This document shows positions 1-64,000 of a DNA stretch of 64,000 bases, in pieces. A program made the translations under genes and the position numbers. How positions within the stretch are numbered: the first letter of the stretch is position 1; every line of letters begins with the position of its first letter. The stretch is from an uncultured delta proteobacterium (GTDB lineage Bacteria > Desulfobacterota > RBG-13-43-22): NCBI GenBank assembly GCA_963743305.1, contig CAVUPH010000034.1, forward strand, positions 1-64,000. The letters are read 5' to 3'. The notes under the pieces are model-generated. The model had not been told where the DNA came from, did no database searches, and worked only from the letters and a program-made list of their open reading frames with translations.

Positions 1-286
1 CAGATGGGTAGCCTCCGTTTCGCACCCGAGTAATGTATTCCAGTGACACACTGAGACGTTGTCTGTAGTTTGTTTTTGAGAGTTCTTGATTTATTCTGGT
101 GTCTTCTCTGCCGTGGCTGCCATGTCCAACGCGCTTGACTTTCCAATATTCGAGGTTGCCTCTGATTAGTTATGGGTTGCTCGTGACTATGTAAAAGGGC
201 AATTTGAATAACTATGAAATTAAGATTGCCAGAAGTGGACAGCAGGTTTTCTATTGCTGCTTTGTTGGCTTGGATAACGTTGCCGG

Positions 287-1126
287 TCAAATCATGTTTT
301 TGCTGTGCAGCTTTTTCATCTGCGTCTTTTGTGGATGGTAATTTGTCGCATCAATCACTTCCAGCACGTCAGCGCCATATTGTTTGTAGAGTCGTTGAGC
401 TGCCGTCATGTAGCCAACTTCTTCCATTCTTGTGCATACGGGGCAGTATTTGTAGGTTCGCTTCTTGCACCCATTCCATAGCTTTTTCCGAAGTGAATTT
501 AGCAGAGTCAAAACGGTAACTTATGCCTAAATCGGCATCTTGCACTTCCACAAAGGGCTTACCATCGTCGACTGCATCAACGTTTATGCCGCAGTATGGA
601 CTTGGGTAACGCCCCTGCTCAATTGGTGCAGCAAGGTGATCTATGCAGATGTTCCGTTGTACGTAATCGTATTTTTGCCCTTGAAACTCTCCTGGCGTCA
701 CATCTTTATCGCAGCTAAAGCCAATGCTGTTATCTTTCGATTGGGGTATTCCAGGATTTTATCGAGAACATCTTTGCCGGTGCGGTCCTTAAAAAACCGA
801 ATATCTACTTCTATGCCGCGTCTACAGGGTCGATTGGTTTTTGGATCGTTGAAGACTGCGGAAGCGGGATTTTCCATGGCTCGTTTATGTCGTTTACGTT
901 TCTGATGTGGTCACTTGTCGGATGGCTTAGGGCTTTGACCCATTCTACCCTCAGCAGTCCACGCAGCTTTTCCTAGTTCGTCTGCAGGTTTGTATGCCCT
1001 GCCATCTTTGTATTTATGCACTATTTCGCTGGCTATCACTGCTTTAACAACAAGGAATTTATCGTCATCCTGGATGATTTTGCCATCTTCCAAAACGGCG
1101 AAATCTTGAACATTTTGTCTAATCAA
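287..1126 (-). pseudogene. DUF2213-like phage prohead/scaffold protein, split by several frameshifts
   Basis: ORF pieces 911-1126 (KFLVVKAVIASEIVHKYKDGRAYKPADEL), 369-701 (GEFQGQKYDYVQRNICIDHLA..GR) and 287-511 rejoin. Example: removing one A at ~944 gives EGRWVKALSHP. SIGFSCDKD is readable upstream of 701. 3' end uncertain. Confidence 0.6.
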
Positions 1127-1295
1127 ATTTTATCACCATAATTTTGGAATACTAATTCTGGAGCCGTGCTTCAAACTGGGTACACGCAACAAATCACAAT
1201 TTACTCTGAAGACTTAGCCAAGAAACTTTGACTACTCTTAGTCATGAGTCTTTTACGAGAAGCCTTATTAATGAAAATCAGTTCCAGAAGTAAGT

Positions 1296-2063
1296 ATGAA
1301 TAGACTAAGCAAGAGTTTTGCAGTGTTCATAATTCTAATAATGGCTATCTCAAGCCTAAGTCTACTGATGGTTAAACCTGCAAGTGCTCTATCAATACCT
1401 AAACCAGCTATTCCACAATTTAGCATACAAGTAGTTGACCACTCTTACGATGTGCCAACAACAAATACTACCGACCCTTACTCAGGAAAACAAATCATAA
1501 ACCCTGGATATCACATCAACGACATAATAGTGGAAGGTAAAATCAAGAACCAACCCTTCACTCCTTATGGGAACATCGATTTCTATTACAACATAAGCTA
1601 TAGGGGGCATTTCGCAGGTGAATGGAGGAAACTCTTTGGAAGCGAAGACGTGGATTTTCTAAAACAAAGCTATGGTTCTGAGTATACGAGTTTTAACATT
1701 AGCAGGTATAACGCTATTGAGCTAAGTAGGGCGACCGGATGAACGTCCGAATTGAAGCGGTCATTGGCTCTGAAACTTGGGGCTTGCCTCAGCGTGGCCT
1801 TATCGAATATTAAACGGTGAAGTTAGCGGATGGAGCGACACCCTTACAGTGACGGTCAGCACAGACATAACCTCAAGCAACACATATGCAACCACAATCG
1901 ATGGTTCGACCTACCCGACCCTAACATCTCAATACATAGCAACTTCAACACCGACTATCGTCCTTCTCCAACTCCTTCTGTTCCAGAGTTTCCTTCATGG
2001 ACAATTTTATTACTTCTCACCATAGCGGTGGCGACTGCCGGGTTTCTAAATTTGTTTCATTGA
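1296..2063 (+). pseudogene. Archaeal (Bathyarchaeia-like) secreted surface protein with C-terminal PEF + transmembrane sorting tail, frameshifted
   Basis: Signal peptide, then IPKPAIPQFS..VDHSYDVP..TDPYSG. A Thr/Pro-rich linker and TPSVPEFPSWTILLLLTIAV lie in other frames (ORFs 1296-1742, 1777-2025, 1830-2063). Confidence 0.65.
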
Positions 2064-2098
2064 AGACCAAACATTAAGGTAAATAGAAAAGAAACTTT

Positions 2099-2407
2099 CT
2101 ACGCACTTTTAAAATGATTTCTCTTTAAATGAGGAGTTTTAACCTCGTGACTTTCAGGGTAGAGAGTGAGATTCCAGAATGCTGCAAACTCAGCCCGCGG
2201 AAACCATACCTCCCATAGATGTGGGCAAAATGGGTGTGCTGGAAACTCGGGCATGAACATGCCTTGTCGATAAATACGCCCATAAAATCGAACGCAGTAA
2301 TCACATTTTGGTTGCGGACCTGACATCTTGAAATACTGAACCCCATACGCGGGCGCTAACACTTGAAGGGCATTATTTATAGGATCCTGTATCAATTGAG
2401 CCAACAA
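2099..2407 (-). CDS. Phage minor head/morphogenesis (Mu F / SPP1 gp7-like) protein, short form
   Basis: CxxC (KCDYC..YGRIY) plus PAHPFCPH motif; same strand as and upstream of the DUF2213-like gene; start uncertain. Confidence 0.5.
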   Translation of the reverse strand: MLAQLIQDPINNALQVLAPAYGVQYFKMSGPQPKCDYCVRFYGRIYRQGMFMPEFPAHPFCPHLWEVWFPRAEFAAFWNLTLYPESHEVKTPHLKRNHFKSA

Positions 2408-2943
2408 CTAAGCATCCCAAGACGCAAACTAATGCCTTCGCCACTACTCCAGAAGCCTTCAGAACCCTCAGACAGTGGAGATGTCACTCGCATACCTCAT
2501 TTTTTAATATTTTTCATCCAGCTACGGTGGAATTTCGTATGATATTTTGCTTCATAATTAAGAATTATCCTTGAGATCCACAAGATAATTATTGGGTCAA
2601 ATTCCTTGCTGTTAATTGGCAATGATTTGGCTCAGCAATTAAGAATTATGTTGGTAAATCCCATGATAATTATGCCATAAATGTAAAACTGACAAAAGCA
2701 AAAACTGCAAAGTCGGGTAACATTAAGAAGAAAGTAAACAGTAGCGTGATTTGAACCCAATGGGGTAAAACCACAAAGGACTAAAAGAGCAAAAATAACA
2801 AAAACAGTCAACAGCAAGTATTTCTAAGCGGGAAGAGAGCCGACGGACTTACTCCAAAATGGGTATGAATCTCTAAATTTGTCTACGAATTTTCCACGAT
2901 GAACTTTTATTAGTTCTTTAATAAACTGATCCTGTGCAACAAT

Positions 2944-3837
2944 ATGGCACGCATAACCGCCCTGCAGGTTTACGCCCGGCAGGGGATTTCCGTCCTTTGG
3001 GATATGGGCAGCCGAGAAGGAGTGGGGCTTCGTCTAAAAAAGGCCCTGGACCGGCAAGAGGCCCCCTTGGTCCGGCTGAAAACCGCCGGTTACGCCCTGC
3101 ACAAGAAAGGTTTGTATGGAGGTTTTTTAGGCCGAGGGGTGGAAGGAATGAAAGAAATCCGGCAGGCGGTCGCCGACATTTTTCAGGAGGGGGGCGACTT
3201 GGTGAAGGTGGTTCATTCGGGGATCGTATCCTTGAAAAATCTCGGGCGAGTCACCTCCGGAGGCTTTACCCGGGAGGAATTGCGTTGCCTCGTCGATGAG
3301 GCCCGCCGATACGGATTGCCCGTCCATTGCCACGTAAATTCCGACCAGGCCATTCGGGAGGCGGCCTCTTTTCCGATTTCCTCTATTCAGCATGGTTTTT
3401 TTATTTCCGAGGAAACGCTCCACCTTTTAAAAGAAAAAGACATTCATTGGACCCCCACCTTGTTTGCCTTGGCTCATTTAAAAAATGGTCTCCCCGCGGA
3501 ACAGGAGGAGGCGTTGGAAAAAATCGTGGAGGGGCACCTGGAATCGATATCCCGGGCGGCCCAATTGGGGGTTCGTCTGGTAGTCGGCACCGACAGCGGT
3601 TCGCAGGGTGTCTCGCCGGGTCGTTCCTTCCTGGAGGAACTGGCGTTTTTCAAAAAGGCCGGATTGGGTCTGGAACAAATAGTCTCCGCGGCCTGTCTCG
3701 ACCCGGGGGAAATCGTCAAAGGTAATTATTTGCTCGTCAAGGACGATTTTATCCGGGAAGGGAACATTGAGAAGGCTTTCAGACAGGGAAAGCCCTGGCC
3801 GCTGATACCGGAGGAGGGGGTGCCTGGGAATCGATGA
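2944..3837 (+). CDS. Amidohydrolase-superfamily protein, N-terminally truncated
   Basis: GGDLVKV, VHCH, SIQHG, PTL and VGTDSG motifs; the N-terminal HxH metal motif is missing because the gene begins at the compositional junction. Confidence 0.75.
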   Translation: MARITALQVYARQGISVLWDMGSREGVGLRLKKALDRQEAPLVRLKTAGYALHKKGLYGGFLGRGVEGMKEIRQAVADIFQEGGDLVKVVHSGIVSLKNLGRVTSGGFTREELRCLVDEARRYGLPVHCHVNSDQAIREAASFPISSIQHGFFISEETLHLLKEKDIHWTPTLFALAHLKNGLPAEQEEALEKIVEGHLESISRAAQLGVRLVVGTDSGSQGVSPGRSFLEELAFFKKAGLGLEQIVSAACLDPGEIVKGNYLLVKDDFIREGNIEKAFRQGKPWPLIPEEGVPGNR

Positions 3838-3943
3838 ATTCGTTCCTTCCCAGGCCGTTGATTTAGTCTTGATTCGCATTTTTTTCTTTCGCAAATCGAG
3901 GGGATTGACTATAAACCAGGTAGAAGAAAGAAAGAGGAAGGGG

Positions 3944-4417
3944 ATGAAACGACTCAATCCGGATTATATAACCGCTGTCTGCCGAACGGTAAACCAGTGT
4001 CCGTACTTTCAATTAATCTCCATGTCGATCACCGAATTGGGGGAAGGGACATCACTGCTGGAGATCTCCCTGGGGGAGGAACACCTTCAGCCTTTTGGAA
4101 TGGTACACGGCGGTGTTTTTTCCTCCCTGATTGATGCCTCGGCCTTCTGGGCGGTCTATCCTTTACTGGATGAGGGTCTGGGGTTGACCACCGTGGAAAT
4201 GAAGCTCAACTACCTTTCCCCGACGATCAAAGGAAAGATGGTGGCTAAGGGGCAATGCCTCAAATTGGGAAAAACCTTAGCCCTGGGGCAATCCGAGATC
4301 CGTGATCAGGAAGGTCGCCTTCTGGCCCACGGCACGGCCACTCTAATGGTCCTACCGGGTTTATCCCTGGGCGCGGGCGAGTCATTTCCCCCCAAATTCA
4401 TGCCCGGCTCAGAATAG
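3944..4417 (+). CDS. PaaI-family (hotdog) thioesterase
   Basis: HLQPFGMVHGG..SLID and TTVEMKLNYL motifs; purine-rich RBS before ATG 3944. Confidence 0.9.
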   Translation: MKRLNPDYITAVCRTVNQCPYFQLISMSITELGEGTSLLEISLGEEHLQPFGMVHGGVFSSLIDASAFWAVYPLLDEGLGLTTVEMKLNYLSPTIKGKMVAKGQCLKLGKTLALGQSEIRDQEGRLLAHGTATLMVLPGLSLGAGESFPPKFMPGSE

Positions 4418-4453
4418 AGCAGCTCAGTCTGAGATTGGGCCTTCGTGGCGACG

Positions 4454-4510
4454 GGGTCTCGACAAAAGGGTTTTCCGAAGGCACTCCGGACTTCGCAATC
4501 CGGGCCTAAG
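4454..4510. repeat. Intergenic repeat, copy 1 (similar to 6783-6847)
   Basis: GGGTCTCG...GG(C/T)ACTCCGGACTTCG(C)AATCCGGGCCTAAG shared by both sites. Confidence 0.65.
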
Positions 4511-4536
4511 CTACTAACTTTATCAAGGAGGGTTTT

Positions 4537-5025
4537 ATGGGACCGATTAATAAAATTATGGCGGCAGTTGATTTTTCCGATTATTCCAAAGCTACTCTTA
4601 AGTACGCGGCCCTTTTAGCCAGCTCCGTAAACGCCGTTCTGGTAGTGGCCAATGTCCTCAACCAACGGGACGTGGAAGCCATCCGCAAAGTAGAGGTGGA
4701 AGGTGTCGGGGTTACCGTGGAAAAATATATTGCCGATCAGAAGCGCAATCGAGAGGCCGAAACCGACCAACTGTTGAAAGAAAGCAGTTGTCAGGACCTG
4801 CGGGTGGTTCGGGTCTTTCGGGTCGGCGTTCCCTGGGTGGAGCTTCTGGAAATCGTCAAGGATCAGAAGATTGATCTGATGGTCATGGGGACCAAAGGGC
4901 GAACCAATATCGCCAACACCCTTTTTGGATCCACAGCGGAAAAGGTTTTTCGCCGTTGTCCGGTGCCCATCCTCTCCGTAAGAGGGAAAGAGCACGAAAG
5001 CATCGCCTGTTCCCGAGCCTTTTAG
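4537..5025 (+). CDS. Universal stress protein (UspA family)
   Basis: IMAAVDFS and [28 protein letters not shown]; AAGGAGG RBS. Confidence 0.95.
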
Positions 5026-5026
5026 G

Positions 5027-5169
5027 ATGAAAATAAAGGTTCGGCGATTGTTCCAGCTTCTTCAAATCCCCCTAAATCCCCCTTTGTCAAAGGGGGACTT
5101 TGACTCCCCCCTTAGAAAAAGGGGGGTGGGGGGGGATTTTCATGCTCGTGGGTGCTCGCCCCGAGCATG
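5027..5169. repeat. C/G-tract palindromic REP/MITE-like element, copy 1
   Basis: ATGAAAAT...AATCCCCCTAAATCCCCCTTT..AAAGGGGGA...GGGGGGATTTTCATGC; near-identical copy at 20395-20540, diverged copy at 62874-63005. Confidence 0.85.
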
Positions 5170-5185
5170 GGGGTTTACTATGAAA

Positions 5186-6625
5186 CTAGGGGACCGTTTG
5201 TTTAAGCAACGTCTGTTTGGTCCGCAACAGCTTTTGGCTAAGGCTGACATGATAAATATGAGGGTTTTGGAAACGTTTATGTTCCGGTCCCAACCGGTCT
5301 AAATTGCGGTGTGTGTTTTTCTGGATTTCCGGCAGGGAGGGCCTTGAGTAAACCAAGGCCCCTTTTTTAAAAATCGGGACCAATAATTCGGAACGTAAAA
5401 ATCGAGCCGGGTACATTTTGCGGAGATGGGGAATGGTGGGATGGTAGACCCGGAGCGCCTTGGATTCCGGCACTTCTCCCTCCAGGAACATCACGTCCCC
5501 CCGCATGAAACCATTAGGATCAAAAAAACGAATAACTTTCTTCATCCCGGGGTTGGTCACTTTTTCAGGATTGTCGGACTTTTTTATTTTAGGGACCATC
5601 CGACCCGCTTCTTCGATGCCGGTCAGTTTATAAACGCCGCCCAGGGCCGGGTTGGAATAGGCGGTCACCAGTTTAGTCCCCACACCCCAGGCGTCGATTC
5701 GACCGCCCTGTTTCTTGATGCTTTCGATGATCCATTCGTCCAAATCGCTGGAAGCAAAAATCTTGGTCTGCTGGAAGCCTTCTTTATCCAACATTTTTCG
5801 GGCTTCCTGGCTGAGATAGGCCAGGTCCCCACTGTCCAGACGGATACCGCTCAGCTCTCCCCGGCCCTGGGACCGCATTTCTATCCCCACCTTAATGGCA
5901 TTGGGCACCCCGCTTTTCAGCGTATCATAGGTGTCCACCAATAAGAGACTGGCCTCGGGGTAGAGGCGGCAATACGTCCTGAAAGCCTCCAGTTCGGATG
6001 GAAAGGATTCCACCCAACTGTGGGCCAGGGTCCCTCGGACCGGGATTCCGAACAGCTTGCCGGCCAGAACATTGGAGGTCCCCTGGGCGCCGCCGATAAA
6101 GGCCGCCCGTGCGGCCCCCAGGGCGGCATCCGGACCATGGGCTCGGCGAAGTCCGAATTCCACCACCGGGTCCCCCTCGGCGGCAATGCAGACCCGGGCG
6201 GCCTTAGTGGCGATGAGGGTCTGAAAATTCATGATATTTAGAAGGGCCGATTCAATAAATTGGGCCTCGGGCAGGGAGGCGGTTACCCGGATAATGGGTT
6301 CACCGGGAAAGACCAAGGTGCCTTCGGGAACGGCATAGAGGTCCCCGGTGAAATGAAAATTTTCCAGGTAGGAGAGCACCTTCTCCGGGAAAATGGCGAG
6401 TCCTTCCAGGTAGGCCAAATCGCGCGCGGAAAAATGGATATGTTGAATATAATCGATCAACTGTTCCAGACCCGCCGTAATGCAATATCCGCCGGCATCC
6501 GGAACTTTCCGGAAAAAATAATCAAAGTTGGCCAGTTGATTCTCTTTGCCGCTGGCGATATACCCGCCCAACATAGTTAGTTCGTACATGTCGGCCAAAA
6601 GGGTAAGATTACGCATGGATTCCAT
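5186..6625 (-). CDS. pncB: Nicotinate phosphoribosyltransferase
   Basis: DMYELTM, EFGLRRAHG, GTSNV, GTLAHSWV, LVDTYDT and IRLDSGDL motifs. Confidence 0.97.
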   Translation of the reverse strand: MESMRNLTLLADMYELTMLGGYIASGKENQLANFDYFFRKVPDAGGYCITAGLEQLIDYIQHIHFSARDLAYLEGLAIFPEKVLSYLENFHFTGDLYAVPEGTLVFPGEPIIRVTASLPEAQFIESALLNIMNFQTLIATKAARVCIAAEGDPVVEFGLRRAHGPDAALGAARAAFIGGAQGTSNVLAGKLFGIPVRGTLAHSWVESFPSELEAFRTYCRLYPEASLLLVDTYDTLKSGVPNAIKVGIEMRSQGRGELSGIRLDSGDLAYLSQEARKMLDKEGFQQTKIFASSDLDEWIIESIKKQGGRIDAWGVGTKLVTAYSNPALGGVYKLTGIEEAGRMVPKIKKSDNPEKVTNPGMKKVIRFFDPNGFMRGDVMFLEGEVPESKALRVYHPTIPHLRKMYPARFLRSELLVPIFKKGALVYSRPSLPEIQKNTHRNLDRLGPEHKRFQNPHIYHVSLSQKLLRTKQTLLKQTVP

Positions 6626-6782
6626 TCCGAAAATAATTTATACTTCAATAGTTACCACGTTAGGGACCGGCACTTCAACCATAATCGGGCTGACCGGGAG
6701 GGGACCATCATTGGAGACCGAGAAACCTTTTTTGACGCTTCGCCCTTTTGGGTGGGCGCCCCCCAGATCTGGTATGGACGCC

Positions 6783-6847
6783 GGGTCTCGGCGAAAGGCC
6801 TTGCCAAAGGTTCCAAAGGTACTCCGGACTTCGAATCCGGGCCTAAG
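6783..6847. repeat. Intergenic repeat, copy 2
   Basis: Matches 4454-4510. Confidence 0.65.
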
Positions 6848-6940
6848 TGTTTAATTTTATTTTAAGCAGGCCCAAACCCCGTTTTTTTTTAACTTTGGAA
6901 AAATCAGGCGGTCTAAAGGGTTAATTATTCGAAGAGGAGG

Positions 6941-7732
6941 ATGAATATGAAAAAAATAGCTATGTTTATCATTTGGTTAGCCTTACTGCTGTCCTCGGGA
7001 ACCCTTTTGGCCTACTCCCCTCTGCTGGATGTTAGTGTGGTCACCGAGCGGGGACCCGGCCTGCCGTTATATCCGGTGGACTCCGGGCAACCGAATACCT
7101 ATCGAGCCTATCTGGAAGCCATCCGGGGGGAACGGTACAGTATCCGAGTCAAAAATCACACCCCCTATCGGGTAGGACTGGTCATCGCCGTCGATGGACG
7201 CAACATTATTTCCGGGAAAAAGTCTTTTCTGCAGCCCCAGGAACGCATGTACATCCTCGATCCGCAGGGCTGGGGTTATTATGACGGATGGCGCAGTTCG
7301 AATAACCAGGTGAACACCTTTTACTTTACCGAGGCCGGGGGGTCCTATGCCGGCGCCTGGGGAGATTATTCCGCCATGGGGGTCATCGCCGTGGCGGTTT
7401 TTCCGGAACGAAGACCGCCGGAACCTCCGGTCTATGAGCGCGGGGGGACCTATGGGCATCAAGACAGGAAAGAAATGCCCGGGCAAAGCGCTCCCCAGGC
7501 TATGAGGCCCCGGACGGAGGCCCAACCGGGAACCGGTTATGGGGAAGAAAAATATTCCCCGGTTATCCGGGTGGACTTTGAACCGGAACCGGTGGCCGCG
7601 GAGAGGCATTTTATGAAATATGAATGGCGCGAGACCCTCTGCCGCAAAGGAATCATCGACTGCCGCCCCCCGCATCCCCGGAACCGTTTCTGGGATGATC
7701 GGGGATATGCCCCGCCGCCTCCTGTGAGGTAG
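6941..7732 (+). CDS. Secreted protein of unknown function
   Basis: GAGGAGG RBS; signal peptide; globular core (GERYSIRV, AVDGRNIISG, YDGWR, GVIAVAVFPE); Pro-rich tail. Confidence 0.8.
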   Translation: MNMKKIAMFIIWLALLLSSGTLLAYSPLLDVSVVTERGPGLPLYPVDSGQPNTYRAYLEAIRGERYSIRVKNHTPYRVGLVIAVDGRNIISGKKSFLQPQERMYILDPQGWGYYDGWRSSNNQVNTFYFTEAGGSYAGAWGDYSAMGVIAVAVFPERRPPEPPVYERGGTYGHQDRKEMPGQSAPQAMRPRTEAQPGTGYGEEKYSPVIRVDFEPEPVAAERHFMKYEWRETLCRKGIIDCRPPHPRNRFWDDRGYAPPPPVR

Positions 7733-7756
7733 GAGGTAGCATTTTAACTGATCGAT

Positions 7757-7803
7757 ATTAATAATTAATAATCAATTCTTAATTCTTAATTATTAATTAT
7801 TAA
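7757..7803. repeat. AT-rich heptamer quasi-palindrome
   Basis: ATTAATAATTAATAATCAATT is identical at 35861; a related tract lies at ~28518. Confidence 0.7.
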
Positions 7804-7847
7804 ACTCCCAGGCCGGGGGCGGGCACCCACGAAGCATGAATCAAGTG

Positions 7848-8645
7848 CTATTTTTTGATCGGTCCGGGAGTCTTAGTTTCCGTTTTAGCACCGGCCGGAG
7901 GGAGGCCCAACCGCTGGCGCAAGGTCTCTTCCGGCATCAATCCGGAATGAACGATTCCATCGGAAAAAATAAAAGTCGGGGTGGAACCAATCCCTTTCTT
8001 GTGCAAAAAAGCCAGACTCTCGTCCACTTTTTTTACCCCTTCAGCGCACTGGTTCTCTGATTTATAGCCCTTTTCCAGGCCTTCCAAGCCTTTCTTGTCG
8101 CAGATAATCGAGATGCATTGCTCCTTGGCGCCTTTATGGCTGGGGAGCGGAAAGAAGATGAAGCGAACCGTCAGCTCCCCTTTCTCGGCGATCTTCTTAA
8201 TAATGGCTTCCGCCTGCTTACAGTAGGGGCATTGGGGGTCGGTAATGAAATAGAGGACTTTGTCGCCTTTACCCAGGGAAAAGGCGGTCAAGGACTCCAA
8301 TTGACGGAGATCATCGGCCCCCAGGCGGTTTAAATTCTGCGTGGCCTCCATGGTCAGATTGCGTCCGCTCTTGGTCTCAATCAAATTACCGAGCAGAAAA
8401 TAATCCCCCTGGCCGTCCGCATAAAGAAGACGGATTTGACCCCCCATCTTGACCTGCACCTGACAAAGCCCTTTGACTTCACTGGGTTGAATGGCGCCTA
8501 GTTCCACATTGGGAAAGAGCTTTTTCAAGGAAGCCTGAACTTTATCGGGGGCGGGACACTGGGCTGACACCTGGACAGCGCCCACCAGAAAACAACTCAC
8601 CAGAAGCATCGTAAAACAGACGACCAGCCGTTGATCAAACCGCAT
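7848..8645 (-). CDS. dsbC: DsbC-family thiol:disulfide isomerase
   Basis: Signal peptide, N-terminal dimerisation region, TDPQCPYC and GSTPT; GGAGG RBS before ATG 8645. Confidence 0.9.
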   Translation of the reverse strand: MRFDQRLVVCFTMLLVSCFLVGAVQVSAQCPAPDKVQASLKKLFPNVELGAIQPSEVKGLCQVQVKMGGQIRLLYADGQGDYFLLGNLIETKSGRNLTMEATQNLNRLGADDLRQLESLTAFSLGKGDKVLYFITDPQCPYCKQAEAIIKKIAEKGELTVRFIFFPLPSHKGAKEQCISIICDKKGLEGLEKGYKSENQCAEGVKKVDESLAFLHKKGIGSTPTFIFSDGIVHSGLMPEETLRQRLGLPPAGAKTETKTPGPIKK

Positions 8646-8735
8646 AGTATCCTCCCAAGCATCAAGGTAGCATCGAAATAATTCGAATGTCTCCGAGTTT
8701 AACCCAATCAGTCTAAAAAAGAAACCCAAAATCCG

Positions 8736-8767
8736 AAAAAAAAGGGCCGATGCGAACATCGGCCCTT
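8736..8767 (-). terminator. Intrinsic terminator of the fdh operon
   Basis: AAGGGCCGATG-CGAA-CATCGGCCCTT hairpin followed by a T-run on the minus strand. Confidence 0.85.
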
Positions 8768-8799
8768 GGAGAAATTAAGGTTAACCGTAGACAGACTGC

Positions 8800-9558
8800 T
8801 TAGCGGTGGGTATCCTGAACTATTCCTCCGAAAACCGCCGTAGCCGCTGCTACCGTCGTCAAGGGTTTAAACAATTTTCGCAGGGCCGCCTGGCGGGAGA
8901 TTCCCCGTTTTTCGACTGAAGCAAATTTGTGATATAGTTTACGGTCTTCCAGGACCAGATAGATGGTCCGAAGATCGTCGGGATCCAGAAGGCTGGCCTG
9001 AGGAAATTTTTTCTTTACCTCGGCCAAACGCTTCTGGGCCTTGTCCATTATTTCATTCCGGTCACCGAAGCTCATGGCCCCGGTGGGGCAGGTCTTGACG
9101 CAGGCCGGGAGCATCCCGTTTTTCACCCGGTCAAAGCACATGGTGCATTTAACCAGGAGTTTGGTTTTCTTGTCCGCCCGGGGGATATTGTACGGACAGG
9201 CATCCAGGATGTCTTTGGCCTTCAGGCCCTTGGTTTTATCCGTATAAATGACGGCGCCGGTGGCCTCGTCCTTGAGGATGGCGTCTTTGACCTGTGCATC
9301 GGCCGCCTCTTTGCACGGCGGCTCAACGCAATGCCGGCATTGGTCCGCAAAGAAAAGCCAAACCGGGCGGCCGGCCACTTCGGCCTCGTTAAAGCGGACG
9401 ACCTTGTAGCAGGTGGAAGACAGATCAGGGGGGTTTTGGTGACTTCCCCGGTTGACCGTGTTCTCGGTCCCCAGTTTGTTCCATTGTTTGCAGGCCACCT
9501 GGCACCCCCGGCAAGCCGTGCATTTGGATGTATCTACTAAGAAAGATTTATCTGCCAT
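8800..9558 (-). CDS. fdhB: Formate dehydrogenase Fe-S (beta) subunit
   Basis: CTACRGCQVAC, CRHCVEPPC, CPY, CTMC..PACVKTCP; directly downstream of fdhA. Confidence 0.93.
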   Translation of the reverse strand: MADKSFLVDTSKCTACRGCQVACKQWNKLGTENTVNRGSHQNPPDLSSTCYKVVRFNEAEVAGRPVWLFFADQCRHCVEPPCKEAADAQVKDAILKDEATGAVIYTDKTKGLKAKDILDACPYNIPRADKKTKLLVKCTMCFDRVKNGMLPACVKTCPTGAMSFGDRNEIMDKAQKRLAEVKKKFPQASLLDPDDLRTIYLVLEDRKLYHKFASVEKRGISRQAALRKLFKPLTTVAAATAVFGGIVQDTHR

Positions 9559-9573
9559 TCGGGTTCACCTCCC

Positions 9574-12500
9574 TTACGCCTTCTTCCCGGCCTTGGGGGC
9601 CGGTTGTTTGGCTAACTTGGTTACATTGGCCATGAAAGCCTTGGATTCGGGGATCATGGTATTGGGATCGCCCACCGTCGGGGTCAGCAGGTTGGCGCTG
9701 TCCCCGCCGTTCTTGGGGTGAAGCCAGCCAAAATGGTAGGGGAGCCCGATCTGATGGATGGTCTGTCCCGCCACTTGAAAAGGTTTCAAACGGTTGGTAA
9801 CGATGGCTACGGCCTCCACCTGTCCGCGTTGGGTCGAAACCATCACCCGTTCCCCGTTGTTGATGCTCTTCAGTTTGCCCAGTTCGAGGCTCATCTCCAC
9901 AAACAACTGTGGTTCGGCTTCGATCAGCCAGGGGAGCCAGCGGCTCAACACCCCGGTCTGCCAGTGTTCGGTCACCCGATAGGTACTGCAGACAAAGGGA
10001 TACCTGGGATCACAGGAGGCAAACTTGTCCAGGCCCTCTTTAAAAAGTTTAATCGCCGGGTTGATCATCTGGCCGGACATGGGGTTCTTCTCGATAGGGC
10101 ATTCCAGGGGCTCGTAGTGTTCCGGGAAGGGCCCGTCCTTCAGGCCCGGACCGAAAAGCGCAAGGAGCCCGTCGGGTTTCATGATAAAGGGATAGACACC
10201 CTTATCGCCCATGGGCGGGGCCGGGCCGTCGGGTATATCGCCGACCCACTTCTTTCCTTCGGCATCCCATTTCAGCAAGGCCCGTTTGGGGTTTCGAGGA
10301 TTTCCTTCCAGATCCACCGACGCCCGGTTGTAAATGATCCGGCGGTTGACCGGCCAGGCCCAGGACCACTCGGGGTAAAGGCCCAAGCCGGTGGGGTCGG
10401 TCTTCTTCCTTCGGGCGGCCATGTTCCCGGCCTCGGTGTAGCTGGCGCAGTAAACCCAGTTGCCCGAAGAGGTCCGGCCGTCATCGAGGAGGAAGACAAA
10501 GCTGGGGACCAGGGTCCCTTTCTTGTAGGCCTTCTTGTCCACCGGATGTTCCGGCACGTCTTCCAGGAAATAGCCGTTGATCTCCTTGGCCACTTGGTGG
10601 ATATCAAAGTGGCCGTTGGTTTCATAGTCCCATTTAAGGTTCGCAATAGGATCGGCCAGGGCCCCCTTATCCTTCGCATACAGGGCCCGGACCTTTTTGA
10701 AGAGTTCATACATGATGTCGCCGTCGGGCTTGGCTTCCCCGGGGGGATTGGCCGCCTTGTAACGCCATTGCATCAAACGGCCGCTGTTGCTGATACTGCC
10801 TTCTTTTTCCATGGAGGCGGCGCAGGGCAACTGAAAGACCTCGGTCTTGATCTTTTTGGGATTCATCCCCGGGCCTTTCCAGAATGACCCGGTTTCGCTG
10901 TCAAAGACGTTGACGTTGATCATCCAGTCCAGCTTGGCCATGGCCTGACGTACCTTTCCGGCGTGGGCCCCGGAACAGGCCGGATTCATCCCCCAGGCCA
11001 GGAAACCGGTAAAGGCCCCTTTATACATTTCGTCGAACAGGTTCAACCAGGAAGCGTCCTGGGTAGGTTCCAGCTTGGGCAGCCAGCCGTAACCAAAGTC
11101 GTTCTCTTTGGTGGCTTTGTCCCCATACATGGTCTTTAAGTAACTGGCCACATACTTGGGCCGGTTCTTCCACCAGTTGACGCTCCGGGGGTCTTTGGAG
11201 CTCGGGGTGGTCTTGTTATAGTCGGCCAGCGTGGCCCACTGGGCCCGGGCATTGGGCAGATAGCCGGGCAGGAGATGAAACAAAAGGGCCTGGTCGGTGG
11301 AACCCTGAACATTGGATTCTCCGCGCAGGGCGTTGACCCCGCCGCCGGCGATCCCCATGTTCCCCAGGAGGCCCTGGATCATGCACATGGCCCGGATATT
11401 CTGCACCCCCACGGTATGTTGAGTCCAGCCCATGGCATACAGTTCGGTGCCGGCCTTGTCCGGGGCCCCGGTGGACCCGTAGGCCTGATAGACCTTCAGC
11501 AGATCCTCCTTCGGAGTGCCGGTAATCTCGGACACCTTGTCCAGAGTGTAGCGGTCGTAGTGTTTCTTCAGAAGCTGAAAAACGCAGCGGTCGCCGGCCA
11601 GTGTCGGGTCCTGTTTGGGTATCCCGGCCTCGTCCTTTTCCAGGACCCAGGTAGAGGCGTCATAGGACCGCTTCTGAGGATCATAGCCGGAAAAAAGGCC
11701 GTCATTAAAGTTGTATTTCGGGTTAACCAAAAACCCGGCATTGGTGTAGTTCTTGACATAGAAATCATCGTACAGCTTATTGTCGAGGATGTACTTGATC
11801 ATGCCCCCCAGGAAAGCGATATCCGTCCCGGAACGAAGGCGGACGAAGATATCCGCTTTGGTGGAGGTACGGGTATAGCGGGGGTCCACATGGATGAAGA
11901 CGGCCCCTTTATCCTGGGCGGCCTGAATCCATTTGAAGGAAACCGGATGATTTTCAGCCACATTGCCGCCCATGTTCAGGATGACGTCGGCATTGCGAAA
12001 ATCAATGTAATGGTTGGTCATGGCGCCGCGTCCGAACGACTCTCCCAGAGCCGCTACCGTAGCGCTGTGTCAGATACGGGCCTGGTGCTCGATATAGACC
12101 AGCCCCAGTGCCCGGAGCATCTTGGCATACAGCCAACATTCCTCATTGTCCATGGCCGCGCTGCCCACCGAGGCGATGCCGTTGGTCCGGTTGACCACCT
12201 GGCCGGCGGCGTTCTTCTCCACAAAGCTGGCGTCGCGGCTTTTTTTGATATTGGCCGCCATCTTGTCCAGGGCCCATTCCCAGGAGACTTCCTTCCATTT
12301 GTCGGCGTAAGGGGCGCGGTAGCGGACCTTCTTGAGACGATTTTCATTGACCGCGATCTGGTAGGAGGAAGCCCCCTTGGCGCAAAGGGCGCCTTCGCTA
12401 ATGGGGTGCTCGGGATCCCCTTCCAGGTTGATGATCTTGCCCTGGCTGTCGGTATGCACGATCATCCCGCAGCCGACCGAACAGTAGCAGCAAACGGTGG

Positions 12501-12639
12501 TGGTCTCCTTGGCCCCTTTGAGTCTGAATTCCTGGGCATAGGTTTCGATGGGTGACAAGTCAAAACCCAATTGGGTCAGGACCAGTCCGGCAGCGCCGGC
12601 ACCACTAATCTTAATAAAATCCCTTCGGGTTACGCCCAT
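9574..12639 (-). CDS. fdhA: Formate dehydrogenase alpha subunit (Mo/W-bisPGD), selenoprotein, Tat-exported
   Basis: TRRDFIK Tat motif and CCYCSVGC. ORFs 12070-12639 and 9574-12021 are one frame separated by TGA at 12070-12072, reading EHQARI-U-HSATVAALGESFGRGAMTNH. Confidence 0.96.
12037..12072 (-). promoter_or_regulatory. Sec UGA codon plus bacterial SECIS hairpin
   Basis: On the minus strand CGGCTCT-GGG-AGAGTCG forms a stem-loop starting ~16 nt after the TGA. Confidence 0.8.
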
Positions 12640-12997
12640 AATATTTACTCACCTTCCTTTCTTGATTACTGGTTGGATTTTGGGTTGATCGGTAACTGAA
12701 ATGAACAAAGAAAAGCGGCCCAAACGTCAGGACTTGTTTCACCTCCTATCGTTCAGTCTTTTGATTTAAACAGAGAATTATGATTTGATTTTACAAAGAT
12801 GATATCGATGATATAGCGGAATAAAAAGGCATTTGCAATAGAAAATTATCATGAAAGTTTAACAAGTTATGTCTTTTATGACATATAAGGGGAGAACCCC
12901 TGGAACAGGATTCAGGTCGAGCGGCCTGGACCGGTCAGGAAATTTCTTCCGCCTCGATCCCTCGGGAAAGAAGGCCCTTATTTATTTGGCGCTATCG

Positions 12998-13642
12998 CTA
13001 ATCACCCTTCAAACGCCCGGTGAGGGTGACGATTCGCTGGAGAGCTGAAAGATGAACGCCCAAGGCCAACAACAGGAGGACTCCTAAAATGAATCCCTGC
13101 TGCTCCAGCCAGGTCCGCTGGGGCCAGACCAGAGGCAACAGGTCGTTGGCTATCGAGCCGACTCCCAGGGTAAGCAGTCGTTCAGCCCGGCCGAAGAGGC
13201 CTACGGAGGTCGACACCCCCAGTCCTTCTCCCCGGGCCCGAGCATAGCTGACCATGAACGATCCCTGGATGCAGAAAAAAATTAATAGGGTAACCCCTAA
13301 AAAAAGGCGGGGCATCCGGATGACCACAGCCGCCCAGAGACCCAGGTAAATAAAAAAATCGCCGTAGCGATCCAAAACGGAATCCAGGAAGGCCCCGGAA
13401 AGGGAGGTTCGGCCCGTTTTTCGGGCCAGCGCCCCGTCCAATGTATCCAGGACCCCGGCGACTAGTATGGTCAGACCTCCCAGCCAGAAGGAATGGATGA
13501 AGGCCGGAATAACCAGAATACTGAAAAAGAGGGCTGAATAAGTCAGGTGGTTGGGTTGGAAAAAGGAACGGTGGAGTAGGGCGGTCGGGCAGGCTTCCAC
13601 CCAGTGCAAATAGAGTCGACCCAGTTTACTTTCTCGGAGCAA
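12998..13642 (-). CDS. CDP-alcohol phosphatidyltransferase, PIP-synthase-like
   Basis: DTLDGALAR...GAFLDSVLDR signature plus VSYARARGEGLG..GLFGRAER; overlaps the end of ino1. Confidence 0.88.
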   Translation of the reverse strand: MLRESKLGRLYLHWVEACPTALLHRSFFQPNHLTYSALFFSILVIPAFIHSFWLGGLTILVAGVLDTLDGALARKTGRTSLSGAFLDSVLDRYGDFFIYLGLWAAVVIRMPRLFLGVTLLIFFCIQGSFMVSYARARGEGLGVSTSVGLFGRAERLLTLGVGSIANDLLPLVWPQRTWLEQQGFILGVLLLLALGVHLSALQRIVTLTGRLKGD

Positions 13643-14735
13643 TCGTGAAGTCCCCGGCCAAGTAGTCTTCCAGTTGCCGTCGCGCCTCCGCTTCCTCCAA
13701 CTGGAGTGGTGGATGCTTCATAAAATAGGCAGCGGCCGGCAGCAAAACACCGGCCTCTCCCCGGTCCCTGGCCAGCCGGCAGTAGCGGACGGCATCGATG
13801 ACTACTCCGGCGCTGTTGGGAGAATCCTGCACCGACAAGCGGGCCTCCAATTCAAAGGGTACCCCGCAAAAATTGGCGGCCTCCAGGCGGAGGAAACAAA
13901 CCTTATTATCCCCCTGCCAGGGGACGTAATCGGAAGGGCCGATGTGGATATCTTCTTCGGCCAGCGGAGTGCTCAGTTGGGATTGCACCGCTTCGGTTTT
14001 GGATATCTTTTTGTTTTTTAAACGGGATCGTTCCAGCATATTCAGGAAATCCGTATTCCCACCGGTATTCAGTTGGTAGGTCCGCAGAATCCGGGCGCCT
14101 CTCTCTTCAAAAAGATGGGCCAGAATCCGGTGAATAATGGTCGCTCCCACCTGCGATTTAATATCGTCACCCACCAGCGGGATCCCTTTTTGCTCAAACA
14201 TTTGGGCCCATTCCGGACTAGAGGCAATAAATTCAGGAATGCAGTTGACTAAACTGACCCCGGCCGCCAAACAGCAACGGGCATAATAACGGGTGGCCTC
14301 ACGGGAACCGACCGGCAGATAATTGATTAAAATATCGGTCCGGGTTTCCTTCAGGACCCTTTCGACCTCCACCGGTTGTTCTTCAGCCGGCAGAAAGGTC
14401 CGCTCCGGCGGATATTCCAGCATATGCGGGGCCACTCCATCCAAAAGAGGTCCCATTTGAACCGTAATGCCGTAATCGGGAAGGTCTTTCCAGATGGGAA
14501 AGACGCAGTTCGGGGGTGCGAAAACGGCTTCCTGGAGCGGGCGACCCACTTTACGGCGATCAATGTCAAAGGCGGCTACGATCTCGATGTCCTCCGGATC
14601 GTAACCTCCCAGGTTTTTATGCATCAACCCCAGATGGACCGTAGGATTATGACGATAGTATTCGATGCCTTGAATCAGAGCGCTGGCACAATTTCCTAAA
14701 CCGCAGATAGCCGTCCTGATCTTGCCCTTGCCCAT
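13626..14735 (-). CDS. ino1: myo-Inositol-1-phosphate synthase
   Basis: GLGNCASALIQG, NYLPVGS, GDDIKSQVGAT, QLNTGGNTDFLNM and DSPNSAG motifs. Confidence 0.96.
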   Translation of the reverse strand: MGKGKIRTAICGLGNCASALIQGIEYYRHNPTVHLGLMHKNLGGYDPEDIEIVAAFDIDRRKVGRPLQEAVFAPPNCVFPIWKDLPDYGITVQMGPLLDGVAPHMLEYPPERTFLPAEEQPVEVERVLKETRTDILINYLPVGSREATRYYARCCLAAGVSLVNCIPEFIASSPEWAQMFEQKGIPLVGDDIKSQVGATIIHRILAHLFEERGARILRTYQLNTGGNTDFLNMLERSRLKNKKISKTEAVQSQLSTPLAEEDIHIGPSDYVPWQGDNKVCFLRLEAANFCGVPFELEARLSVQDSPNSAGVVIDAVRYCRLARDRGEAGVLLPAAAYFMKHPPLQLEEAEARRQLEDYLAGDFTIAPRK

Positions 14736-14915
14736 TCAACATCCTCCAATCCTCTGACCAATAAGGAGTTCCGGTAAGTAAACGGGACCGATTATAATCT
14801 CTTGAAAATAAAAATCAACCAAAAAGGTCGGCTTTTATTCCATTAACTTATTAATAAAAAAGGAAAAAGACCTTTACTCTTTTCCGGCTCGGCAAGTTGT
14901 GATAAATTAGTCCCT

Positions 14916-15563
14916 ATGGAACGCGTCTTCGCCATTGGGGACATCCACGGTTGTCTGGATAAGTTAGTCCCCCTGATGAACATGATAAAAATCAATCCGG
15001 ATCAGGACCTGTTGGTTTTCATCGGAGATTACATCGACCGGGGCGCTCACTCCCGGGAGGTGGTGGATTACCTGGTTGACTTAAAACTTCGACTCCCGGA
15101 ATCGATCTTTTTATTGGGCAACCATGAACAGATGCTTTTGGAATACCTCGACGGACGGAACAGCGATGCTTTTCTCTATAACGGCGGAGAAAAAACGCTG
15201 CGCAGTTATGTGGGATCGCAGTCCGCCGGCCTACCGGGAGCGACTGAACCCTGGATGCCCGCCGCCCACCAGGCCTTTTATCGATCCCTGCGGCCCTATT
15301 TTGAATGGGAGGAATATGTCTTTGTCCATGCCGGGTTGCGTAACGGCATCCCCCTGGAGAACCAGGACCTTTTCGATTTAATTTGGATTCGAGAGGAATT
15401 CTTCTATTCCGATTATGATTTTGGAAAGAAAATTGTATTTGGACATACCCCCTTCCCTCAACCCTTTATCCATAACCAACGAATCGGAATCGATACGGGG
15501 GCGGTCTACGGAAACCGCCTGACCTGTATCGAATTGCCGGCCGTTAAATTTTATGCCGTTTGA
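14916..15563 (+). CDS. Metallophosphoesterase (PPP-type Ser/Thr phosphatase-like)
   Basis: GDIHG, GDYIDRG, GNHE, VHAG, FGHTP and IDTG motifs. Confidence 0.93.
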   Translation: MERVFAIGDIHGCLDKLVPLMNMIKINPDQDLLVFIGDYIDRGAHSREVVDYLVDLKLRLPESIFLLGNHEQMLLEYLDGRNSDAFLYNGGEKTLRSYVGSQSAGLPGATEPWMPAAHQAFYRSLRPYFEWEEYVFVHAGLRNGIPLENQDLFDLIWIREEFFYSDYDFGKKIVFGHTPFPQPFIHNQRIGIDTGAVYGNRLTCIELPAVKFYAV

Positions 15564-15737
15564 TCGGAAATCCACTCCCCTTGGCCGCCCGGGTCTCAGG
15601 GAGAAGGATTCTCAGGCTCCATTTTTGGTTATTTTTATTGACCTCCATCGGGTTTTTTGTTAATAACTAAAAGAAAATTCAAGGAAAGTTGTAATAGTCC
15701 AGCGGATTAAACCGATACGACGCCAAGGAGGGAGCAG

Positions 15738-16373
15738 ATGAAGGTAAAACACTGGATGACCAAAGACCCCATTACGGTTTCCCCGGAGACCTCGGCCGTG
15801 GAAGCTCAGAAAATCATGAAAGAAAACAAAATCCGCCGACTCCCGGTGGTCGACAAAGGCAAATTGGTGGGGATGGTGACCTTTCGCAACCTCATTGAGG
15901 CCGCCCCTTCCTCCGCCAGTTCCTTGAGCATTCATGAATTGAATTACCTGATCATGAAGATCAAGGTCAAAGACTTAATGAAGAAGAAGGTGATCACGGT
16001 CTCCCCGGAAGATACCGTGATTGAAGCCATTGTCCGGGGCGTAGAACAAGGGATCGGGGGCTTCCCGGTTGTGAATGAACAGGGCCAGTTGGTGGGCATT
16101 ATCACCGAGACCCAGATCGCTCGGGCCATGATCCAGCTTTTCGGGACCGAGGCCAGAAAGGAGATCATCTCCCTGGAAAACGTGGACCTGCAACCGGGGA
16201 CCTTTGGAAAAATCGTCACGTTGGTGGAAAAAGTGGGGATCAATATTATTAGCATGTTTTCTTTGCCGCGGAGGACCACGGACCTGTTGCGCGTTTATAT
16301 CCGGATCAAATCCGGACAGCGGGAAGAGGCCATCGCGGAACTAAAAAAGGCGGGTTATGAAATTGCTGATTAG
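15738..16373 (+). CDS. CBS-pair + ACT domain protein (AcuB-like)
   Basis: Two CBS repeats (IRRLPVVDKGKLVG, GFPVVNEQGQLVGIIT) and a C-terminal ACT-like segment; AGGAGGGAG RBS. Confidence 0.9.
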   Translation: MKVKHWMTKDPITVSPETSAVEAQKIMKENKIRRLPVVDKGKLVGMVTFRNLIEAAPSSASSLSIHELNYLIMKIKVKDLMKKKVITVSPEDTVIEAIVRGVEQGIGGFPVVNEQGQLVGIITETQIARAMIQLFGTEARKEIISLENVDLQPGTFGKIVTLVEKVGINIISMFSLPRRTTDLLRVYIRIKSGQREEAIAELKKAGYEIAD

Positions 16374-16401
16374 TTGCCGGTTCAGACAGTCGACCTGGGG
16401 C

Positions 16402-16430
16402 AGGCCCTGGTCGGCAGGGCCTTCTTTTTT
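16402..16430 (+). terminator. Intrinsic terminator after the acuB-like gene
   Basis: AGGCCCTG-GTCGG-CAGGGCCT followed by TCTTTTTT. Confidence 0.75.
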
Positions 16431-17388
16431 GCGATTCCGACGGAAAAGCAATATCCTCGCGGTCTACTCCCTGACCGCGGCTTTCCTGATTTTGTGGGGT
16501 TCACCGGTCGCCGTGCGGGCCGAGGTGGCCGATCGCATAGTGGCGGTGGTCAACAACGAAATTATTACCTGGCTGGAATTGGAAAAAAAGATGGCCGAGG
16601 TCCTTCCCCCCGGAACGCCCAACAACCCGGAGGTCCAAAAACAGGTCCTCTTCCAACTCATCGACGAAAAATTATTGGCCGTCCAGATCCGGAAACTCAA
16701 TCTGCAGGTCAGCAAGGAAGAAATAGACAAGGCCATCGCCCGGATTCGACATGATCAGGGGATGAAAAGCGATCAGGAATTCGACGCCGCTCTGGCTCGG
16801 GAGGGGCTGAAGGAGACGGATCTGCGCGCGCGGCTGAAAGATCAGATATTACGTTTCAAGCTGATCAGTCGCGAGGTCGGCAGTAAACTCATTTTTTCCA
16901 AGGACCAAGTCGACGCCTACTACCAGAAAAATAGATCCAAATTTGAAGGGGGGGAGCGGCTCCATTTGGCCCAGATCACCATCTTAAACGCCGATTATCC
17001 CAGCCCGGAGGCCGCCAAAGCCAGAATCGAGGAAATCGCCGCTCTCCTTCGACAAGGGGAACCTTTCGCCTCCCTGGCCCAGAAATTCTCCCGGGATGCT
17101 TCCGCCCTCCAGGGGGGGGATTTGGGTTTTTTCCCCTTGTCGGAGATCGATTCCTCTTTAGCGCAAGCCCTGGCTTCCCTTAAACCCGGCGAAACCACCC
17201 CGGTGCTGAGCCTCCCCGAAGGCTGGCGGCTGGTTCAATTGGTGAAACGGGAGACCACCCAAGCCCAAGGCCTCGAAGAGGTCCGGGACAAGATTCAGGA
17301 AATGCTTTATCAGGAGGAGGTCGAGGCTCGGGCCGGACAGTGGCTGCTCAAATTGCGGGAACGTACCTCCATCCAGATCCTGCTCTAA
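16429..17388 (+). CDS. surA: SurA-family periplasmic peptidyl-prolyl isomerase
   Basis: DRIVAVVNNEIIT and parvulin motif FASLAQKFSRD..GGDLG; TTG 16429 start inferred from the signal peptide. Confidence 0.88.
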   Translation: MRFRRKSNILAVYSLTAAFLILWGSPVAVRAEVADRIVAVVNNEIITWLELEKKMAEVLPPGTPNNPEVQKQVLFQLIDEKLLAVQIRKLNLQVSKEEIDKAIARIRHDQGMKSDQEFDAALAREGLKETDLRARLKDQILRFKLISREVGSKLIFSKDQVDAYYQKNRSKFEGGERLHLAQITILNADYPSPEAAKARIEEIAALLRQGEPFASLAQKFSRDASALQGGDLGFFPLSEIDSSLAQALASLKPGETTPVLSLPEGWRLVQLVKRETTQAQGLEEVRDKIQEMLYQEEVEARAGQWLLKLRERTSIQILL

Positions 17389-17402
17389 AGAATCTTTCCA
17401 CC

Positions 17403-18695
17403 ATGATCATTTCCATCCGCCAGGGACCGCAATACCTGAATCAAACCGTCACTGTTCAAGGTTGGGTGACCCATAAACGATCCAGCGGCCGAGTCCGTTT
17501 TCTGGTTTTGCGGGACGGCACCGGATTGTTGCAGGGGGTATTGGTGACCGAACAGACGGCGCCCGAAATCATCCAAATTTTTGATCAACTGACCATTGAA
17601 TCCTCCTTGCGGCTCACCGGGATTCTGCGGGCCGACCCGCGGGCACCGGGAGGGGTGGAAATGGAAATCCAGGATCTTACCATTTTTCAACGGGCCCAGG
17701 ATTACCCCATTACCCCCAAGGACCACGGCACGGCCTTCCTAATGGAGCATCGTCATCTTTGGCTGCGCTCTTCCCGGCAGCAGGCCATTCTAAAAATCCG
17801 GCATGAAATTTCTCGATCCATTCGGGATTTCTTGAACGACCGGGGGTTCATTGAACTGGCGGCCCCGATCCTGACCGGAGCGGCCTGCGAAGGCACCAGC
17901 ACTCTTTTTGAAACCCGGTACTTTGATCTGGGCCCGGCCTATTTGTCGCAAAGCGGCCAACTGTATATGGAAGCCGGGGCCATGGCTTTTGGAAAGGTCT
18001 ATTGTTTCGGCCCGGCTTTTCGAGCGGAAAAATCGAAAACCCGCCGCCATCTGACCGAATTCTGGATGGTGGAACCGGAAATGGCTTTTGCCCAGTTGGA
18101 AGAACTGATGGAGCTGGTGGAAGAAATGGTCTGTTTCCTGGTGACCCGATTGCTTTTGACCCGCCGGGAGGAGCTCCAGCAGTTGGAACGCCAACTGGAG
18201 CCCCTGGAAAAGATTTGCCGCCCCTTTCCTCGCCTGACTTATCAGGAGGCGCTGAATACCTTGGGGGATAAAGGAAGAGCCGTGGCCTGGGGAGAGGATC
18301 TGGGCGCGGACGATGAGACGGAACTTTCCCGTTGTTATGAGCAGCCCCTTTTTATTCACCGCTACCCGGCTTCCTGTAAAGCCTTTTATATGAAACGCGA
18401 TCCCCTGGATGATCGGCTGGTTTTAAATATGGATCTCCTGGCCCCGGAAGGATACGGGGAAGTAGTGGGCGGCTCACAGCGGGAGGAAGACGCGGAATGC
18501 TTGTCTCAGCGCCTGGCCGAACACGGCCTTTCGGAATCGGACCTGGGTTGGTATTTGGATCTTCGCCGCTTTGGCTCGGTTCCGCACGGGGGATTCGGGA
18601 TGGGTTTGGAACGAATGGTGGCTTGGCTTTGCGGGTTGAAACATGTCCGGGAGACCATTCCCTTTCCCCGAACCCTGTATCGGATTTACCCCTAG
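17403..18695 (+). CDS. asnS: Asparagine-tRNA ligase
   Basis: RHLWLRS, YLSQSGQLY, FRAEKSKTRRHLTEFWM and GFGMGLER motifs. Confidence 0.96.
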   Translation: MIISIRQGPQYLNQTVTVQGWVTHKRSSGRVRFLVLRDGTGLLQGVLVTEQTAPEIIQIFDQLTIESSLRLTGILRADPRAPGGVEMEIQDLTIFQRAQDYPITPKDHGTAFLMEHRHLWLRSSRQQAILKIRHEISRSIRDFLNDRGFIELAAPILTGAACEGTSTLFETRYFDLGPAYLSQSGQLYMEAGAMAFGKVYCFGPAFRAEKSKTRRHLTEFWMVEPEMAFAQLEELMELVEEMVCFLVTRLLLTRREELQQLERQLEPLEKICRPFPRLTYQEALNTLGDKGRAVAWGEDLGADDETELSRCYEQPLFIHRYPASCKAFYMKRDPLDDRLVLNMDLLAPEGYGEVVGGSQREEDAECLSQRLAEHGLSESDLGWYLDLRRFGSVPHGGFGMGLERMVAWLCGLKHVRETIPFPRTLYRIYP

Positions 18696-18728
18696 CCAAA
18701 AATTTTGGAAATTTTTGGCTGAAAAGGA

Positions 18729-19505
18729 ATGCAGGAATCCATCATGCCCGCCCTGTCCAGCGAGGCCATTGTCCTCCAGCAAAAACCGGCCGGGGAGTCG
18801 GATCTGGTGGTAGACTTTTTCTGTCCCTCGCTGGGGCGGTTAAAAGGAATCGCCAAAGGGGCCAAGAAAAGTAAAAAACGTTTTATCCACTGCCTGGAAC
18901 CGCTCAGCCGGTCCCGATTGGAACTTTTTGAAAAACCCTCCAATGTTTGGATTCGAATCGATTCCGGAGAATTGATCGAACCTTTTAACGGAATCCGCAG
19001 CGATTTCCGAAAATGGGGGTTGGCGGCCTTCGCCTGTGAATTGATCCAGGAACTGGTCCCGGTTAGAGACCCCAACCGGCCGATCTATGCGCTGTTGCGC
19101 GATACCTTGGAAATTCTGGATCGGGAAAAAGGGGATCCGGAAATTGGCCCGCTTTTTCAGTTGAAGCTGCTCCAATTGGCGGGATACGGACTCTCTTTTG
19201 AAGCCTGCCAAGCTTGCGGGAAAAAGGGAGCGGAGATGCAAAAGGCCGTATTTTTGCCGGGCTCGGGAAGGCTGCAGTGCCGGGAATGCACCAACGGACA
19301 GAGCGGAATACCGTTGTCGCCGGGGGCCCTCCAAAGTGTACGACAGGCGAACCGGATGGAACTGCGTCAGGCCCTGCGCCTGAGGTTTACCACCGGAACC
19401 CGGGCGGAGATTGAAACGCTGTTGGAAAAATTTCGTTATCAGGTTCTGGGCCGGGAGCTGGGCTCTGCCCGGGTCCTCCGGCAAATCCAGGAACCCTACC
19501 GCTAG
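18729..19505 (+). CDS. recO: DNA repair protein RecO
   Basis: AIVL..GESDLVV..G..IAKGA; CxxC..CxxC zinc finger; lies upstream of glyQ. Confidence 0.93.
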   Translation: MQESIMPALSSEAIVLQQKPAGESDLVVDFFCPSLGRLKGIAKGAKKSKKRFIHCLEPLSRSRLELFEKPSNVWIRIDSGELIEPFNGIRSDFRKWGLAAFACELIQELVPVRDPNRPIYALLRDTLEILDREKGDPEIGPLFQLKLLQLAGYGLSFEACQACGKKGAEMQKAVFLPGSGRLQCRECTNGQSGIPLSPGALQSVRQANRMELRQALRLRFTTGTRAEIETLLEKFRYQVLGRELGSARVLRQIQEPYR

Positions 19506-19523
19506 ACCGTTTAAGGAGGTGGC

Positions 19524-20393
19524 GTGCTGACCTTTCAGGATCTTATTCAATCGCTAAACCGGTATTGGGCGGACCAGGGTTGTCTGCTCCTGCAACCTTA
19601 TGATGTGGAAGTCGGGGCCGGCACCTTTCACCCGGCCACCTTTCTAAGGTCTCTGGGACCCGAACCCTGGAAGGCGGCCTATGTGCAGCCTTCCCGCCGG
19701 CCGACCGACGGCCGTTACGGGGAAAATCCCAACCGCTTGCAGCACTATTACCAGTATCAGGTGCTCCTCAAACCTTCACCGCTGGAAGCGCAGGACCTTT
19801 ACTTAAAAAGCCTGGAGAGTTTTGGTATCCGGGCCTTGGACCATGACCTGCGTTTTGTGGAGGACGATTGGGAATCGCCCACCCTGGGGGCCTGGGGGTT
19901 GGGTTGGGAGGTCTGGCTGGACGGTATGGAAATCACCCAATTCACCTATTTTCAACAATGCGGGGGGATCGACCTGGCCCCCATTTCAGTGGAATTGACC
20001 TACGGTCTGGAACGGATCGCCATGTATCTCCAGGAAGTGGATAATGTTTACGATTTAAAGTGGAACCGCGAGGTGACTTACCGCGAAGTCCATCACCGAT
20101 CGGAGTTTGAATTTTCCACCTATAATTTTGACCAGGCCGACGTGGAACAACTGCGGGAAAGTTTTCGATCCTACGAACAGGAATGTCACCGTCTGGTGAA
20201 TTTGAAATTGCCCTTGCCGGCCTACGATTTTTGTTTAAAGTGTTCCCATGCCTTTAATATCCTGGAGGCCCGGGGCGCGATCAGCGTTACCGAGAGAACC
20301 AGCTATATCGCCCGGGTTCGGGACATGGCCCGCCTGGTAGCTCAGGCCTATCTGGCGTTGAGAGAAGCCCTGGGATTTCCCCTGCTCGCTTAG
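19524..20393 (+). CDS. glyQ: Glycine-tRNA ligase alpha subunit
   Basis: [26 protein letters not shown] and [10 protein letters not shown] motifs. Confidence 0.98.
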
Positions 20394-20394
20394 T

Positions 20395-20540
20395 ACGAAA
20401 ATAAAGGTTCGGCAATTGTTCCAGCTTTTTCAAATCCCCCTAAATCCCCCTTTGGCAAAGGGGGACTTTGACTCCCCCCTTAGAAAAAGGGGGGTGGGGG
20501 GGATTTTCATGCTTCGCGGGTGCCCCGCGTAGCAGGCGGG
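20395..20540. repeat. C/G-tract REP/MITE-like element, copy 2 (between glyQ and glyS)
   Basis: Near-identical to 5027-5169. Confidence 0.85.
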
Positions 20541-20570
20541 TTTAATAAGGAAACAAAGGAAGAAGAGAAG

Positions 20571-22643
20571 ATGATGGCTCAAGATCTGCTATTGGAAATC
20601 GGCACCGAAGAAATTCCCGCCCGCTTTATTCTCGGGGCCTTGGAATCCCTCCGACGGCTGGCGGAGGAGCGACTTCAGCAGGCCCGCTTGCCTTTTCGGG
20701 AAATAAAGACCTTCGGCACTCCTCGGAGGCTGGCCCTGTTGGTTTACGACCTGGAACCGATTCAGTCCGACCAGGAGGAAATTATAATCGGCCCGCCCCG
20801 TTCGGCGGCCTTCGGAGACGATGGGCATCCGACCAAAGTGGCCCTGGGGTTCGCCCGGGCTAAAGGAGTGTCCGTGGAGGATCTCAGCCTCCTGGAAACC
20901 CCCAAGGGGGTTTATTTGGGGTTGAAGAAAAAAATCAGCGGTCGTGGCGCCTCCGTCGTTCTGCCCGAATTGCTCCCGCAACTTATCCTGGATTTAACTT
21001 TTCCTAAAAACATGCGTTGGGGCAGGTCGAGCCTGCGCTTTGCCCGTCCCATCCATTGGATAGCGGCCCTCTACGGCGCCGAGGTGATCCCCTTCAGCCT
21101 GGAGGGAATCGCCAGCGGCCGCCAAACCTATGGACACCGGTTCATGGCCCCCGGGCCCTTTTCCCTGACTCAGGCCGATGATTATCCGGAGCGTCTCCTT
21201 TCCGCGAAAGTGGTCGTCGACCCCCAGGAACGAAGGTCCATTTTATCCAGGGAATTGGAATCCCAGGCCCGCCGGGTCGGGGGGCAGGTCCTGATCGATC
21301 AACAGCTTTTGGATGAAGTAACCAACCTGGTAGAGTGGCCGGTGCCCGTTACCGGACAATTCGATCCGGATTTTCTTAAACTTCCCTCCGAGGTTCTGGT
21401 GACCTCCATGAAAGAACACCAGCGTTATTTTCCCCTGGTCAACGAAGGAGATAAGCTGATCAACCGATTTATCGCCGTCAACAATACGCAGGTTACGGAC
21501 GAACAGCGGGTTATTCGCGGCCATGAAAAGGTCCTTCGTGCCCGCCTTTCCGATGCCCGTTTTTTTTATCAGGAGGACACCAAGCAACCTCTGGAAGGAA
21601 AAGTTGAACGGCTCCGGGGAGTCATTTTTCATTCCCAATTGGGCACTTCTTATGAAAAGGTGGAACGGGTAACCGAACTGACCGGTTATTTAGCCCGGCT
21701 TCTGGTCCCGGAAAAAGAAGCCCTGGCCAAACGGTGCGCGCGGCTGGCCAAGGCCGACCTCACCAGCCACATGGTCGGAGAGTTTCCCAGTCTGCAGGGC
21801 GTCATGGGCCGCGAGTATGCCCGGCTATCTGGAGAGGACCCTGAAGTTGCTCAGGGCATTTTGGAGCACTACCTGCCGCTGTCCGCCCAGGACCCCCCTC
21901 CCGCTTCAGATACCGGAGCTTTGGTTGGTCTGGCCGACCGATTGGATACCCTGGCCGGCTTCTTCAGTTTAAACCAGATTCCCAGCGGGTCGGCCGATCC
22001 CTATGCCCTGCGCCGTCAGGCTCAGGGGGTCATCTTGATCGCCTGGGCCAGGGACTATGGTTTTTCCTTGGACCAGGCACTGGATCAGGCTATTGCCCTT
22101 TACCCAGGGTCTTCCACCCGGACACCCGGCAGGGTCAAAGGAAATCTTTTGGAATTTTTCGCTCTGCGTCTGGAATATTTATTGACCTTCGCTGGGCATA
22201 AAAAAGAAGTTATCGAGGCTGTTCTGGCCGCCGGCTGGTTTGACCTGAACGAGGTTCGGCTCCGCACCCAGGCCTTAAGTCAATTTCAAAATAATACTGA
22301 ATTTTATTCATTAACTATCGGATGTAAGAGGGCGTTAAATATACTTAAAGGTATTGATAAATCAACGATGGGCACCGTTAGGGAAGGATTGTTTCAGGAA
22401 GATGCAGAAATTCAATTATTTGATAAAATAAACGAAAATAGGGATAAATTAAACCAGCATCTCGAAAAAAGATACTATAGTGAGTATTTACATGATCTTG
22501 CCAAGTTAAGACCCTATATAGACCTATTTTTTGAGCAGGTATTAGTCATGGCGCCGGACGAAAAGATAAAGAACAACCGCCTGGCCCTGCTACTGGAATT
22601 GACTACCCTTTTTAATCGATTTGCTTTGTTTTCATTAATGTAG
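20571..22643 (+). CDS. glyS: Glycine-tRNA ligase beta subunit
   Basis: LLLEIGTEEIPA, TPRRLA, MRWG..FARPI, EFPSLQGVMG and GSADPYALRR motifs. Confidence 0.97.
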   Translation: MMAQDLLLEIGTEEIPARFILGALESLRRLAEERLQQARLPFREIKTFGTPRRLALLVYDLEPIQSDQEEIIIGPPRSAAFGDDGHPTKVALGFARAKGVSVEDLSLLETPKGVYLGLKKKISGRGASVVLPELLPQLILDLTFPKNMRWGRSSLRFARPIHWIAALYGAEVIPFSLEGIASGRQTYGHRFMAPGPFSLTQADDYPERLLSAKVVVDPQERRSILSRELESQARRVGGQVLIDQQLLDEVTNLVEWPVPVTGQFDPDFLKLPSEVLVTSMKEHQRYFPLVNEGDKLINRFIAVNNTQVTDEQRVIRGHEKVLRARLSDARFFYQEDTKQPLEGKVERLRGVIFHSQLGTSYEKVERVTELTGYLARLLVPEKEALAKRCARLAKADLTSHMVGEFPSLQGVMGREYARLSGEDPEVAQGILEHYLPLSAQDPPPASDTGALVGLADRLDTLAGFFSLNQIPSGSADPYALRRQAQGVILIAWARDYGFSLDQALDQAIALYPGSSTRTPGRVKGNLLEFFALRLEYLLTFAGHKKEVIEAVLAAGWFDLNEVRLRTQALSQFQNNTEFYSLTIGCKRALNILKGIDKSTMGTVREGLFQEDAEIQLFDKINENRDKLNQHLEKRYYSEYLHDLAKLRPYIDLFFEQVLVMAPDEKIKNNRLALLLELTTLFNRFALFSLM

Positions 22644-22669
22644 GGGCGGCCACGGGGGGCCGTCCCGAC
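22640..22669 (+). repeat. GTAG-type REP hairpin
   Basis: GTAGGGGCGGCC..GGCCGTCCC; similar GTAG hairpins on the minus strand at 35753-35779 and 39237-39263. Confidence 0.6.
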
Positions 22670-22800
22670 GAAACAACGAATGGATTATTAATATCGGTCA
22701 GCAGATTCGCTACCATATATAGTAGCTAAATTCCATCCGAATACCCCTTATAGTATTTTTTTCTTTACATCTCCGGACTGCTCCCGTTACAATAGCCTCC

Positions 22801-25800
22801 ATGAGAATCAAACGCCTTGAATTGAACGGTTTTAAGTCTTTTCCCGAAAAAACGATCATCCCTTTCCCCAAGGGGATTAGCGGGGTGGTTGGACCCAACG
22901 GTTGCGGCAAAAGCAATATCGTAGACGCCATCAAATGGGTCATGGGGGAACAAAGCCCTAGACAGCTTCGGGGAAAAGGGATGGAGGATGTCATCTTCGC
23001 CGGTTCCAACGGCAAATCTTCGGTCGGCATGGCCGAGGTGTCCCTGGTCCTGGACAATGACAATGGCTCCTTTCCCCCGGAAATGGCCGGCTTTAGCGAA
23101 GTGGTTATTACCCGGCGGCTTTTCCGAGACGGGGAAAGCGAATACGCCATCAACAATCAAAACTGCCGTTTGAAAGACATATCCCACCTGTTTATGGGCA
23201 CCGGAGTAGGCAGCCGGGCGTACGCCGTTATTGAACAGGGTCGGGTAGGGGCGATTATCGATTCTAAACCGGAGGACCGCCGGCACTGGATCGAAGAAGC
23301 CGCCGGTATCTCTAAATATAAACACCGAAAGCAGGAAACCCTGCGTAAGCTGGAGTCAACCCAGCAAAATATGTTACGGGTGGGGGACGTGATCGCCGAA
23401 GTCAAACGGCAAATGAATTCCCTTTACCGTCAGGCCAAAAAGGCCGAACGGTTCAAGGAAGCCCGTCTGGCCTTGAAGGAAATAGAGCTGACGCTTACCC
23501 TCCGTGATTATGGGGACATCCAGGAAGAAAAGGCCCGGCTGGAACAGGAATTGGATCTCCAGCAGGGACAATTGCGGACCTCGAAAGATGAAATGACGGC
23601 CATCCAAGATCGCCTTCAGCAGATTCAAACGCAGCTTGGCGAAACCGATCGGAGTTTAAAAGTCCTCCAGGAACAGTATTATCAGCAAAAAGGGTCCCGG
23701 GAAAAACAGGAAAGCTTCCTCCAACAGCTTCAACAGGAACTGGGAGGCTTGGAACGGCAACGTTTGGAGACCGGGCAGGAGCTTAAGGAAATCCAATCCT
23801 GGCTTCAGGACAAAGAGATCGAAGCCCAGACCCTGAAGGAAGCCTTCCAGTCCTTTAAAGAACGGTTGCAGCAAGAACAAGAACGGGTAACCCTTCAGGA
23901 GGGGACGGTGAATCGCCTGAAAAGCGAACACCATTCCCACCAGCAGGAATTGGAAAGCAACAAAGATCACCTGCTGAATACCATGTCGGAGCAGACCCGG
24001 ATTCGTAATCTGCGACTGGGACTGATCAAACTCCGAGAAGACCGAAATCTTCGTCTGGCCCGGCAGGAGGAAGAACGCGACCAGTTGAACGAACGCCGGG
24101 AACACCTGAATCGCCTTTCCACGGAAGCGACCGAAAAAATCAAACGAGAACAAAAAACCATCGAAGACCTGCGAGCGGATCTGGAGCAAAAACGAGTAGG
24201 GCAGGGGGAGCAGGTTGAAATCCGCAAAGAGATCGAAGGGGAGCTCAAGGAACTGGAACGGCTTCTTCTCCAGGACCAGGGACAAATCAAAAACCTCCAG
24301 CAGATTCGGGATAATTATCAGAGTTATCAGAACGGCGTCCGTTCCCTGCTGCAGCGCGACCACCCGACCGGAGACGAAGAAGGAAAGAAGCGGGTTCGCC
24401 TGCTGGCCGAGGGGATAGAGACCGAACCCGGGTACGAAGCCGCCGTGGAAGCGGCCCTGGGAGAAAGCCTGCAAGCCGTCCTCGTTCAGGATCAAGGGGA
24501 AGCGCTGGAGGGCATCCGGCAACTCAGAGGCACCCAGGCCGGAAAGGCCACTTTTCTCTTATTGAATCAATCCCAGCCGGCTGAGTCGGAGGGGGGCGCT
24601 GCCTCCGTTTTCCCGGGCAATGGGTTTCAGCCTTTAATCTCCAAAGTAGTCGTGAAAACTGAACTGCAATCCTGGGTGCAGCACCTCTTGGGTGAGTTTC
24701 TGCTGGTTCCCGACCTGGATCAGGGGCTGAAGCTTTGGGAAGACCGGGGAGGGAGAAACGCTCTGGTTACGCCGGAAGGTGATGTGATCAGTCGCCTCGG
24801 AGTGATCTCCGGAGGCAGTTCCGGAAAAACGGAATCCGGGATCCTATTTCAAAAAAATCTGATCCGTCGTCTGGAACGGCAGATTCGAGACGGGGAAATC
24901 CAGGTTCGGGAAAAACGAGCGGCCCTGGCGGGCCAAGCCGAAGTCCTGCGGGATCTGGAAGAACAGCTTGCCGAACTGGCGTCCCAAATTCGGGAATCGG
25001 AAAAAAGAAAATCAGAGCTGGAAAAAATCCAGTTCGGTTATCAGGAGGAGGCCAAGCCCCTGCAACGCCGTCTAACCCTGATTGCCATCGAAGAAGAAGA
25101 AACCCGGTCCCTGGTGGCTTCTGAAAATTCCGAGGAGGAAATTCACCGAATCCAGGAAGAAGCCCTGAACGAGGAAGTCGCCGTCCTGAAAAGCAGGCTC
25201 CTGGGCGAAGAAGAAACGGGTAAACGGCTGGAGAAAAGCTTGGAGGAGGCCCGGGAGGTCTTAACCCGGATCAGCACCGAGTATTCGGTCCTCAAAGAAA
25301 AAGGGGATCACCTCTCCAAAGAAGCGGCCAGTCTGCAGGAAGCCCTGGCGGACAGGCAAAGCCGGCGGCAGCGATTAACGGATCGGCTGGCCGCCGGAGA
25401 CCGGCGTCGAGAGGATCTCGAAATCAAAATGGCCGAAACCCAGGACGCTCTGCTCCTTTCCCAGACCGAATTAGAAAGGCTGGAAACCCTGATCCAGACG
25501 GCGAAGCAGACTTGGGAAAAGGACCAACAGGAGAAAGATCGGGTGGAGACCAATTCCCGGGATAAACGGTCCCAAATCGACCAACTGGAAGCCCGGGATC
25601 ACGAATTGCAGTTGCAGGCCGCCCAAGGGGCGCTTAAACTGGAACATTTGAAAGAGAAAACCCGGGAGCAATTCGGGTGTGAACTGGAGGAGGTTCTGGA
25701 AAGGCCGCGCCCCAGCGAGGAAGATTTTGCGGCCCTCTCTCAGAAAAGACAGGAGCTGAAAGGGAAAATAGAACAAATCGGAGAGGTTAACTTGACGGCC

Positions 25801-26382
25801 ATTGAAGAATTCCAGGCCTTCAAGGAGCGCCATGATTTTTACCAGTCCCAGGAAGAGGATTTACTGAAATCGATCGATTCCCTGAAAAGGGCCATCCAAA
25901 AAATTAATGCTACATCTAAGGACTTGTTTTTGTTGACTTTTAAAGCCATACAGGAAAAGATGGAACTGGTCTTTCCCGTATTGTTCGGCGGCGGTACGGC
26001 TAAGCTTTCTCTGGTGAATGAAGAGGACCCGCTGGAATCCGGAATCGACATTATTATTCATCCCCCCGGAAAACGCTTGACCAGCATGGGGTTGCTCTCG
26101 GGCGGGGAAAAAGCCTTGACGGCCCTGGCCCTGGTTTTCTCCATCTATCTGGTTAAGCCGAGTCCTTTCTGCCTGCTGGATGAAATTGACGCCTTCCTGG
26201 ACGAGGCCAATGTGGAGCGTTTTAAAAAATTCGTCCACGGTCTGGTAGATAACTCTCAGATCATTCTCATCACCCACAACCGGAGAATCATGGAGATGGC
26301 TGACGCGCTCTATGGGGTTACCATGGAACAACCGGGCATTTCTAAACTGGTTTCCGTACGCCTCGATAATGTGTTAAATTAA
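22801..26382 (+). CDS. smc: Chromosome segregation protein SMC
   Basis: GPNGCGKSN Walker A, coiled coils, hinge, LSGGEK and LLDEID. Confidence 0.98.
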   Translation: MRIKRLELNGFKSFPEKTIIPFPKGISGVVGPNGCGKSNIVDAIKWVMGEQSPRQLRGKGMEDVIFAGSNGKSSVGMAEVSLVLDNDNGSFPPEMAGFSEVVITRRLFRDGESEYAINNQNCRLKDISHLFMGTGVGSRAYAVIEQGRVGAIIDSKPEDRRHWIEEAAGISKYKHRKQETLRKLESTQQNMLRVGDVIAEVKRQMNSLYRQAKKAERFKEARLALKEIELTLTLRDYGDIQEEKARLEQELDLQQGQLRTSKDEMTAIQDRLQQIQTQLGETDRSLKVLQEQYYQQKGSREKQESFLQQLQQELGGLERQRLETGQELKEIQSWLQDKEIEAQTLKEAFQSFKERLQQEQERVTLQEGTVNRLKSEHHSHQQELESNKDHLLNTMSEQTRIRNLRLGLIKLREDRNLRLARQEEERDQLNERREHLNRLSTEATEKIKREQKTIEDLRADLEQKRVGQGEQVEIRKEIEGELKELERLLLQDQGQIKNLQQIRDNYQSYQNGVRSLLQRDHPTGDEEGKKRVRLLAEGIETEPGYEAAVEAALGESLQAVLVQDQGEALEGIRQLRGTQAGKATFLLLNQSQPAESEGGAASVFPGNGFQPLISKVVVKTELQSWVQHLLGEFLLVPDLDQGLKLWEDRGGRNALVTPEGDVISRLGVISGGSSGKTESGILFQKNLIRRLERQIRDGEIQVREKRAALAGQAEVLRDLEEQLAELASQIRESEKRKSELEKIQFGYQEEAKPLQRRLTLIAIEEEETRSLVASENSEEEIHRIQEEALNEEVAVLKSRLLGEEETGKRLEKSLEEAREVLTRISTEYSVLKEKGDHLSKEAASLQEALADRQSRRQRLTDRLAAGDRRREDLEIKMAETQDALLLSQTELERLETLIQTAKQTWEKDQQEKDRVETNSRDKRSQIDQLEARDHELQLQAAQGALKLEHLKEKTREQFGCELEEVLERPRPSEEDFAALSQKRQELKGKIEQIGEVNLTAIEEFQAFKERHDFYQSQEEDLLKSIDSLKRAIQKINATSKDLFLLTFKAIQEKMELVFPVLFGGGTAKLSLVNEEDPLESGIDIIIHPPGKRLTSMGLLSGGEKALTALALVFSIYLVKPSPFCLLDEIDAFLDEANVERFKKFVHGLVDNSQIILITHNRRIMEMADALYGVTMEQPGISKLVSVRLDNVLN

Positions 26383-26383
26383 T

Positions 26384-27415
26384 ATGTTGAAATGGTTTCG
26401 CAAGAAAGAAGATGAACTTCCGGAGGGTTTACCAAACGGGTCGTCCGAAAAGAACCCGGCCTCCGGGGAATCAATAAGTCAAGCTGAAGAGCCCCAGGGG
26501 AATCGCAAGGGATTTTTTCACCGACTTAAGGAACGTTTAACCAAGACCCGGGAATCGTTTGTCGGACGAGTCGATCAATTGGTCCTGGGGAAAAAAGAGA
26601 TCGATGAAGATCTGTTGGACGAACTGGAAGAGATTCTAATCACCTCGGATTTAGGGGTCGATACCACCCAGGCGCTGATCGCTTTGGTCCAGCAAAAAGT
26701 CAAACGCCGGGAATTGGACAACCCGGAACGCCTCAGAGAAACCCTCCAGGAGGAAATATTACGTTTTCTGGAAGCGACGACTCCACCCAGCAATCATCTA
26801 TCTAAGCCTTTAATTATATTAGTGATCGGTGTTAATGGGGTCGGCAAGACCACCACGATCGGCAAACTGGCGCACCAATACCGGCTGGCCGGGAAAAAAG
26901 TTATGCTGGTAGCCGGAGATACCTTCCGGGCAGCGGCTGGAGAACAGTTGGAGATTTGGGCCAAACGCTCTCAAGCGGAAATCATTCGCCAGAAAGAAGG
27001 GTCGGATCCCTCCGCCGTGGTCTACGACGCACTTCAGGCAGCCCGGGCCCGGGGAATCGATATCGTGTTGATCGATACCGCCGGACGACTTCACACCCGG
27101 GTGAACTTAATGGAGGAATTAAAGAAGATTCACCGAACCATTCAAAAAGAATTCCCGGAAGGACCTCACCAGACCTTACTGGTCCTGGATGCCACTATGG
27201 GTCAGAATGCCATTTCGCAAGCCCGGATCTTTAATGAGGCGATAGCGGTCACCGGGCTTATTTTGACAAAGTTAGACGGCACCGCCAAGGGAGGGATTGT
27301 GGTGGGGATCAGCCAGGAACTGAAGATACCCATTTCTCAGATCGGGATAGGGGAACAGGTGGACGATCTGCAACCATTCAAGCCGCGGGAATTCGTAGAA
27401 GCCATATTTAGATAA
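26384..27415 (+). CDS. ftsY: SRP receptor FtsY
   Basis: GVNGVGKTTTIGK, DTFRAAA, DTAGR and TKLDGTAKGG motifs. Confidence 0.98.
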   Translation: MLKWFRKKEDELPEGLPNGSSEKNPASGESISQAEEPQGNRKGFFHRLKERLTKTRESFVGRVDQLVLGKKEIDEDLLDELEEILITSDLGVDTTQALIALVQQKVKRRELDNPERLRETLQEEILRFLEATTPPSNHLSKPLIILVIGVNGVGKTTTIGKLAHQYRLAGKKVMLVAGDTFRAAAGEQLEIWAKRSQAEIIRQKEGSDPSAVVYDALQAARARGIDIVLIDTAGRLHTRVNLMEELKKIHRTIQKEFPEGPHQTLLVLDATMGQNAISQARIFNEAIAVTGLILTKLDGTAKGGIVVGISQELKIPISQIGIGEQVDDLQPFKPREFVEAIFR

Positions 27416-27472
27416 TTCTTTTATTTTTTCCTATTTAGTTTACATAATATATCTTATCAGACATTGATATAA

Positions 27473-28123
27473 TCAAAAGAAAAAATGATCGGCCAAGGCT
27501 TTTAGGCTGGAAAAAATACGGTCCGAGGCCTGGAGGTACGGGGGCGGCAAGGTGGAGGCGACGGCATAACAGGTCAGGCCGGCCGCCTTGGCGGACTGGA
27601 TGCCGGCCGGGGCATTTTCGACCACCAGGCAGCCTTCCGGTTCCTGGTTTAATTTTTCCAAGGCCTTAAGGTAAGGATCCGGATTTGGTTTAAACCGCGA
27701 TACATCGTCGGCGGTGACGATCGTTTCAAAATAATCGCGGTATCGATGGCCCGCCCATATTTGTTCAACCAGATTCATCCGGGAACTGGTCACTAGTCCC
27801 AGACGCAATCCTTGTCGTTGAAATCTGTCGATCAAAGTCAAGGCCTCGGGATAAAGACGGACCTTACTGAGGTACTCTTCCCGAAAGACTCGATTTTGCC
27901 GATCATAGATTTCCAGGATCCGATTCGAATCGATGGGCCGCCCGGTCTTCTGGAACAAATTCTCGATGATATCCAGTCCCATGGCGCCCTCATGTTCATA
28001 GATAAATCGTTCTGTTATAAATATACCATCATTTTCAAGTAGTTGCTTCCATGATTGCATGTGATAACTCATGCTGTCCACTAAAACCCCATCCATATCA
28101 AACAAAATAGCTTTCAATGTCAT
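27473..28123 (-). CDS. HAD-superfamily phosphatase (beta-PGM-like)
   Basis: FDMDGVLVDS, KPNPDPY and VVENAPAGI motifs. Confidence 0.92.
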   Translation of the reverse strand: MTLKAILFDMDGVLVDSMSYHMQSWKQLLENDGIFITERFIYEHEGAMGLDIIENLFQKTGRPIDSNRILEIYDRQNRVFREEYLSKVRLYPEALTLIDRFQRQGLRLGLVTSSRMNLVEQIWAGHRYRDYFETIVTADDVSRFKPNPDPYLKALEKLNQEPEGCLVVENAPAGIQSAKAAGLTCYAVASTLPPPYLQASDRIFSSLKALADHFFF

Positions 28124-28322
28124 ATTTTATTGACTGTCATCCTGGAGCAAAGCGAGATCTCATTCCATAATCCTTTATATCTCCGTTAATTTGATTTTAA
28201 ATTGACACCCTACCCTATTTAACCCTAATATCATAATAAAAATAATTTCGACTAAACGCCCGGAGCCTCGGGCGAAGTCAACGAAACCTGACTATTTCGG
28301 GTAAACTGCGCAGGATAAACTT

Positions 28323-28465
28323 GATGGTTTCGCAAAAAGTCTCCAGCGCTGTCATTGCGAGGAGTGAAGCGACGAAGCAATCCCCGAAAATCTGCTAGTT
28401 ACCATGGTGGGGATTGCTTCGCTTCGCTCGCAATGACAGGTTTTTTGACTTTTTGCGAACGCATC
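28323..28465. mobile_element. MITE with 19-bp imperfect TIRs and 6-bp TSD (AAACTT), carrying a REP doublet
   Basis: AAACTT-GATGGTTTCGCAAAAAGTC...GACTTTTTGCGAACGCATC-AAACTT; internal GTCATTGCGAG..GAAGCAATC / GATTGCTTC..CTCGCAATGAC. Confidence 0.85.
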
Positions 28466-28578
28466 AAACTTGATCTGATCGACTTTTTGCGAGTCCTTAG
28501 CTTTTTTTAAAACAAACTTAATAATTAATAATAAATTATTAGTTATACATACTTAATGTTCTACTTAAAGGAGCCCTT

Positions 28579-30051
28579 ATGGAACTTCAGGCCTTCCCCA
28601 AAAAAATACAACCCCATTTGCTGCCGAAGGTTGGCGGGCGATTGGAGTATAACTGTTTAAACTGCGGCGGGAATCATGCCATCGAAACGCTGCTCTACAC
28701 CTGTCCAACCTGCGGAGGGGTTTTGTTGATTGAAAACCGGGACGATCGGGCGCTGACCTCCCGCTCCGGGACCCATTGGCAAAGGGTATTCGATTTTCGT
28801 CGCATGGTAACCGAACCGGCGCTCCGAGGGATTTTCTGTTTTCACGAGCTGATCGCCCCGGTGATCCCCCTGTCGGCCATCCTTTATCTGGGAGAAGGCC
28901 ATACCCCCCTGATCAAAGCCAATCCCGGTCTGACCCGGGAGATCGGCCTGGATTTTTATTACAAAAATGACGGTCAAAATCCCAGCGCCTCGTTCAAAGA
29001 CCGGGGCATGGCCTGCGCCCTTAGTTATCTGAACTTTCTCATTCAAGAAAAAAAGGTCAAGGGGGTTCTATCCATCTGCGCTTCGACCGGTGACACTTCC
29101 GCCTCCGCCGCCCTCTATGCCGCCTATCTGGGAGATTCCGTCCGTTCCGCCGTCTTATTGCCCCAGGGAAAGGTTACCCCCCAGCAATTGTCCCAACCCC
29201 TGGGTAGCGGGGCCACGGTCATTGAAATCCCGGGGGTCTTCGACGACTGCATGAAGGTGGTGGAGTACCTATCCGACCATTACCCGGTGGCCCTGTTAAA
29301 TTCCAAAAACGCCTGGCGGATACTGGGGCAGGAGTCCTATGCCTTTGAAATTGCCCAGTCCTTGAATTACCATCTGGAGGGACTGGTCTTACTAGTCCCC
29401 ATCGGCAACGCGGGCAACATTACCGCTATCCTCTCCGGGTTTCTAAAACTGTATCGCTATGGACTCATCACGGCCTTGCCCAAGATTATCGGGGTTCAAT
29501 CACGCCACGCCAACCCGGTTTACCGCTATTACCTGGAGCCTTCACCCAAAAAAAGGGTCTTTAAGCCGGTTAAAGTAAAACCCAGTGTCGCTCAGGCCGC
29601 CATGATCGGCAACCCGGTATCCATGCCCCGGGTAGTTCAACTGGTGGAACAATACAACCAGACCCAGGATCGTCAAAAGGTCTTTGTGGTCGAAGTCAGC
29701 GAACAGTCCATCATGGACTCCATGCTGACCGCCAACCGAAACGGGCACATTGCCTGCACCCAGGGCGGAGAAAGCCTGGCCGGTTTGGCGCAGGCCCTGC
29801 AGGAAAAGAAGGTTACCCGCCGGGAAACGGCCATTCTGGACGCCACGGCCCATGCCCTCAAATTCTCGGGGTTTCAGGATATGTATTTTGAAAACAGTTT
29901 CCCTCCGGCCTTCGGGATTCATCCCCGAAAAAAGCTGCAAAATTATCCGGTCAGCGTGAACACTCCCCTGCCCTCCCGCCGCTCGGACCGGGAATACGGG
30001 CGGTTTATCGAGTCCGCCGCCCTTCAGGTGGCCAAGCTGTTGAAAATGTAA
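28579..30051 (+). CDS. thrC: Threonine synthase
   Basis: LGEGHTPL, NPSASFKDRGM (PLP Lys), CASTGDTSA and VPIGNAGN motifs. Confidence 0.95.
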   Translation: MELQAFPKKIQPHLLPKVGGRLEYNCLNCGGNHAIETLLYTCPTCGGVLLIENRDDRALTSRSGTHWQRVFDFRRMVTEPALRGIFCFHELIAPVIPLSAILYLGEGHTPLIKANPGLTREIGLDFYYKNDGQNPSASFKDRGMACALSYLNFLIQEKKVKGVLSICASTGDTSASAALYAAYLGDSVRSAVLLPQGKVTPQQLSQPLGSGATVIEIPGVFDDCMKVVEYLSDHYPVALLNSKNAWRILGQESYAFEIAQSLNYHLEGLVLLVPIGNAGNITAILSGFLKLYRYGLITALPKIIGVQSRHANPVYRYYLEPSPKKRVFKPVKVKPSVAQAAMIGNPVSMPRVVQLVEQYNQTQDRQKVFVVEVSEQSIMDSMLTANRNGHIACTQGGESLAGLAQALQEKKVTRRETAILDATAHALKFSGFQDMYFENSFPPAFGIHPRKKLQNYPVSVNTPLPSRRSDREYGRFIESAALQVAKLLKM

Positions 30052-30061
30052 AGGGTAACGC

Positions 30062-30533
30062 ATGAAGTATGTGCTGGTCACCGTGGGAAAAATCAAGGCG
30101 CCTTTTATTGTAGAGGGGATGGACCTCTACCGGCGACGCATTACCCGCTACACCGAATTTTCAGTTATTCCGGTCAAAGAGGAAAAAATCACTACCGGCT
30201 GTAACGAGGACTTGATCAAACAGAAAGAGGGAGACCGGATTCTGGAAAAAATTCCGGTGGAAGGCTGCCGGGTGGCTTTAGACCAACGAGGAAGAGACGC
30301 TGGCCTCAGAAGCAGTGGTTCGATTTTCTGAACGATTTGGGTCGCCAGGGAATCAAGAAAACCTTTTTTTGTATTGGAGGACCATTGGGCCTTTCCTCCC
30401 AGGTATTGAGCCAGGCCCATCACGTACTCTCCCTTTCATCCCTGACCCTGACCCATGAAATGAGCGCCCTGCTATTCAGCGAACAGCTCTACCGCTACCT
30501 GACGGTTAAGCCGGCGAGAAGTATCACCGGTGA
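30062..30533 (+). pseudogene. rlmH: 23S rRNA m3Psi1915 methyltransferase RlmH, apparent frameshifts
   Basis: VTVGKIK, KEGDRIL, FCIGGPLG and LSLSSLTLTHEM..EQLYR; the C-terminal KYHR-TGA is in a third frame; about 3 single-base indels. Confidence 0.88.
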
Positions 30534-30700
30534 TAAGGATCTGTAAACAAATAATCTTGACAAAGCGACACTACAACCGTTCGCCCTGAGCTGCGAGCCT
30601 GTCGAGCAGTCGAAGGGTGAACGATACGGCCATGCTTCGGCAGGCTCAGCATGAACGGAGATACCGCGGCATTGTACAGCTTATTTCTTGACGGGTCTAA
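30534..30700. mobile_element. ~167-bp MITE/REPIN-like element, copy A
   Basis: Reverse-complement match to 37443-37611; imperfect TIRs; internal CCTGAGC..GCCTGTCGA / CTTCGGCAGGCTCAG palindromes. Confidence 0.85.
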
Positions 30701-30743
30701 CCTGGCCAAAAGTCCTGAACAGTCCACCTGGATGGATTTTTTA

Positions 30744-30792
30744 TTGACGACTATTTCGTCATTTGACATAATAAATGACGATGAAAGCGTCA
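30744..30792 (+). promoter_or_regulatory. Sigma70 promoter overlapped by two TGACG-N7-CGTCA palindromes
   Basis: TTGACG(30744)-17 nt-CATAAT(30767); palindromes at 30745-30761 and 30776-30792. Confidence 0.65.
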
Positions 30793-31953
30793 CAACCTAA
30801 AAAAGGCCACGAGCCGCCGGTCATCAATCGTCTTCCTGACCTTGTCGGTTGGATGGGAACGAAATCACATTTTCTTTTCGGACCACGCCAGACCGGCAAG
30901 ACCTTCCTGATTCACCGGTTGTTTTCCGGGATCCAATTGTACGATCTACTCGATACTTCCATTTACCTGGCCCTCAGTCGGAATCCCGGTCTTCTGGAAG
31001 AGCAACTGTCACCAGAGAATAAGGTAGTGGTCATTGACGAAGTCCAGCGCCTTCCTGAACTGCTCAACGAAGTTCACCGCCTTATCGAGAAACGACGGAT
31101 TCGATTTCTGTTAACAGGCTCCAGCGCCCGTAAATTGAGGCGGGGCGGCGTTAACCTGCTCGGTGGTCGCGCCCGTACCCGATACCTGCATCCCTTAACC
31201 TATCGGGAGTTGGGGGCGCGTTTCGATCTGGGAAAGGCCATTGCCCGCGGCTTACTGCCGTCTGTTTATTTCTCCGACGATCCCCAAGCAGACCTGGACG
31301 CTTATACCGGCACCTATCTGCAACAGGAAATCGTGGCGGAAGGGGCGACGCGAAACGTACCCGCCTTCAGCCGATTCCTGCACGTGGCCGCTCTGTGTAA
31401 TGCGACGGTCGTCAACTATACCAATGTTTCCAATGATGCCCAGGTACCCCGCACCACGGTCTATGAGTATTTCGAAATTTTAAAGGATACCCTGCTCCTG
31501 CACGAAGTCCCGGCTTGGCGCCATTCCCACAAACGCAAGCCACTGACGTCTTCCAAGTATTATTTCTTCGATGTCGGCGTAGCTTCAGCCTTACAGGGCC
31601 GCTTGGTTAAACCAGGCACACCCGAGTTCGGGCTGGCCTTTGAGACCTGGATTCTTCATGAACTGCTGAGTTACCGGGACTATCTCTCCGGTGAGCCGGT
31701 CAACTATTGGCGTTCCAACTCAGGATTCGAGGTCGATTTCATCCTGGGCGATCACACCGCCATAGAAATCAAAGCCAAGAAAACCGTAACCATTCAGGAC
31801 CTTAAATCCCTGAACGCCCTGGCGGAAGAGAAAAACCTTAAGCGTTTTCTCTGTGTCAGCCTGGAAGACCGTGCGCGGCAGGTGGGGGTGGTCCGAATAC
31901 TCCCCTACCGCCTTTTCCTAGACGCGCTATGGGACCGCGAATTTACTCCGTAA
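30775..31953 (+). CDS. AAA+ ATPase with DUF4143 / C-terminal PD-(D/E)xK-like domain
   Basis: GPRQTGKT, VIDEVQ, LTGSS, KYYFFDVG and YWRS..GFEVDFI...IEIK motifs. Confidence 0.92.
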   Translation: MTMKASQPKKGHEPPVINRLPDLVGWMGTKSHFLFGPRQTGKTFLIHRLFSGIQLYDLLDTSIYLALSRNPGLLEEQLSPENKVVVIDEVQRLPELLNEVHRLIEKRRIRFLLTGSSARKLRRGGVNLLGGRARTRYLHPLTYRELGARFDLGKAIARGLLPSVYFSDDPQADLDAYTGTYLQQEIVAEGATRNVPAFSRFLHVAALCNATVVNYTNVSNDAQVPRTTVYEYFEILKDTLLLHEVPAWRHSHKRKPLTSSKYYFFDVGVASALQGRLVKPGTPEFGLAFETWILHELLSYRDYLSGEPVNYWRSNSGFEVDFILGDHTAIEIKAKKTVTIQDLKSLNALAEEKNLKRFLCVSLEDRARQVGVVRILPYRLFLDALWDREFTP

Positions 31954-32127
31954 GAAAGATATAAATTCACTATTCTCCCTCCGTAACGTTGCGAGTTTAT
32001 GTAACCAGTACCTTTGGTCTTTTGCCACTGGGTTAGTGTGTATTGGTTTACTAAACCTAAATCCTTTTCTGCCGATATACTACCAGGGCAGAAAAACCCG
32101 ATCGGGATTCTTAAGGAGGAAAAAGAG

Positions 32128-33078
32128 ATGGCGAATCGTTTTAAGGGCAATACAAAAGGAATGATCCTCTTTGGCTTCTTTTTTTGGCTGACGGGGATTC
32201 TTTTAACACCGGTCTGGGGACTGGAAGTCTCCCCGGCCGATAAAAAGGCCTATTACGACGCCCTGGCGGCGACGGAAACCGCCACCCAGGATAAAATCAG
32301 CACGAAGCTCCTGGCCGTTCTTCCAAGTTGGGACCCGATCAATCATGAACGGTTACACGGCGGGGATATCGTCTGGGAAGGAGTGCCGGGGCAATCCCGT
32401 ATCCTGGTGGGCGCCTTTATGTCCCGGGCCAGTTACCAGAATTATTACGCCTCGCACCTGAACGATCCGGAATATCTTCTGACCAAAAGCCTCTGGGTCA
32501 CCGTCGTCCCGGAGCTGAAGAATTTTTTCATGGGGCAAACCTGTCCCCCCTCTAAAGAACGGGTCCGCCAATTGATGGGCCTTAACCCGGCCTATTCTTT
32601 CGATGTTTTTCTGGAAATGTGGGTCTCCCCTTCCGATCTCTTTCGACCCAGTCCGGACCCCGAAGCCAACGATCATGAAGCCATGCTGGCCAGAAAGATT
32701 GGGCCGGGAAACTGGGTGTTTCCCCAGGACGGCAATCCTTTTATCCAAATCAACGACACCGCGCTTTTTTTGGAGGCCAACTGGCTGGCCCCGAAAACCT
32801 TCAAACAATGGTTTATGGATCGTGCCGAGACCATCTATCATCGCGACGGCGAAGACCCGAGCGGCTGGGGAGACCCCTGGACTCGCCTGGGGTACACTTA
32901 TGATTGGGGAAATCCCGTCAATCCGATCGGAATGAGTGAATTCATACTCCGTATCCGCCCCGACACTAAGGATTTGGCGATTAAACTGGTAAAGGCCGTC
33001 GACGCCGACACGGTTGACTGGAGCGGTTACTTCAAATGTCTCTATAACGTCTGGTATCCACTGATTTTCAATAATTGA
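32128..33078 (+). CDS. Secreted protein of unknown function
   Basis: AAGGAGG RBS; signal peptide; LWVTVVPEL, DLFRP and PWTRLGYTYDWG segments. Confidence 0.8.
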   Translation: MANRFKGNTKGMILFGFFFWLTGILLTPVWGLEVSPADKKAYYDALAATETATQDKISTKLLAVLPSWDPINHERLHGGDIVWEGVPGQSRILVGAFMSRASYQNYYASHLNDPEYLLTKSLWVTVVPELKNFFMGQTCPPSKERVRQLMGLNPAYSFDVFLEMWVSPSDLFRPSPDPEANDHEAMLARKIGPGNWVFPQDGNPFIQINDTALFLEANWLAPKTFKQWFMDRAETIYHRDGEDPSGWGDPWTRLGYTYDWGNPVNPIGMSEFILRIRPDTKDLAIKLVKAVDADTVDWSGYFKCLYNVWYPLIFNN

Positions 33079-33131
33079 GAGGTGGGAGCGGACGGCAGGT
33101 CACCGGCGCGCGGAAACACTCCCTCCGGCCT

Positions 33132-33353
33132 TCAGACCGCTTCCACCAGCGTTACTTCCGGGACCTGCTGTTTTAAAAATTTCTCAATCCCCATCTTTAA
33201 GGTCATTTGGGACATGGGGCAACCCTTGCAGGCCCCGGTTAATCGCACCTTTACCAGGCCCCCTTCGGTGACCTCCACCAATTCCACGTCTCCGCCATCG
33301 GCCTGTAACTGCGGCCGGACTTTATTCAGCGCATCCTGGACTTTTTCTTTCAT
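33132..33353 (-). CDS. NifU C-terminal (Nfu) Fe-S carrier
   Basis: VRPQLQADGGDVELV..LTGACKGCPMS..TLKMGIE. Confidence 0.95.
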   Translation of the reverse strand: MKEKVQDALNKVRPQLQADGGDVELVEVTEGGLVKVRLTGACKGCPMSQMTLKMGIEKFLKQQVPEVTLVEAV

Positions 33354-33671
33354 CGATTTTCCCCCTTCAGGCGTTTCGCCCATTAATTGCCGGCCTCCGG
33401 CTTTCGCCAGACGACTCACGGCTACTTTTTATTAAGGTCTGACGACCCTCCTCCGGCAGATAGTGAGCCGGAGTCCCGAATCCAGGCCCTTCCCCTTGAT
33501 TCGACCTGTAATAACCTATCACTTCTCCAGCCGAAGAGCCAATAATTTATCCTCTCGGCGACGGTGACTTATTTCATGATTGTACGAATAGCCTGAATTC
33601 AAAGAAAAAAATTTAATATTCGCCAATTACCGGTCGATAATCCGGTAAAACCTTTTCAATGGAGGGAGTGG

Positions 33672-34163
33672 ATGGCTCACACGGTTATCAGAAGAAGGAT
33701 CACTCGGACGTTCTGGGGCCTGCTCCTTTTTGGTCTCCTGGTCTTCTTGAGCGCTCCTGGCCGGACTGAAGAAAAAATCAATCGCTACGTGGGATCGGAG
33801 ACGTGCGGGGGCTGCCATAGCGAACAATTCGATAATTTTACCAAATACTCCAAAAAAGCGCATTCCTTTCAGAGCATTGAAAAAATGAAAAAAGGACTTT
33901 CCGCCCAAGAAATCCAGAACTGCTATAAGTGCCATACCACCGGATACGGAAAACCGGGCGGGTTTCAGGACCCGGTCAAGAGCCCGGAACTGAAAAACGC
34001 CGGGTGCGAGGTCTGCCATGGTCCCGGTGGCGATCACGCCGACGCCCAAAATGGTAAAAAAATCCGCCGGAAAATGGACCTGAAGGTTTGTGAAGAGTGC
34101 CACACCAGTCAGCGGATTCAATCGTTTAAATTCAAACCATTAATCCATGCCGGAGCGCACTAA
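33672..34163 (+). CDS. Periplasmic tetraheme cytochrome c (c554-like)
   Basis: Signal peptide; CGGCH, CYKCH, CEVCH and CEECH. Confidence 0.92.
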
Positions 34164-34165
34164 CC

Positions 34166-35698
34166 ATGTTCAATCCCGATAAACGCTTTCATCTCCCCGG
34201 TCTCAAGAAAATAGCCTCCAGTTTGCAAATGAAATTGCTGCTGACCTTGTCGGTCATTACCTTGTTGGTGGTGGGCCTCCTCCTTTACGTCCTCATGACC
34301 GGGCAGGAAAACAGTATCCGTACGCAATTGAAACGGTCGGGCGACCTGCTGGGCGGATCGGTATTTAACGGGATTATCTATCCCCTTTCCAGGGGGGATA
34401 ATGAAACCGTAAAAAACCAACTTTCCCAAATGCAGGAAAAGATGAAGGCTATCCAGGTCTTTGTTTTTGATTTTGATCAGAAGGTCTCCTTTGCCACCGA
34501 AAAAGCCATGATCGATCAATCGCTGAGCAATTTTGTCGCCAATCCCCGGGGCCTTTCGACCGTAAAGAAAGTTTTGAATGACGGGACCGCCCAGGACACG
34601 GGGTTTGAAGAAATGGTGGGAGGTCGGCCGTTTTTTTCGGTGGTCCAGCCGATCCGGAATGAGCCGGCCTGCTATCACTGCCACGGACAAAGCCGTTCGG
34701 TTCTGGGAGGCTTGCTGGTCAGGCAGTCCAGTGAGCAAGTGGTCTCGGCCTTGAATCGGACCCGATTATTGGGATTGCTCTTTGGAGGGCTGGGCATCGT
34801 CGGCATTATCGTGCTGGTGTTTTTTCTGATGAACCGCTACGTCGTTCAGCCGATCCGGGTGGTGGCCGCCAGGGCCGAACAATTGGCCCAAGGGGATTTA
34901 TCCGCCGGGGGGCAAGACCAGCAGACCGCAGAAGACGAGGTAGGTCAACTGAACCGGTCTTTCACTCAAATGACCGGCCAATTGCGCCGGGTGATTCAAA
35001 AAGTGATGCACCTCTCCCGCCAGGTGGCGGATGGATCTTCCAGCCAGGCCAGCGCTTTCGAAGAAACCTCGGCCTCGATCAACCAAATCGCTTCCATGAC
35101 CAAACAAAATGCCGAAAATGCTCGTTTCGCCGACCGGCTGATCATTGAGAACACCGGATTGGTGGAACAGGCCGATCATAGTATGCAGGATCTGGGCCTG
35201 TCCATGAAACACATTTCGGAGGCGGGTCTGGAGATCGGAAAAATCATCAAGACGATCGACGAAATCGCCTTTCAAACCAACCTGCTGGCCTTGAATGCCG
35301 CCGTTGAGGCCGCTCGGGCCGGAGAGGCGGGCGCCGGATTCGCCGTAGTGGCCAATGAGGTGCGGAGCCTGGCCCTGAAATCGACTGAGGCCTCGAAAAA
35401 CACGGCCGACCTGATAAATAACACCATCAGCAAGATCGAGCAGGGATCAGGAATGGTCAAGAAAACCGGCGAACTTTTTGATCGGATTTTGACCGGGACT
35501 CAAAAGGCTAAGAGTCTGATCAGTGAGATTTCCGAGGCCAGTCAGGAACAGTCCCAGGGGCTTGATCAAGTCAGCCAGGCTATAGTCCAGATCGAGGGCG
35601 TGACCCAGAAAAACGCCGAAGGAGCGGAAGAAATGGCCACGGATATGGCCTTCTTTACGTTGGAACCAGGAAACCACAAACTATTGCCTGCCCCGTAA
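34166..35698 (+). CDS. Methyl-accepting chemotaxis protein with periplasmic heme-c motif (DcrA-like)
   Basis: Two TM helices, periplasmic CYHCH, HAMP, and [23 protein letters not shown] signalling tip. Confidence 0.93.
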
Positions 35699-35860
35699 GA
35701 GTAACCAGGCCCGGGGTAAGGCTACGACGACATGGGCTAAATCCGGCTCCGGGTTGGGCGGCGGGGTCGCCGCCCCTACGAGGAACTAAACCAACACGCC
35801 CGCGGGCGGGTACCCCGAGGTCTAAAAATAGAAGGGCAACTTTTAGCCTAACTGGTTGAC

Positions 35861-35901
35861 ATTAATAATTAATAATCAATTGTTAATTATTAACTATTAA
35901 T
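35861..35901. repeat. AT-rich quasi-palindrome, second copy
   Basis: Shares 21 nt with 7757; lies between convergent genes. Confidence 0.7.
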
Positions 35902-35932
35902 GAATACTTTGTAGCCCGAGTTTATTTACGTA

Positions 35933-36268
35933 TTAAGGCGCCAGCAGAACCTGATCCCCAAATCGATCCGCCAGGGCCTTTTTCAGGGATTCCGCAACGG
36001 CTTCGTCCGTCAATTCAACAAATAACTCCCCTTTTTCCCCAACCACCAGGCGCCCGAAGGGCGCTACCACTTCGGCCACCTCGTCGGGCTCGACGGTCCA
36101 CCAGCCCCGGGTGCGATCCAGCAATTCCCGTCCCTTTAATCGACGGGGTGTGACCAGATCGATGGTTCGGAACCAGGCCTCCCAGCCGATCTGGGCCGGG
36201 GCGGCTAAAACCGGGCTGACGGGATCATGATAAATCCGGCAGCGCCCGAAGAGTCGCAGATAAATCAT
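35933..36268 (-). CDS. Hypothetical protein
   Basis: GGAGG RBS; TGATG overlap with the upstream ORF. Confidence 0.7.
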   Translation of the reverse strand: MIYLRLFGRCRIYHDPVSPVLAAPAQIGWEAWFRTIDLVTPRRLKGRELLDRTRGWWTVEPDEVAEVVAPFGRLVVGEKGELFVELTDEAVAESLKKALADRFGDQVLLAP

Positions 36269-36606
36269 CAGAGAACATCCTCCATTAGCTCGCGGATATC
36301 GTCTTCGGGCCAATCCATAGGGATCGGAGGGCCGACCCCTTGTTCTTTAAAAGCCCGGACGAGGGCGTATTCATAAAGATCGGCGATCTGGGATTGCTTC
36401 AGCTCGGATCCCCGGTAATTGGCTCGGGCCCAAGCTCGTTCCCAGAGCCGCCGGGCGAGATCCCGGGCCGGGCGAACCCGGGGATCAAAGGCCGGGATGG
36501 CCAGGCGGACCAATACCCCGGCCTGCCGGGCTTCCAGCAAACCAAATATCTTCCGCAGCCGCTCTACCTCCGGGTCTAATTCCCAGGAGTCTTTTGAAGA
36601 CCTCAA
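36268..36606 (-). CDS. Hypothetical protein
   Basis: Fills the gap between ttcA and the next ORF; translationally coupled. Confidence 0.65.
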   Translation of the reverse strand: MRSSKDSWELDPEVERLRKIFGLLEARQAGVLVRLAIPAFDPRVRPARDLARRLWERAWARANYRGSELKQSQIADLYEYALVRAFKEQGVGPPIPMDWPEDDIRELMEDVL

Positions 36607-36619
36607 TTAAAATTTCCTC

Positions 36620-37375
36620 TCACGTTCGCCTTTTTCCTCTCGGAATCGGCGGCAACAAGTAGTCGGTTCGGATATTACTCAGGGCATTAAAAATATTGCC
36701 TTTGATCTTGGGGTTGTGGACGTAGGCTTCGGTTAGCATTTTTTTGAGCTGCTCGCGGGAAGACCGGCCGGCGCTGGGGCAGGGATTGATAATTTCCGGC
36801 CAGGCCCGTCTGTGGACCAATCCCTGGATCTCCCGTTCCCCGAGCAGGGTCAGCGGCCGGATCAGCGTCAAAGCCCCCTGAAACAGGACTTGACGGGGGA
36901 CCATGGTACTGATTTGGCCTCCAAAAAATAGGTTCAGGAAGAAGGTTTCAATGATATCGTCCTGGTTATGTCCCAAGGCCAGCTTGGAACAGCCCAAGGT
37001 ATGGGCCATTTCAAACAAGCGCCGGCGACGCAACCGGGCGCAAAGGAAACAGGGGTTCTCGCGGTTTTCAGGACCATGGGCCCGAATTCCATAATCAGTT
37101 TGTTCAAAATGGAATGGTATTTCCAGACTCCGGCAGAAGGCCTCAACCGCTTGAGGTCGTGTACCGGAAAAACCCATATCCAGATGTACGGCGATCAATT
37201 CATAGGGGTTGGGGATCCAACGGAGACGTTCCCGCAGCAGCCATAAGAGCGAGAGGCTGTCCTTTCCCCCGGAAACCGCAACGGCGATGCGTTCTCCCCC
37301 ATCGATCAATTCATAGTGACGAATGGCTCGGCCCAACTTTTTAAATATCTTTTTGTCGGCCGCCGGCAGTTCCAT
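36620..37375 (-). CDS. ttcA: tRNA 2-thiocytidine biosynthesis protein (TtcA family)
   Basis: SGGKDS PP-loop, CFLCARLRR, GHNQDD, IRPL and NPCP. Confidence 0.92.
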   Translation of the reverse strand: MELPAADKKIFKKLGRAIRHYELIDGGERIAVAVSGGKDSLSLLWLLRERLRWIPNPYELIAVHLDMGFSGTRPQAVEAFCRSLEIPFHFEQTDYGIRAHGPENRENPCFLCARLRRRRLFEMAHTLGCSKLALGHNQDDIIETFFLNLFFGGQISTMVPRQVLFQGALTLIRPLTLLGEREIQGLVHRRAWPEIINPCPSAGRSSREQLKKMLTEAYVHNPKIKGNIFNALSNIRTDYLLPPIPRGKRRT

Positions 37376-37442
37376 GGTTTGAGTTTATACCAGAATCGGA
37401 GGAGGTTCCAGACTTCTTTTTCATTCGATGTTGGACATTTAG

Positions 37443-37611
37443 TTAGAACCCTTCAAGAAATAAGCTGTACAATACCGCTGATATCTCCGTTCCTGCTGAG
37501 CCTGTCGAAGCATGGCCGTATCGTTTACCCTTCGACTGCTCGACAGGCTCGCAGCTCAGGGCGAACGGCTGTAGGGCCGCTTTGTCAAGGTTATTTGTTT
37601 ACAGGTCCTAA
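37443..37611. mobile_element. ~169-bp MITE/REPIN-like element, copy B (inverted relative to A)
   Basis: TTAG...CTAA ends; reverse complement of 30534-30700. Confidence 0.85.
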
Positions 37612-37696
37612 GTTAGTACAAAAATAGCTCATCCCAAAGAGCGAAACCACAAATTTAGTTGCACCACCGGACAAGATCCATTAGCATCCAAGACCG

Positions 37697-39214
37697 ATGC
37701 CCACACCGGAAAACCACTATTACCTGAAGCGGCTTCTCCTCCTCCTGGCCCTGGTCCTGGGGGGCCGATTGGCGATGGCCGCCCTCCTGCCGCTGAGTCC
37801 TCAGGAGGCCTATTACTGGGTCTTTTCCCTTCATCCGGCCTGGAGCTATTTCGACCACCCTCCCCTGACCGCTTACCTCATCGGGTTTTTCACCCATTTC
37901 CTGGGCGATCAGGCGGTGGTCATTCGTTTAAGCGCCCTGCTCTTCTCCTTTGGTTTTTCCCTGCTGGCCTATTACCTGGGAAAAGAACTGTTCGATCCTC
38001 GGGTCGGATTCCGGGCCGGGGTGTTATCCGCCCTACTGCCCTCTTACGCCATAAACGCCTTGATCATTACGCCGGATGTCCCCCTGGTGTTCTTCTGGAC
38101 GCTGTCCGCGTTCCTGACCCTGCGAGCGATCCAAAAAAACCGTTTCGGGTATCACCTCTTATCCGGAATTTCTCTAGGATTGGCCCTAGCATCGAAATAC
38201 ACGGCCGTATTGTTGCCGGCTTCCCTGCTCCTTTTTTTACTCTTGACTCCGGACCGGCGGCGCCACCTGAAACGCTGGGAGCTCTATGGGGGCTGGGTCC
38301 TGGCGGCGCTTATTTTTTCCCCGGTCATCCTCTGGAATGCGGGCCACGATTGGGCCTCCTTCGCCTTCCAATCCACCGACCGCGCCCGGGAGCTGGGCAA
38401 ATTTTCTCCCAGAGAGTTGGGCGCCTTTCTGGCCTCCCAGGCGGGTGTCCTCACCCCCCTGGTCTTTGCCGGAATGGCGGTCACCTTGGGACTGGGCGTC
38501 AAACGAATTTTCCAACGGCCAGGCTGGAGGGAAAATTTCCTCTTATTCTTGAGCCTGCCCATGATCGGACTGTTCACCCTGGTGGCTACGCGGGAATGGG
38601 TCAAGATGAACTGGCTGATCCCGGCGTACCTGCCCTTGATCATTCTGATGATGCGCTACTACCAGGAAAGAATCTTTTCCTGGAAATGGGTCTACCGGGG
38701 GCCGGCGGCCTGGACCTGGGTGACGGTGGGGGTGTTTTTTATTGTTCTGCACCTCTGGCCCTTTGTCCCTCAAATCAAGGTTTCCGGCTCCATGGACACC
38801 TTGACCGGTTGGCGGGAATTGGCCGAACACCTGCAAAAAGTCCAAGAAACGATCCAAAAGGAAAGCGGTTCGGACCAACCGCCCTTTATCCTGGCCTGGG
38901 GGCATAAGACGGCTTCGGAGTTATGGTTCGAATTGAAAGGACATCCCCCCGTGTATGCCCAAACGGCGCTGGGTAAAAAGGCCCTGGCTTACGATTTCTG
39001 GTTCGACCCGGCGCCGCTCAAGGGAAAGGATGCCCTTTTTGTCTGGAGTTCATTTGAAAATTATTCTTATGAAAGCTCCGATCTCTTAATCCGTTTTTTC
39101 GAAAAAGTGGAACCGCTGGAACCGTTTACCGTCTATCGGGGAAAGTATCCCTTACGAACGTTTCATATTTATCATTGTTCCCGCTATCGGGGTTTCGATT
39201 TCAAAAAACCCTGA
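37697..39214 (+). CDS. GT-C membrane glycosyltransferase (ArnT/PMT, GT39/83-like)
   Basis: QEAYYW..SYFDHPPL, ITPDVP, SKYT and FSPVILWNA; many TM helices. Confidence 0.9.
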   Translation: MPTPENHYYLKRLLLLLALVLGGRLAMAALLPLSPQEAYYWVFSLHPAWSYFDHPPLTAYLIGFFTHFLGDQAVVIRLSALLFSFGFSLLAYYLGKELFDPRVGFRAGVLSALLPSYAINALIITPDVPLVFFWTLSAFLTLRAIQKNRFGYHLLSGISLGLALASKYTAVLLPASLLLFLLLTPDRRRHLKRWELYGGWVLAALIFSPVILWNAGHDWASFAFQSTDRARELGKFSPRELGAFLASQAGVLTPLVFAGMAVTLGLGVKRIFQRPGWRENFLLFLSLPMIGLFTLVATREWVKMNWLIPAYLPLIILMMRYYQERIFSWKWVYRGPAAWTWVTVGVFFIVLHLWPFVPQIKVSGSMDTLTGWRELAEHLQKVQETIQKESGSDQPPFILAWGHKTASELWFELKGHPPVYAQTALGKKALAYDFWFDPAPLKGKDALFVWSSFENYSYESSDLLIRFFEKVEPLEPFTVYRGKYPLRTFHIYHCSRYRGFDFKKP

Positions 39215-39274
39215 CCGCTTAAATGTATGTCCGCATAGGCACAGCCGAGGGCGACTGGGCTACAGTCGGTCGGG

Positions 39275-41538
39275 CTACCGAAGCCCTGACCTCCCTTTTT
39301 CATTTGATATTCGATGTTGGGCGTTCGATGTTCGATGTTCATCTTCTTCAGTGACCCTCCCCTGGCTTAGCCTTTCCCGCAGGGCGGTGTGGCGTTCCTG
39401 GGTCTTGTTGTTACGGATGCCCATGGCCAGGGCCTTCTTGGTGCCGATGAGGACGATTAAGCGTTTGGCCCGGGTAACGGCGGTGTAGATCAGGTTCCGC
39501 TGCAGCAGAATATAATGCTGGGTCATCACCGGTAGGACGACGGCCGGATATTCACTCCCCTGGGATTTGTGAACGGAGATGGCATAGGCCAGGGTTAGTT
39601 CGTCCAGGTCGCTGAAATCATAGGTCACGAACTGGCCTTCAAAATTTACCACGATTTCCTGCTGCTCCTGATCGATCTTGGAGATCCTCCCCAGGTCCCC
39701 GTTAAAGACTTCCCGGTCGTAGTTATTGCGCACCTGCATCACCTTGTCGCCCACCTTATAAAAACGGGGACCCCGCTGCAGTCCGGTCGTTCCGGGATTC
39801 AAGCCCTCCTGCAGTAAGTGATTCAAATTTTCCGCGCCCACAGCCCCCTTGTACATGGGCGTCAGCACCTGAATCTCTCCAAAGGGATCCAGGGCATAAC
39901 GATCCGGAATTTTTTTTCCCACCAGTTCCAGGATCCAGCGGGCCGCCTTTTCCGGGTCCTCCTGGTGAATAAAATAGAATTCTTGATCTTTTTCCCGCCT
40001 TTCCGCCGGAATCAGCGGCAGCTCTCCCTGGTGGATGCGATGGGCATTGGAGACGATCAGACTGCCTTCGGCCTGGCGGAAAATATGGTCCAATTCCACC
40101 ACCGGGATCCGACTGGGATTCGATCAAATCGGCCAGGACCTGACCCGGGCCGACCGAGGGCAACTGGTAAACGTCTCCCACCAGGATCAGCACCGCCTGA
40201 TCTGGTACGGCCTTGAACAGGTGATACATCAGGACCGTATCGATCATCGAGGCTTCATCGACGATGATCAGCTCCGCTTCCAGGGGATGGCTTCTGTCTC
40301 TGGTAAAGCGTTTTTGGCGGGGGCTGTAGCCCAGGGTGCGATGGATGGTGGCGGCCGGGTAGTCTGTAACCTCGGAGAGCCTTTTGGCCGCCCGTCCGGT
40401 GGGGGCCATCAAAATGCTTTTCAGCTCCGATCGCCGGTAGGCCTCCAGGATCGATCGCACCAGAGTGGTTTTCCCGGTTCCCGGCCCTCCGGTGATGATC
40501 AGCAGTTTTTGGGTCAGGGCTTTTTCGAAGGCCTCCTGCTGCCGGCCGGCCAGGTGGAGGCCGAGCGATTGCTCCACCCCCGCCGACTGTCGGATCCGAC
40601 CGCCCGGCAGAGGAAGTTTCTGAGACAAAAACTCGTCGATTCGCCGGGCCAGGCCCTCCTCACAATGACTCAAATAGGGCAAGAAAATGAGCGAGGGCCC
40701 TTCCGGATCCGGCCTTATTTGGAGTTCCTGTCGCTTCAGCAAGATCTTTTAGCGCCCGGTCAACCCGATCCGCTTCGACTTTCAGCAGTTCGGCGGCCTG
40801 TCGAACCAGGTCCTTCTCGGGATAGCCGGTATGGCCTTCTTCCGCCTTCTGCTGTAACAGATAGGCTATCCCGGCTTCCACTCTTTGCGGAGCCTCCCTG
40901 GCCATCCCCAGTTTCTCCGCCAGTCGGTCGGCAGTAATGAATCCGACCCCGAAGAGGTCTCCGGCCAGATCAAAGGGATTTTCCTGGATCCGGGTGATGG
41001 CCTCTCTTCCATAATGTTTGAATATCTTGGAAGCCAGTCCGGTGGTAATCCCATGTCCCTGCAAAAAGATCATGATCTGGCGGACGTCTTTTTGCGCTTC
41101 CCAGGACTTTTTAAGCTGGGTAACCCTTTTGGGCCCAATCCCCCCCACCAGGGACAATTGTCCGGGGTTTTTATCGAGAATCTCCAGGGTCTTGAGACCA
41201 AAGCGCGCGACGATCCGTTTAGCCATCTCCGGTCCAATCCCTTTGATCAAACCGGAACCCAGATACTTCTCAATACCAATCTCCGTGGCCGGGGCCAGAG
41301 ATTCATAGCTTTCCACCCGCACCTGCAGTCCGTACTTGGGGTGGCGTTCATAGACCCCCTGAATTTTTAATCGTTCCCCCAGACCGACGGACATCAGATT
41401 GCCGATTACGGTGACCAGTTCCCGCTGGCCTTTCAACTTCAGCTTGGCAATGGTGAAGTGGCTTTCCTGGTCATTGTAGGTGATCCGTTCCACGTGACCT
41501 TCGAGACTGACGCTGTTTTTTTCGGAGGGCTGGGGCAT
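39275..41538 (-). pseudogene. recD2: RecD2 ATP-dependent helicase, two apparent frameshifts
   Basis: YLGSGLIKGIG, GGPGTGKTT, IVDEASM, GDVYQLPSVG and AYAISVHKSQGSEY spread over three ORFs; breaks near 40742 and 40115. Confidence 0.9.
39302..39342. repeat. TTCGATG heptamer tandem repeats (also 41548-41587, 60337-60412, ~37424)
   Basis: TTCGATG/TTGGGCG/TTGGACG units visible at gene ends. Confidence 0.8.
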
Positions 41539-41624
41539 GATTCCAGATTCGATGTTCGCTGTCGGACGTTCGATGTTCGATGTTCAATTTTTTAGAGTTG
41601 TGTTTCGATTCACTCTACCCAACC

Positions 41625-43718
41625 CTATTTTTCCAACACCATGCGGGCATCCAAGACTTGACCTCCGCTTCCGGCTTCATAAACCATAAGGGGATTGATA
41701 TCGATTTCGGCAATTTGGGGAAAGTCCGTGAGCAGGTCCGAAAGTCTGACTATCGCCTCCACAATCGTCTCGAGGTCGGAATTCTTTTGACCGCGCACGC
41801 CCTGGAGCAATTTTATACCCTTGATTTCCGCGAGCATGGATCGCGCCTCGGTGCGATTGATCGGGGCCACCCGCAGGACCACGTCCCCGATCACTTCCAC
41901 GTAAAGCCCGCCGATACCAAAGGCGATGACCGGTCCGAAGTTGCTGTCCTGTTTGCCGCCGAGGATGATCTCCCGCCCCCGAGGAGACATTTTCTGCAGG
42001 ACCACGGTGAAACCCTCGTGGACGGCCGGCTCTTTCAAGGCCAGGTCTTGGAGTTGATAGTAGGCCTGTTTGAGGTCCTCCGGGCCCTTCAGATTTAAAT
42101 GAACCCCGCCCACATCATACTTATGGGCCACATAGGGGATGGCCAGCTTCAGGGCCAGGGGGTAACCCAGTCGCTCTCCTTGATCCAAGGTCTGTTCCAG
42201 CGAGCGGGCACTGGCCCGGGGAATGACCGGAAAACCGTAGTGATCCAAAACCTCCAGTCCCTCGTAAAGATAAAGGGGACGCCCGGCCTCCTGCGCCCGT
42301 TTCAATAAAACGGCTACGGCTTCCCGGTCGACCGTCCGCTCTCCCGGTTCGGCTTTCAATCCCTGTACTTTTTGTCGGGTGAAACGCAAGGAGAGGTGCA
42401 AGGCCTGGGTCGCCTTTTCGGGGGACAAAAAGATCGGCATGGTATAGTGTTTTTTCAGGTAGGAAATTTCCAGGTCTTCCGCAAAAATACAGACCGCCAC
42501 CGGTTTTTGAAATCGAAGACTCAACTCTTCCGCCTTCTGGATCATCTTCCGGGAATCCTCTTTTTCCTGTTCGGCCCGATACCCATGGATCAGCAGGGCG
42601 CCGTCGATATCCTCTCGCTTCAGGGTCTCCTCCATGATCTGCACATACACGGGCAGATCGAAGAGGTCGCCCAAATCCAAGGGATTGGACAAGGTGATCA
42701 CGCTGGCCCGAAAATGTTTCTCGAATTCCTCCAAAAAAATTCGGGGGAAGGCCGGCAGGTGGAACCCATATTTGGAACAGGCGTCGGCCGCCACCACGGC
42801 GTGGCCTCCGGAGCGGGAAATAACGGCCAAACGATTGCCCCGCAATCGGGGTAAGGTCAATATTTTCAGGGTATTAATGACCTCCTCAAAATCCTGCACC
42901 CGAATAGCCCCGGCTTGTTGGAAGGCGGCGTCCACCACTTTATTATCCGAGAGCATAGCGGCTGTATGGGAAAAGGCGATCCGGGCGCTGCTGGGTCCGG
43001 TATTGGATTTGTGAATGAGCACCGGTTTGGGGGAAGCGCTGATCAATTCCATCAGCCGGCGTCCATCGCTCAACCCCTCCAGGTAAAGGCAAATCACCTC
43101 GGTTCCCGAATCCTGGATCAGGTATTCAAGCAGGTCGTTTTCGTCGACGTTGAGTTTGTTGCCCATACTGACAAACTTGTTGACCCCGATATTCTCACTG
43201 GCCAGGAACCCGAGATAACTCAAGCCTACTCCACCGCTTTGGGCCAAAATGGAAATGTGGCCCAAACGCATTTCTCGGTTTAAATGCATAAAGGGCAGGC
43301 AAAGGCCGTTTTCCATGTTGATGTTGCCAATCCCGTTGGGACCGATAAACCGGAGGTGATGCTTCCGGGCTACTTCCAGAATTTCTCCTTCCAGTCGGGT
43401 CCGTTCCTGGGAAAACTCCCGGAACCCACCGGATTCAATGATCGCGTGGCGAATGCCCTTCCGGCCGCATTGATCGAGGAGATTAGGGACGGTTGGGGCC
43501 GGGGTGAGAATAACGGCCAGATCGATCTCCCCGGGAATCTGGTTGATTTCGGCATAGATTCTTTGGCCAAACAGGACTCCGTCTTTGGTTCCTACTGAAT
43601 AAATTTCCCCGGAGAACTGGAATTCCATCAGATTGTTGACGATGTTTCTGCCCAGGTTGTCCGGTGTGTTGGAAACCCCGATCACGGCCACGCTTTTGGG
43701 GTAGAAGAATGTTTTCAC
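41625..43718 (-). CDS. ADP-forming acetate/acyl-CoA ligase (fused alpha-beta)
   Basis: [26 protein letters not shown] phospho-His, NPLDL and C-terminal ATP-grasp EIDINPL. Confidence 0.92.
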
Positions 43719-44644
43719 GTTATTCCTTCCGTCAGGGCGGTGCTCAGGTAGCGTTCGCCCGTATCCGGAAAAATCACCACGATCAACCGACCCCGGTTTT
43801 CCGGCCTCCGGGCCACTTCCAGGGCCGCCCAGAGAGCCGCTCCCGAGGATATCCCGCAGACGATCCCTTCCTCCCGGGCCAGGCGGCGAGTGGTTTCCAG
43901 GGCCTCGTCATTGCCGACCGGGATGATTTCATCGATGAGGTTAACGTTTAAGACCTCCGGGATAAAACCGGCCCCGATGCCCTGGATCTTATGGGGGCCG
44001 GGCTTTCCTCCCGATAAAACCGGTGAATCCCGAGGTTCGACGGCAATAGCCCGAAAAGAAGGCTTGCGAGCCTTGAGGACCTCAGCCACCCCGGTAATGG
44101 TACCCCCGGTTCCCACCCCGGCGATCAGGATGTCCACCTGGCCCTCCGTATCGTCCCAAATTTCCCGAGCGGTGGTTAGGCGATGGGCTTCAGGATTATG
44201 GGGGTTTTGAAACTGCTGCGGGATAAAGGAATCCGGATACTCTTGAGCCAATTCCTGGGCCCGCTGAATGGCGCCTCGCATCCCCTCGGCCCCCGGCGTT
44301 AAGACCATTTCCGCACCCATCAGCTTAAACAGCTTGCGCCTCTCGATGCTCATGGTCTCGGGCATGGCCAGGATCAACCGATATCCTCGGGAGGCGCAGA
44401 CGCAAGCCAGTCCGATTCCGGTGTTGCCGGAAGTGGGCTCGATGATCACCGTCCGGGGACCGATCCGATTTTCTTTTTCTCCGGCCTCAATCATAGAGAG
44501 GGCGATCCGTTCCTTGACGCAGCTTAAGGGGTTAAAGGACTCCAGTTTCCCGACCACTTCGGCCAGACATCCGCTGGTTACCCGCCGCAGTTTAACCAGA
44601 GGGGTGTTTCCGATCGTCCGGGTAATGTCTTCAAAAATCCTCAT
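43715..44644 (-). CDS. cysK: Cysteine synthase A
   Basis: [36 protein letters not shown] and ERYLST motifs. Confidence 0.96.
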
Positions 44645-44753
44645 TTGATGACTCCTGCTCTTGGGGTGATCATTTCCGGTTTAAGTGGGGGCCCCTTTTT
44701 TCGATAATAATAGTAATGGAGATTGATCCGGCGGTCAAATGGATATTCGTGGC

Positions 44754-44782
44754 TTGACAGAAAAAGAAAAGGGTTTTATTAA
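44754..44782 (+). promoter_or_regulatory. Sigma70-like promoter of the L,D-transpeptidase gene
   Basis: TTGACA-17 nt-TATTAA. Confidence 0.5.
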
Positions 44783-44792
44783 TTTAATTAAG

Positions 44793-45725
44793 ATGACCAA
44801 AACAGGATCGTTTCAAATTTTCAACCAAAGAATCACCTATGGGGGGTTGGTTTTCTTCCTTTTCGCGCTGGGCGCCCCGGGCTTGCCCCGCGCCTATGGG
44901 AATACGGCTTTTTCCTGGTCACAGATCCAGGGGGGGGAGTGGTCCTACCGAACCCGAAACCGCGACTCCCTGTATGCCATCGCCGGTCGTTTAGGGCAGC
45001 GCTGGGAATATCTGGCCCGAACCAACCAACTTCAACCCCCCTTTGCGCTCTCCATTGGCAAGACCCTGCGGGTAAACAACCGTCATATTTTCCCTCAATC
45101 CACCGTTGCCGAAGGGCTGTTGTTGAATCTTCCGGGCCATATGATCTACCTATTCGCTAATGGAAACCTGGTTAAACGGTATCCGGTGGCCATCGGTCGC
45201 CCGGATTGGCCGACTCCCCGCGGCCATTTTACCATTATCGGCAAATTCAAGAATCCCACCTGGACCGTTCCCCAATCCATCCAGGAAGAAATGCAAAAAG
45301 AAGGCAAGCTGGCGGTGGAAAAGGTTCCCCCCGGGCCGGATAACCCTCTAGGAGAGTATTGGTTGCCCCTCTCCGCGGCCGGTTACGGGATCCATTCCAC
45401 CATTTGGCCGGAAAGCATCGGCCACTCGACGTCCCATGGCTGCATCCGGATGCTCCCCGAGGACATTGCCGAGCTGTTTCCCTATGTGAAGTCGGGAATT
45501 CCCATTTCGATTATTTACGAGCCGATTAAATTGGCGCAGACTCCCGATAATAAAATATTTTTGGAAGTCCATCCCAACGTCTACCAACTGCCACTTTCCT
45601 ATTGGGACTATGCCCAGGATCTGGCCCAAAAAAGGGGACTGACCGCTCAGGTGGACTGGGGCCGGGCGGCCAGTGTCCTGGCTGAGCAAACCGGGGTGGC
45701 GGAAGAGATCACTAAAACCAGGTGA
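44793..45725 (+). CDS. L,D-transpeptidase (ErfK/YkuD) with LysM domain
   Basis: YPVAIG..WPTP, PGPDNPLG, YGIHST and SHGCIRM motifs. Confidence 0.93.
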   Translation: MTKTGSFQIFNQRITYGGLVFFLFALGAPGLPRAYGNTAFSWSQIQGGEWSYRTRNRDSLYAIAGRLGQRWEYLARTNQLQPPFALSIGKTLRVNNRHIFPQSTVAEGLLLNLPGHMIYLFANGNLVKRYPVAIGRPDWPTPRGHFTIIGKFKNPTWTVPQSIQEEMQKEGKLAVEKVPPGPDNPLGEYWLPLSAAGYGIHSTIWPESIGHSTSHGCIRMLPEDIAELFPYVKSGIPISIIYEPIKLAQTPDNKIFLEVHPNVYQLPLSYWDYAQDLAQKRGLTAQVDWGRAASVLAEQTGVAEEITKTR

Positions 45726-45751
45726 ATCCCCTGCGAACAAATTCAATAAAT

Positions 45752-45780
45752 AGAACGGGGGGCCTTTGGCCCCCCGTTCT
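45752..45780. terminator. Hairpin terminator between convergent genes
   Basis: AGAACGGGGGGCC-TTT-GGCCCCCCGTTCT. Confidence 0.8.
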
Positions 45781-45829
45781 GCTTGCCGGACCTCGGATAA
45801 CCATCCCGAGATCCTGAATCAGGTTTAAA

Positions 45830-47197
45830 CTACCAGCGCCAGATGAAGTCCGACTGGAATCGCTGGTCCGGATCCCCATTTGGTTTGGACGAAGTCTTGT
45901 TGACCACGTCGGTGATGAAATAGGTAGCCCGGAAGTCCAGGAACTTCAGCAGGCGGTAGGTAAACATGAATTTGTCCCCTTCCCGGTTGGCGAAGTAAAA
46001 GTCGCCGTCGGAAAAGGCCCCCACCACCGCATCGTTCTCGATATAGGAGTGCTGGTAGTAGAACTCCCAGTCCCCGGGTTTTTGCGTTTTGCCGAATCTG
46101 AATCCGGCGTTCCAGGCGGTGTTGTATTTGACTTTATCGGCATTGTTCTTGGAATACTCGCCAAATAGGCGCACAGGGAATTTACCGATTTTAAAATCAA
46201 TGAACCCGATCAGGTCCGTGATCTTGTAATCGAAGGTCAGGACCCCGGCGCTGTTGACGGTGTTTCCGAAGCCCCCGCCGAAGGCCGTGGACCCGATCCG
46301 GGAGCTGCCCAAATCCCGCCAGTCGTAATACGATCCGGCCAGGGTGACTTTAGCCACATCGAAGTCTGATTCGAACCCAAGCTGATAGAGGTACATCATC
46401 GCATCTGCGCTGGTGGATACCTCGTTGACCACAAACTGGCCCAGGTTGGCAAAGGGTTGAAAGGGTTTAAACTTGCTGAACTTATAGCCTTCATAAAAAC
46501 CTTCTACGGCGGTGTCCGGGTCAAAGAACATATCCGTTTGCACCCAGGGGGGTTTGAACTTTCCACCGTAAAACTGCAGCCCTTCCAACCACTTGGGCTG
46601 GTAGCGGGCATAGGCCAGGAGGATAAAATTCGGCTTTTGGTTAAATTCATTGGTGAAAGTGGCGTTGGAAACCGTGGTGTTATTATCCGTGGTTCCGGAC
46701 AATGGCGAGCTGGAACCGAAGGAGGCCACGGCGTTGAACTCATCCGACAGCTTGGCGTCAAAGACCAGGCGTAGACGGAAGCGGAACTGGTCGCGTTTAT
46801 AGGTCGAAGCTTCCCTAAATTTCGAGGTTTTGGGATCCTGGGTGTAAGTCTTCAGTTCCTGCCGGTCTTCCCAGCGCAGCCGCAAATCCCCGCTGAAGGT
46901 AATTCGTTTGGTCCACTCCGGCAACTGAAATTTGCCGGTTTCTTCCTTAACCTCTTTCTTCACCGAGGCCTGAAGTTCTTCTTTCAGGGAATCGGCCTTG
47001 GAGCTATCCAGTTTGTTGTTTAATTGTTGCTGGAGTTTCTGGATTTCGATCTGCTGGTTCTCAATCACCTTTTGCAGTTTATCGATTTTCTCCATGACTT
47101 CCTGGTTGGACTGGGCGGAACCAGTATCAGTGCCGGCCGTCAGCCCTAGAAAAAAAAGGGCGCCAACCCACCCGATCAAAAATTTTCTTAACTGCAT
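45830..47197 (-). CDS. Putative outer-membrane porin with N-terminal coiled coil
   Basis: Signal peptide; FSGDLRLRWE..RFRLRL; amphipathic beta strands; C-terminal Trp. Confidence 0.85.
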   Translation of the reverse strand: MQLRKFLIGWVGALFFLGLTAGTDTGSAQSNQEVMEKIDKLQKVIENQQIEIQKLQQQLNNKLDSSKADSLKEELQASVKKEVKEETGKFQLPEWTKRITFSGDLRLRWEDRQELKTYTQDPKTSKFREASTYKRDQFRFRLRLVFDAKLSDEFNAVASFGSSSPLSGTTDNNTTVSNATFTNEFNQKPNFILLAYARYQPKWLEGLQFYGGKFKPPWVQTDMFFDPDTAVEGFYEGYKFSKFKPFQPFANLGQFVVNEVSTSADAMMYLYQLGFESDFDVAKVTLAGSYYDWRDLGSSRIGSTAFGGGFGNTVNSAGVLTFDYKITDLIGFIDFKIGKFPVRLFGEYSKNNADKVKYNTAWNAGFRFGKTQKPGDWEFYYQHSYIENDAVVGAFSDGDFYFANREGDKFMFTYRLLKFLDFRATYFITDVVNKTSSKPNGDPDQRFQSDFIWRW

Positions 47198-47255
47198 CTC
47201 TTCTCCTTTCAGATAAATAACTGAACCGTTTCTATTGTTGCGCTAACTCAAATTT

Positions 47256-47409
47256 GATGACCTCGCAAAAAGTCAAAAAACGACTTCCTGCTCGGCGGGG
47301 GATGGTTTCCCCTCCCCCGCCATTTGAAGTGAATTCAAATGGTTCCACCCCTACCTCAGCCCGGCGCTTAATCGCGCTCGGGCTGCTGAGGACTTTTTGC
47401 GAGTCCGTC
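47256..47409. mobile_element. MITE with the same TIR family as 28323-28465 and 6-bp TSD (AAATTT)
   Basis: AAATTT-GATGACCTCGCAAAAAGTC...GACTTTTTGCGAGTCCGTC-AAATTT. Confidence 0.85.
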
Positions 47410-47629
47410 AAATTTAACCGGCCACCTTTTTGATCACCCCCTTGCCGGTTGATTAAATCGGCCTGATGATTGAAGCGTGCTATATCAAATTCGAGGCCAA
47501 GAAAAAATTTAGATAACTTATTGATATTATAGGTACGGAGAGTCCTGCGGGAAAAAAGGGGACTGACTTATTAAGATACAGTGTTCCCTAAGATGACACA
47601 GAAATCGCGGTTCGTCTTCCAGGGCGCTA

Positions 47630-47658
47630 TTGACTTCCATCTTCATTCCCCTTAAACT
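47630..47658 (+). promoter_or_regulatory. Sigma70-like promoter of the kor operon
   Basis: TTGACT-17 nt-TAAACT. Confidence 0.55.
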
Positions 47659-47675
47659 TAAGGCTCAGGGCGCCC

Positions 47676-47927
47676 ATGACTGCCATCGAACCCAAACAAA
47701 AAGCTAAGCCCCACCGCGTGAATATTTATAAATCCTGGTGTAAGAATTGCGGGATCTGTACCGCTTTTTGCCCCAAAGGTGCGCTCCAACGAGATGCCGA
47801 GGGTTTCCCCTACGTGGCCGATCCGACGTTGTGTGTCGGCTGCCGGTTATGTGAACTTCGCTGCCCTGATTTTGCCATCGAGGTCCAGGACATTGCCAAC
47901 CCGGACAAAGAAACCCAAACTACCTAA
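47676..47927 (+). CDS. korD: 2-oxoacid:ferredoxin oxidoreductase delta subunit (2x[4Fe-4S])
   Basis: CKNCGICTAFCP and CVGCRLCELRCPDFAI. Confidence 0.9.
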   Translation: MTAIEPKQKAKPHRVNIYKSWCKNCGICTAFCPKGALQRDAEGFPYVADPTLCVGCRLCELRCPDFAIEVQDIANPDKETQTT

Positions 47928-49047
47928 GATAGTCTTCTGGCAGGGAAACCAGGCCATGGTCGAAGGAGCTTTGGCCGCAGGCTGCCGTTTCTTCGCCGGG
48001 TACCCAATCAGCCCGGCCACGGAAATTCTGGAAGGGATGTCCCGGCGGATGCCGGCCCTGGACGGGGTATTCATCCAAATGGAGGACGAAATTGCCGGAT
48101 TGGGGGCGGTGATTGGGGCTTCGCTGGCCGGAGTCAAGGCTATGACCGCCACCAGCGGACCGGGCTTTTCCCTGATCCAGGAAAACTTGGGCTTCGCCTG
48201 TGTGGCCGAAGTGCCCTGCGTGATCATTAATGTCATGCGTGGCGGTCCCAGCACCGGGCTTCCTACCAGCCCGGCCCAGGGGGATGTGCTTCAGGCCCGC
48301 TGGGGGACTCACGGCGATCATCCGATTATTGTCCTTTCGGTCTCCACCACCCTGGACTGTTACCGGGTCACCCATCAAGCCTTCAATTTATCGGAAAAAT
48401 ATCGCACTCCGGTCATTATTCTCTCCGACGAAGTAGTGGCTCATACCCGGGAAACCTTCACTACTCCCCATCCGGAGGAGTTGCCGATCTACGATCGCCT
48501 GAAACCGACGGTGCCCCCGGAATGGTTCGTTCCCTACGAGACCAAAGGACGGTTGGTGCCGGCCATGAGCCCTTTCGGGGAAGGCTACCGTTACCACGTG
48601 ACGGGGTTGATCCACGATGTCCGGGGCTTTCCCACTAACCGGCCCGAAGAGGTGACCGCCTTTCAAAACCGGCTCCAACAGAAAATCAGCGAAAACCTGA
48701 TGGACATCCTGTGGGTGGAAGACTACCGGGTGGAGGATGCCGAGCAAGTGGTGATCGCCTACGGATCGGTGGCCCGCTCCGCCCTTCATGCCGTCCGCCT
48801 GGCTCGCGAGCGGGGCATCAAAGCCGGGCTCCTCAAATTGATCACCTTGTTTCCTTTTCCTCGGGCGGCCTTGGAGCGGATCACCGGCATCGCCCGGGTA
48901 TTGATTGTTCCGGAGATGAACTGGGGTCAAATATCCCGGGAGGTGAAACGAGTGAACCGGGGTCGGTGCCGGGTGTTGACCCTGAATAAATATGACGGGA
49001 CCCTGATCCAGCCCCGGGAAATCCTGCAGAAACTGATCGGCGAATAG
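47893..49047 (+). CDS. korA: 2-oxoacid:ferredoxin oxidoreductase alpha subunit
   Basis: FAGYPISP, QMEDEI, TATSGPG and MRGGPSTGLPT; TTG start inferred. Confidence 0.93.
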   Translation: MPTRTKKPKLPKIVFWQGNQAMVEGALAAGCRFFAGYPISPATEILEGMSRRMPALDGVFIQMEDEIAGLGAVIGASLAGVKAMTATSGPGFSLIQENLGFACVAEVPCVIINVMRGGPSTGLPTSPAQGDVLQARWGTHGDHPIIVLSVSTTLDCYRVTHQAFNLSEKYRTPVIILSDEVVAHTRETFTTPHPEELPIYDRLKPTVPPEWFVPYETKGRLVPAMSPFGEGYRYHVTGLIHDVRGFPTNRPEEVTAFQNRLQQKISENLMDILWVEDYRVEDAEQVVIAYGSVARSALHAVRLARERGIKAGLLKLITLFPFPRAALERITGIARVLIVPEMNWGQISREVKRVNRGRCRVLTLNKYDGTLIQPREILQKLIGE

Positions 49048-49051
49048 AACC

Positions 49052-49882
49052 ATGGCGGAGATCACCAAACTCATTCACCACTACCTGCGTCACGACAAAA
49101 AATTTCCGCATCTCTGGTGCCCGGGTTGCGGAAACGGAATTGTGCTGGGGGCGCTGATCCGGGCCATCGACGATTTGAAATACGCCAAGGATGAGATCGT
49201 GCTGGTCTCCGGGATCGGCTGCTCGGGACGGATGAGCGTCTACGCCGATTTCAATACCTTGCATACCACTCACGGACGGGCGCTGACCTTTGCCACCGGA
49301 ATCAAGCTGGCCAAGCCGGCCCTGAAAGTCATTGTCATCATGGGGGACGGAGACGCCCTGGCTATCGGCGGAAACCATTTCATCCATGCCGCCCGTCGCA
49401 ACATCGATCTGACCGCCCTGATCATCAACAACAGCATCTTCGGCATGACCGGCGGCCAGCATTCTCCGGCCACCCCGTACGGGATGCGAGCCACTACTAC
49501 ATCCCTGCACAATATTGAACCGGCCTTCAATATCTCCGAACTGGCCGTGACCGCCGGGGCGGTTTTCGTGGCCCGGGGAACGGCCTATCATGCCCAACTG
49601 CTGCACCAACTGCTGGAGAAAGGACTGCGAAAAAAAGGGTTTTCCCTGGTGGAGATTATCACCCAGTGCCCGACCTATTACGGCCGGAAAAACCGCCTGG
49701 GGAGCACGGTGGAGATGATGCAATGGCAGCGGGACCAGGCGGTTCCAGTGGAAAAGGCCGGGGAACTCAAACCCGGAGAGCTGATCGATAAATTTACCAT
49801 CGGGGTGCTGGTGGACAAGGAATTACCGAACTTTGTGGATGAGTATGAAAAAGTGAAGGAATACGCCAAGACCGAAAAATGA
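49052..49882 (+). CDS. korB: 2-oxoacid:ferredoxin oxidoreductase beta subunit
   Basis: WCPGCG, SGIGCS, GDGD..AIGGNH and NN..FGMTGGQ (TPP-binding). Confidence 0.95.
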   Translation: MAEITKLIHHYLRHDKKFPHLWCPGCGNGIVLGALIRAIDDLKYAKDEIVLVSGIGCSGRMSVYADFNTLHTTHGRALTFATGIKLAKPALKVIVIMGDGDALAIGGNHFIHAARRNIDLTALIINNSIFGMTGGQHSPATPYGMRATTTSLHNIEPAFNISELAVTAGAVFVARGTAYHAQLLHQLLEKGLRKKGFSLVEIITQCPTYYGRKNRLGSTVEMMQWQRDQAVPVEKAGELKPGELIDKFTIGVLVDKELPNFVDEYEKVKEYAKTEK

Positions 49883-49922
49883 CTGAGGCTGGGGTTGTTT
49901 TTGCATTAAGGTGAGGGGGGCG

Positions 49923-50492
49923 ATGTTCTCGAGATATGAAATTCGTTTAAGCGGTACCGGCGGCCAGGGAATGATCCTGGCCGGAATGATCCTGGCCGAG
50001 GCGATCGCCTTCGGGGAGAAGAAGCAGGTGGTCCAGTCGCAGAATTACGGTCCGGAGGCCCGGGGCACCAACAGCCGTTCCGATATCATCATCAGCGACC
50101 AGGAAATCGATTACCCCAAAGCGCTGCGCCTCGATACCCTGCTGGCCCTGAATCAGGCGGCCTTGGATGAGAATTTCCCGGCCCTCAAGTCGAACGGACT
50201 GCTCCTGGTTGACTCGGAACTGGTGAAGGAAGTGCCCCCGGTCCCCCATGTGGCCCTTCCCCTGGCCCGACTGTCCACGGAGAGCACCGGACATCCGCAA
50301 TCGGCCAATATGGTGGCTTTGGGGGCCTTGTCCGCTTTAACCGGGCAGGTATCCCTGCGCTCACTGGCCGCTGCCTTAGCCCGCTATTTTAAGGAGGACG
50401 GTTTGGAGAAAAATATTAGGGCGCTTAAGAGCGGGGCCCGGTACGGGAAGGAACGTTTCTCTGCGGATTCTTCGCCGATCGCTGTTGTTTAA
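49923..50492 (+). CDS. korC: 2-oxoacid:ferredoxin oxidoreductase gamma subunit
   Basis: GTGGQG, QNYGPEARG and ANMVALG motifs. Confidence 0.93.
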   Translation: MFSRYEIRLSGTGGQGMILAGMILAEAIAFGEKKQVVQSQNYGPEARGTNSRSDIIISDQEIDYPKALRLDTLLALNQAALDENFPALKSNGLLLVDSELVKEVPPVPHVALPLARLSTESTGHPQSANMVALGALSALTGQVSLRSLAAALARYFKEDGLEKNIRALKSGARYGKERFSADSSPIAVV

Positions 50493-51177
50493 AAATCGGC
50501 TTCTTGTAGATTTCAGTCAAATTGACGGCCATAGCTTCCAATAACTCTCCGGGCACACCCACAAAGATCTCGTTTTTTCCCAGGGCTTGAGGAATACGGT
50601 CCCCAACTCCGTTTAAGGTAAGGTTGATCTTTTTTTTCAGGTAGGGATAGGCGATAACATCCCCGCAGACCCCCTGGTAACCGGTACCGACCTTTAGATT
50701 ATGACGTTCGCCGGTCAGGTACTGGTTGGCCATCAACAACCACTTGGCTTGGTCGGAAGTGATCCGGAACAAACAGACATCAACGCCCAAGACGGCCTTT
50801 TCCAGAGGACTTAAGACCAGGGCTTGGGTCCGTCCGGGAGGAACCTGGTTTCCATCGGCAAAATACTTCTGAGCGGCCTCCTGGTTCCCAAAAACCCCCA
50901 TTTGAACGGTTTGTTTACGGGCCACTTTTTTCGATTCCTTTTTGAATCCCAAGGCCGTCAGCCCCATGGTGCAACCGATATCGCCCTTGCCGACTAATAA
51001 GCCCTTCCCTTTAAAGGCTTCCATAACCGCGAAACAGATGCTGGGTAACGGTTTCTCCGGCTTTTTAAAGACCACGGGCGTTTCTTCCAAGTTGGTGATA
51101 ATCCGGATAGCCACCGGACCGGATTTGATTCCCAGGGTCTGGCGAAAGATTTTGGCCTGTTCGATCAAGTCTTTCAT
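50425..51177 (-). CDS. DUF169-family protein
   Basis: LG..GPVAI, C..V..A, IGC..G..ALG, QGVCGD..AYP and G.R motifs. Confidence 0.75.
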   Translation of the reverse strand: MKDLIEQAKIFRQTLGIKSGPVAIRIITNLEETPVVFKKPEKPLPSICFAVMEAFKGKGLLVGKGDIGCTMGLTALGFKKESKKVARKQTVQMGVFGNQEAAQKYFADGNQVPPGRTQALVLSPLEKAVLGVDVCLFRITSDQAKWLLMANQYLTGERHNLKVGTGYQGVCGDVIAYPYLKKKINLTLNGVGDRIPQALGKNEIFVGVPGELLEAMAVNLTEIYKKPIFKQQRSAKNPQRNVPSRTGPRS

Positions 51178-51195
51178 GAAATTATCAAAGGTCCT

Positions 51196-51510
51196 TCAAA
51201 GTTTTCGTCTTTTCCGAAGTGGAATTATCTTTTTTGATCCGGTCGATTCCGGTTCGGGTTCCGGTTCCTGGATCTCGACCGGCGCAACGACCTTCTCGAT
51301 TCTAATCGTTCGTCCGCCCATGGAAAATTCATTTCCCTGGACATATTCCGATCTTAGGATCCATTCCCCCAAGGTTGGAGGGACCTGGAGAATCAAAAAT
51401 TTTAAACGCAGCCATCCCGGTTTACTATCCGGAATTACGTCCTCAACCCGGCCGAAAAAAGCCGGTTTGCCCTCGATATAGACCAGGATGACATCCCCTA
51501 TATCGGTCAT
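51196..51510 (-). CDS. Hypothetical protein
   Basis: Clean ORF (GDVILVYIEGKPAFFGRVE..WILR..FSMGG..KIIPL). Confidence 0.75.
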   Translation of the reverse strand: MTDIGDVILVYIEGKPAFFGRVEDVIPDSKPGWLRLKFLILQVPPTLGEWILRSEYVQGNEFSMGGRTIRIEKVVAPVEIQEPEPEPESTGSKKIIPLRKRRKL

Positions 51511-51720
51511 GTCGCATCTATTTTGGGTTGTTTTATTTTTTTCGGGAACAAGTCCCGGGTGGAACTAAGAGGTATTACCGAACCACTTCAGGTGAGTTCT
51601 TTTGTACCGCAGTCTGCTCCCAAATGTCAACATCTTTTATCAAACTATTAGTTTCCGGGGGAAAGAAAAAAGCCATTAAGAAAGAATGTCTCCTGCCGGC
51701 AGGGTATAATATACAACGCC

Positions 51721-52503
51721 TTAGTACACATAGATGACAGCAGCCCCGACGGACACCCGCTCGGTGTACTGCCCTTCCAGGTTCAGACGGAATCCTTTTC
51801 CTAGCGGTACTTCGACCCCGGTATATCCTCCGAAGACGGTCTTGTTCTTCATGGTCGTCTCCCCTGAGGCGTAGGCCAGGCCGTCGACGTCCCCGGATGA
51901 CGATACCTTTAATTCCGAATAGTGGACATAGGGCCCGATATACACCTTGAGGCCATCGAGAATGGTGGCTTGAAATCCCAGGCCGCAATTCACCTCCCAA
52001 AAATTTTTAACCGAAAGTTCGACCGAAAAAGGTGCGCCGTTTCGAGTTCCCGAAACGCTGTCGCTGAAGTCACTCAAGTAATAGGTCCCCTGGATAAATG
52101 CCCCCAGGCCAAAGGTCTTGTTGAAAGGATAATAACCCTTGGTCCCCACCGTGCTGAAAAATATCCGCTGATCTTCAAAGTCCTTTTTGGAGGTGACCGT
52201 CGAAGCAGTTGAGGAGCTGAAGGCATCGATAAGCTTTAAATCCGACATGCCCACTCTGGCGGTGACTTCCCAACTATTTCGAGATCCGTAGCCCAATTCC
52301 GAATAGACCTGATTCTGGCGGGTTGCCTGCTCCGCGCCATTCTTAAATTTATCCTCCTGAAACCAATATCCCAGGCCGGTGTGTAGGCCCCCGGCCTCTT
52401 TGGCCATAGGTTGCGGCGGTCCGAAAGGCCCGCCCGCGGCCGCTCTTCCCGGAATACTCAGCATCACGAAGACGATCATTACGACCACTTTCAGACTTTT
52501 CAT
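51721..52503 (-). CDS. Outer-membrane beta-barrel protein
   Basis: Signal peptide; alternating beta strands; C-terminal VIYVY; last gene of the mla operon. Confidence 0.8.
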   Translation of the reverse strand: MKSLKVVVMIVFVMLSIPGRAAAGGPFGPPQPMAKEAGGLHTGLGYWFQEDKFKNGAEQATRQNQVYSELGYGSRNSWEVTARVGMSDLKLIDAFSSSTASTVTSKKDFEDQRIFFSTVGTKGYYPFNKTFGLGAFIQGTYYLSDFSDSVSGTRNGAPFSVELSVKNFWEVNCGLGFQATILDGLKVYIGPYVHYSELKVSSSGDVDGLAYASGETTMKNKTVFGGYTGVEVPLGKGFRLNLEGQYTERVSVGAAVIYVY

Positions 52504-52519
52504 AGGAACGCTTTCCCCC

Positions 52520-53424
52520 TCATTCATTTTTGGGTAGTCCCGAATCTTTGGCGGGATTCTTCCCGCCCTTGCGGTTGACCTTCTTCAGCCGATATTGGAC
52601 ATAGGCATCGCGGATGGCCACGTAAGGATCGACGGCGGCCCCTTTGAGGGACTCATAGTCACCGATCCTCAGGGAGGTGTCATTCAGCAGGTCATAGGCC
52701 CTGGTCCCCTCGCTGGCATACCAGGGAGTAAGATAGCTGTAGGGAGTCAGGAAGGCATCCCCAATCAGCCCCAACGTGTCGCGAGGACTGGAAGGACCGA
52801 ACACGGGCCAGGTGATGAAAAAATCCTGCCCCCATCCATAGGTACCCAAGGTTTGACCGAAATCCTCATCTTGTTTGGAGAGATTGATATCCTGGCTCGA
52901 TGACGGATCCAATAACCCCCCGACCCCCCAGAGGGTGTTTATCGTGAAACGGCCAAGTTCCGTCGCCGCACCCTTGAAGTTCGCCTGGAGCAGACAATTA
53001 ACGAAACGAACCGGGAAGGTTAGGTTCGCAAAGAAATTGCTCACGCCGACACGGGCGGGCTCGGGCACGACCTGGCCATATCCCTGCGCGACCGGTTTGA
53101 GCACCCAGAAGTAAAGCTTGTCGTTGAACTGGTACATGGCCCGATTGAAAGGCTCCAGGGGGTCGGCTATTCCAACCTTGGCCCCTTCGCTCACCTTCTC
53201 CGAAACTTCAATATCGCCATATTCATCGACGTTTTTGGTTTCAGATCCGACCGGCGTCTCCGAGGGCTTTGGAGGCGTCTGCGGGGAACTGGTAGACCGC
53301 CGGATCTGGCTGGGCCTGAGGAGTCTGCAACCGGCGTGGCGAGGGAAACGGCGGGATCAGGACTGTGAGCGCAACCCGCCGCGAATAAAACGAACAGGAG
53401 AACGAAAACTGAGAATCCTTTCAT
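52520..53424 (-). pseudogene. mlaA: MlaA/VacJ lipoprotein, one apparent frameshift
   Basis: Lipobox FAAGC in ORF 53191-53424; DPLEPFNR..FND, EDFGQTLG and GPSSPRD in ORF 52520-53194; break near 53300. Confidence 0.88.
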
Positions 53425-53512
53425 AAGACGAGCCCCCTCTTCCGCCTTCTCGGGTCATTTAGCCTAGTGGGAGAACATTAATCCCAGCATTCACCATTTC
53501 CCGCGTAAGGCC

Positions 53513-54106
53513 CTATTGCCCCTTCACTTTCTTTCGCAGGATCTCCAGCAACTGTTCCGGCGTATTTTTTGCCAGGATATCATTAAACTGGGTACGATAA
53601 TTTAGAACCAGGCTCACGTTTTCCACAACGACGTCATATACTTTCCAGACGCCGCCCTTCAGCAGCACGCGATAGGTGATAGGAATTTCCTTGGAAGAGG
53701 TAACGATCTTCGTCGGGACCTCGGCCTGGGTGGCCGAGACCATGCTTTCATGCTCAAAGACCACTTTTTCGTTGGTATAGGCCAGGATTTTGTCGATGTA
53801 CGCCTTTTCCAGCACCTCTCGAAAAAGTTGGACAAACTCCTTTCGTTGGGCGGTATTCAGACTGTTCCAGTTCCTGGACAACGTGCGCTTCGACATTTCG
53901 ACGTCATCAAACATATTTTCATAGATGAGCCGCAGTTTTTCCTTTTCGGTCTCTTTGGCCGAGGCCGGTTTGAGCTTGGGATCACGCAACACCTCCAGGA
54001 CCTTGTTGACGTTGGTCTGGACCGCCTCCAGCGGCGTACCGGCATATACCGGAAGAGAACCGAGTAACAAGAGGATCAGGCTCATTAGGACGATGTGTCT
54101 TTTCAT
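53513..54106 (-). CDS. mlaC: MlaC/Ttg2D periplasmic lipid-binding protein
   Basis: WKVYDVVVENVSLVLNYRTQF. Confidence 0.93.
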   Translation of the reverse strand: MKRHIVLMSLILLLLGSLPVYAGTPLEAVQTNVNKVLEVLRDPKLKPASAKETEKEKLRLIYENMFDDVEMSKRTLSRNWNSLNTAQRKEFVQLFREVLEKAYIDKILAYTNEKVVFEHESMVSATQAEVPTKIVTSSKEIPITYRVLLKGGVWKVYDVVVENVSLVLNYRTQFNDILAKNTPEQLLEILRKKVKGQ

Positions 54107-54135
54107 AACCTTCCTTTCTTAATCCGCCTGGGCGG

Positions 54136-54591
54136 CTAGTGTTTCTTCACGTCTCCGAAGGCATACTTGCTGACCAGATCTACGAGGTCCACCGCCGGCT
54201 GCGTTTCGGTAATGGTGCCTCTCGGTTGGAGCAGCGCGCCTGCGCCGCCGGGGTCAATGCTGATATGCATATCCCCGATCAGCCCTTCCGTTTTAATGGA
54301 AGCAATGGCATCGTCATAAATTTTGATATCCTTCCGGATGTGCATCTCCACCACGGCCTTCTGGCTTTTCTGGTCCATGGCCAGCTGCTCTACTCGCCCT
54401 ACCTCAATCCCGGATATATAAACCAGGCTGCCAGCCCTCAGGCCGGTGACTGAGGTGAATCTAGCGAAGAGCGGATAGGTGTCGTCGCCGAAGAGGGAAA
54501 CATGACCCAATTTCACCGTCATATACCCAACGCAGAGGAGCCCGAAAACGAGAAATATCCCAACCGTGGTTTCCATGGTGTACTTTTTCAT
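54136..54591 (-). CDS. mlaD: MlaD (MCE domain)
   Basis: ETTVGIF, FTSVTGL, GIEVGRV and IKTEGLIGD motifs. Confidence 0.95.
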   Translation of the reverse strand: MKKYTMETTVGIFLVFGLLCVGYMTVKLGHVSLFGDDTYPLFARFTSVTGLRAGSLVYISGIEVGRVEQLAMDQKSQKAVVEMHIRKDIKIYDDAIASIKTEGLIGDMHISIDPGGAGALLQPRGTITETQPAVDLVDLVSKYAFGDVKKH

Positions 54592-55841
54592 CTGCCTAAT
54601 CTCCTCACGTCGCACCGAATTCGGCCAATTTCTTTTTGTTGCGCTTTGGCCGCATCGATGACCGGATCGATATCGGCTACCGGTTGGCCCTCGGCAATTC
54701 CGGCCAGGACCGAAAATTCAACCACTTCCGCAGAAACGGCCTGTCGGCCATCCCCGGCACAGGCCTCTCGAAGGCCTCGTTCTTGAAGATCCTGGATAAA
54801 ATCCTGGAGAATGCCCTCCGCTTCTTTCAGGTCCGAATAGGGGAGCACCGTGACAAATTCATTGCTGAGACGGCGGGTGGAAAACCCCCCGATGGCCCCG
54901 AAGTGTTTATCGATGTAAATGGCCAGACTCCGCAAGGCCACCTGGGCCGCATCGTAGCCCACGCTCGTCCGGAAGAACTCCGGATCAACCAGAGAAAAAA
55001 CCGCCACGCTGTACGTTGCCCCGCCGGAGGTCTGCCGCAACTGAACATGGTGCATCACTTTGAATTGCCTTTTGGAATATAGACCGGTCAATTCATTCTG
55101 CAGCCCTTCCAGACTGCGAATGACCTCATCTTTGAAGGGGTGGTCAAAATTTTCCAGTTCCTCCGGTGAGCCTTGAAAAACTATGGATCGATCATAAAGA
55201 GCCAGAATGCGGTTGGAGATAAAATAGACATCCGGTATCTCGTGGCTGACCAGGATACCGGTAAACCCGAATTTCCGCTGATACTGGGCAATCATGCCCA
55301 GGATGGCATTTTTCCGGACCGGGTCTTGGCCGGAAGTAGGTTCATCAAAAAGGACGATTCGAGGATCCGTGACCAAAGCCCGCGCCAAGGCGGCCCGCTT
55401 TTGCATGCCGCCGGAGAGCTCCGAAGGATACTTATGAACCGCTTCTTTAAGCTCCGTTTGTTCGATTCTGGCCATAACCCGGCTATCGATCTCGGCTTTC
55501 TTCAGGTTCGTCGTCTCCCGCAAGGGAAGGGCGATATTTTCATAGACGGTGAGGGAATCGAAGAGGGCATTGTCTTGAAACATGTAGCTTATCCGAGCGA
55601 AATTGGCGGCGCTCTCACTTTTTTCCATTTCGCCCAAGGGTTTGCCCTTGAAGAGAATAGTCCCTTCATCCGGCTTGAGCAGCCCGATGATATGCTTCAG
55701 GAGCACACTCTTCCCCGAACCGCTCAGACCGATAATGGTGGTGACCTGTCCCTCGTAGATCTGCAAGTTAACCCGTTCCAGGACGGTTCGGGAGCCGAAG
55801 CGTTTGGTGACCTCCTGGAATTCGATCAACGGGCTATCCAT
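54588..55841 (-). CDS. mlaF: MlaF ABC ATPase with C-terminal degenerate GGDEF-like extension
   Basis: GLSGSGKS, LSGGMQKR and FDEPT, then ~170 extra residues containing NELTGLYSKR and RRLSNEFVTVLP. Confidence 0.9.
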   Translation of the reverse strand: MDSPLIEFQEVTKRFGSRTVLERVNLQIYEGQVTTIIGLSGSGKSVLLKHIIGLLKPDEGTILFKGKPLGEMEKSESAANFARISYMFQDNALFDSLTVYENIALPLRETTNLKKAEIDSRVMARIEQTELKEAVHKYPSELSGGMQKRAALARALVTDPRIVLFDEPTSGQDPVRKNAILGMIAQYQRKFGFTGILVSHEIPDVYFISNRILALYDRSIVFQGSPEELENFDHPFKDEVIRSLEGLQNELTGLYSKRQFKVMHHVQLRQTSGGATYSVAVFSLVDPEFFRTSVGYDAAQVALRSLAIYIDKHFGAIGGFSTRRLSNEFVTVLPYSDLKEAEGILQDFIQDLQERGLREACAGDGRQAVSAEVVEFSVLAGIAEGQPVADIDPVIDAAKAQQKEIGRIRCDVRRLGR

Positions 55842-55850
55842 GGGTTAACC

Positions 55851-56690
55851 TCAGATGAGCAGCGACGTGACCACATAGTCAGACACCAGGATGAGCACGC
55901 AGGAGATCACCACGGACGAGGTGGTGGAGAGCCCGACGGCCTTGGCGCCATGGCTGTCCGCGCGCATGTGGGTAAAATACCCCTGGTAACAACAGACCGT
56001 GGAGACGATAACGGCAAAAACAATCGACTTGATCAATCCGTCAGTGATATCTTTCAGGTCCATACTGGTCTGAACACGATAAACATAGGTGCTGGCATTG
56101 GCACCCAGGAGCAATACGCCGGAGACGTACCCGCCGATAATGCCGACGAGGTCGAACACGGCGGTGAGCAAGGGGAAGCTGATGATCGCGGCGGTAATCC
56201 GGGGGGTGATGAGATACCGGAGCGGATCAATACGCATGGTGCTCAGGGCGTCAATCTGTTCGGAGATGCGCTGAATGCCGATCTCGGCGGTGATAGCCGA
56301 ACCGGCCCGGGCGGCAATCATAATCGCCGTGAGCACCGGTCCCAATTCCCGAACCAGCGTCAGGGCCACCAGGGTGCCGAGGGCCCCCTGGGCGCCGAAT
56401 TTTACCAGGGCATGATAGGATTGAAGGCCCAGCACCATACCGGTGAAGAAACTGACGAGCATGATGATCATCGTGGATCTGGCCCCGATATAATAGACCT
56501 GCTGCACGATCTTATCCAACTGTTTGGATCGTACGATCCTCAGCAGCGCCATAAGGAGAAAAATGGCTGAGGCGCCTAAATGGTCGATCCAACTGATCGC
56601 CACCCGACCGATAAGGGCAAAGGGACCGGTCAATAGCCTGCCGCGCTGCCCCCCAGGTTTGCTTTGCTGACTGTCAGCATCAATGGTCAT
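55851..56690 (-). CDS. mlaE: MlaE permease
   Basis: GMVLGLQ, RELGPVLTA, GSAITAEIG and EQIDAL motifs. Confidence 0.95.
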   Translation of the reverse strand: MTIDADSQQSKPGGQRGRLLTGPFALIGRVAISWIDHLGASAIFLLMALLRIVRSKQLDKIVQQVYYIGARSTMIIMLVSFFTGMVLGLQSYHALVKFGAQGALGTLVALTLVRELGPVLTAIMIAARAGSAITAEIGIQRISEQIDALSTMRIDPLRYLITPRITAAIISFPLLTAVFDLVGIIGGYVSGVLLLGANASTYVYRVQTSMDLKDITDGLIKSIVFAVIVSTVCCYQGYFTHMRADSHGAKAVGLSTTSSVVISCVLILVSDYVVTSLLI

Positions 56691-56866
56691 GCCAGAACTC
56701 CCGAGACTGGTTCCCTAGGGCGAATTAGGATTAGATTCTTACATCCCTTTCACTCGGTGGACAATTTTTAATAGGCATTATATGCTTAACTCCCCGGACC
56801 TTGTCAATGAAAATGAGTTGCCGCTCTTGGTCGGGGGGCAGGATTCTTGGGCTCAAGTCAGTAGAG

Positions 56867-56895
56867 TTGACGCCGAAAGGATTCCTTCTTATACT
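56867..56895 (+). promoter_or_regulatory. Sigma70-like promoter of the metallopterin-desulfurase/egtD unit
   Basis: TTGACG-17 nt-TATACT. Confidence 0.65.
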
Positions 56896-56929
56896 ATTAC
56901 GAAAATCCGCTTTTTTTGAATCCTGCTAA

Positions 56930-59900
56930 ATGAAACTTGATAGTAAGAAAGCCATTTGCGGTATCTGCTCGGCCGGGTGCTGGGTAATGGTTCATTATGA
57001 TACCGAGGGGAAAATCGACTCGGTGGGACCTGATGAAGGTTCTCCCTGGGGGAAGATCTGCCGCTTGGGCGAACTGGCCCGGGAGGTCGTCTATTCGCCC
57101 AACCGACTATTATATCCCTTGCGCCGCAAAGGTCCCAAGGGCACTTTTGATTTCGAGCGTATCTCCTGGGATGAAGCCTATGCGACGATCGTCGATAAAC
57201 TGCGAACGATCAAGGCGGAGTCCGGGCCGGAAGCCACGGCCATCTATACCGGAAGCGGAAGTTTCGAGTTATCCCTCTGCGATATTTTCCAGCCGGCCGG
57301 GGTGGCGGTTTCTTCGGCTTCTAGCGTCCTCTTCCCCTTCGGGTCGCCCAACACCTTGGGCGTAGGGGCCCTCTGCTATGTATCCTTCGCCATGATCGCC
57401 CCTCATGTCACCATGGGGGGGATGTTCATCAACATGTTCTCGGATATCGAGCGGGCCAACCTCATCGTCATCTGGGGGAAAAACCCGGCAGCCCACTGCC
57501 CGCCCGATGATTTTATCCAGATCGAACGGGCCCACCGGCGCGGCGCCCGCCTGGTGGTGATCGATCCCCGTCGGACGGCCATGGCCAAGTACCCGAATGC
57601 CGAATGGGTCCCCATTCGCCCCGGTACCGACGGCGCCCTGGCCCTGGGAATGTGCCAGGTGCTGATCGAGGAAGAGCTTTTCGAAGAAGCTTTCGTTAAA
57701 GAGTGGACGATCGGATTCGAGGCCTTTGCCCGATATGTCCAGCACTTTCGACCGGAGGTGGTGGAACATATCACCGGGGTGCCGGCGGCTACCGTTATCC
57801 GCTTGGCCCGGGAGCTCGCCGGGACCAACGGCGTGTCTCCGGTCATGTACAGCGGCCTGGAATACAGCGACGGCTCCGTGCAGGCCATCCGCGCCACCCT
57901 GGTGCTCTGGGCTCTGGCCGGCCAACTGGATGTACCCGGCGGACGCTGTTTCCTGCCGGCCCGGAGCAAGTTTCCCATCAACCGGGAAGGGCTGATCCCC
58001 AATCCGGACATTCGCAAGGCCGCCGGATACAATAACTTCCCGATCTATACCCTCTACCGCGGTGAGTTCCATGCCAACATCCTGCCCCGGGCGGTACTGG
58101 AGCAGGACCCCTACCCTATCCGCCTGCTGATCAGCCTGGGGGCCTCGATTATCAGTTCCTGGCCCCAGTCCGCGGTCTGGCGGAAAACACTGGGGGCCCT
58201 GGACTTTTTGGTCTGCATCGACCGACAATTAACCGCCGATGCTGCCTTCGCCGATATTGTCCTCCCGGCCGCCACCTACTACGAGATCGAATCCTATATG
58301 GTCTATGGACCCCTTTTCCGAATCCGGGAACGGGTCATTGAACCGCTGGGGGAGGCCCGAAACGACTTCTTTATCCTTTCCGAACTCGCCCGCCGCCTCG
58401 GCTACGGCCACCTCTATCCCCAAAACGAAGCGGAACTTCTGGCCCGAGTCTTGAAAGGCTCGGGCTTCACCCCGGAATCCGTCCGGGCCGCCGGCGGAAT
58501 GGTTCAGGTGCCCACGGTAATGATGGAGTACAAGAAATGGGAAAAAGGGCTGCTGCGCCCGGATGGCCGACCCGGGTTCGACACCCCTTCCGGCAAGTTC
58601 GAAATCGCCTCTTCGCTGCTGGAAGAACATGGCTACGACGCCTTGCCCGTCTATACCGAACCCGGCGAGGGACCGCTGGCCCGGCCGGACTTGGCCCGGA
58701 GTTTTCCCCTGGTCTTCAATTCCGGAGCTCGTTCCAATATTGATTTGCACGGACTACACCAGAGCCTGCCCTCCCTCTCGCGGGAACAACCCGTGCCCAC
58801 GGTGATGATGAACCCCCGGGATGCCGCCGCGCGCGGAATTCAAAACGGAGATCCGGTGAAGCTAGCCACTTTACGGGGATCCATCCCCCTCTATGCTCAG
58901 GTCACCGAGGATATCGTGTCCGGGGCCGTTGAGGTCAGCGGGATGGGGGGCGGGGCCCTTGGCCCGAAAGCCTGGCGCGACGCCTGCGTGAACGACTTGA
59001 CCGATTTGCAGCGCTATGATCCGATCTCCGGTTTTCCGGTGTACAAGGCCCTGCTCTGCGAGGTAGTGAAGAATATCGAGGGCGAAACCGTGACGGTCGG
59101 CGGCCCGGGGGAATACACACCCGATGGATCCCTGGAAACTCCGGCGGTTCCCCACCGCATTTACCTGGACCACAACGCCACCACTCCCCTGGATCCGGAA
59201 GTACAGAAGACCTTGATCGCCTTTTTGGAGTGCTACGGGAACCCGTCCAGCCTCTATGCGGCCGGCAAAGAATCCCGGACCGCCATGGAAACGGCGCGCC
59301 GCGCCATCGCCCTGCTGCTCAACTGCACGGCCCGGCGAGTCCTCTTCACCGGCGGCGGTTCGGAGGCCAACAACCTGGCCATCAAGGGAACGGCCTGGGC
59401 CGCCGGCCGGGCCAAGGACCATATCATCACCTCGGCCAGCGAACATCCCTCGGTGCTCGAACCCTGCCGTGGACTGGAACGGCGAGGTTTCCGGGTCACC
59501 TATCTTCCGTCCGACCGGGAAGGCCGGGTCCGACCGGAGGACCTCCGCCAGGCCCTGGACGATCGTACCTGCCTGGTGAGCGTCATGCTGGCTAACAATG
59601 AGACCGGTGTCCTCCAGCCGGTGGAGGAACTGTCCGCCCTGTCCCGGGAGCGGGGGGCGCTCTTCCATTGCGATGCCGTCCAAGCGGTGGGCAAAATCCC
59701 GGTGGACGTGGGGGCACTGGGGGTGGATCTCCTAACCCTCTCGGCCCACAAGTTGCACGGTCCTAAAGGGATGGGGGCGATCTTCGTCCGCCAGGGAGTC
59801 GTCCTCGATCCCTTGGTCAGCGGCGGGCACCAGGAGCAGGGCCTGCGGGCCGGCACGGAAAACGTTCTGGGCATCGCCGGCTTCGGCAAGGCCGCCGAAC

Positions 59901-60307
59901 TGGCCCTGAAACATCTCTCGGATTTGGTATCCATCCGGGAAAAGCGGGATCAACTGGAACGCGGAATCCGGAAAATCCTCCCCCAAGCGTGCATCAATGG
60001 CCATCCTCATCTGCGGCTGCCGAACACCTTGAACGTCACTTTGCCGGGCTTCCGGGGCGAATCGCTGGTCCTGGCCCTCGATCAACGGGGAGTGGCCGTT
60101 TCCTCAGGATCGGCCTGTCGCGCCGGGAACCCGGAACCCTCCCATGTCTTGTTGGCCCTGGGGCTTTCCGAGGAGGAAGCCCACTGCTCCCTGCGTTTTT
60201 CCCTGGGCCGCGAAAATACCCTGGAGGACATTGTCCGAACCCTCTCGATTTTAGAGGATATCATCCGTAATCAACAAGCGGTAGTTCGTTTTGTATCCTG
60301 CAGGTGA
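56930..60307 (+). CDS. Mo/W-bisPGD oxidoreductase (acetylene hydratase-like) fused to IscS/NifS cysteine desulfurase; putative metallopterin-dependent ergothioneine synthase (MES)
   Basis: CGICSAGC..C Fe-S motif, RISWDEA, IRPGTDGAL and ADIVLPA; then IYLDHNATTP, SAHKLHGPKG (PLP Lys) and SSGSAC (catalytic Cys), all in one uninterrupted ORF. Confidence 0.88.
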   Translation: MKLDSKKAICGICSAGCWVMVHYDTEGKIDSVGPDEGSPWGKICRLGELAREVVYSPNRLLYPLRRKGPKGTFDFERISWDEAYATIVDKLRTIKAESGPEATAIYTGSGSFELSLCDIFQPAGVAVSSASSVLFPFGSPNTLGVGALCYVSFAMIAPHVTMGGMFINMFSDIERANLIVIWGKNPAAHCPPDDFIQIERAHRRGARLVVIDPRRTAMAKYPNAEWVPIRPGTDGALALGMCQVLIEEELFEEAFVKEWTIGFEAFARYVQHFRPEVVEHITGVPAATVIRLARELAGTNGVSPVMYSGLEYSDGSVQAIRATLVLWALAGQLDVPGGRCFLPARSKFPINREGLIPNPDIRKAAGYNNFPIYTLYRGEFHANILPRAVLEQDPYPIRLLISLGASIISSWPQSAVWRKTLGALDFLVCIDRQLTADAAFADIVLPAATYYEIESYMVYGPLFRIRERVIEPLGEARNDFFILSELARRLGYGHLYPQNEAELLARVLKGSGFTPESVRAAGGMVQVPTVMMEYKKWEKGLLRPDGRPGFDTPSGKFEIASSLLEEHGYDALPVYTEPGEGPLARPDLARSFPLVFNSGARSNIDLHGLHQSLPSLSREQPVPTVMMNPRDAAARGIQNGDPVKLATLRGSIPLYAQVTEDIVSGAVEVSGMGGGALGPKAWRDACVNDLTDLQRYDPISGFPVYKALLCEVVKNIEGETVTVGGPGEYTPDGSLETPAVPHRIYLDHNATTPLDPEVQKTLIAFLECYGNPSSLYAAGKESRTAMETARRAIALLLNCTARRVLFTGGGSEANNLAIKGTAWAAGRAKDHIITSASEHPSVLEPCRGLERRGFRVTYLPSDREGRVRPEDLRQALDDRTCLVSVMLANNETGVLQPVEELSALSRERGALFHCDAVQAVGKIPVDVGALGVDLLTLSAHKLHGPKGMGAIFVRQGVVLDPLVSGGHQEQGLRAGTENVLGIAGFGKAAELALKHLSDLVSIREKRDQLERGIRKILPQACINGHPHLRLPNTLNVTLPGFRGESLVLALDQRGVAVSSGSACRAGNPEPSHVLLALGLSEEEAHCSLRFSLGRENTLEDIVRTLSILEDIIRNQQAVVRFVSCR

Positions 60308-60436
60308 GGGGAGCTTTATTTAGAAAAATAAGACTGAACATCGAACATCGAACGTTCGAATTGAGGTTTATTTATTCGAGGTTGGGCGTTCGATGTTCCA
60401 TGTTGGACGTTCATTTTATTCGAAAAAGGGGGTTGT

Positions 60437-61453
60437 ATGCCGGTCCAGGACAGGATACTCCGATTAACGGAGAAAGAGGTCTCCGCGGGCAACGGAGCCT
60501 TTGAACGGGATGTCCTCGAGGGGCTGAGCCGGGCGCCCAAATCCCTTCCCAGTAGGTATTTTTATGATGATGAAGGGAGCCGGCTTTTTAAACAGATCAC
60601 GGAATTGCCAGAGTATTATCTCACCCGATGTGAGTCTGAAATTCTCCAAACCTATCGCTCGAAATTGGCGTCCCTGCTCGCCGGCGTTCGTTTCAACCTG
60701 GTGGAGCTGGGGGCCGGGGACGGCAGGAAAACCAAATTATTGTTGGAACATTTTCTCGGCGCGGGGCTGGACTTTCGTTACGTTCCCATCGATATCTGCG
60801 AATCAGCGGTCAACGATTTGATTGGAAATCTCAAACAGCACTGGGCCCATCTTCCCAGCGAAGGACTGGCGGCGGAATATTTCGAAGGGTTGCGCTGGCT
60901 TTCCGAACGGAAGGAACAGCGCAGCCTGGTGCTGTTTCTGGGATCTAATATCGGCAATTTCAGCCAGGACGAAATGCGGGTCTTTCTCCGGAACCTCCGG
61001 GAGGCCCTGAATGAAGGGGACCTGCTCTTAATGGGTTTTGATTTAATCAAATCCGTTCCGCTGCTCGAGAAGGCCTACAATGACTCCCGGGGAATCACGG
61101 CCCAATTCAACCTGAACCTGCTGCGGCGGATCAATCGGGATCTCGGGGGTAATTTCCGGCCCGAGGGCTTTCGATTTTTCAGCCATTTCGACCGCTTCTC
61201 GGGGGCTATCGAGAGTTACCTGATCAGTGAACGAAGGCAGGCCGTGGAGGTGGAACGGCTTAATCGCGCTTTCCATTTTGAAGACGGGGAAGCAATTCAT
61301 ACTGAACGTTCTCAAAAGTTTCTGGAATCCGAGGTCGTGCGGCTGGCGCAGGAAACGGGATTCACCGTGGTTCGGCAGATGAAAGATCCGCAGGGATATT
61401 TTTTGGATTCCCTCTGGCAGGCGGGGGAGCGAAAGAAAGAAGAGGGAAGATAG
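60437..61453 (+). CDS. egtD: Histidine N-alpha-trimethyltransferase (EgtD/EanA family)
   Basis: PSRYFYD..GS.LF..IT.LPEYYLTR.E, ELGAGDG.KT, FLGSNIGN, AYND..GIT and IHTE.S.K motifs. Confidence 0.93.
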   Translation: MPVQDRILRLTEKEVSAGNGAFERDVLEGLSRAPKSLPSRYFYDDEGSRLFKQITELPEYYLTRCESEILQTYRSKLASLLAGVRFNLVELGAGDGRKTKLLLEHFLGAGLDFRYVPIDICESAVNDLIGNLKQHWAHLPSEGLAAEYFEGLRWLSERKEQRSLVLFLGSNIGNFSQDEMRVFLRNLREALNEGDLLLMGFDLIKSVPLLEKAYNDSRGITAQFNLNLLRRINRDLGGNFRPEGFRFFSHFDRFSGAIESYLISERRQAVEVERLNRAFHFEDGEAIHTERSQKFLESEVVRLAQETGFTVVRQMKDPQGYFLDSLWQAGERKKEEGR

Positions 61454-61597
61454 AAGACGGAAGGTTGCGATGTGGTCTGTGGCGGAATCAGGGAAGAGAT
61501 TGGTGTGTACGAGTACGTGTATGAGTACGGAACTCAAAATGAGCCCTACTCGTACACGCTTATCCCTGTTGCAGGTTTAGCAAGGGATGAATGAGCC

Positions 61598-62854
61598 TTA
61601 ACGGGCGTATTTTTCTTTGACGTAGGCTAGGGCCTCCTCTATCGCCTGAACCGCTAGGTCCAGGTCCTCTTCGGTGTGCCGGTGACATATATAGCCATGA
61701 TGGTGCGGGTGCAAAAAGACCCGTCGGCGAATAAGCTGGGTATAAAAATCATCCCGTTTAGCCCGATAGGTTTTGGCCTCATCCCGCTTAAAGGTTATAA
61801 AAAACATGGGGGCTACACCGCTTAGCTCGGCTCCCACGTCGTAGCGGTCAAGGCATCCCTGGATTTTTTTCCAAAAGCGGGTCCCTTTTTCCCAGATCTG
61901 GTCCAGGACCCGGTCCCGTTCGAGGATTTCAATGGTTTTCAGCGCGGCCACAAACCCGTCGCTGTTAGGAAAGAAGGTGGAAGAGATGAAGAGCTTCTGG
62001 GCGGAAGCCATCATGACTTCTCTTTTCCCGGTAACCACACTAATGGCATAGCCATTGGCCATCCCTTTTCCCAGGACCACCAGGTCGGGGGCGACCCCGT
62101 AATAGGCTTGCGCCCCTCCCAGGGCCAGCCGGAATCCGGTCCGCACTTCATCAAAGACCAAAATGGCGCCATAGCGGGTGGCGATTTCCCTGACCCCTTC
62201 CAGGAACCCGGGTTCAGGCTCTTCCATCTTGGCATGCAGGGGGTGCCCGAAGGGGGTCATAATGATGGCCGCAGTCTGCTCCCCGTGCTTGGCCATCAGG
62301 TCCTCGAGTTGATCGAGACGGTTATACCGAAATTCAAAGACATCCTCATAAAACTTTTCAGGAACGCCCCCCTTCATCTCCACACACCAATCATGCCAGC
62401 CATGGTAACCGCAGCGCATCACCTTGATCCGGTTGGTAAAGGCCCGGGCAATCCGGATACTCGCCGTGGTGGCATCGGATCCGGTCTTTAAAAATATACT
62501 CATTTCCGAACAGGGGACCAATTGGCTCAGCTTTTTAGCCAGCTCATTCTGATACCGTTGGGTTAAAGTGAAGCAGAAGCCTTTGTCCCTCAACTGGCGG
62601 ATAACCGCTTCGTCCACTTCTTCTTCTCGATAACCCAAAATGATGGGCCCATACCCGCAAAGAAAATCGATATATTCATTGCCATCCACGTCGGTGACCC
62701 GACCGCCCCGGCCGCTTTCCACAAAGATGGGGTATTCTCCCTCGATAAAATCGGCGGGTTTCCGGGCGCCCAGGACTCCCCCGGGGACCAGGGACAGGGC
62801 CTCTTGATAGATCTCCTGACTTTTAGTAATATTCAGTTTTTCAGCGCTTTTCAT
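61598..62854 (-). CDS. Class III PLP aminotransferase (GSA-aminomutase-like)
   Basis: DVDGNEYID, KTGSDAT, YHGWHD, FDEVRTGFR and LGKGMANG motifs. Confidence 0.9.
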   Translation of the reverse strand: MKSAEKLNITKSQEIYQEALSLVPGGVLGARKPADFIEGEYPIFVESGRGGRVTDVDGNEYIDFLCGYGPIILGYREEEVDEAVIRQLRDKGFCFTLTQRYQNELAKKLSQLVPCSEMSIFLKTGSDATTASIRIARAFTNRIKVMRCGYHGWHDWCVEMKGGVPEKFYEDVFEFRYNRLDQLEDLMAKHGEQTAAIIMTPFGHPLHAKMEEPEPGFLEGVREIATRYGAILVFDEVRTGFRLALGGAQAYYGVAPDLVVLGKGMANGYAISVVTGKREVMMASAQKLFISSTFFPNSDGFVAALKTIEILERDRVLDQIWEKGTRFWKKIQGCLDRYDVGAELSGVAPMFFITFKRDEAKTYRAKRDDFYTQLIRRRVFLHPHHHGYICHRHTEEDLDLAVQAIEEALAYVKEKYAR

Positions 62855-62873
62855 AAAAGATTTCCTTAATGGG

Positions 62874-63005
62874 TTGAAATTAAGTTGTTCGGCGGTTATT
62901 CGGTTTTCAATCCCCTAAATCCCCCTTTGCTAAAGGGGGACTTGGGCTCCCCCCTTTAGCAAGGGGGTGGGGGGATTTTCGTGCTTCGCAGGTGTGCGGT
63001 CGCAG
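62874..63005. repeat. C/G-tract REP/MITE-like element, copy 3
   Basis: CCCCTAAATCCCCCTTTGCTAAAGGGGGA...GGGGGATTTTCGTGCTTCG. Confidence 0.8.
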
Positions 63006-63016
63006 ATCCTGACGGA

Positions 63017-64000
63017 TTAGACCGTCAGCAACGAGCTGATGGTTTCCGTCTGGTGAATTTTGGCGCCCCTTTTGATCAAGGCGGCCAGGAATTTTTCCGG
63101 ATCGATACATCCTTCGGGGGCCACCACGCCCTTGACCGTCACCTCACCCGCATCCATCATCAAGGCCGCGATGGAGGCGGGCAATCCCGTGCCCGGGGCC
63201 ATCCGGCCCGCCATATCGGCGGTATAGGTCACCTTTTCCCCGTTTCGCTCCCCCTTAACGATCACTTTAAGCCCGGAGGAATTCGGCCCGTTATCCCTGC
63301 CTTTAGGGATCGTGTCCCAGAGTTTCAGCGTCAAGTCATAAGGCACGACCTTGGTTCCCCTCACCTCCAGGATCTCGGTGCTGAGAAATCCGGTATCATT
63401 TTGTTCCTTGATCAACTCATCCACCCAGCCCGGTATGAGGGCGCCTTTAATGACCACCTTCTTCACTCCTTCGATGTAGCGGGGGATGGTGATCGGCTGA
63501 GGATGTCCCACATAGCGAACTTTACAGGTGCCCAGGGGTTCAAGGAAGGTGGCGATCTCCTCGCCCGTGCCGCCATCCACGTACTCCAGCTTCCCGTCCA
63601 AATATTGGGGGATTTTTCCCGTCACCATGTGCAGGCTGTGATCCCAGGCCGCACCCGCCAGTTCGGCGATACTGACCACCCAGAAGAGATGGATCTCGTT
63701 AACGCGGTCCAGTTGATTCGCATACCACTTGACCAGAACATTGTTGGTTCCGGGGTCGGACCCCATCCCCGTCAGAACGGTGATTCCCGCCTCCTTAGCG
63801 GCTTTATCGATGGCGGCTTCGGAAAAGAGAACGGGTACGGCCTCATAGTCATCGCAGATATCAATATAGTTGACCTTGGCTTCGACCGCAGCCCTGGCGA
63901 CGGCCACGGCGGTCTTGTAGAAAGGCCCGGCACAATTGATGACCACGTCAACTTCTTTGATGGCGGCCACCAGGCCGTTATGGTCCTGCACGTCAATTTT
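63017..64000 (-). CDS. Saccharopine dehydrogenase-like NAD(P) oxidoreductase, 5'-partial
   Basis: DVVINCAGPF, NYIDICDD, GMGSDPG and GVVAPE motifs; frame is open to the window edge. Confidence 0.88.
   Translation of the reverse strand, partial: KIDVQDHNGLVAAIKEVDVVINCAGPFYKTAVAVARAAVEAKVNYIDICDDYEAVPVLFSEAAIDKAAKEAGITVLTGMGSDPGTNNVLVKWYANQLDRVNEIHLFWVVSIAELAGAAWDHSLHMVTGKIPQYLDGKLEYVDGGTGEEIATFLEPLGTCKVRYVGHPQPITIPRYIEGVKKVVIKGALIPGWVDELIKEQNDTGFLSTEILEVRGTKVVPYDLTLKLWDTIPKGRDNGPNSSGLKVIVKGERNGEKVTYTADMAGRMAPGTGLPASIAALMMDAGEVTVKGVVAPEGCIDPEKFLAALIKRGAKIHQTETISSLLTV

Follow-up and report, generated by a model that had tools for sequence, protein, structure and literature searches.

Do two adjoining genes of an uncultured delta proteobacterium encode a route to ergothioneine that needs no oxygen? 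The question is raised by positions 56,867 to 61,453 of the window (the whole stretch of 64,000 nucleotides analysed here), where the gene of a fused metallopterin protein and cysteine desulfurase, MES (metallopterin-dependent ergothioneine synthase), stands ahead of a gene of the EgtD family. From the sequence comparisons described below, we consider it very probable that the MES and EgtD genes together serve, as one module, to make ergothioneine without oxygen. The architecture of the fused protein, the conservation of its residues, its clade membership, the linkage of the two genes and the absence of an EgtB match support this reading.

Architecture of the two encoded proteins

MES is encoded by a single intact open reading frame of 1125 aa without internal stop (56930..60307, + strand), assigned from its profiles, its identity to the Caldithrix abyssi MES and its clade. 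Three Pfam domains were found in it: Molybdopterin (PF00384, residues 59-488); Molydop_binding (PF01568, residues 602-707); and Aminotran_5 (PF00266, residues 744-1101, 7.9e-80). The uninterrupted frame and these domains bear out the preliminary description, in which one polypeptide joined a Mo/W-bisPGD module to an IscS-type desulfurase. The N-terminal bis-MGD (Mo/W) module (residues ~1-717; 56930..59080, +) comprises PF00384 and PF01568 and has Cys10/13/17/44 as predicted ligands of an Fe4S4 cluster and Cys149 as predicted metal ligand. The C-terminal module, a class-V cysteine desulfurase (residues 744-1125; 59159..60307, +), carries the putative PLP lysine (Lys941), the putative persulfide cysteine (Cys1063), Cys1086 and, as the penultimate residue of the protein, Cys1124. 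Every motif named beforehand was located: the Fe-S motif CGICSAGC at residue 10, GALC at 146-149, SAHK at 938-941 (containing Lys941) and SGSAC at 1059-1063 (containing Cys1063). The GC content of the MES gene (0.617) is above the genome mean (0.546) and within the top 1.15% of windows; other molybdopterin genes of the same genome are likewise GC-rich (0.57-0.68), and the raised GC is at most a possible sign of horizontal transfer.

The second gene encodes a 338-aa protein (60437..61453, +) matching PF10017 (2e-102) and scoring 319.9 bits against the egtD equivalog model TIGR03438, over its cut-off of 290.9. The EgtD-family histidine trimethylase reported to follow the fusion is thus confirmed at family level, and the protein is predicted to trimethylate histidine.

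Relationship to the Caldithrix abyssi enzyme

The MES class was described in 2022 as an oxygen-independent route to ergothioneine (PMC9516567). The MES reading frame aligns with a C. abyssi protein (P0393; HGY55909.1 / UniRef100_A0A7V4WV16, 'Metallopterin-dependent ergothioneine synthase' as UniRef name) at 65% identity (1127 aligned positions, 7 gap positions); this protein is a MAG record and may differ from the construct used in PMC9516567, whose main text gives no accession. That study singles out nine residues of the C. abyssi enzyme (CaMES), five of them mutated: Cys14/17/21/48, which bind the Fe4S4 cluster; Cys153, the Mo/W ligand, whose replacement in C153S leaves the enzyme inactive; the PLP Lys952, the persulfide Cys1074 and the penultimate Cys1135, all essential; and Cys1097, which is conserved. 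All nine are kept in the MES of the window, the penultimate cysteine included: Cys14/17/21/48 correspond in the alignment to Cys10/13/17/44, Cys153 to Cys149, Lys952 to Lys941, and Cys1074/1097/1135 to Cys1063/1086/1124. At the GALC region, Cys149 aligns to the ligand cysteine of both CaMES and acetylene hydratase.

The same positions are nearly invariant in an alignment of 269 full-length MES relatives. Cys44, Cys149, Lys941, Cys1063 and Cys1124 are kept in 269/269, Cys1086 in 265/269, and Cys10, Cys13 and Cys17 in 264/269, the remaining five rows being gaps. A quick tree search placed the N-module of the window inside a 17-row clade of fused MES (SH-aLRT 97) and, within it, in a 7-row subclade together with P0393 (support 97); four unfused paralogues from the same genome fell far outside. 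The identity to the C. abyssi protein, the nine aligned residues and this position inside the fused clade uphold the architecture match claimed at the outset. PDB searches with the MES modules returned no solved MES structure among the matches.

Proposed route from histidine to ergothioneine

Taken together with the linkage of egtD described below, these results agree with the two-gene route from histidine through hercynine to ergothioneine that had been proposed for the locus. With SAM as methyl donor, EgtD would trimethylate L-histidine at its alpha-amino group to hercynine (trimethylhistidine, TMH), to which MES would add sulfur at C2 of the imidazole. We model the path of the sulfur on the mechanism that PMC9516567 puts forward for the enzyme of C. 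abyssi. The PLP-dependent desulfurase (Lys941) would transfer the sulfur of free L-cysteine to Cys1063 as a persulfide; the sulfur would then be relayed along the same chain to Cys1124, the penultimate residue, and from there to the Mo or W of the bis-MGD held by Cys149, beside the Fe4S4 cluster on Cys10/13/17/44; TMH would attack the resulting sulfido ligand of the metal, yielding ergothioneine. For the cofactor content, the catalytic activity, the sulfur relay and the co-transcription of both genes we follow the literature.

The exchange of sulfur between ergothioneine and TMH at the metallopterin site is reversible according to the same study (PMC9516567), which would fit an enzyme working mainly in reverse, stripping or exchanging the sulfur of imported ergothioneine in salvage or catabolism. 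We regard this as highly improbable here: the desulfurase module is intact and has all the relay cysteines, the adjoining EgtD would supply TMH, and no genes for ergothioneine catabolism or import were seen among the immediate neighbours of the pair (an mla operon, an aminotransferase and a saccharopine dehydrogenase-like gene).

Linkage and distribution of MES and egtD

The co-occurrence of the fusion with egtD was surveyed. An EgtD match was present within 4 kb at 20 of 47 MES-type loci, compared with 0 of 33 loci of plain desulfurases, and PF10017 was found elsewhere in 5/5 examined genomes whose MES has no nearby egtD. Within the organism's own class, MES was found in 6 of the 21 genomes, an EgtD match lying directly downstream on the same strand in 6/6; EgtD-family matches occurred in 2 of the 15 genomes of the class without MES. 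The pair is therefore inherited patchily, as a unit, in this class, and the range of MES now includes a class of soil and wetland bacteria that is poorly sampled and represented by MAGs only. Nine sequencing runs with matching DNA were listed, none of them an RNA run, with shares all ≤ 0.26.

This linkage also bears on whether ergothioneine is the product at all. The fusion could instead sulfurize another heterocycle or mature the molybdenum cofactor, hercynine being then an end product or feeding another pathway; it has been suggested that uncharacterised molybdenum enzymes may sulfurize other heterocycles (PMC9516567), and unfused relatives of the N-module exist at 41-53% identity, and Rhabdochromatium marinum has one at 65% identity, away from egtD. 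Such a scheme without ergothioneine is nevertheless very unlikely given the tight linkage to egtD in the organism's own class, the 65% identity to a protein named as MES with all the singled-out residues kept, and the grouping of the full-length family in a single cluster at 50% identity. Furthermore, four homologues from different lineages all produced ergothioneine in E. coli (PMC9516567, Table 1), and ergothioneine synthesis by MES and EgtD remains the reading that we adopt.

Upstream and intergenic sequences

A sigma-70-like match (TTGACG, 17 nt, TATACT; 56867..56895, +) agreeing with the consensus at 10/12 positions lies 35 nt upstream of the MES start codon, and both hexamers are identical in a 96%-identical relative (L030). 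The gene had been described as having its own promoter; the consensus match stands, but a functional promoter does not follow from it, since the scan gave 4 sites versus 2.2 ± 1.5 in shuffled sequences. A long hairpin (60337..60404, +; fold -37.8 kcal/mol, z -3.1) occupies the space between MES and egtD, with TTTTATT after its terminator-like 3' arm. It is a copy of a palindromic repeat dispersed over the genome, where dozens of blastn-short matches fall on many different contigs; L030 has a longer version at the same place. The dispersal rules out the hairpin as a specific regulator. The hairpin and its T-run could attenuate read-through into egtD. Because an Rfam scan of 56500-61700 at E ≤ 1 gave zero matches, the hairpin included, no riboswitch (Moco, SAM) was detected around the two genes.

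Genomic context and the question of selenium

The genome of the window is 90% complete with 5.7% contamination, and contains one EgtD and one MES. The preliminary description had found neither an EgtB sulfoxide synthase nor an EanB rhodanese nearby. For EgtB this holds genome-wide, there being no match to TIGR03440. EanB seems absent as well, as judged from the architecture and names of six rhodanese proteins that were scanned, not one of which was named EanB; the genome has 14 rhodanese-domain matches, 0 of them on the contig of the window. Given the completeness and contamination of the genome, neither absence is proven. The organism had also been called an anaerobe, and MES homologues are exclusively from anaerobes according to PMC9516567; however, an anaerobic lifestyle is not established for it, as distant homologues of cbb3-type oxidase subunits I and II, below curated cut-offs, are present and a search for dsrA gave no match over cut-off in the genome.

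Several molybdopterin matches of the genome contain one in-frame TGA (including positions 11728-12498 of the window) and SelD is encoded, which confirms the selenocysteine use already noted; several rhodanese selenoproteins were found as well. NifS/IscS-type desulfurases cleave selenocysteine in vitro, and free selenocysteine is scarce in bacteria. That the desulfurase module of MES also accepts selenocysteine, the enzyme then making selenoneine, was put forward as speculation, and what speaks for it is this use of selenium by the genome (SelD, the TGA-containing formate dehydrogenase-type genes and the rhodanese selenoproteins). No feature of the MES sequence points to selenium: the relay positions are Cys codons, Cys149, Cys1063 and Cys1124 are cysteine in 269/269 relatives, and SclA, the model for selenocysteine lyase, gives 89.7 bits, far below its cut-off of 525. 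In addition, 'selen' has 0 occurrences in the main text of PMC9516567, the MES passages of the review PMC10903977 draw no link to selenoneine, and our literature search found no paper claiming one. Selenoneine as a product is consequently hardly to be expected, and it is just as doubtful that the desulfurase occasionally takes selenocysteine or another Se donor and that the metallopterin passes Se to hercynine. If true, this transfer would constitute an oxygen-independent, SenA-independent route to selenoneine.

Annotation of MES genes

The suspicion that automated annotation mislabels the fusion as iscS proved justified: relatives are named 'IscS subfamily cysteine desulfurase', 'cysteine desulfurase NifS' or 'aminotransferase class V-fold PLP-dependent enzyme'. 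Among the best 25 NCBIfam models for the reading frame none is MES-named, and only NF002806 (IscS subfamily) passes its own cut-off (310.5 vs 304 bits); an MES-named entry was likewise absent among the 120 matches listed for a Calditrichaceae query. The MES relatives listed form > 240 clusters at 90% identity and go by IscS, NifS or class V aminotransferase names, so that a housekeeping label conceals hundreds of MES genes. The biology itself is already known, the enzyme class dating from 2022 with four active homologues; the practical value of the locus lies in annotation, and it adds to the evidence of a role of ergothioneine under low oxygen.

Comparison with known systems

The enzyme of the window most resembles the C. 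abyssi MES, with which it shares the two-module architecture, a near-equal length (1125 aa here, 1136 aa in C. abyssi), a 38-residue stretch around the metal-ligand cysteine that is identical in both, and, as a further likeness, the link to egtD. They differ at the position following the second Fe4S4 cysteine (Pro in C. abyssi, Ser in the window) and in the host lineage, the organism of the window belonging to a class with 21 genomes, all of them MAGs.

Among solved proteins, the N-module gives its best match to the tungsten enzyme acetylene hydratase of Syntrophotalea (Pelobacter) acetylenica (2e7z, E 2.3e-70), which has no desulfurase module and whose four cluster cysteines (Fe4S4) and metal-ligand cysteine line up with those of MES. 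The residue after its second cluster cysteine is Asp, which we take to be the catalytic residue of acetylene hydratase, whereas Ser14 occupies this place in the window, and 264 of the 269 MES relatives have S, P or A there. The desulfurase fusion and Ser14 rule out acetylene hydratase (stand-alone, ~730 aa, with that Asp) as the identity of the protein. The likeness to acetylene hydratase is only a distant one, PMC9516567 giving 27% identity for the C. abyssi enzyme.

The C-module aligns along its full length with solved PDB desulfurases (E 3e-103) and shares with IscS/NifS both the PLP lysine and the cysteine of the persulfide loop. Unlike these, it sits behind a 720-aa Mo/W module and ends with a VRF-x-x-C-R/K tail specific to the family, found in all the locus proteins that reach the C-terminus (33 of the 37 extracted, four being cut by frameshifts). 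The fused desulfurase is not the sole one of the organism, since a separate IscS/NifS that stands alone (45% identity) is also encoded in the genome.

The EgtD of the window matches mycobacterial EgtD in the PDB at 9e-53, and differs from it in its partner, EgtB in mycobacteria and MES here. Two substitutions were seen in the pocket, Thr163 to Asn171 and Met252 to Ser260; Met252 presumably matters for substrate specificity, and both columns vary among 17 MES-linked EgtDs (T/S/N and M/I/V/S). Nine of the ten histidine-site residues taken from PMC8593015 for the M. smegmatis / M. tuberculosis enzyme (4pim, 4uy5, 7scf) are identical, Y39, F47, Y56, N166, A205, Y206, T213, E282 and S284 of M. tuberculosis EgtD being retained and T163 replaced by Asn. 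EanB (rhodanese-type, anaerobic) and EgtB (an O2-dependent sulfoxide synthase) perform the same task as that proposed for MES, the sulfurization of TMH at C2, with folds unrelated to it.

Gene organization and context of the MES-egtD pair

MES and egtD very probably form a two-gene route to ergothioneine; the architecture, residues and linkage were observed here, and the chemistry is taken from the MES paper (PMC9516567). The fusion was encoded on the + strand by a single uninterrupted ORF (56930-60307, 1125 aa) with three Pfam domains in one frame: molybdopterin oxidoreductase (residues 59-488), molybdopterin dinucleotide-binding (residues 602-707) and class-V aminotransferase (residues 744-1101). 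The metallopterin-desulfurase fusion claimed in the preliminary description was recovered, together with CGICSAGC from residue 10, every motif named there (GALC to Cys149, SAHK to Lys941, SGSAC to Cys1063) and the EgtD-family gene following it. The latter, egtD (60437-61453, + strand, 129 nt after MES), encodes 338 aa, matches PF10017 at 2e-102 and exceeded the cut-off of TIGR03438, the model for the EgtD equivalog (319.9 bits against 290.9). Since an mlaFEDCA-type operon lies on the opposite strand 5' of MES, and a class-III aminotransferase gene (glutamate-1-semialdehyde aminomutase type) and a saccharopine dehydrogenase-like gene converge from the 3' side of egtD, the two genes constitute an isolated + strand pair. 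As for the proposed own promoter, a sigma-70-like consensus match does exist (TTGACG, 17 nt, TATACT; -35 hexamer from 56867), but the scan detected four such sites versus 2.2 ± 1.5 in shuffles, so the evidence for it is weak. Among sequencing runs, no RNA data set was found to cover this stretch.

A 68-nt hairpin (60337-60404) separates MES from egtD and may modulate read-through between them. It is one member of a family of palindromic repeats with GAACATCGAAC-type arms that looks like a REP-like element: dozens of short matches were found on many contigs of the genome, further copies lie in the window at 39308-39341 and 41566-41586, and a longer copy occupies the orthologous spot of a related locus (L030) whose MES is 96% identical. 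No Rfam family matched in the MES-egtD region (56500-61700, E <= 1). A function as dedicated regulator was ruled out, the repeat being scattered genome-wide.

Linkage of MES with egtD

The pairing recurs at other loci. Taking one genome per species, 80 loci were compared (47 with an MES-type N-module match, 33 plain desulfurases), and EgtD (tblastn E < 1e-10) lay no more than 4 kb away at 20 of the 47 MES-type loci and at none of the 33 plain desulfurase loci. Many of the other 27 were cut by contig ends; for five MES loci with full flanks and no egtD, PF10017 was found elsewhere in all five genomes. Within the organism's own class (21 genomes only, one family), MES (E <= 1e-250, full or partial) was detected in six genomes, each with an EgtD match directly downstream on the same strand, counts that are descriptive only among such kin genomes; an EgtD-family match was present in two of the 15 genomes without MES. 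One of these two, G008 (same genus), has only a 185-aa EgtD fragment (158 bits); the other pattern, a full EgtD and no MES at the threshold used, was seen in G023. Either case could be explained by decay or by sequence missing from the assembly.

The GC content of MES was 0.617 (top 1.15% of the genome's 3.4-kb windows), that of egtD 0.538 and that of the genome 0.546. The nearest MES proteins outside the genus (70-73% identical; L032, L034, L035) have EgtDs only 36-40% identical, and the nearest EgtDs (53-54%; L060, L072) are paired with MES of 57-60%. MES and egtD may have separate histories, though the other Mo enzymes of this genome are GC-rich too.

Conservation and placement of the fused family

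An alignment of 269 rows was built from the window protein, P0393 (a database protein of Caldithrix abyssi), the locus proteins that were intact and no shorter than 1100 aa, and all database matches of 1100-1200 aa, leaving out shorter and longer rows and four frameshifted loci. Nine positions coincided exactly with the numbering of PMC9516567: Cys44, Cys149, Lys941, Cys1063 and Cys1124 (269/269 rows), Cys1086 (265/269) and Cys10/13/17 (264/269, the remaining five being N-terminal gaps). At L036, L038, L039 and L072 the MES frames were in pieces in MAG contigs, through either frameshift-type assembly errors or real decay.

The fused family is tight, because a library clustered at 50% identity held a single full-length MES representative (P0123, 65%). 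The preliminary description had named a position outside the MES clade as one of the points on which its reading could fall; in a quick tree of 46 N-modules, the window N-module was nested in a 17-row fused clade (SH-aLRT 97) and shared a 7-row subclade with P0393 (SH-aLRT 97), far from the genome's unfused paralogues of about 700 aa (31-35% identical). We consider it well supported that the window protein is a further member of a known enzyme family, from a poorly sampled lineage. Public annotation conceals this family under the names IscS and NifS carried by its relatives, as the predicted iscS mislabelling anticipated.

Unfused relatives were also found. The same library contained N-module-like proteins (P0125 and P0126, 735 aa, 50-53% identical) and desulfurases aligned right to the MES C-terminus (P0138 and P0140, 385-395 aa, 56-59% identical), whose sequences suggest split forms of MES. 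Rhabdochromatium marinum DSM 5261 has a stand-alone 728-aa N-module homologue (L048:3959-6145 and L111:1474-3734; 65% identical) neighbouring an NMT1-type ABC transporter, with neither a desulfurase gene nor egtD closer than 4 kb; an EgtB-like gene adjoins EgtD on another contig, and the MES desulfurase module used as query had no match in the genome. Such a natural unfused form is odd, since sulfur transfer in MES must be intramolecular according to PMC9516567.

Other sulfurization enzymes, selenium and oxygen

The genome measures 4.9 Mb in 43 contigs, with 90% completeness and 5.7% contamination. MES and EgtD each occurred in it once, besides a separate IscS/NifS (45% identical). The absence of EgtB and EanB had been claimed for the neighbourhood: the EgtB model had no match in the 90%-complete genome, which extends the first half, and the second was judged from six of the 14 rhodanese-domain matches, to none of which the general NCBIfam models gave an EanB name. 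Of these six, one exceeded the cut-off of the rhodanese-related selenoprotein model, one had the selenoprotein TsoB as its top match (below cut-off), and the others contain cytochrome-c-motif or cyclic-nucleotide-binding-type (CRP-like) regions.

A molybdopterin-enzyme match in the window (11728-12498, - strand), carrying a single in-frame TGA within a 1024-aa open frame, is consistent with the selenocysteine formate dehydrogenase (fdhA) of the earlier account. Six rhodanese-domain genes (C7:112284-112529, C16:98067-98342, C14:445001-445312, C6:223784-224068 and, on the - strand, C15:7768-8052 and C37:59165-59446) have an in-frame TGA at or beside the active-site cysteine position, two of them having two. 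When TGA was read as U (NCBIfam scan of the genes on C7, C16, C14 and C6), the C6 protein scored above the cut-off of the rhodanese-related selenoprotein model NF041203, and the C14 protein best matched TsoB (NF045694), below cut-off. SelD (C26:75850-76774) was matched in two pieces that overlap, and an in-frame TGA lies in one of them; the protein may contain selenocysteine, and a frameshift or misassembly may also be involved.

Synthesis of selenoneine by MES, a speculation of the earlier account, is very improbable: the genome's use of selenium is the only fact in its favour, whereas the relay residues are cysteine throughout the MES family, the selenocysteine lyase model scored far under its cut-off, the main text of the MES paper (PMC9516567) never mentions selenium, and no such link is claimed in the literature searched, including the MES passages of a review (PMC10903977).

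The label "anaerobe" was not established. The end of one contig (C30:125114-126364 and the downstream ORF; L110:1039-3398) encodes distant homologues of cbb3-type oxidase subunits I and II, each scoring under its curated cut-off; they are relevant to the question of strict anaerobiosis in the host. No dsrA was found in the genome.

Comparison with characterised enzymes

EgtD would convert histidine and SAM to hercynine. Aligned with M. tuberculosis EgtD (7scf; binding residues from PMC8593015), the window EgtD shares Y39, F47, Y56, N166, A205, Y206, T213, E282 and S284, and differs at Thr163 (Asn171 in the window protein) and Met252 (Ser260). Among 17 MES-linked EgtDs, Y39, Y56, N166, A205, Y206 and E282 were invariant, the Thr163 column being T/S/N and the Met252 column M/I/V/S.

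The PLP site of MES would then load sulfur from cysteine onto Cys1063, from which it would pass via Cys1124 (the penultimate residue) to a Mo/W sulfido centre held by Cys149, to be attacked by hercynine, giving ergothioneine. This chemistry is itself a proposal, backed by mutants and isotope exchange (PMC9516567). That MES instead sulfurizes another substrate is very improbable, and that it works in reverse or in exchange still less probable.

Among solved structures, acetylene hydratase (2e7z, E 2.3e-70) was the best match to the N-module, PDB searches giving no MES structure among the matches; its cluster and ligand cysteines align. The residue after the second cluster cysteine is Asp in 2e7z, Ser14 in the window protein and S, P or A in MES relatives. 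Beliaeva and Seebeck (2022, PMC9516567) defined MES as a fusion in which an acetylene hydratase-related metallopterin module is joined to a functional cysteine desulfurase. For the C. abyssi MES of 1136 aa (the CHARACTERISED enzyme), that paper gives Cys14/17/21/48 as Fe4S4 residues, Cys153 as metal ligand (C153S dead), Lys952 as PLP residue (K952A dead), Cys1074 and Cys1135 as persulfide relay (each essential) and Cys1097 as conserved, with a two-fold effect. All nine occurred at this numbering in four 1136-aa database proteins, one cluster of which holds P0393 (HGY55909.1/UniRef100_A0A7V4WV16, "Metallopterin-dependent ergothioneine synthase"), possibly not letter-for-letter the published construct. 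The likeness to the C. abyssi architecture claimed earlier held on alignment: BLASTP matched the window protein to P0393 end to end (732/1127 identities, 65%, 7 gap positions), 38 residues around the ligand cysteine were identical, and the nine key residues aligned with a constant offset of -4 for Cys10/13/17/44 and Cys149 and of -11 for Lys941 and Cys1063/1086/1124.
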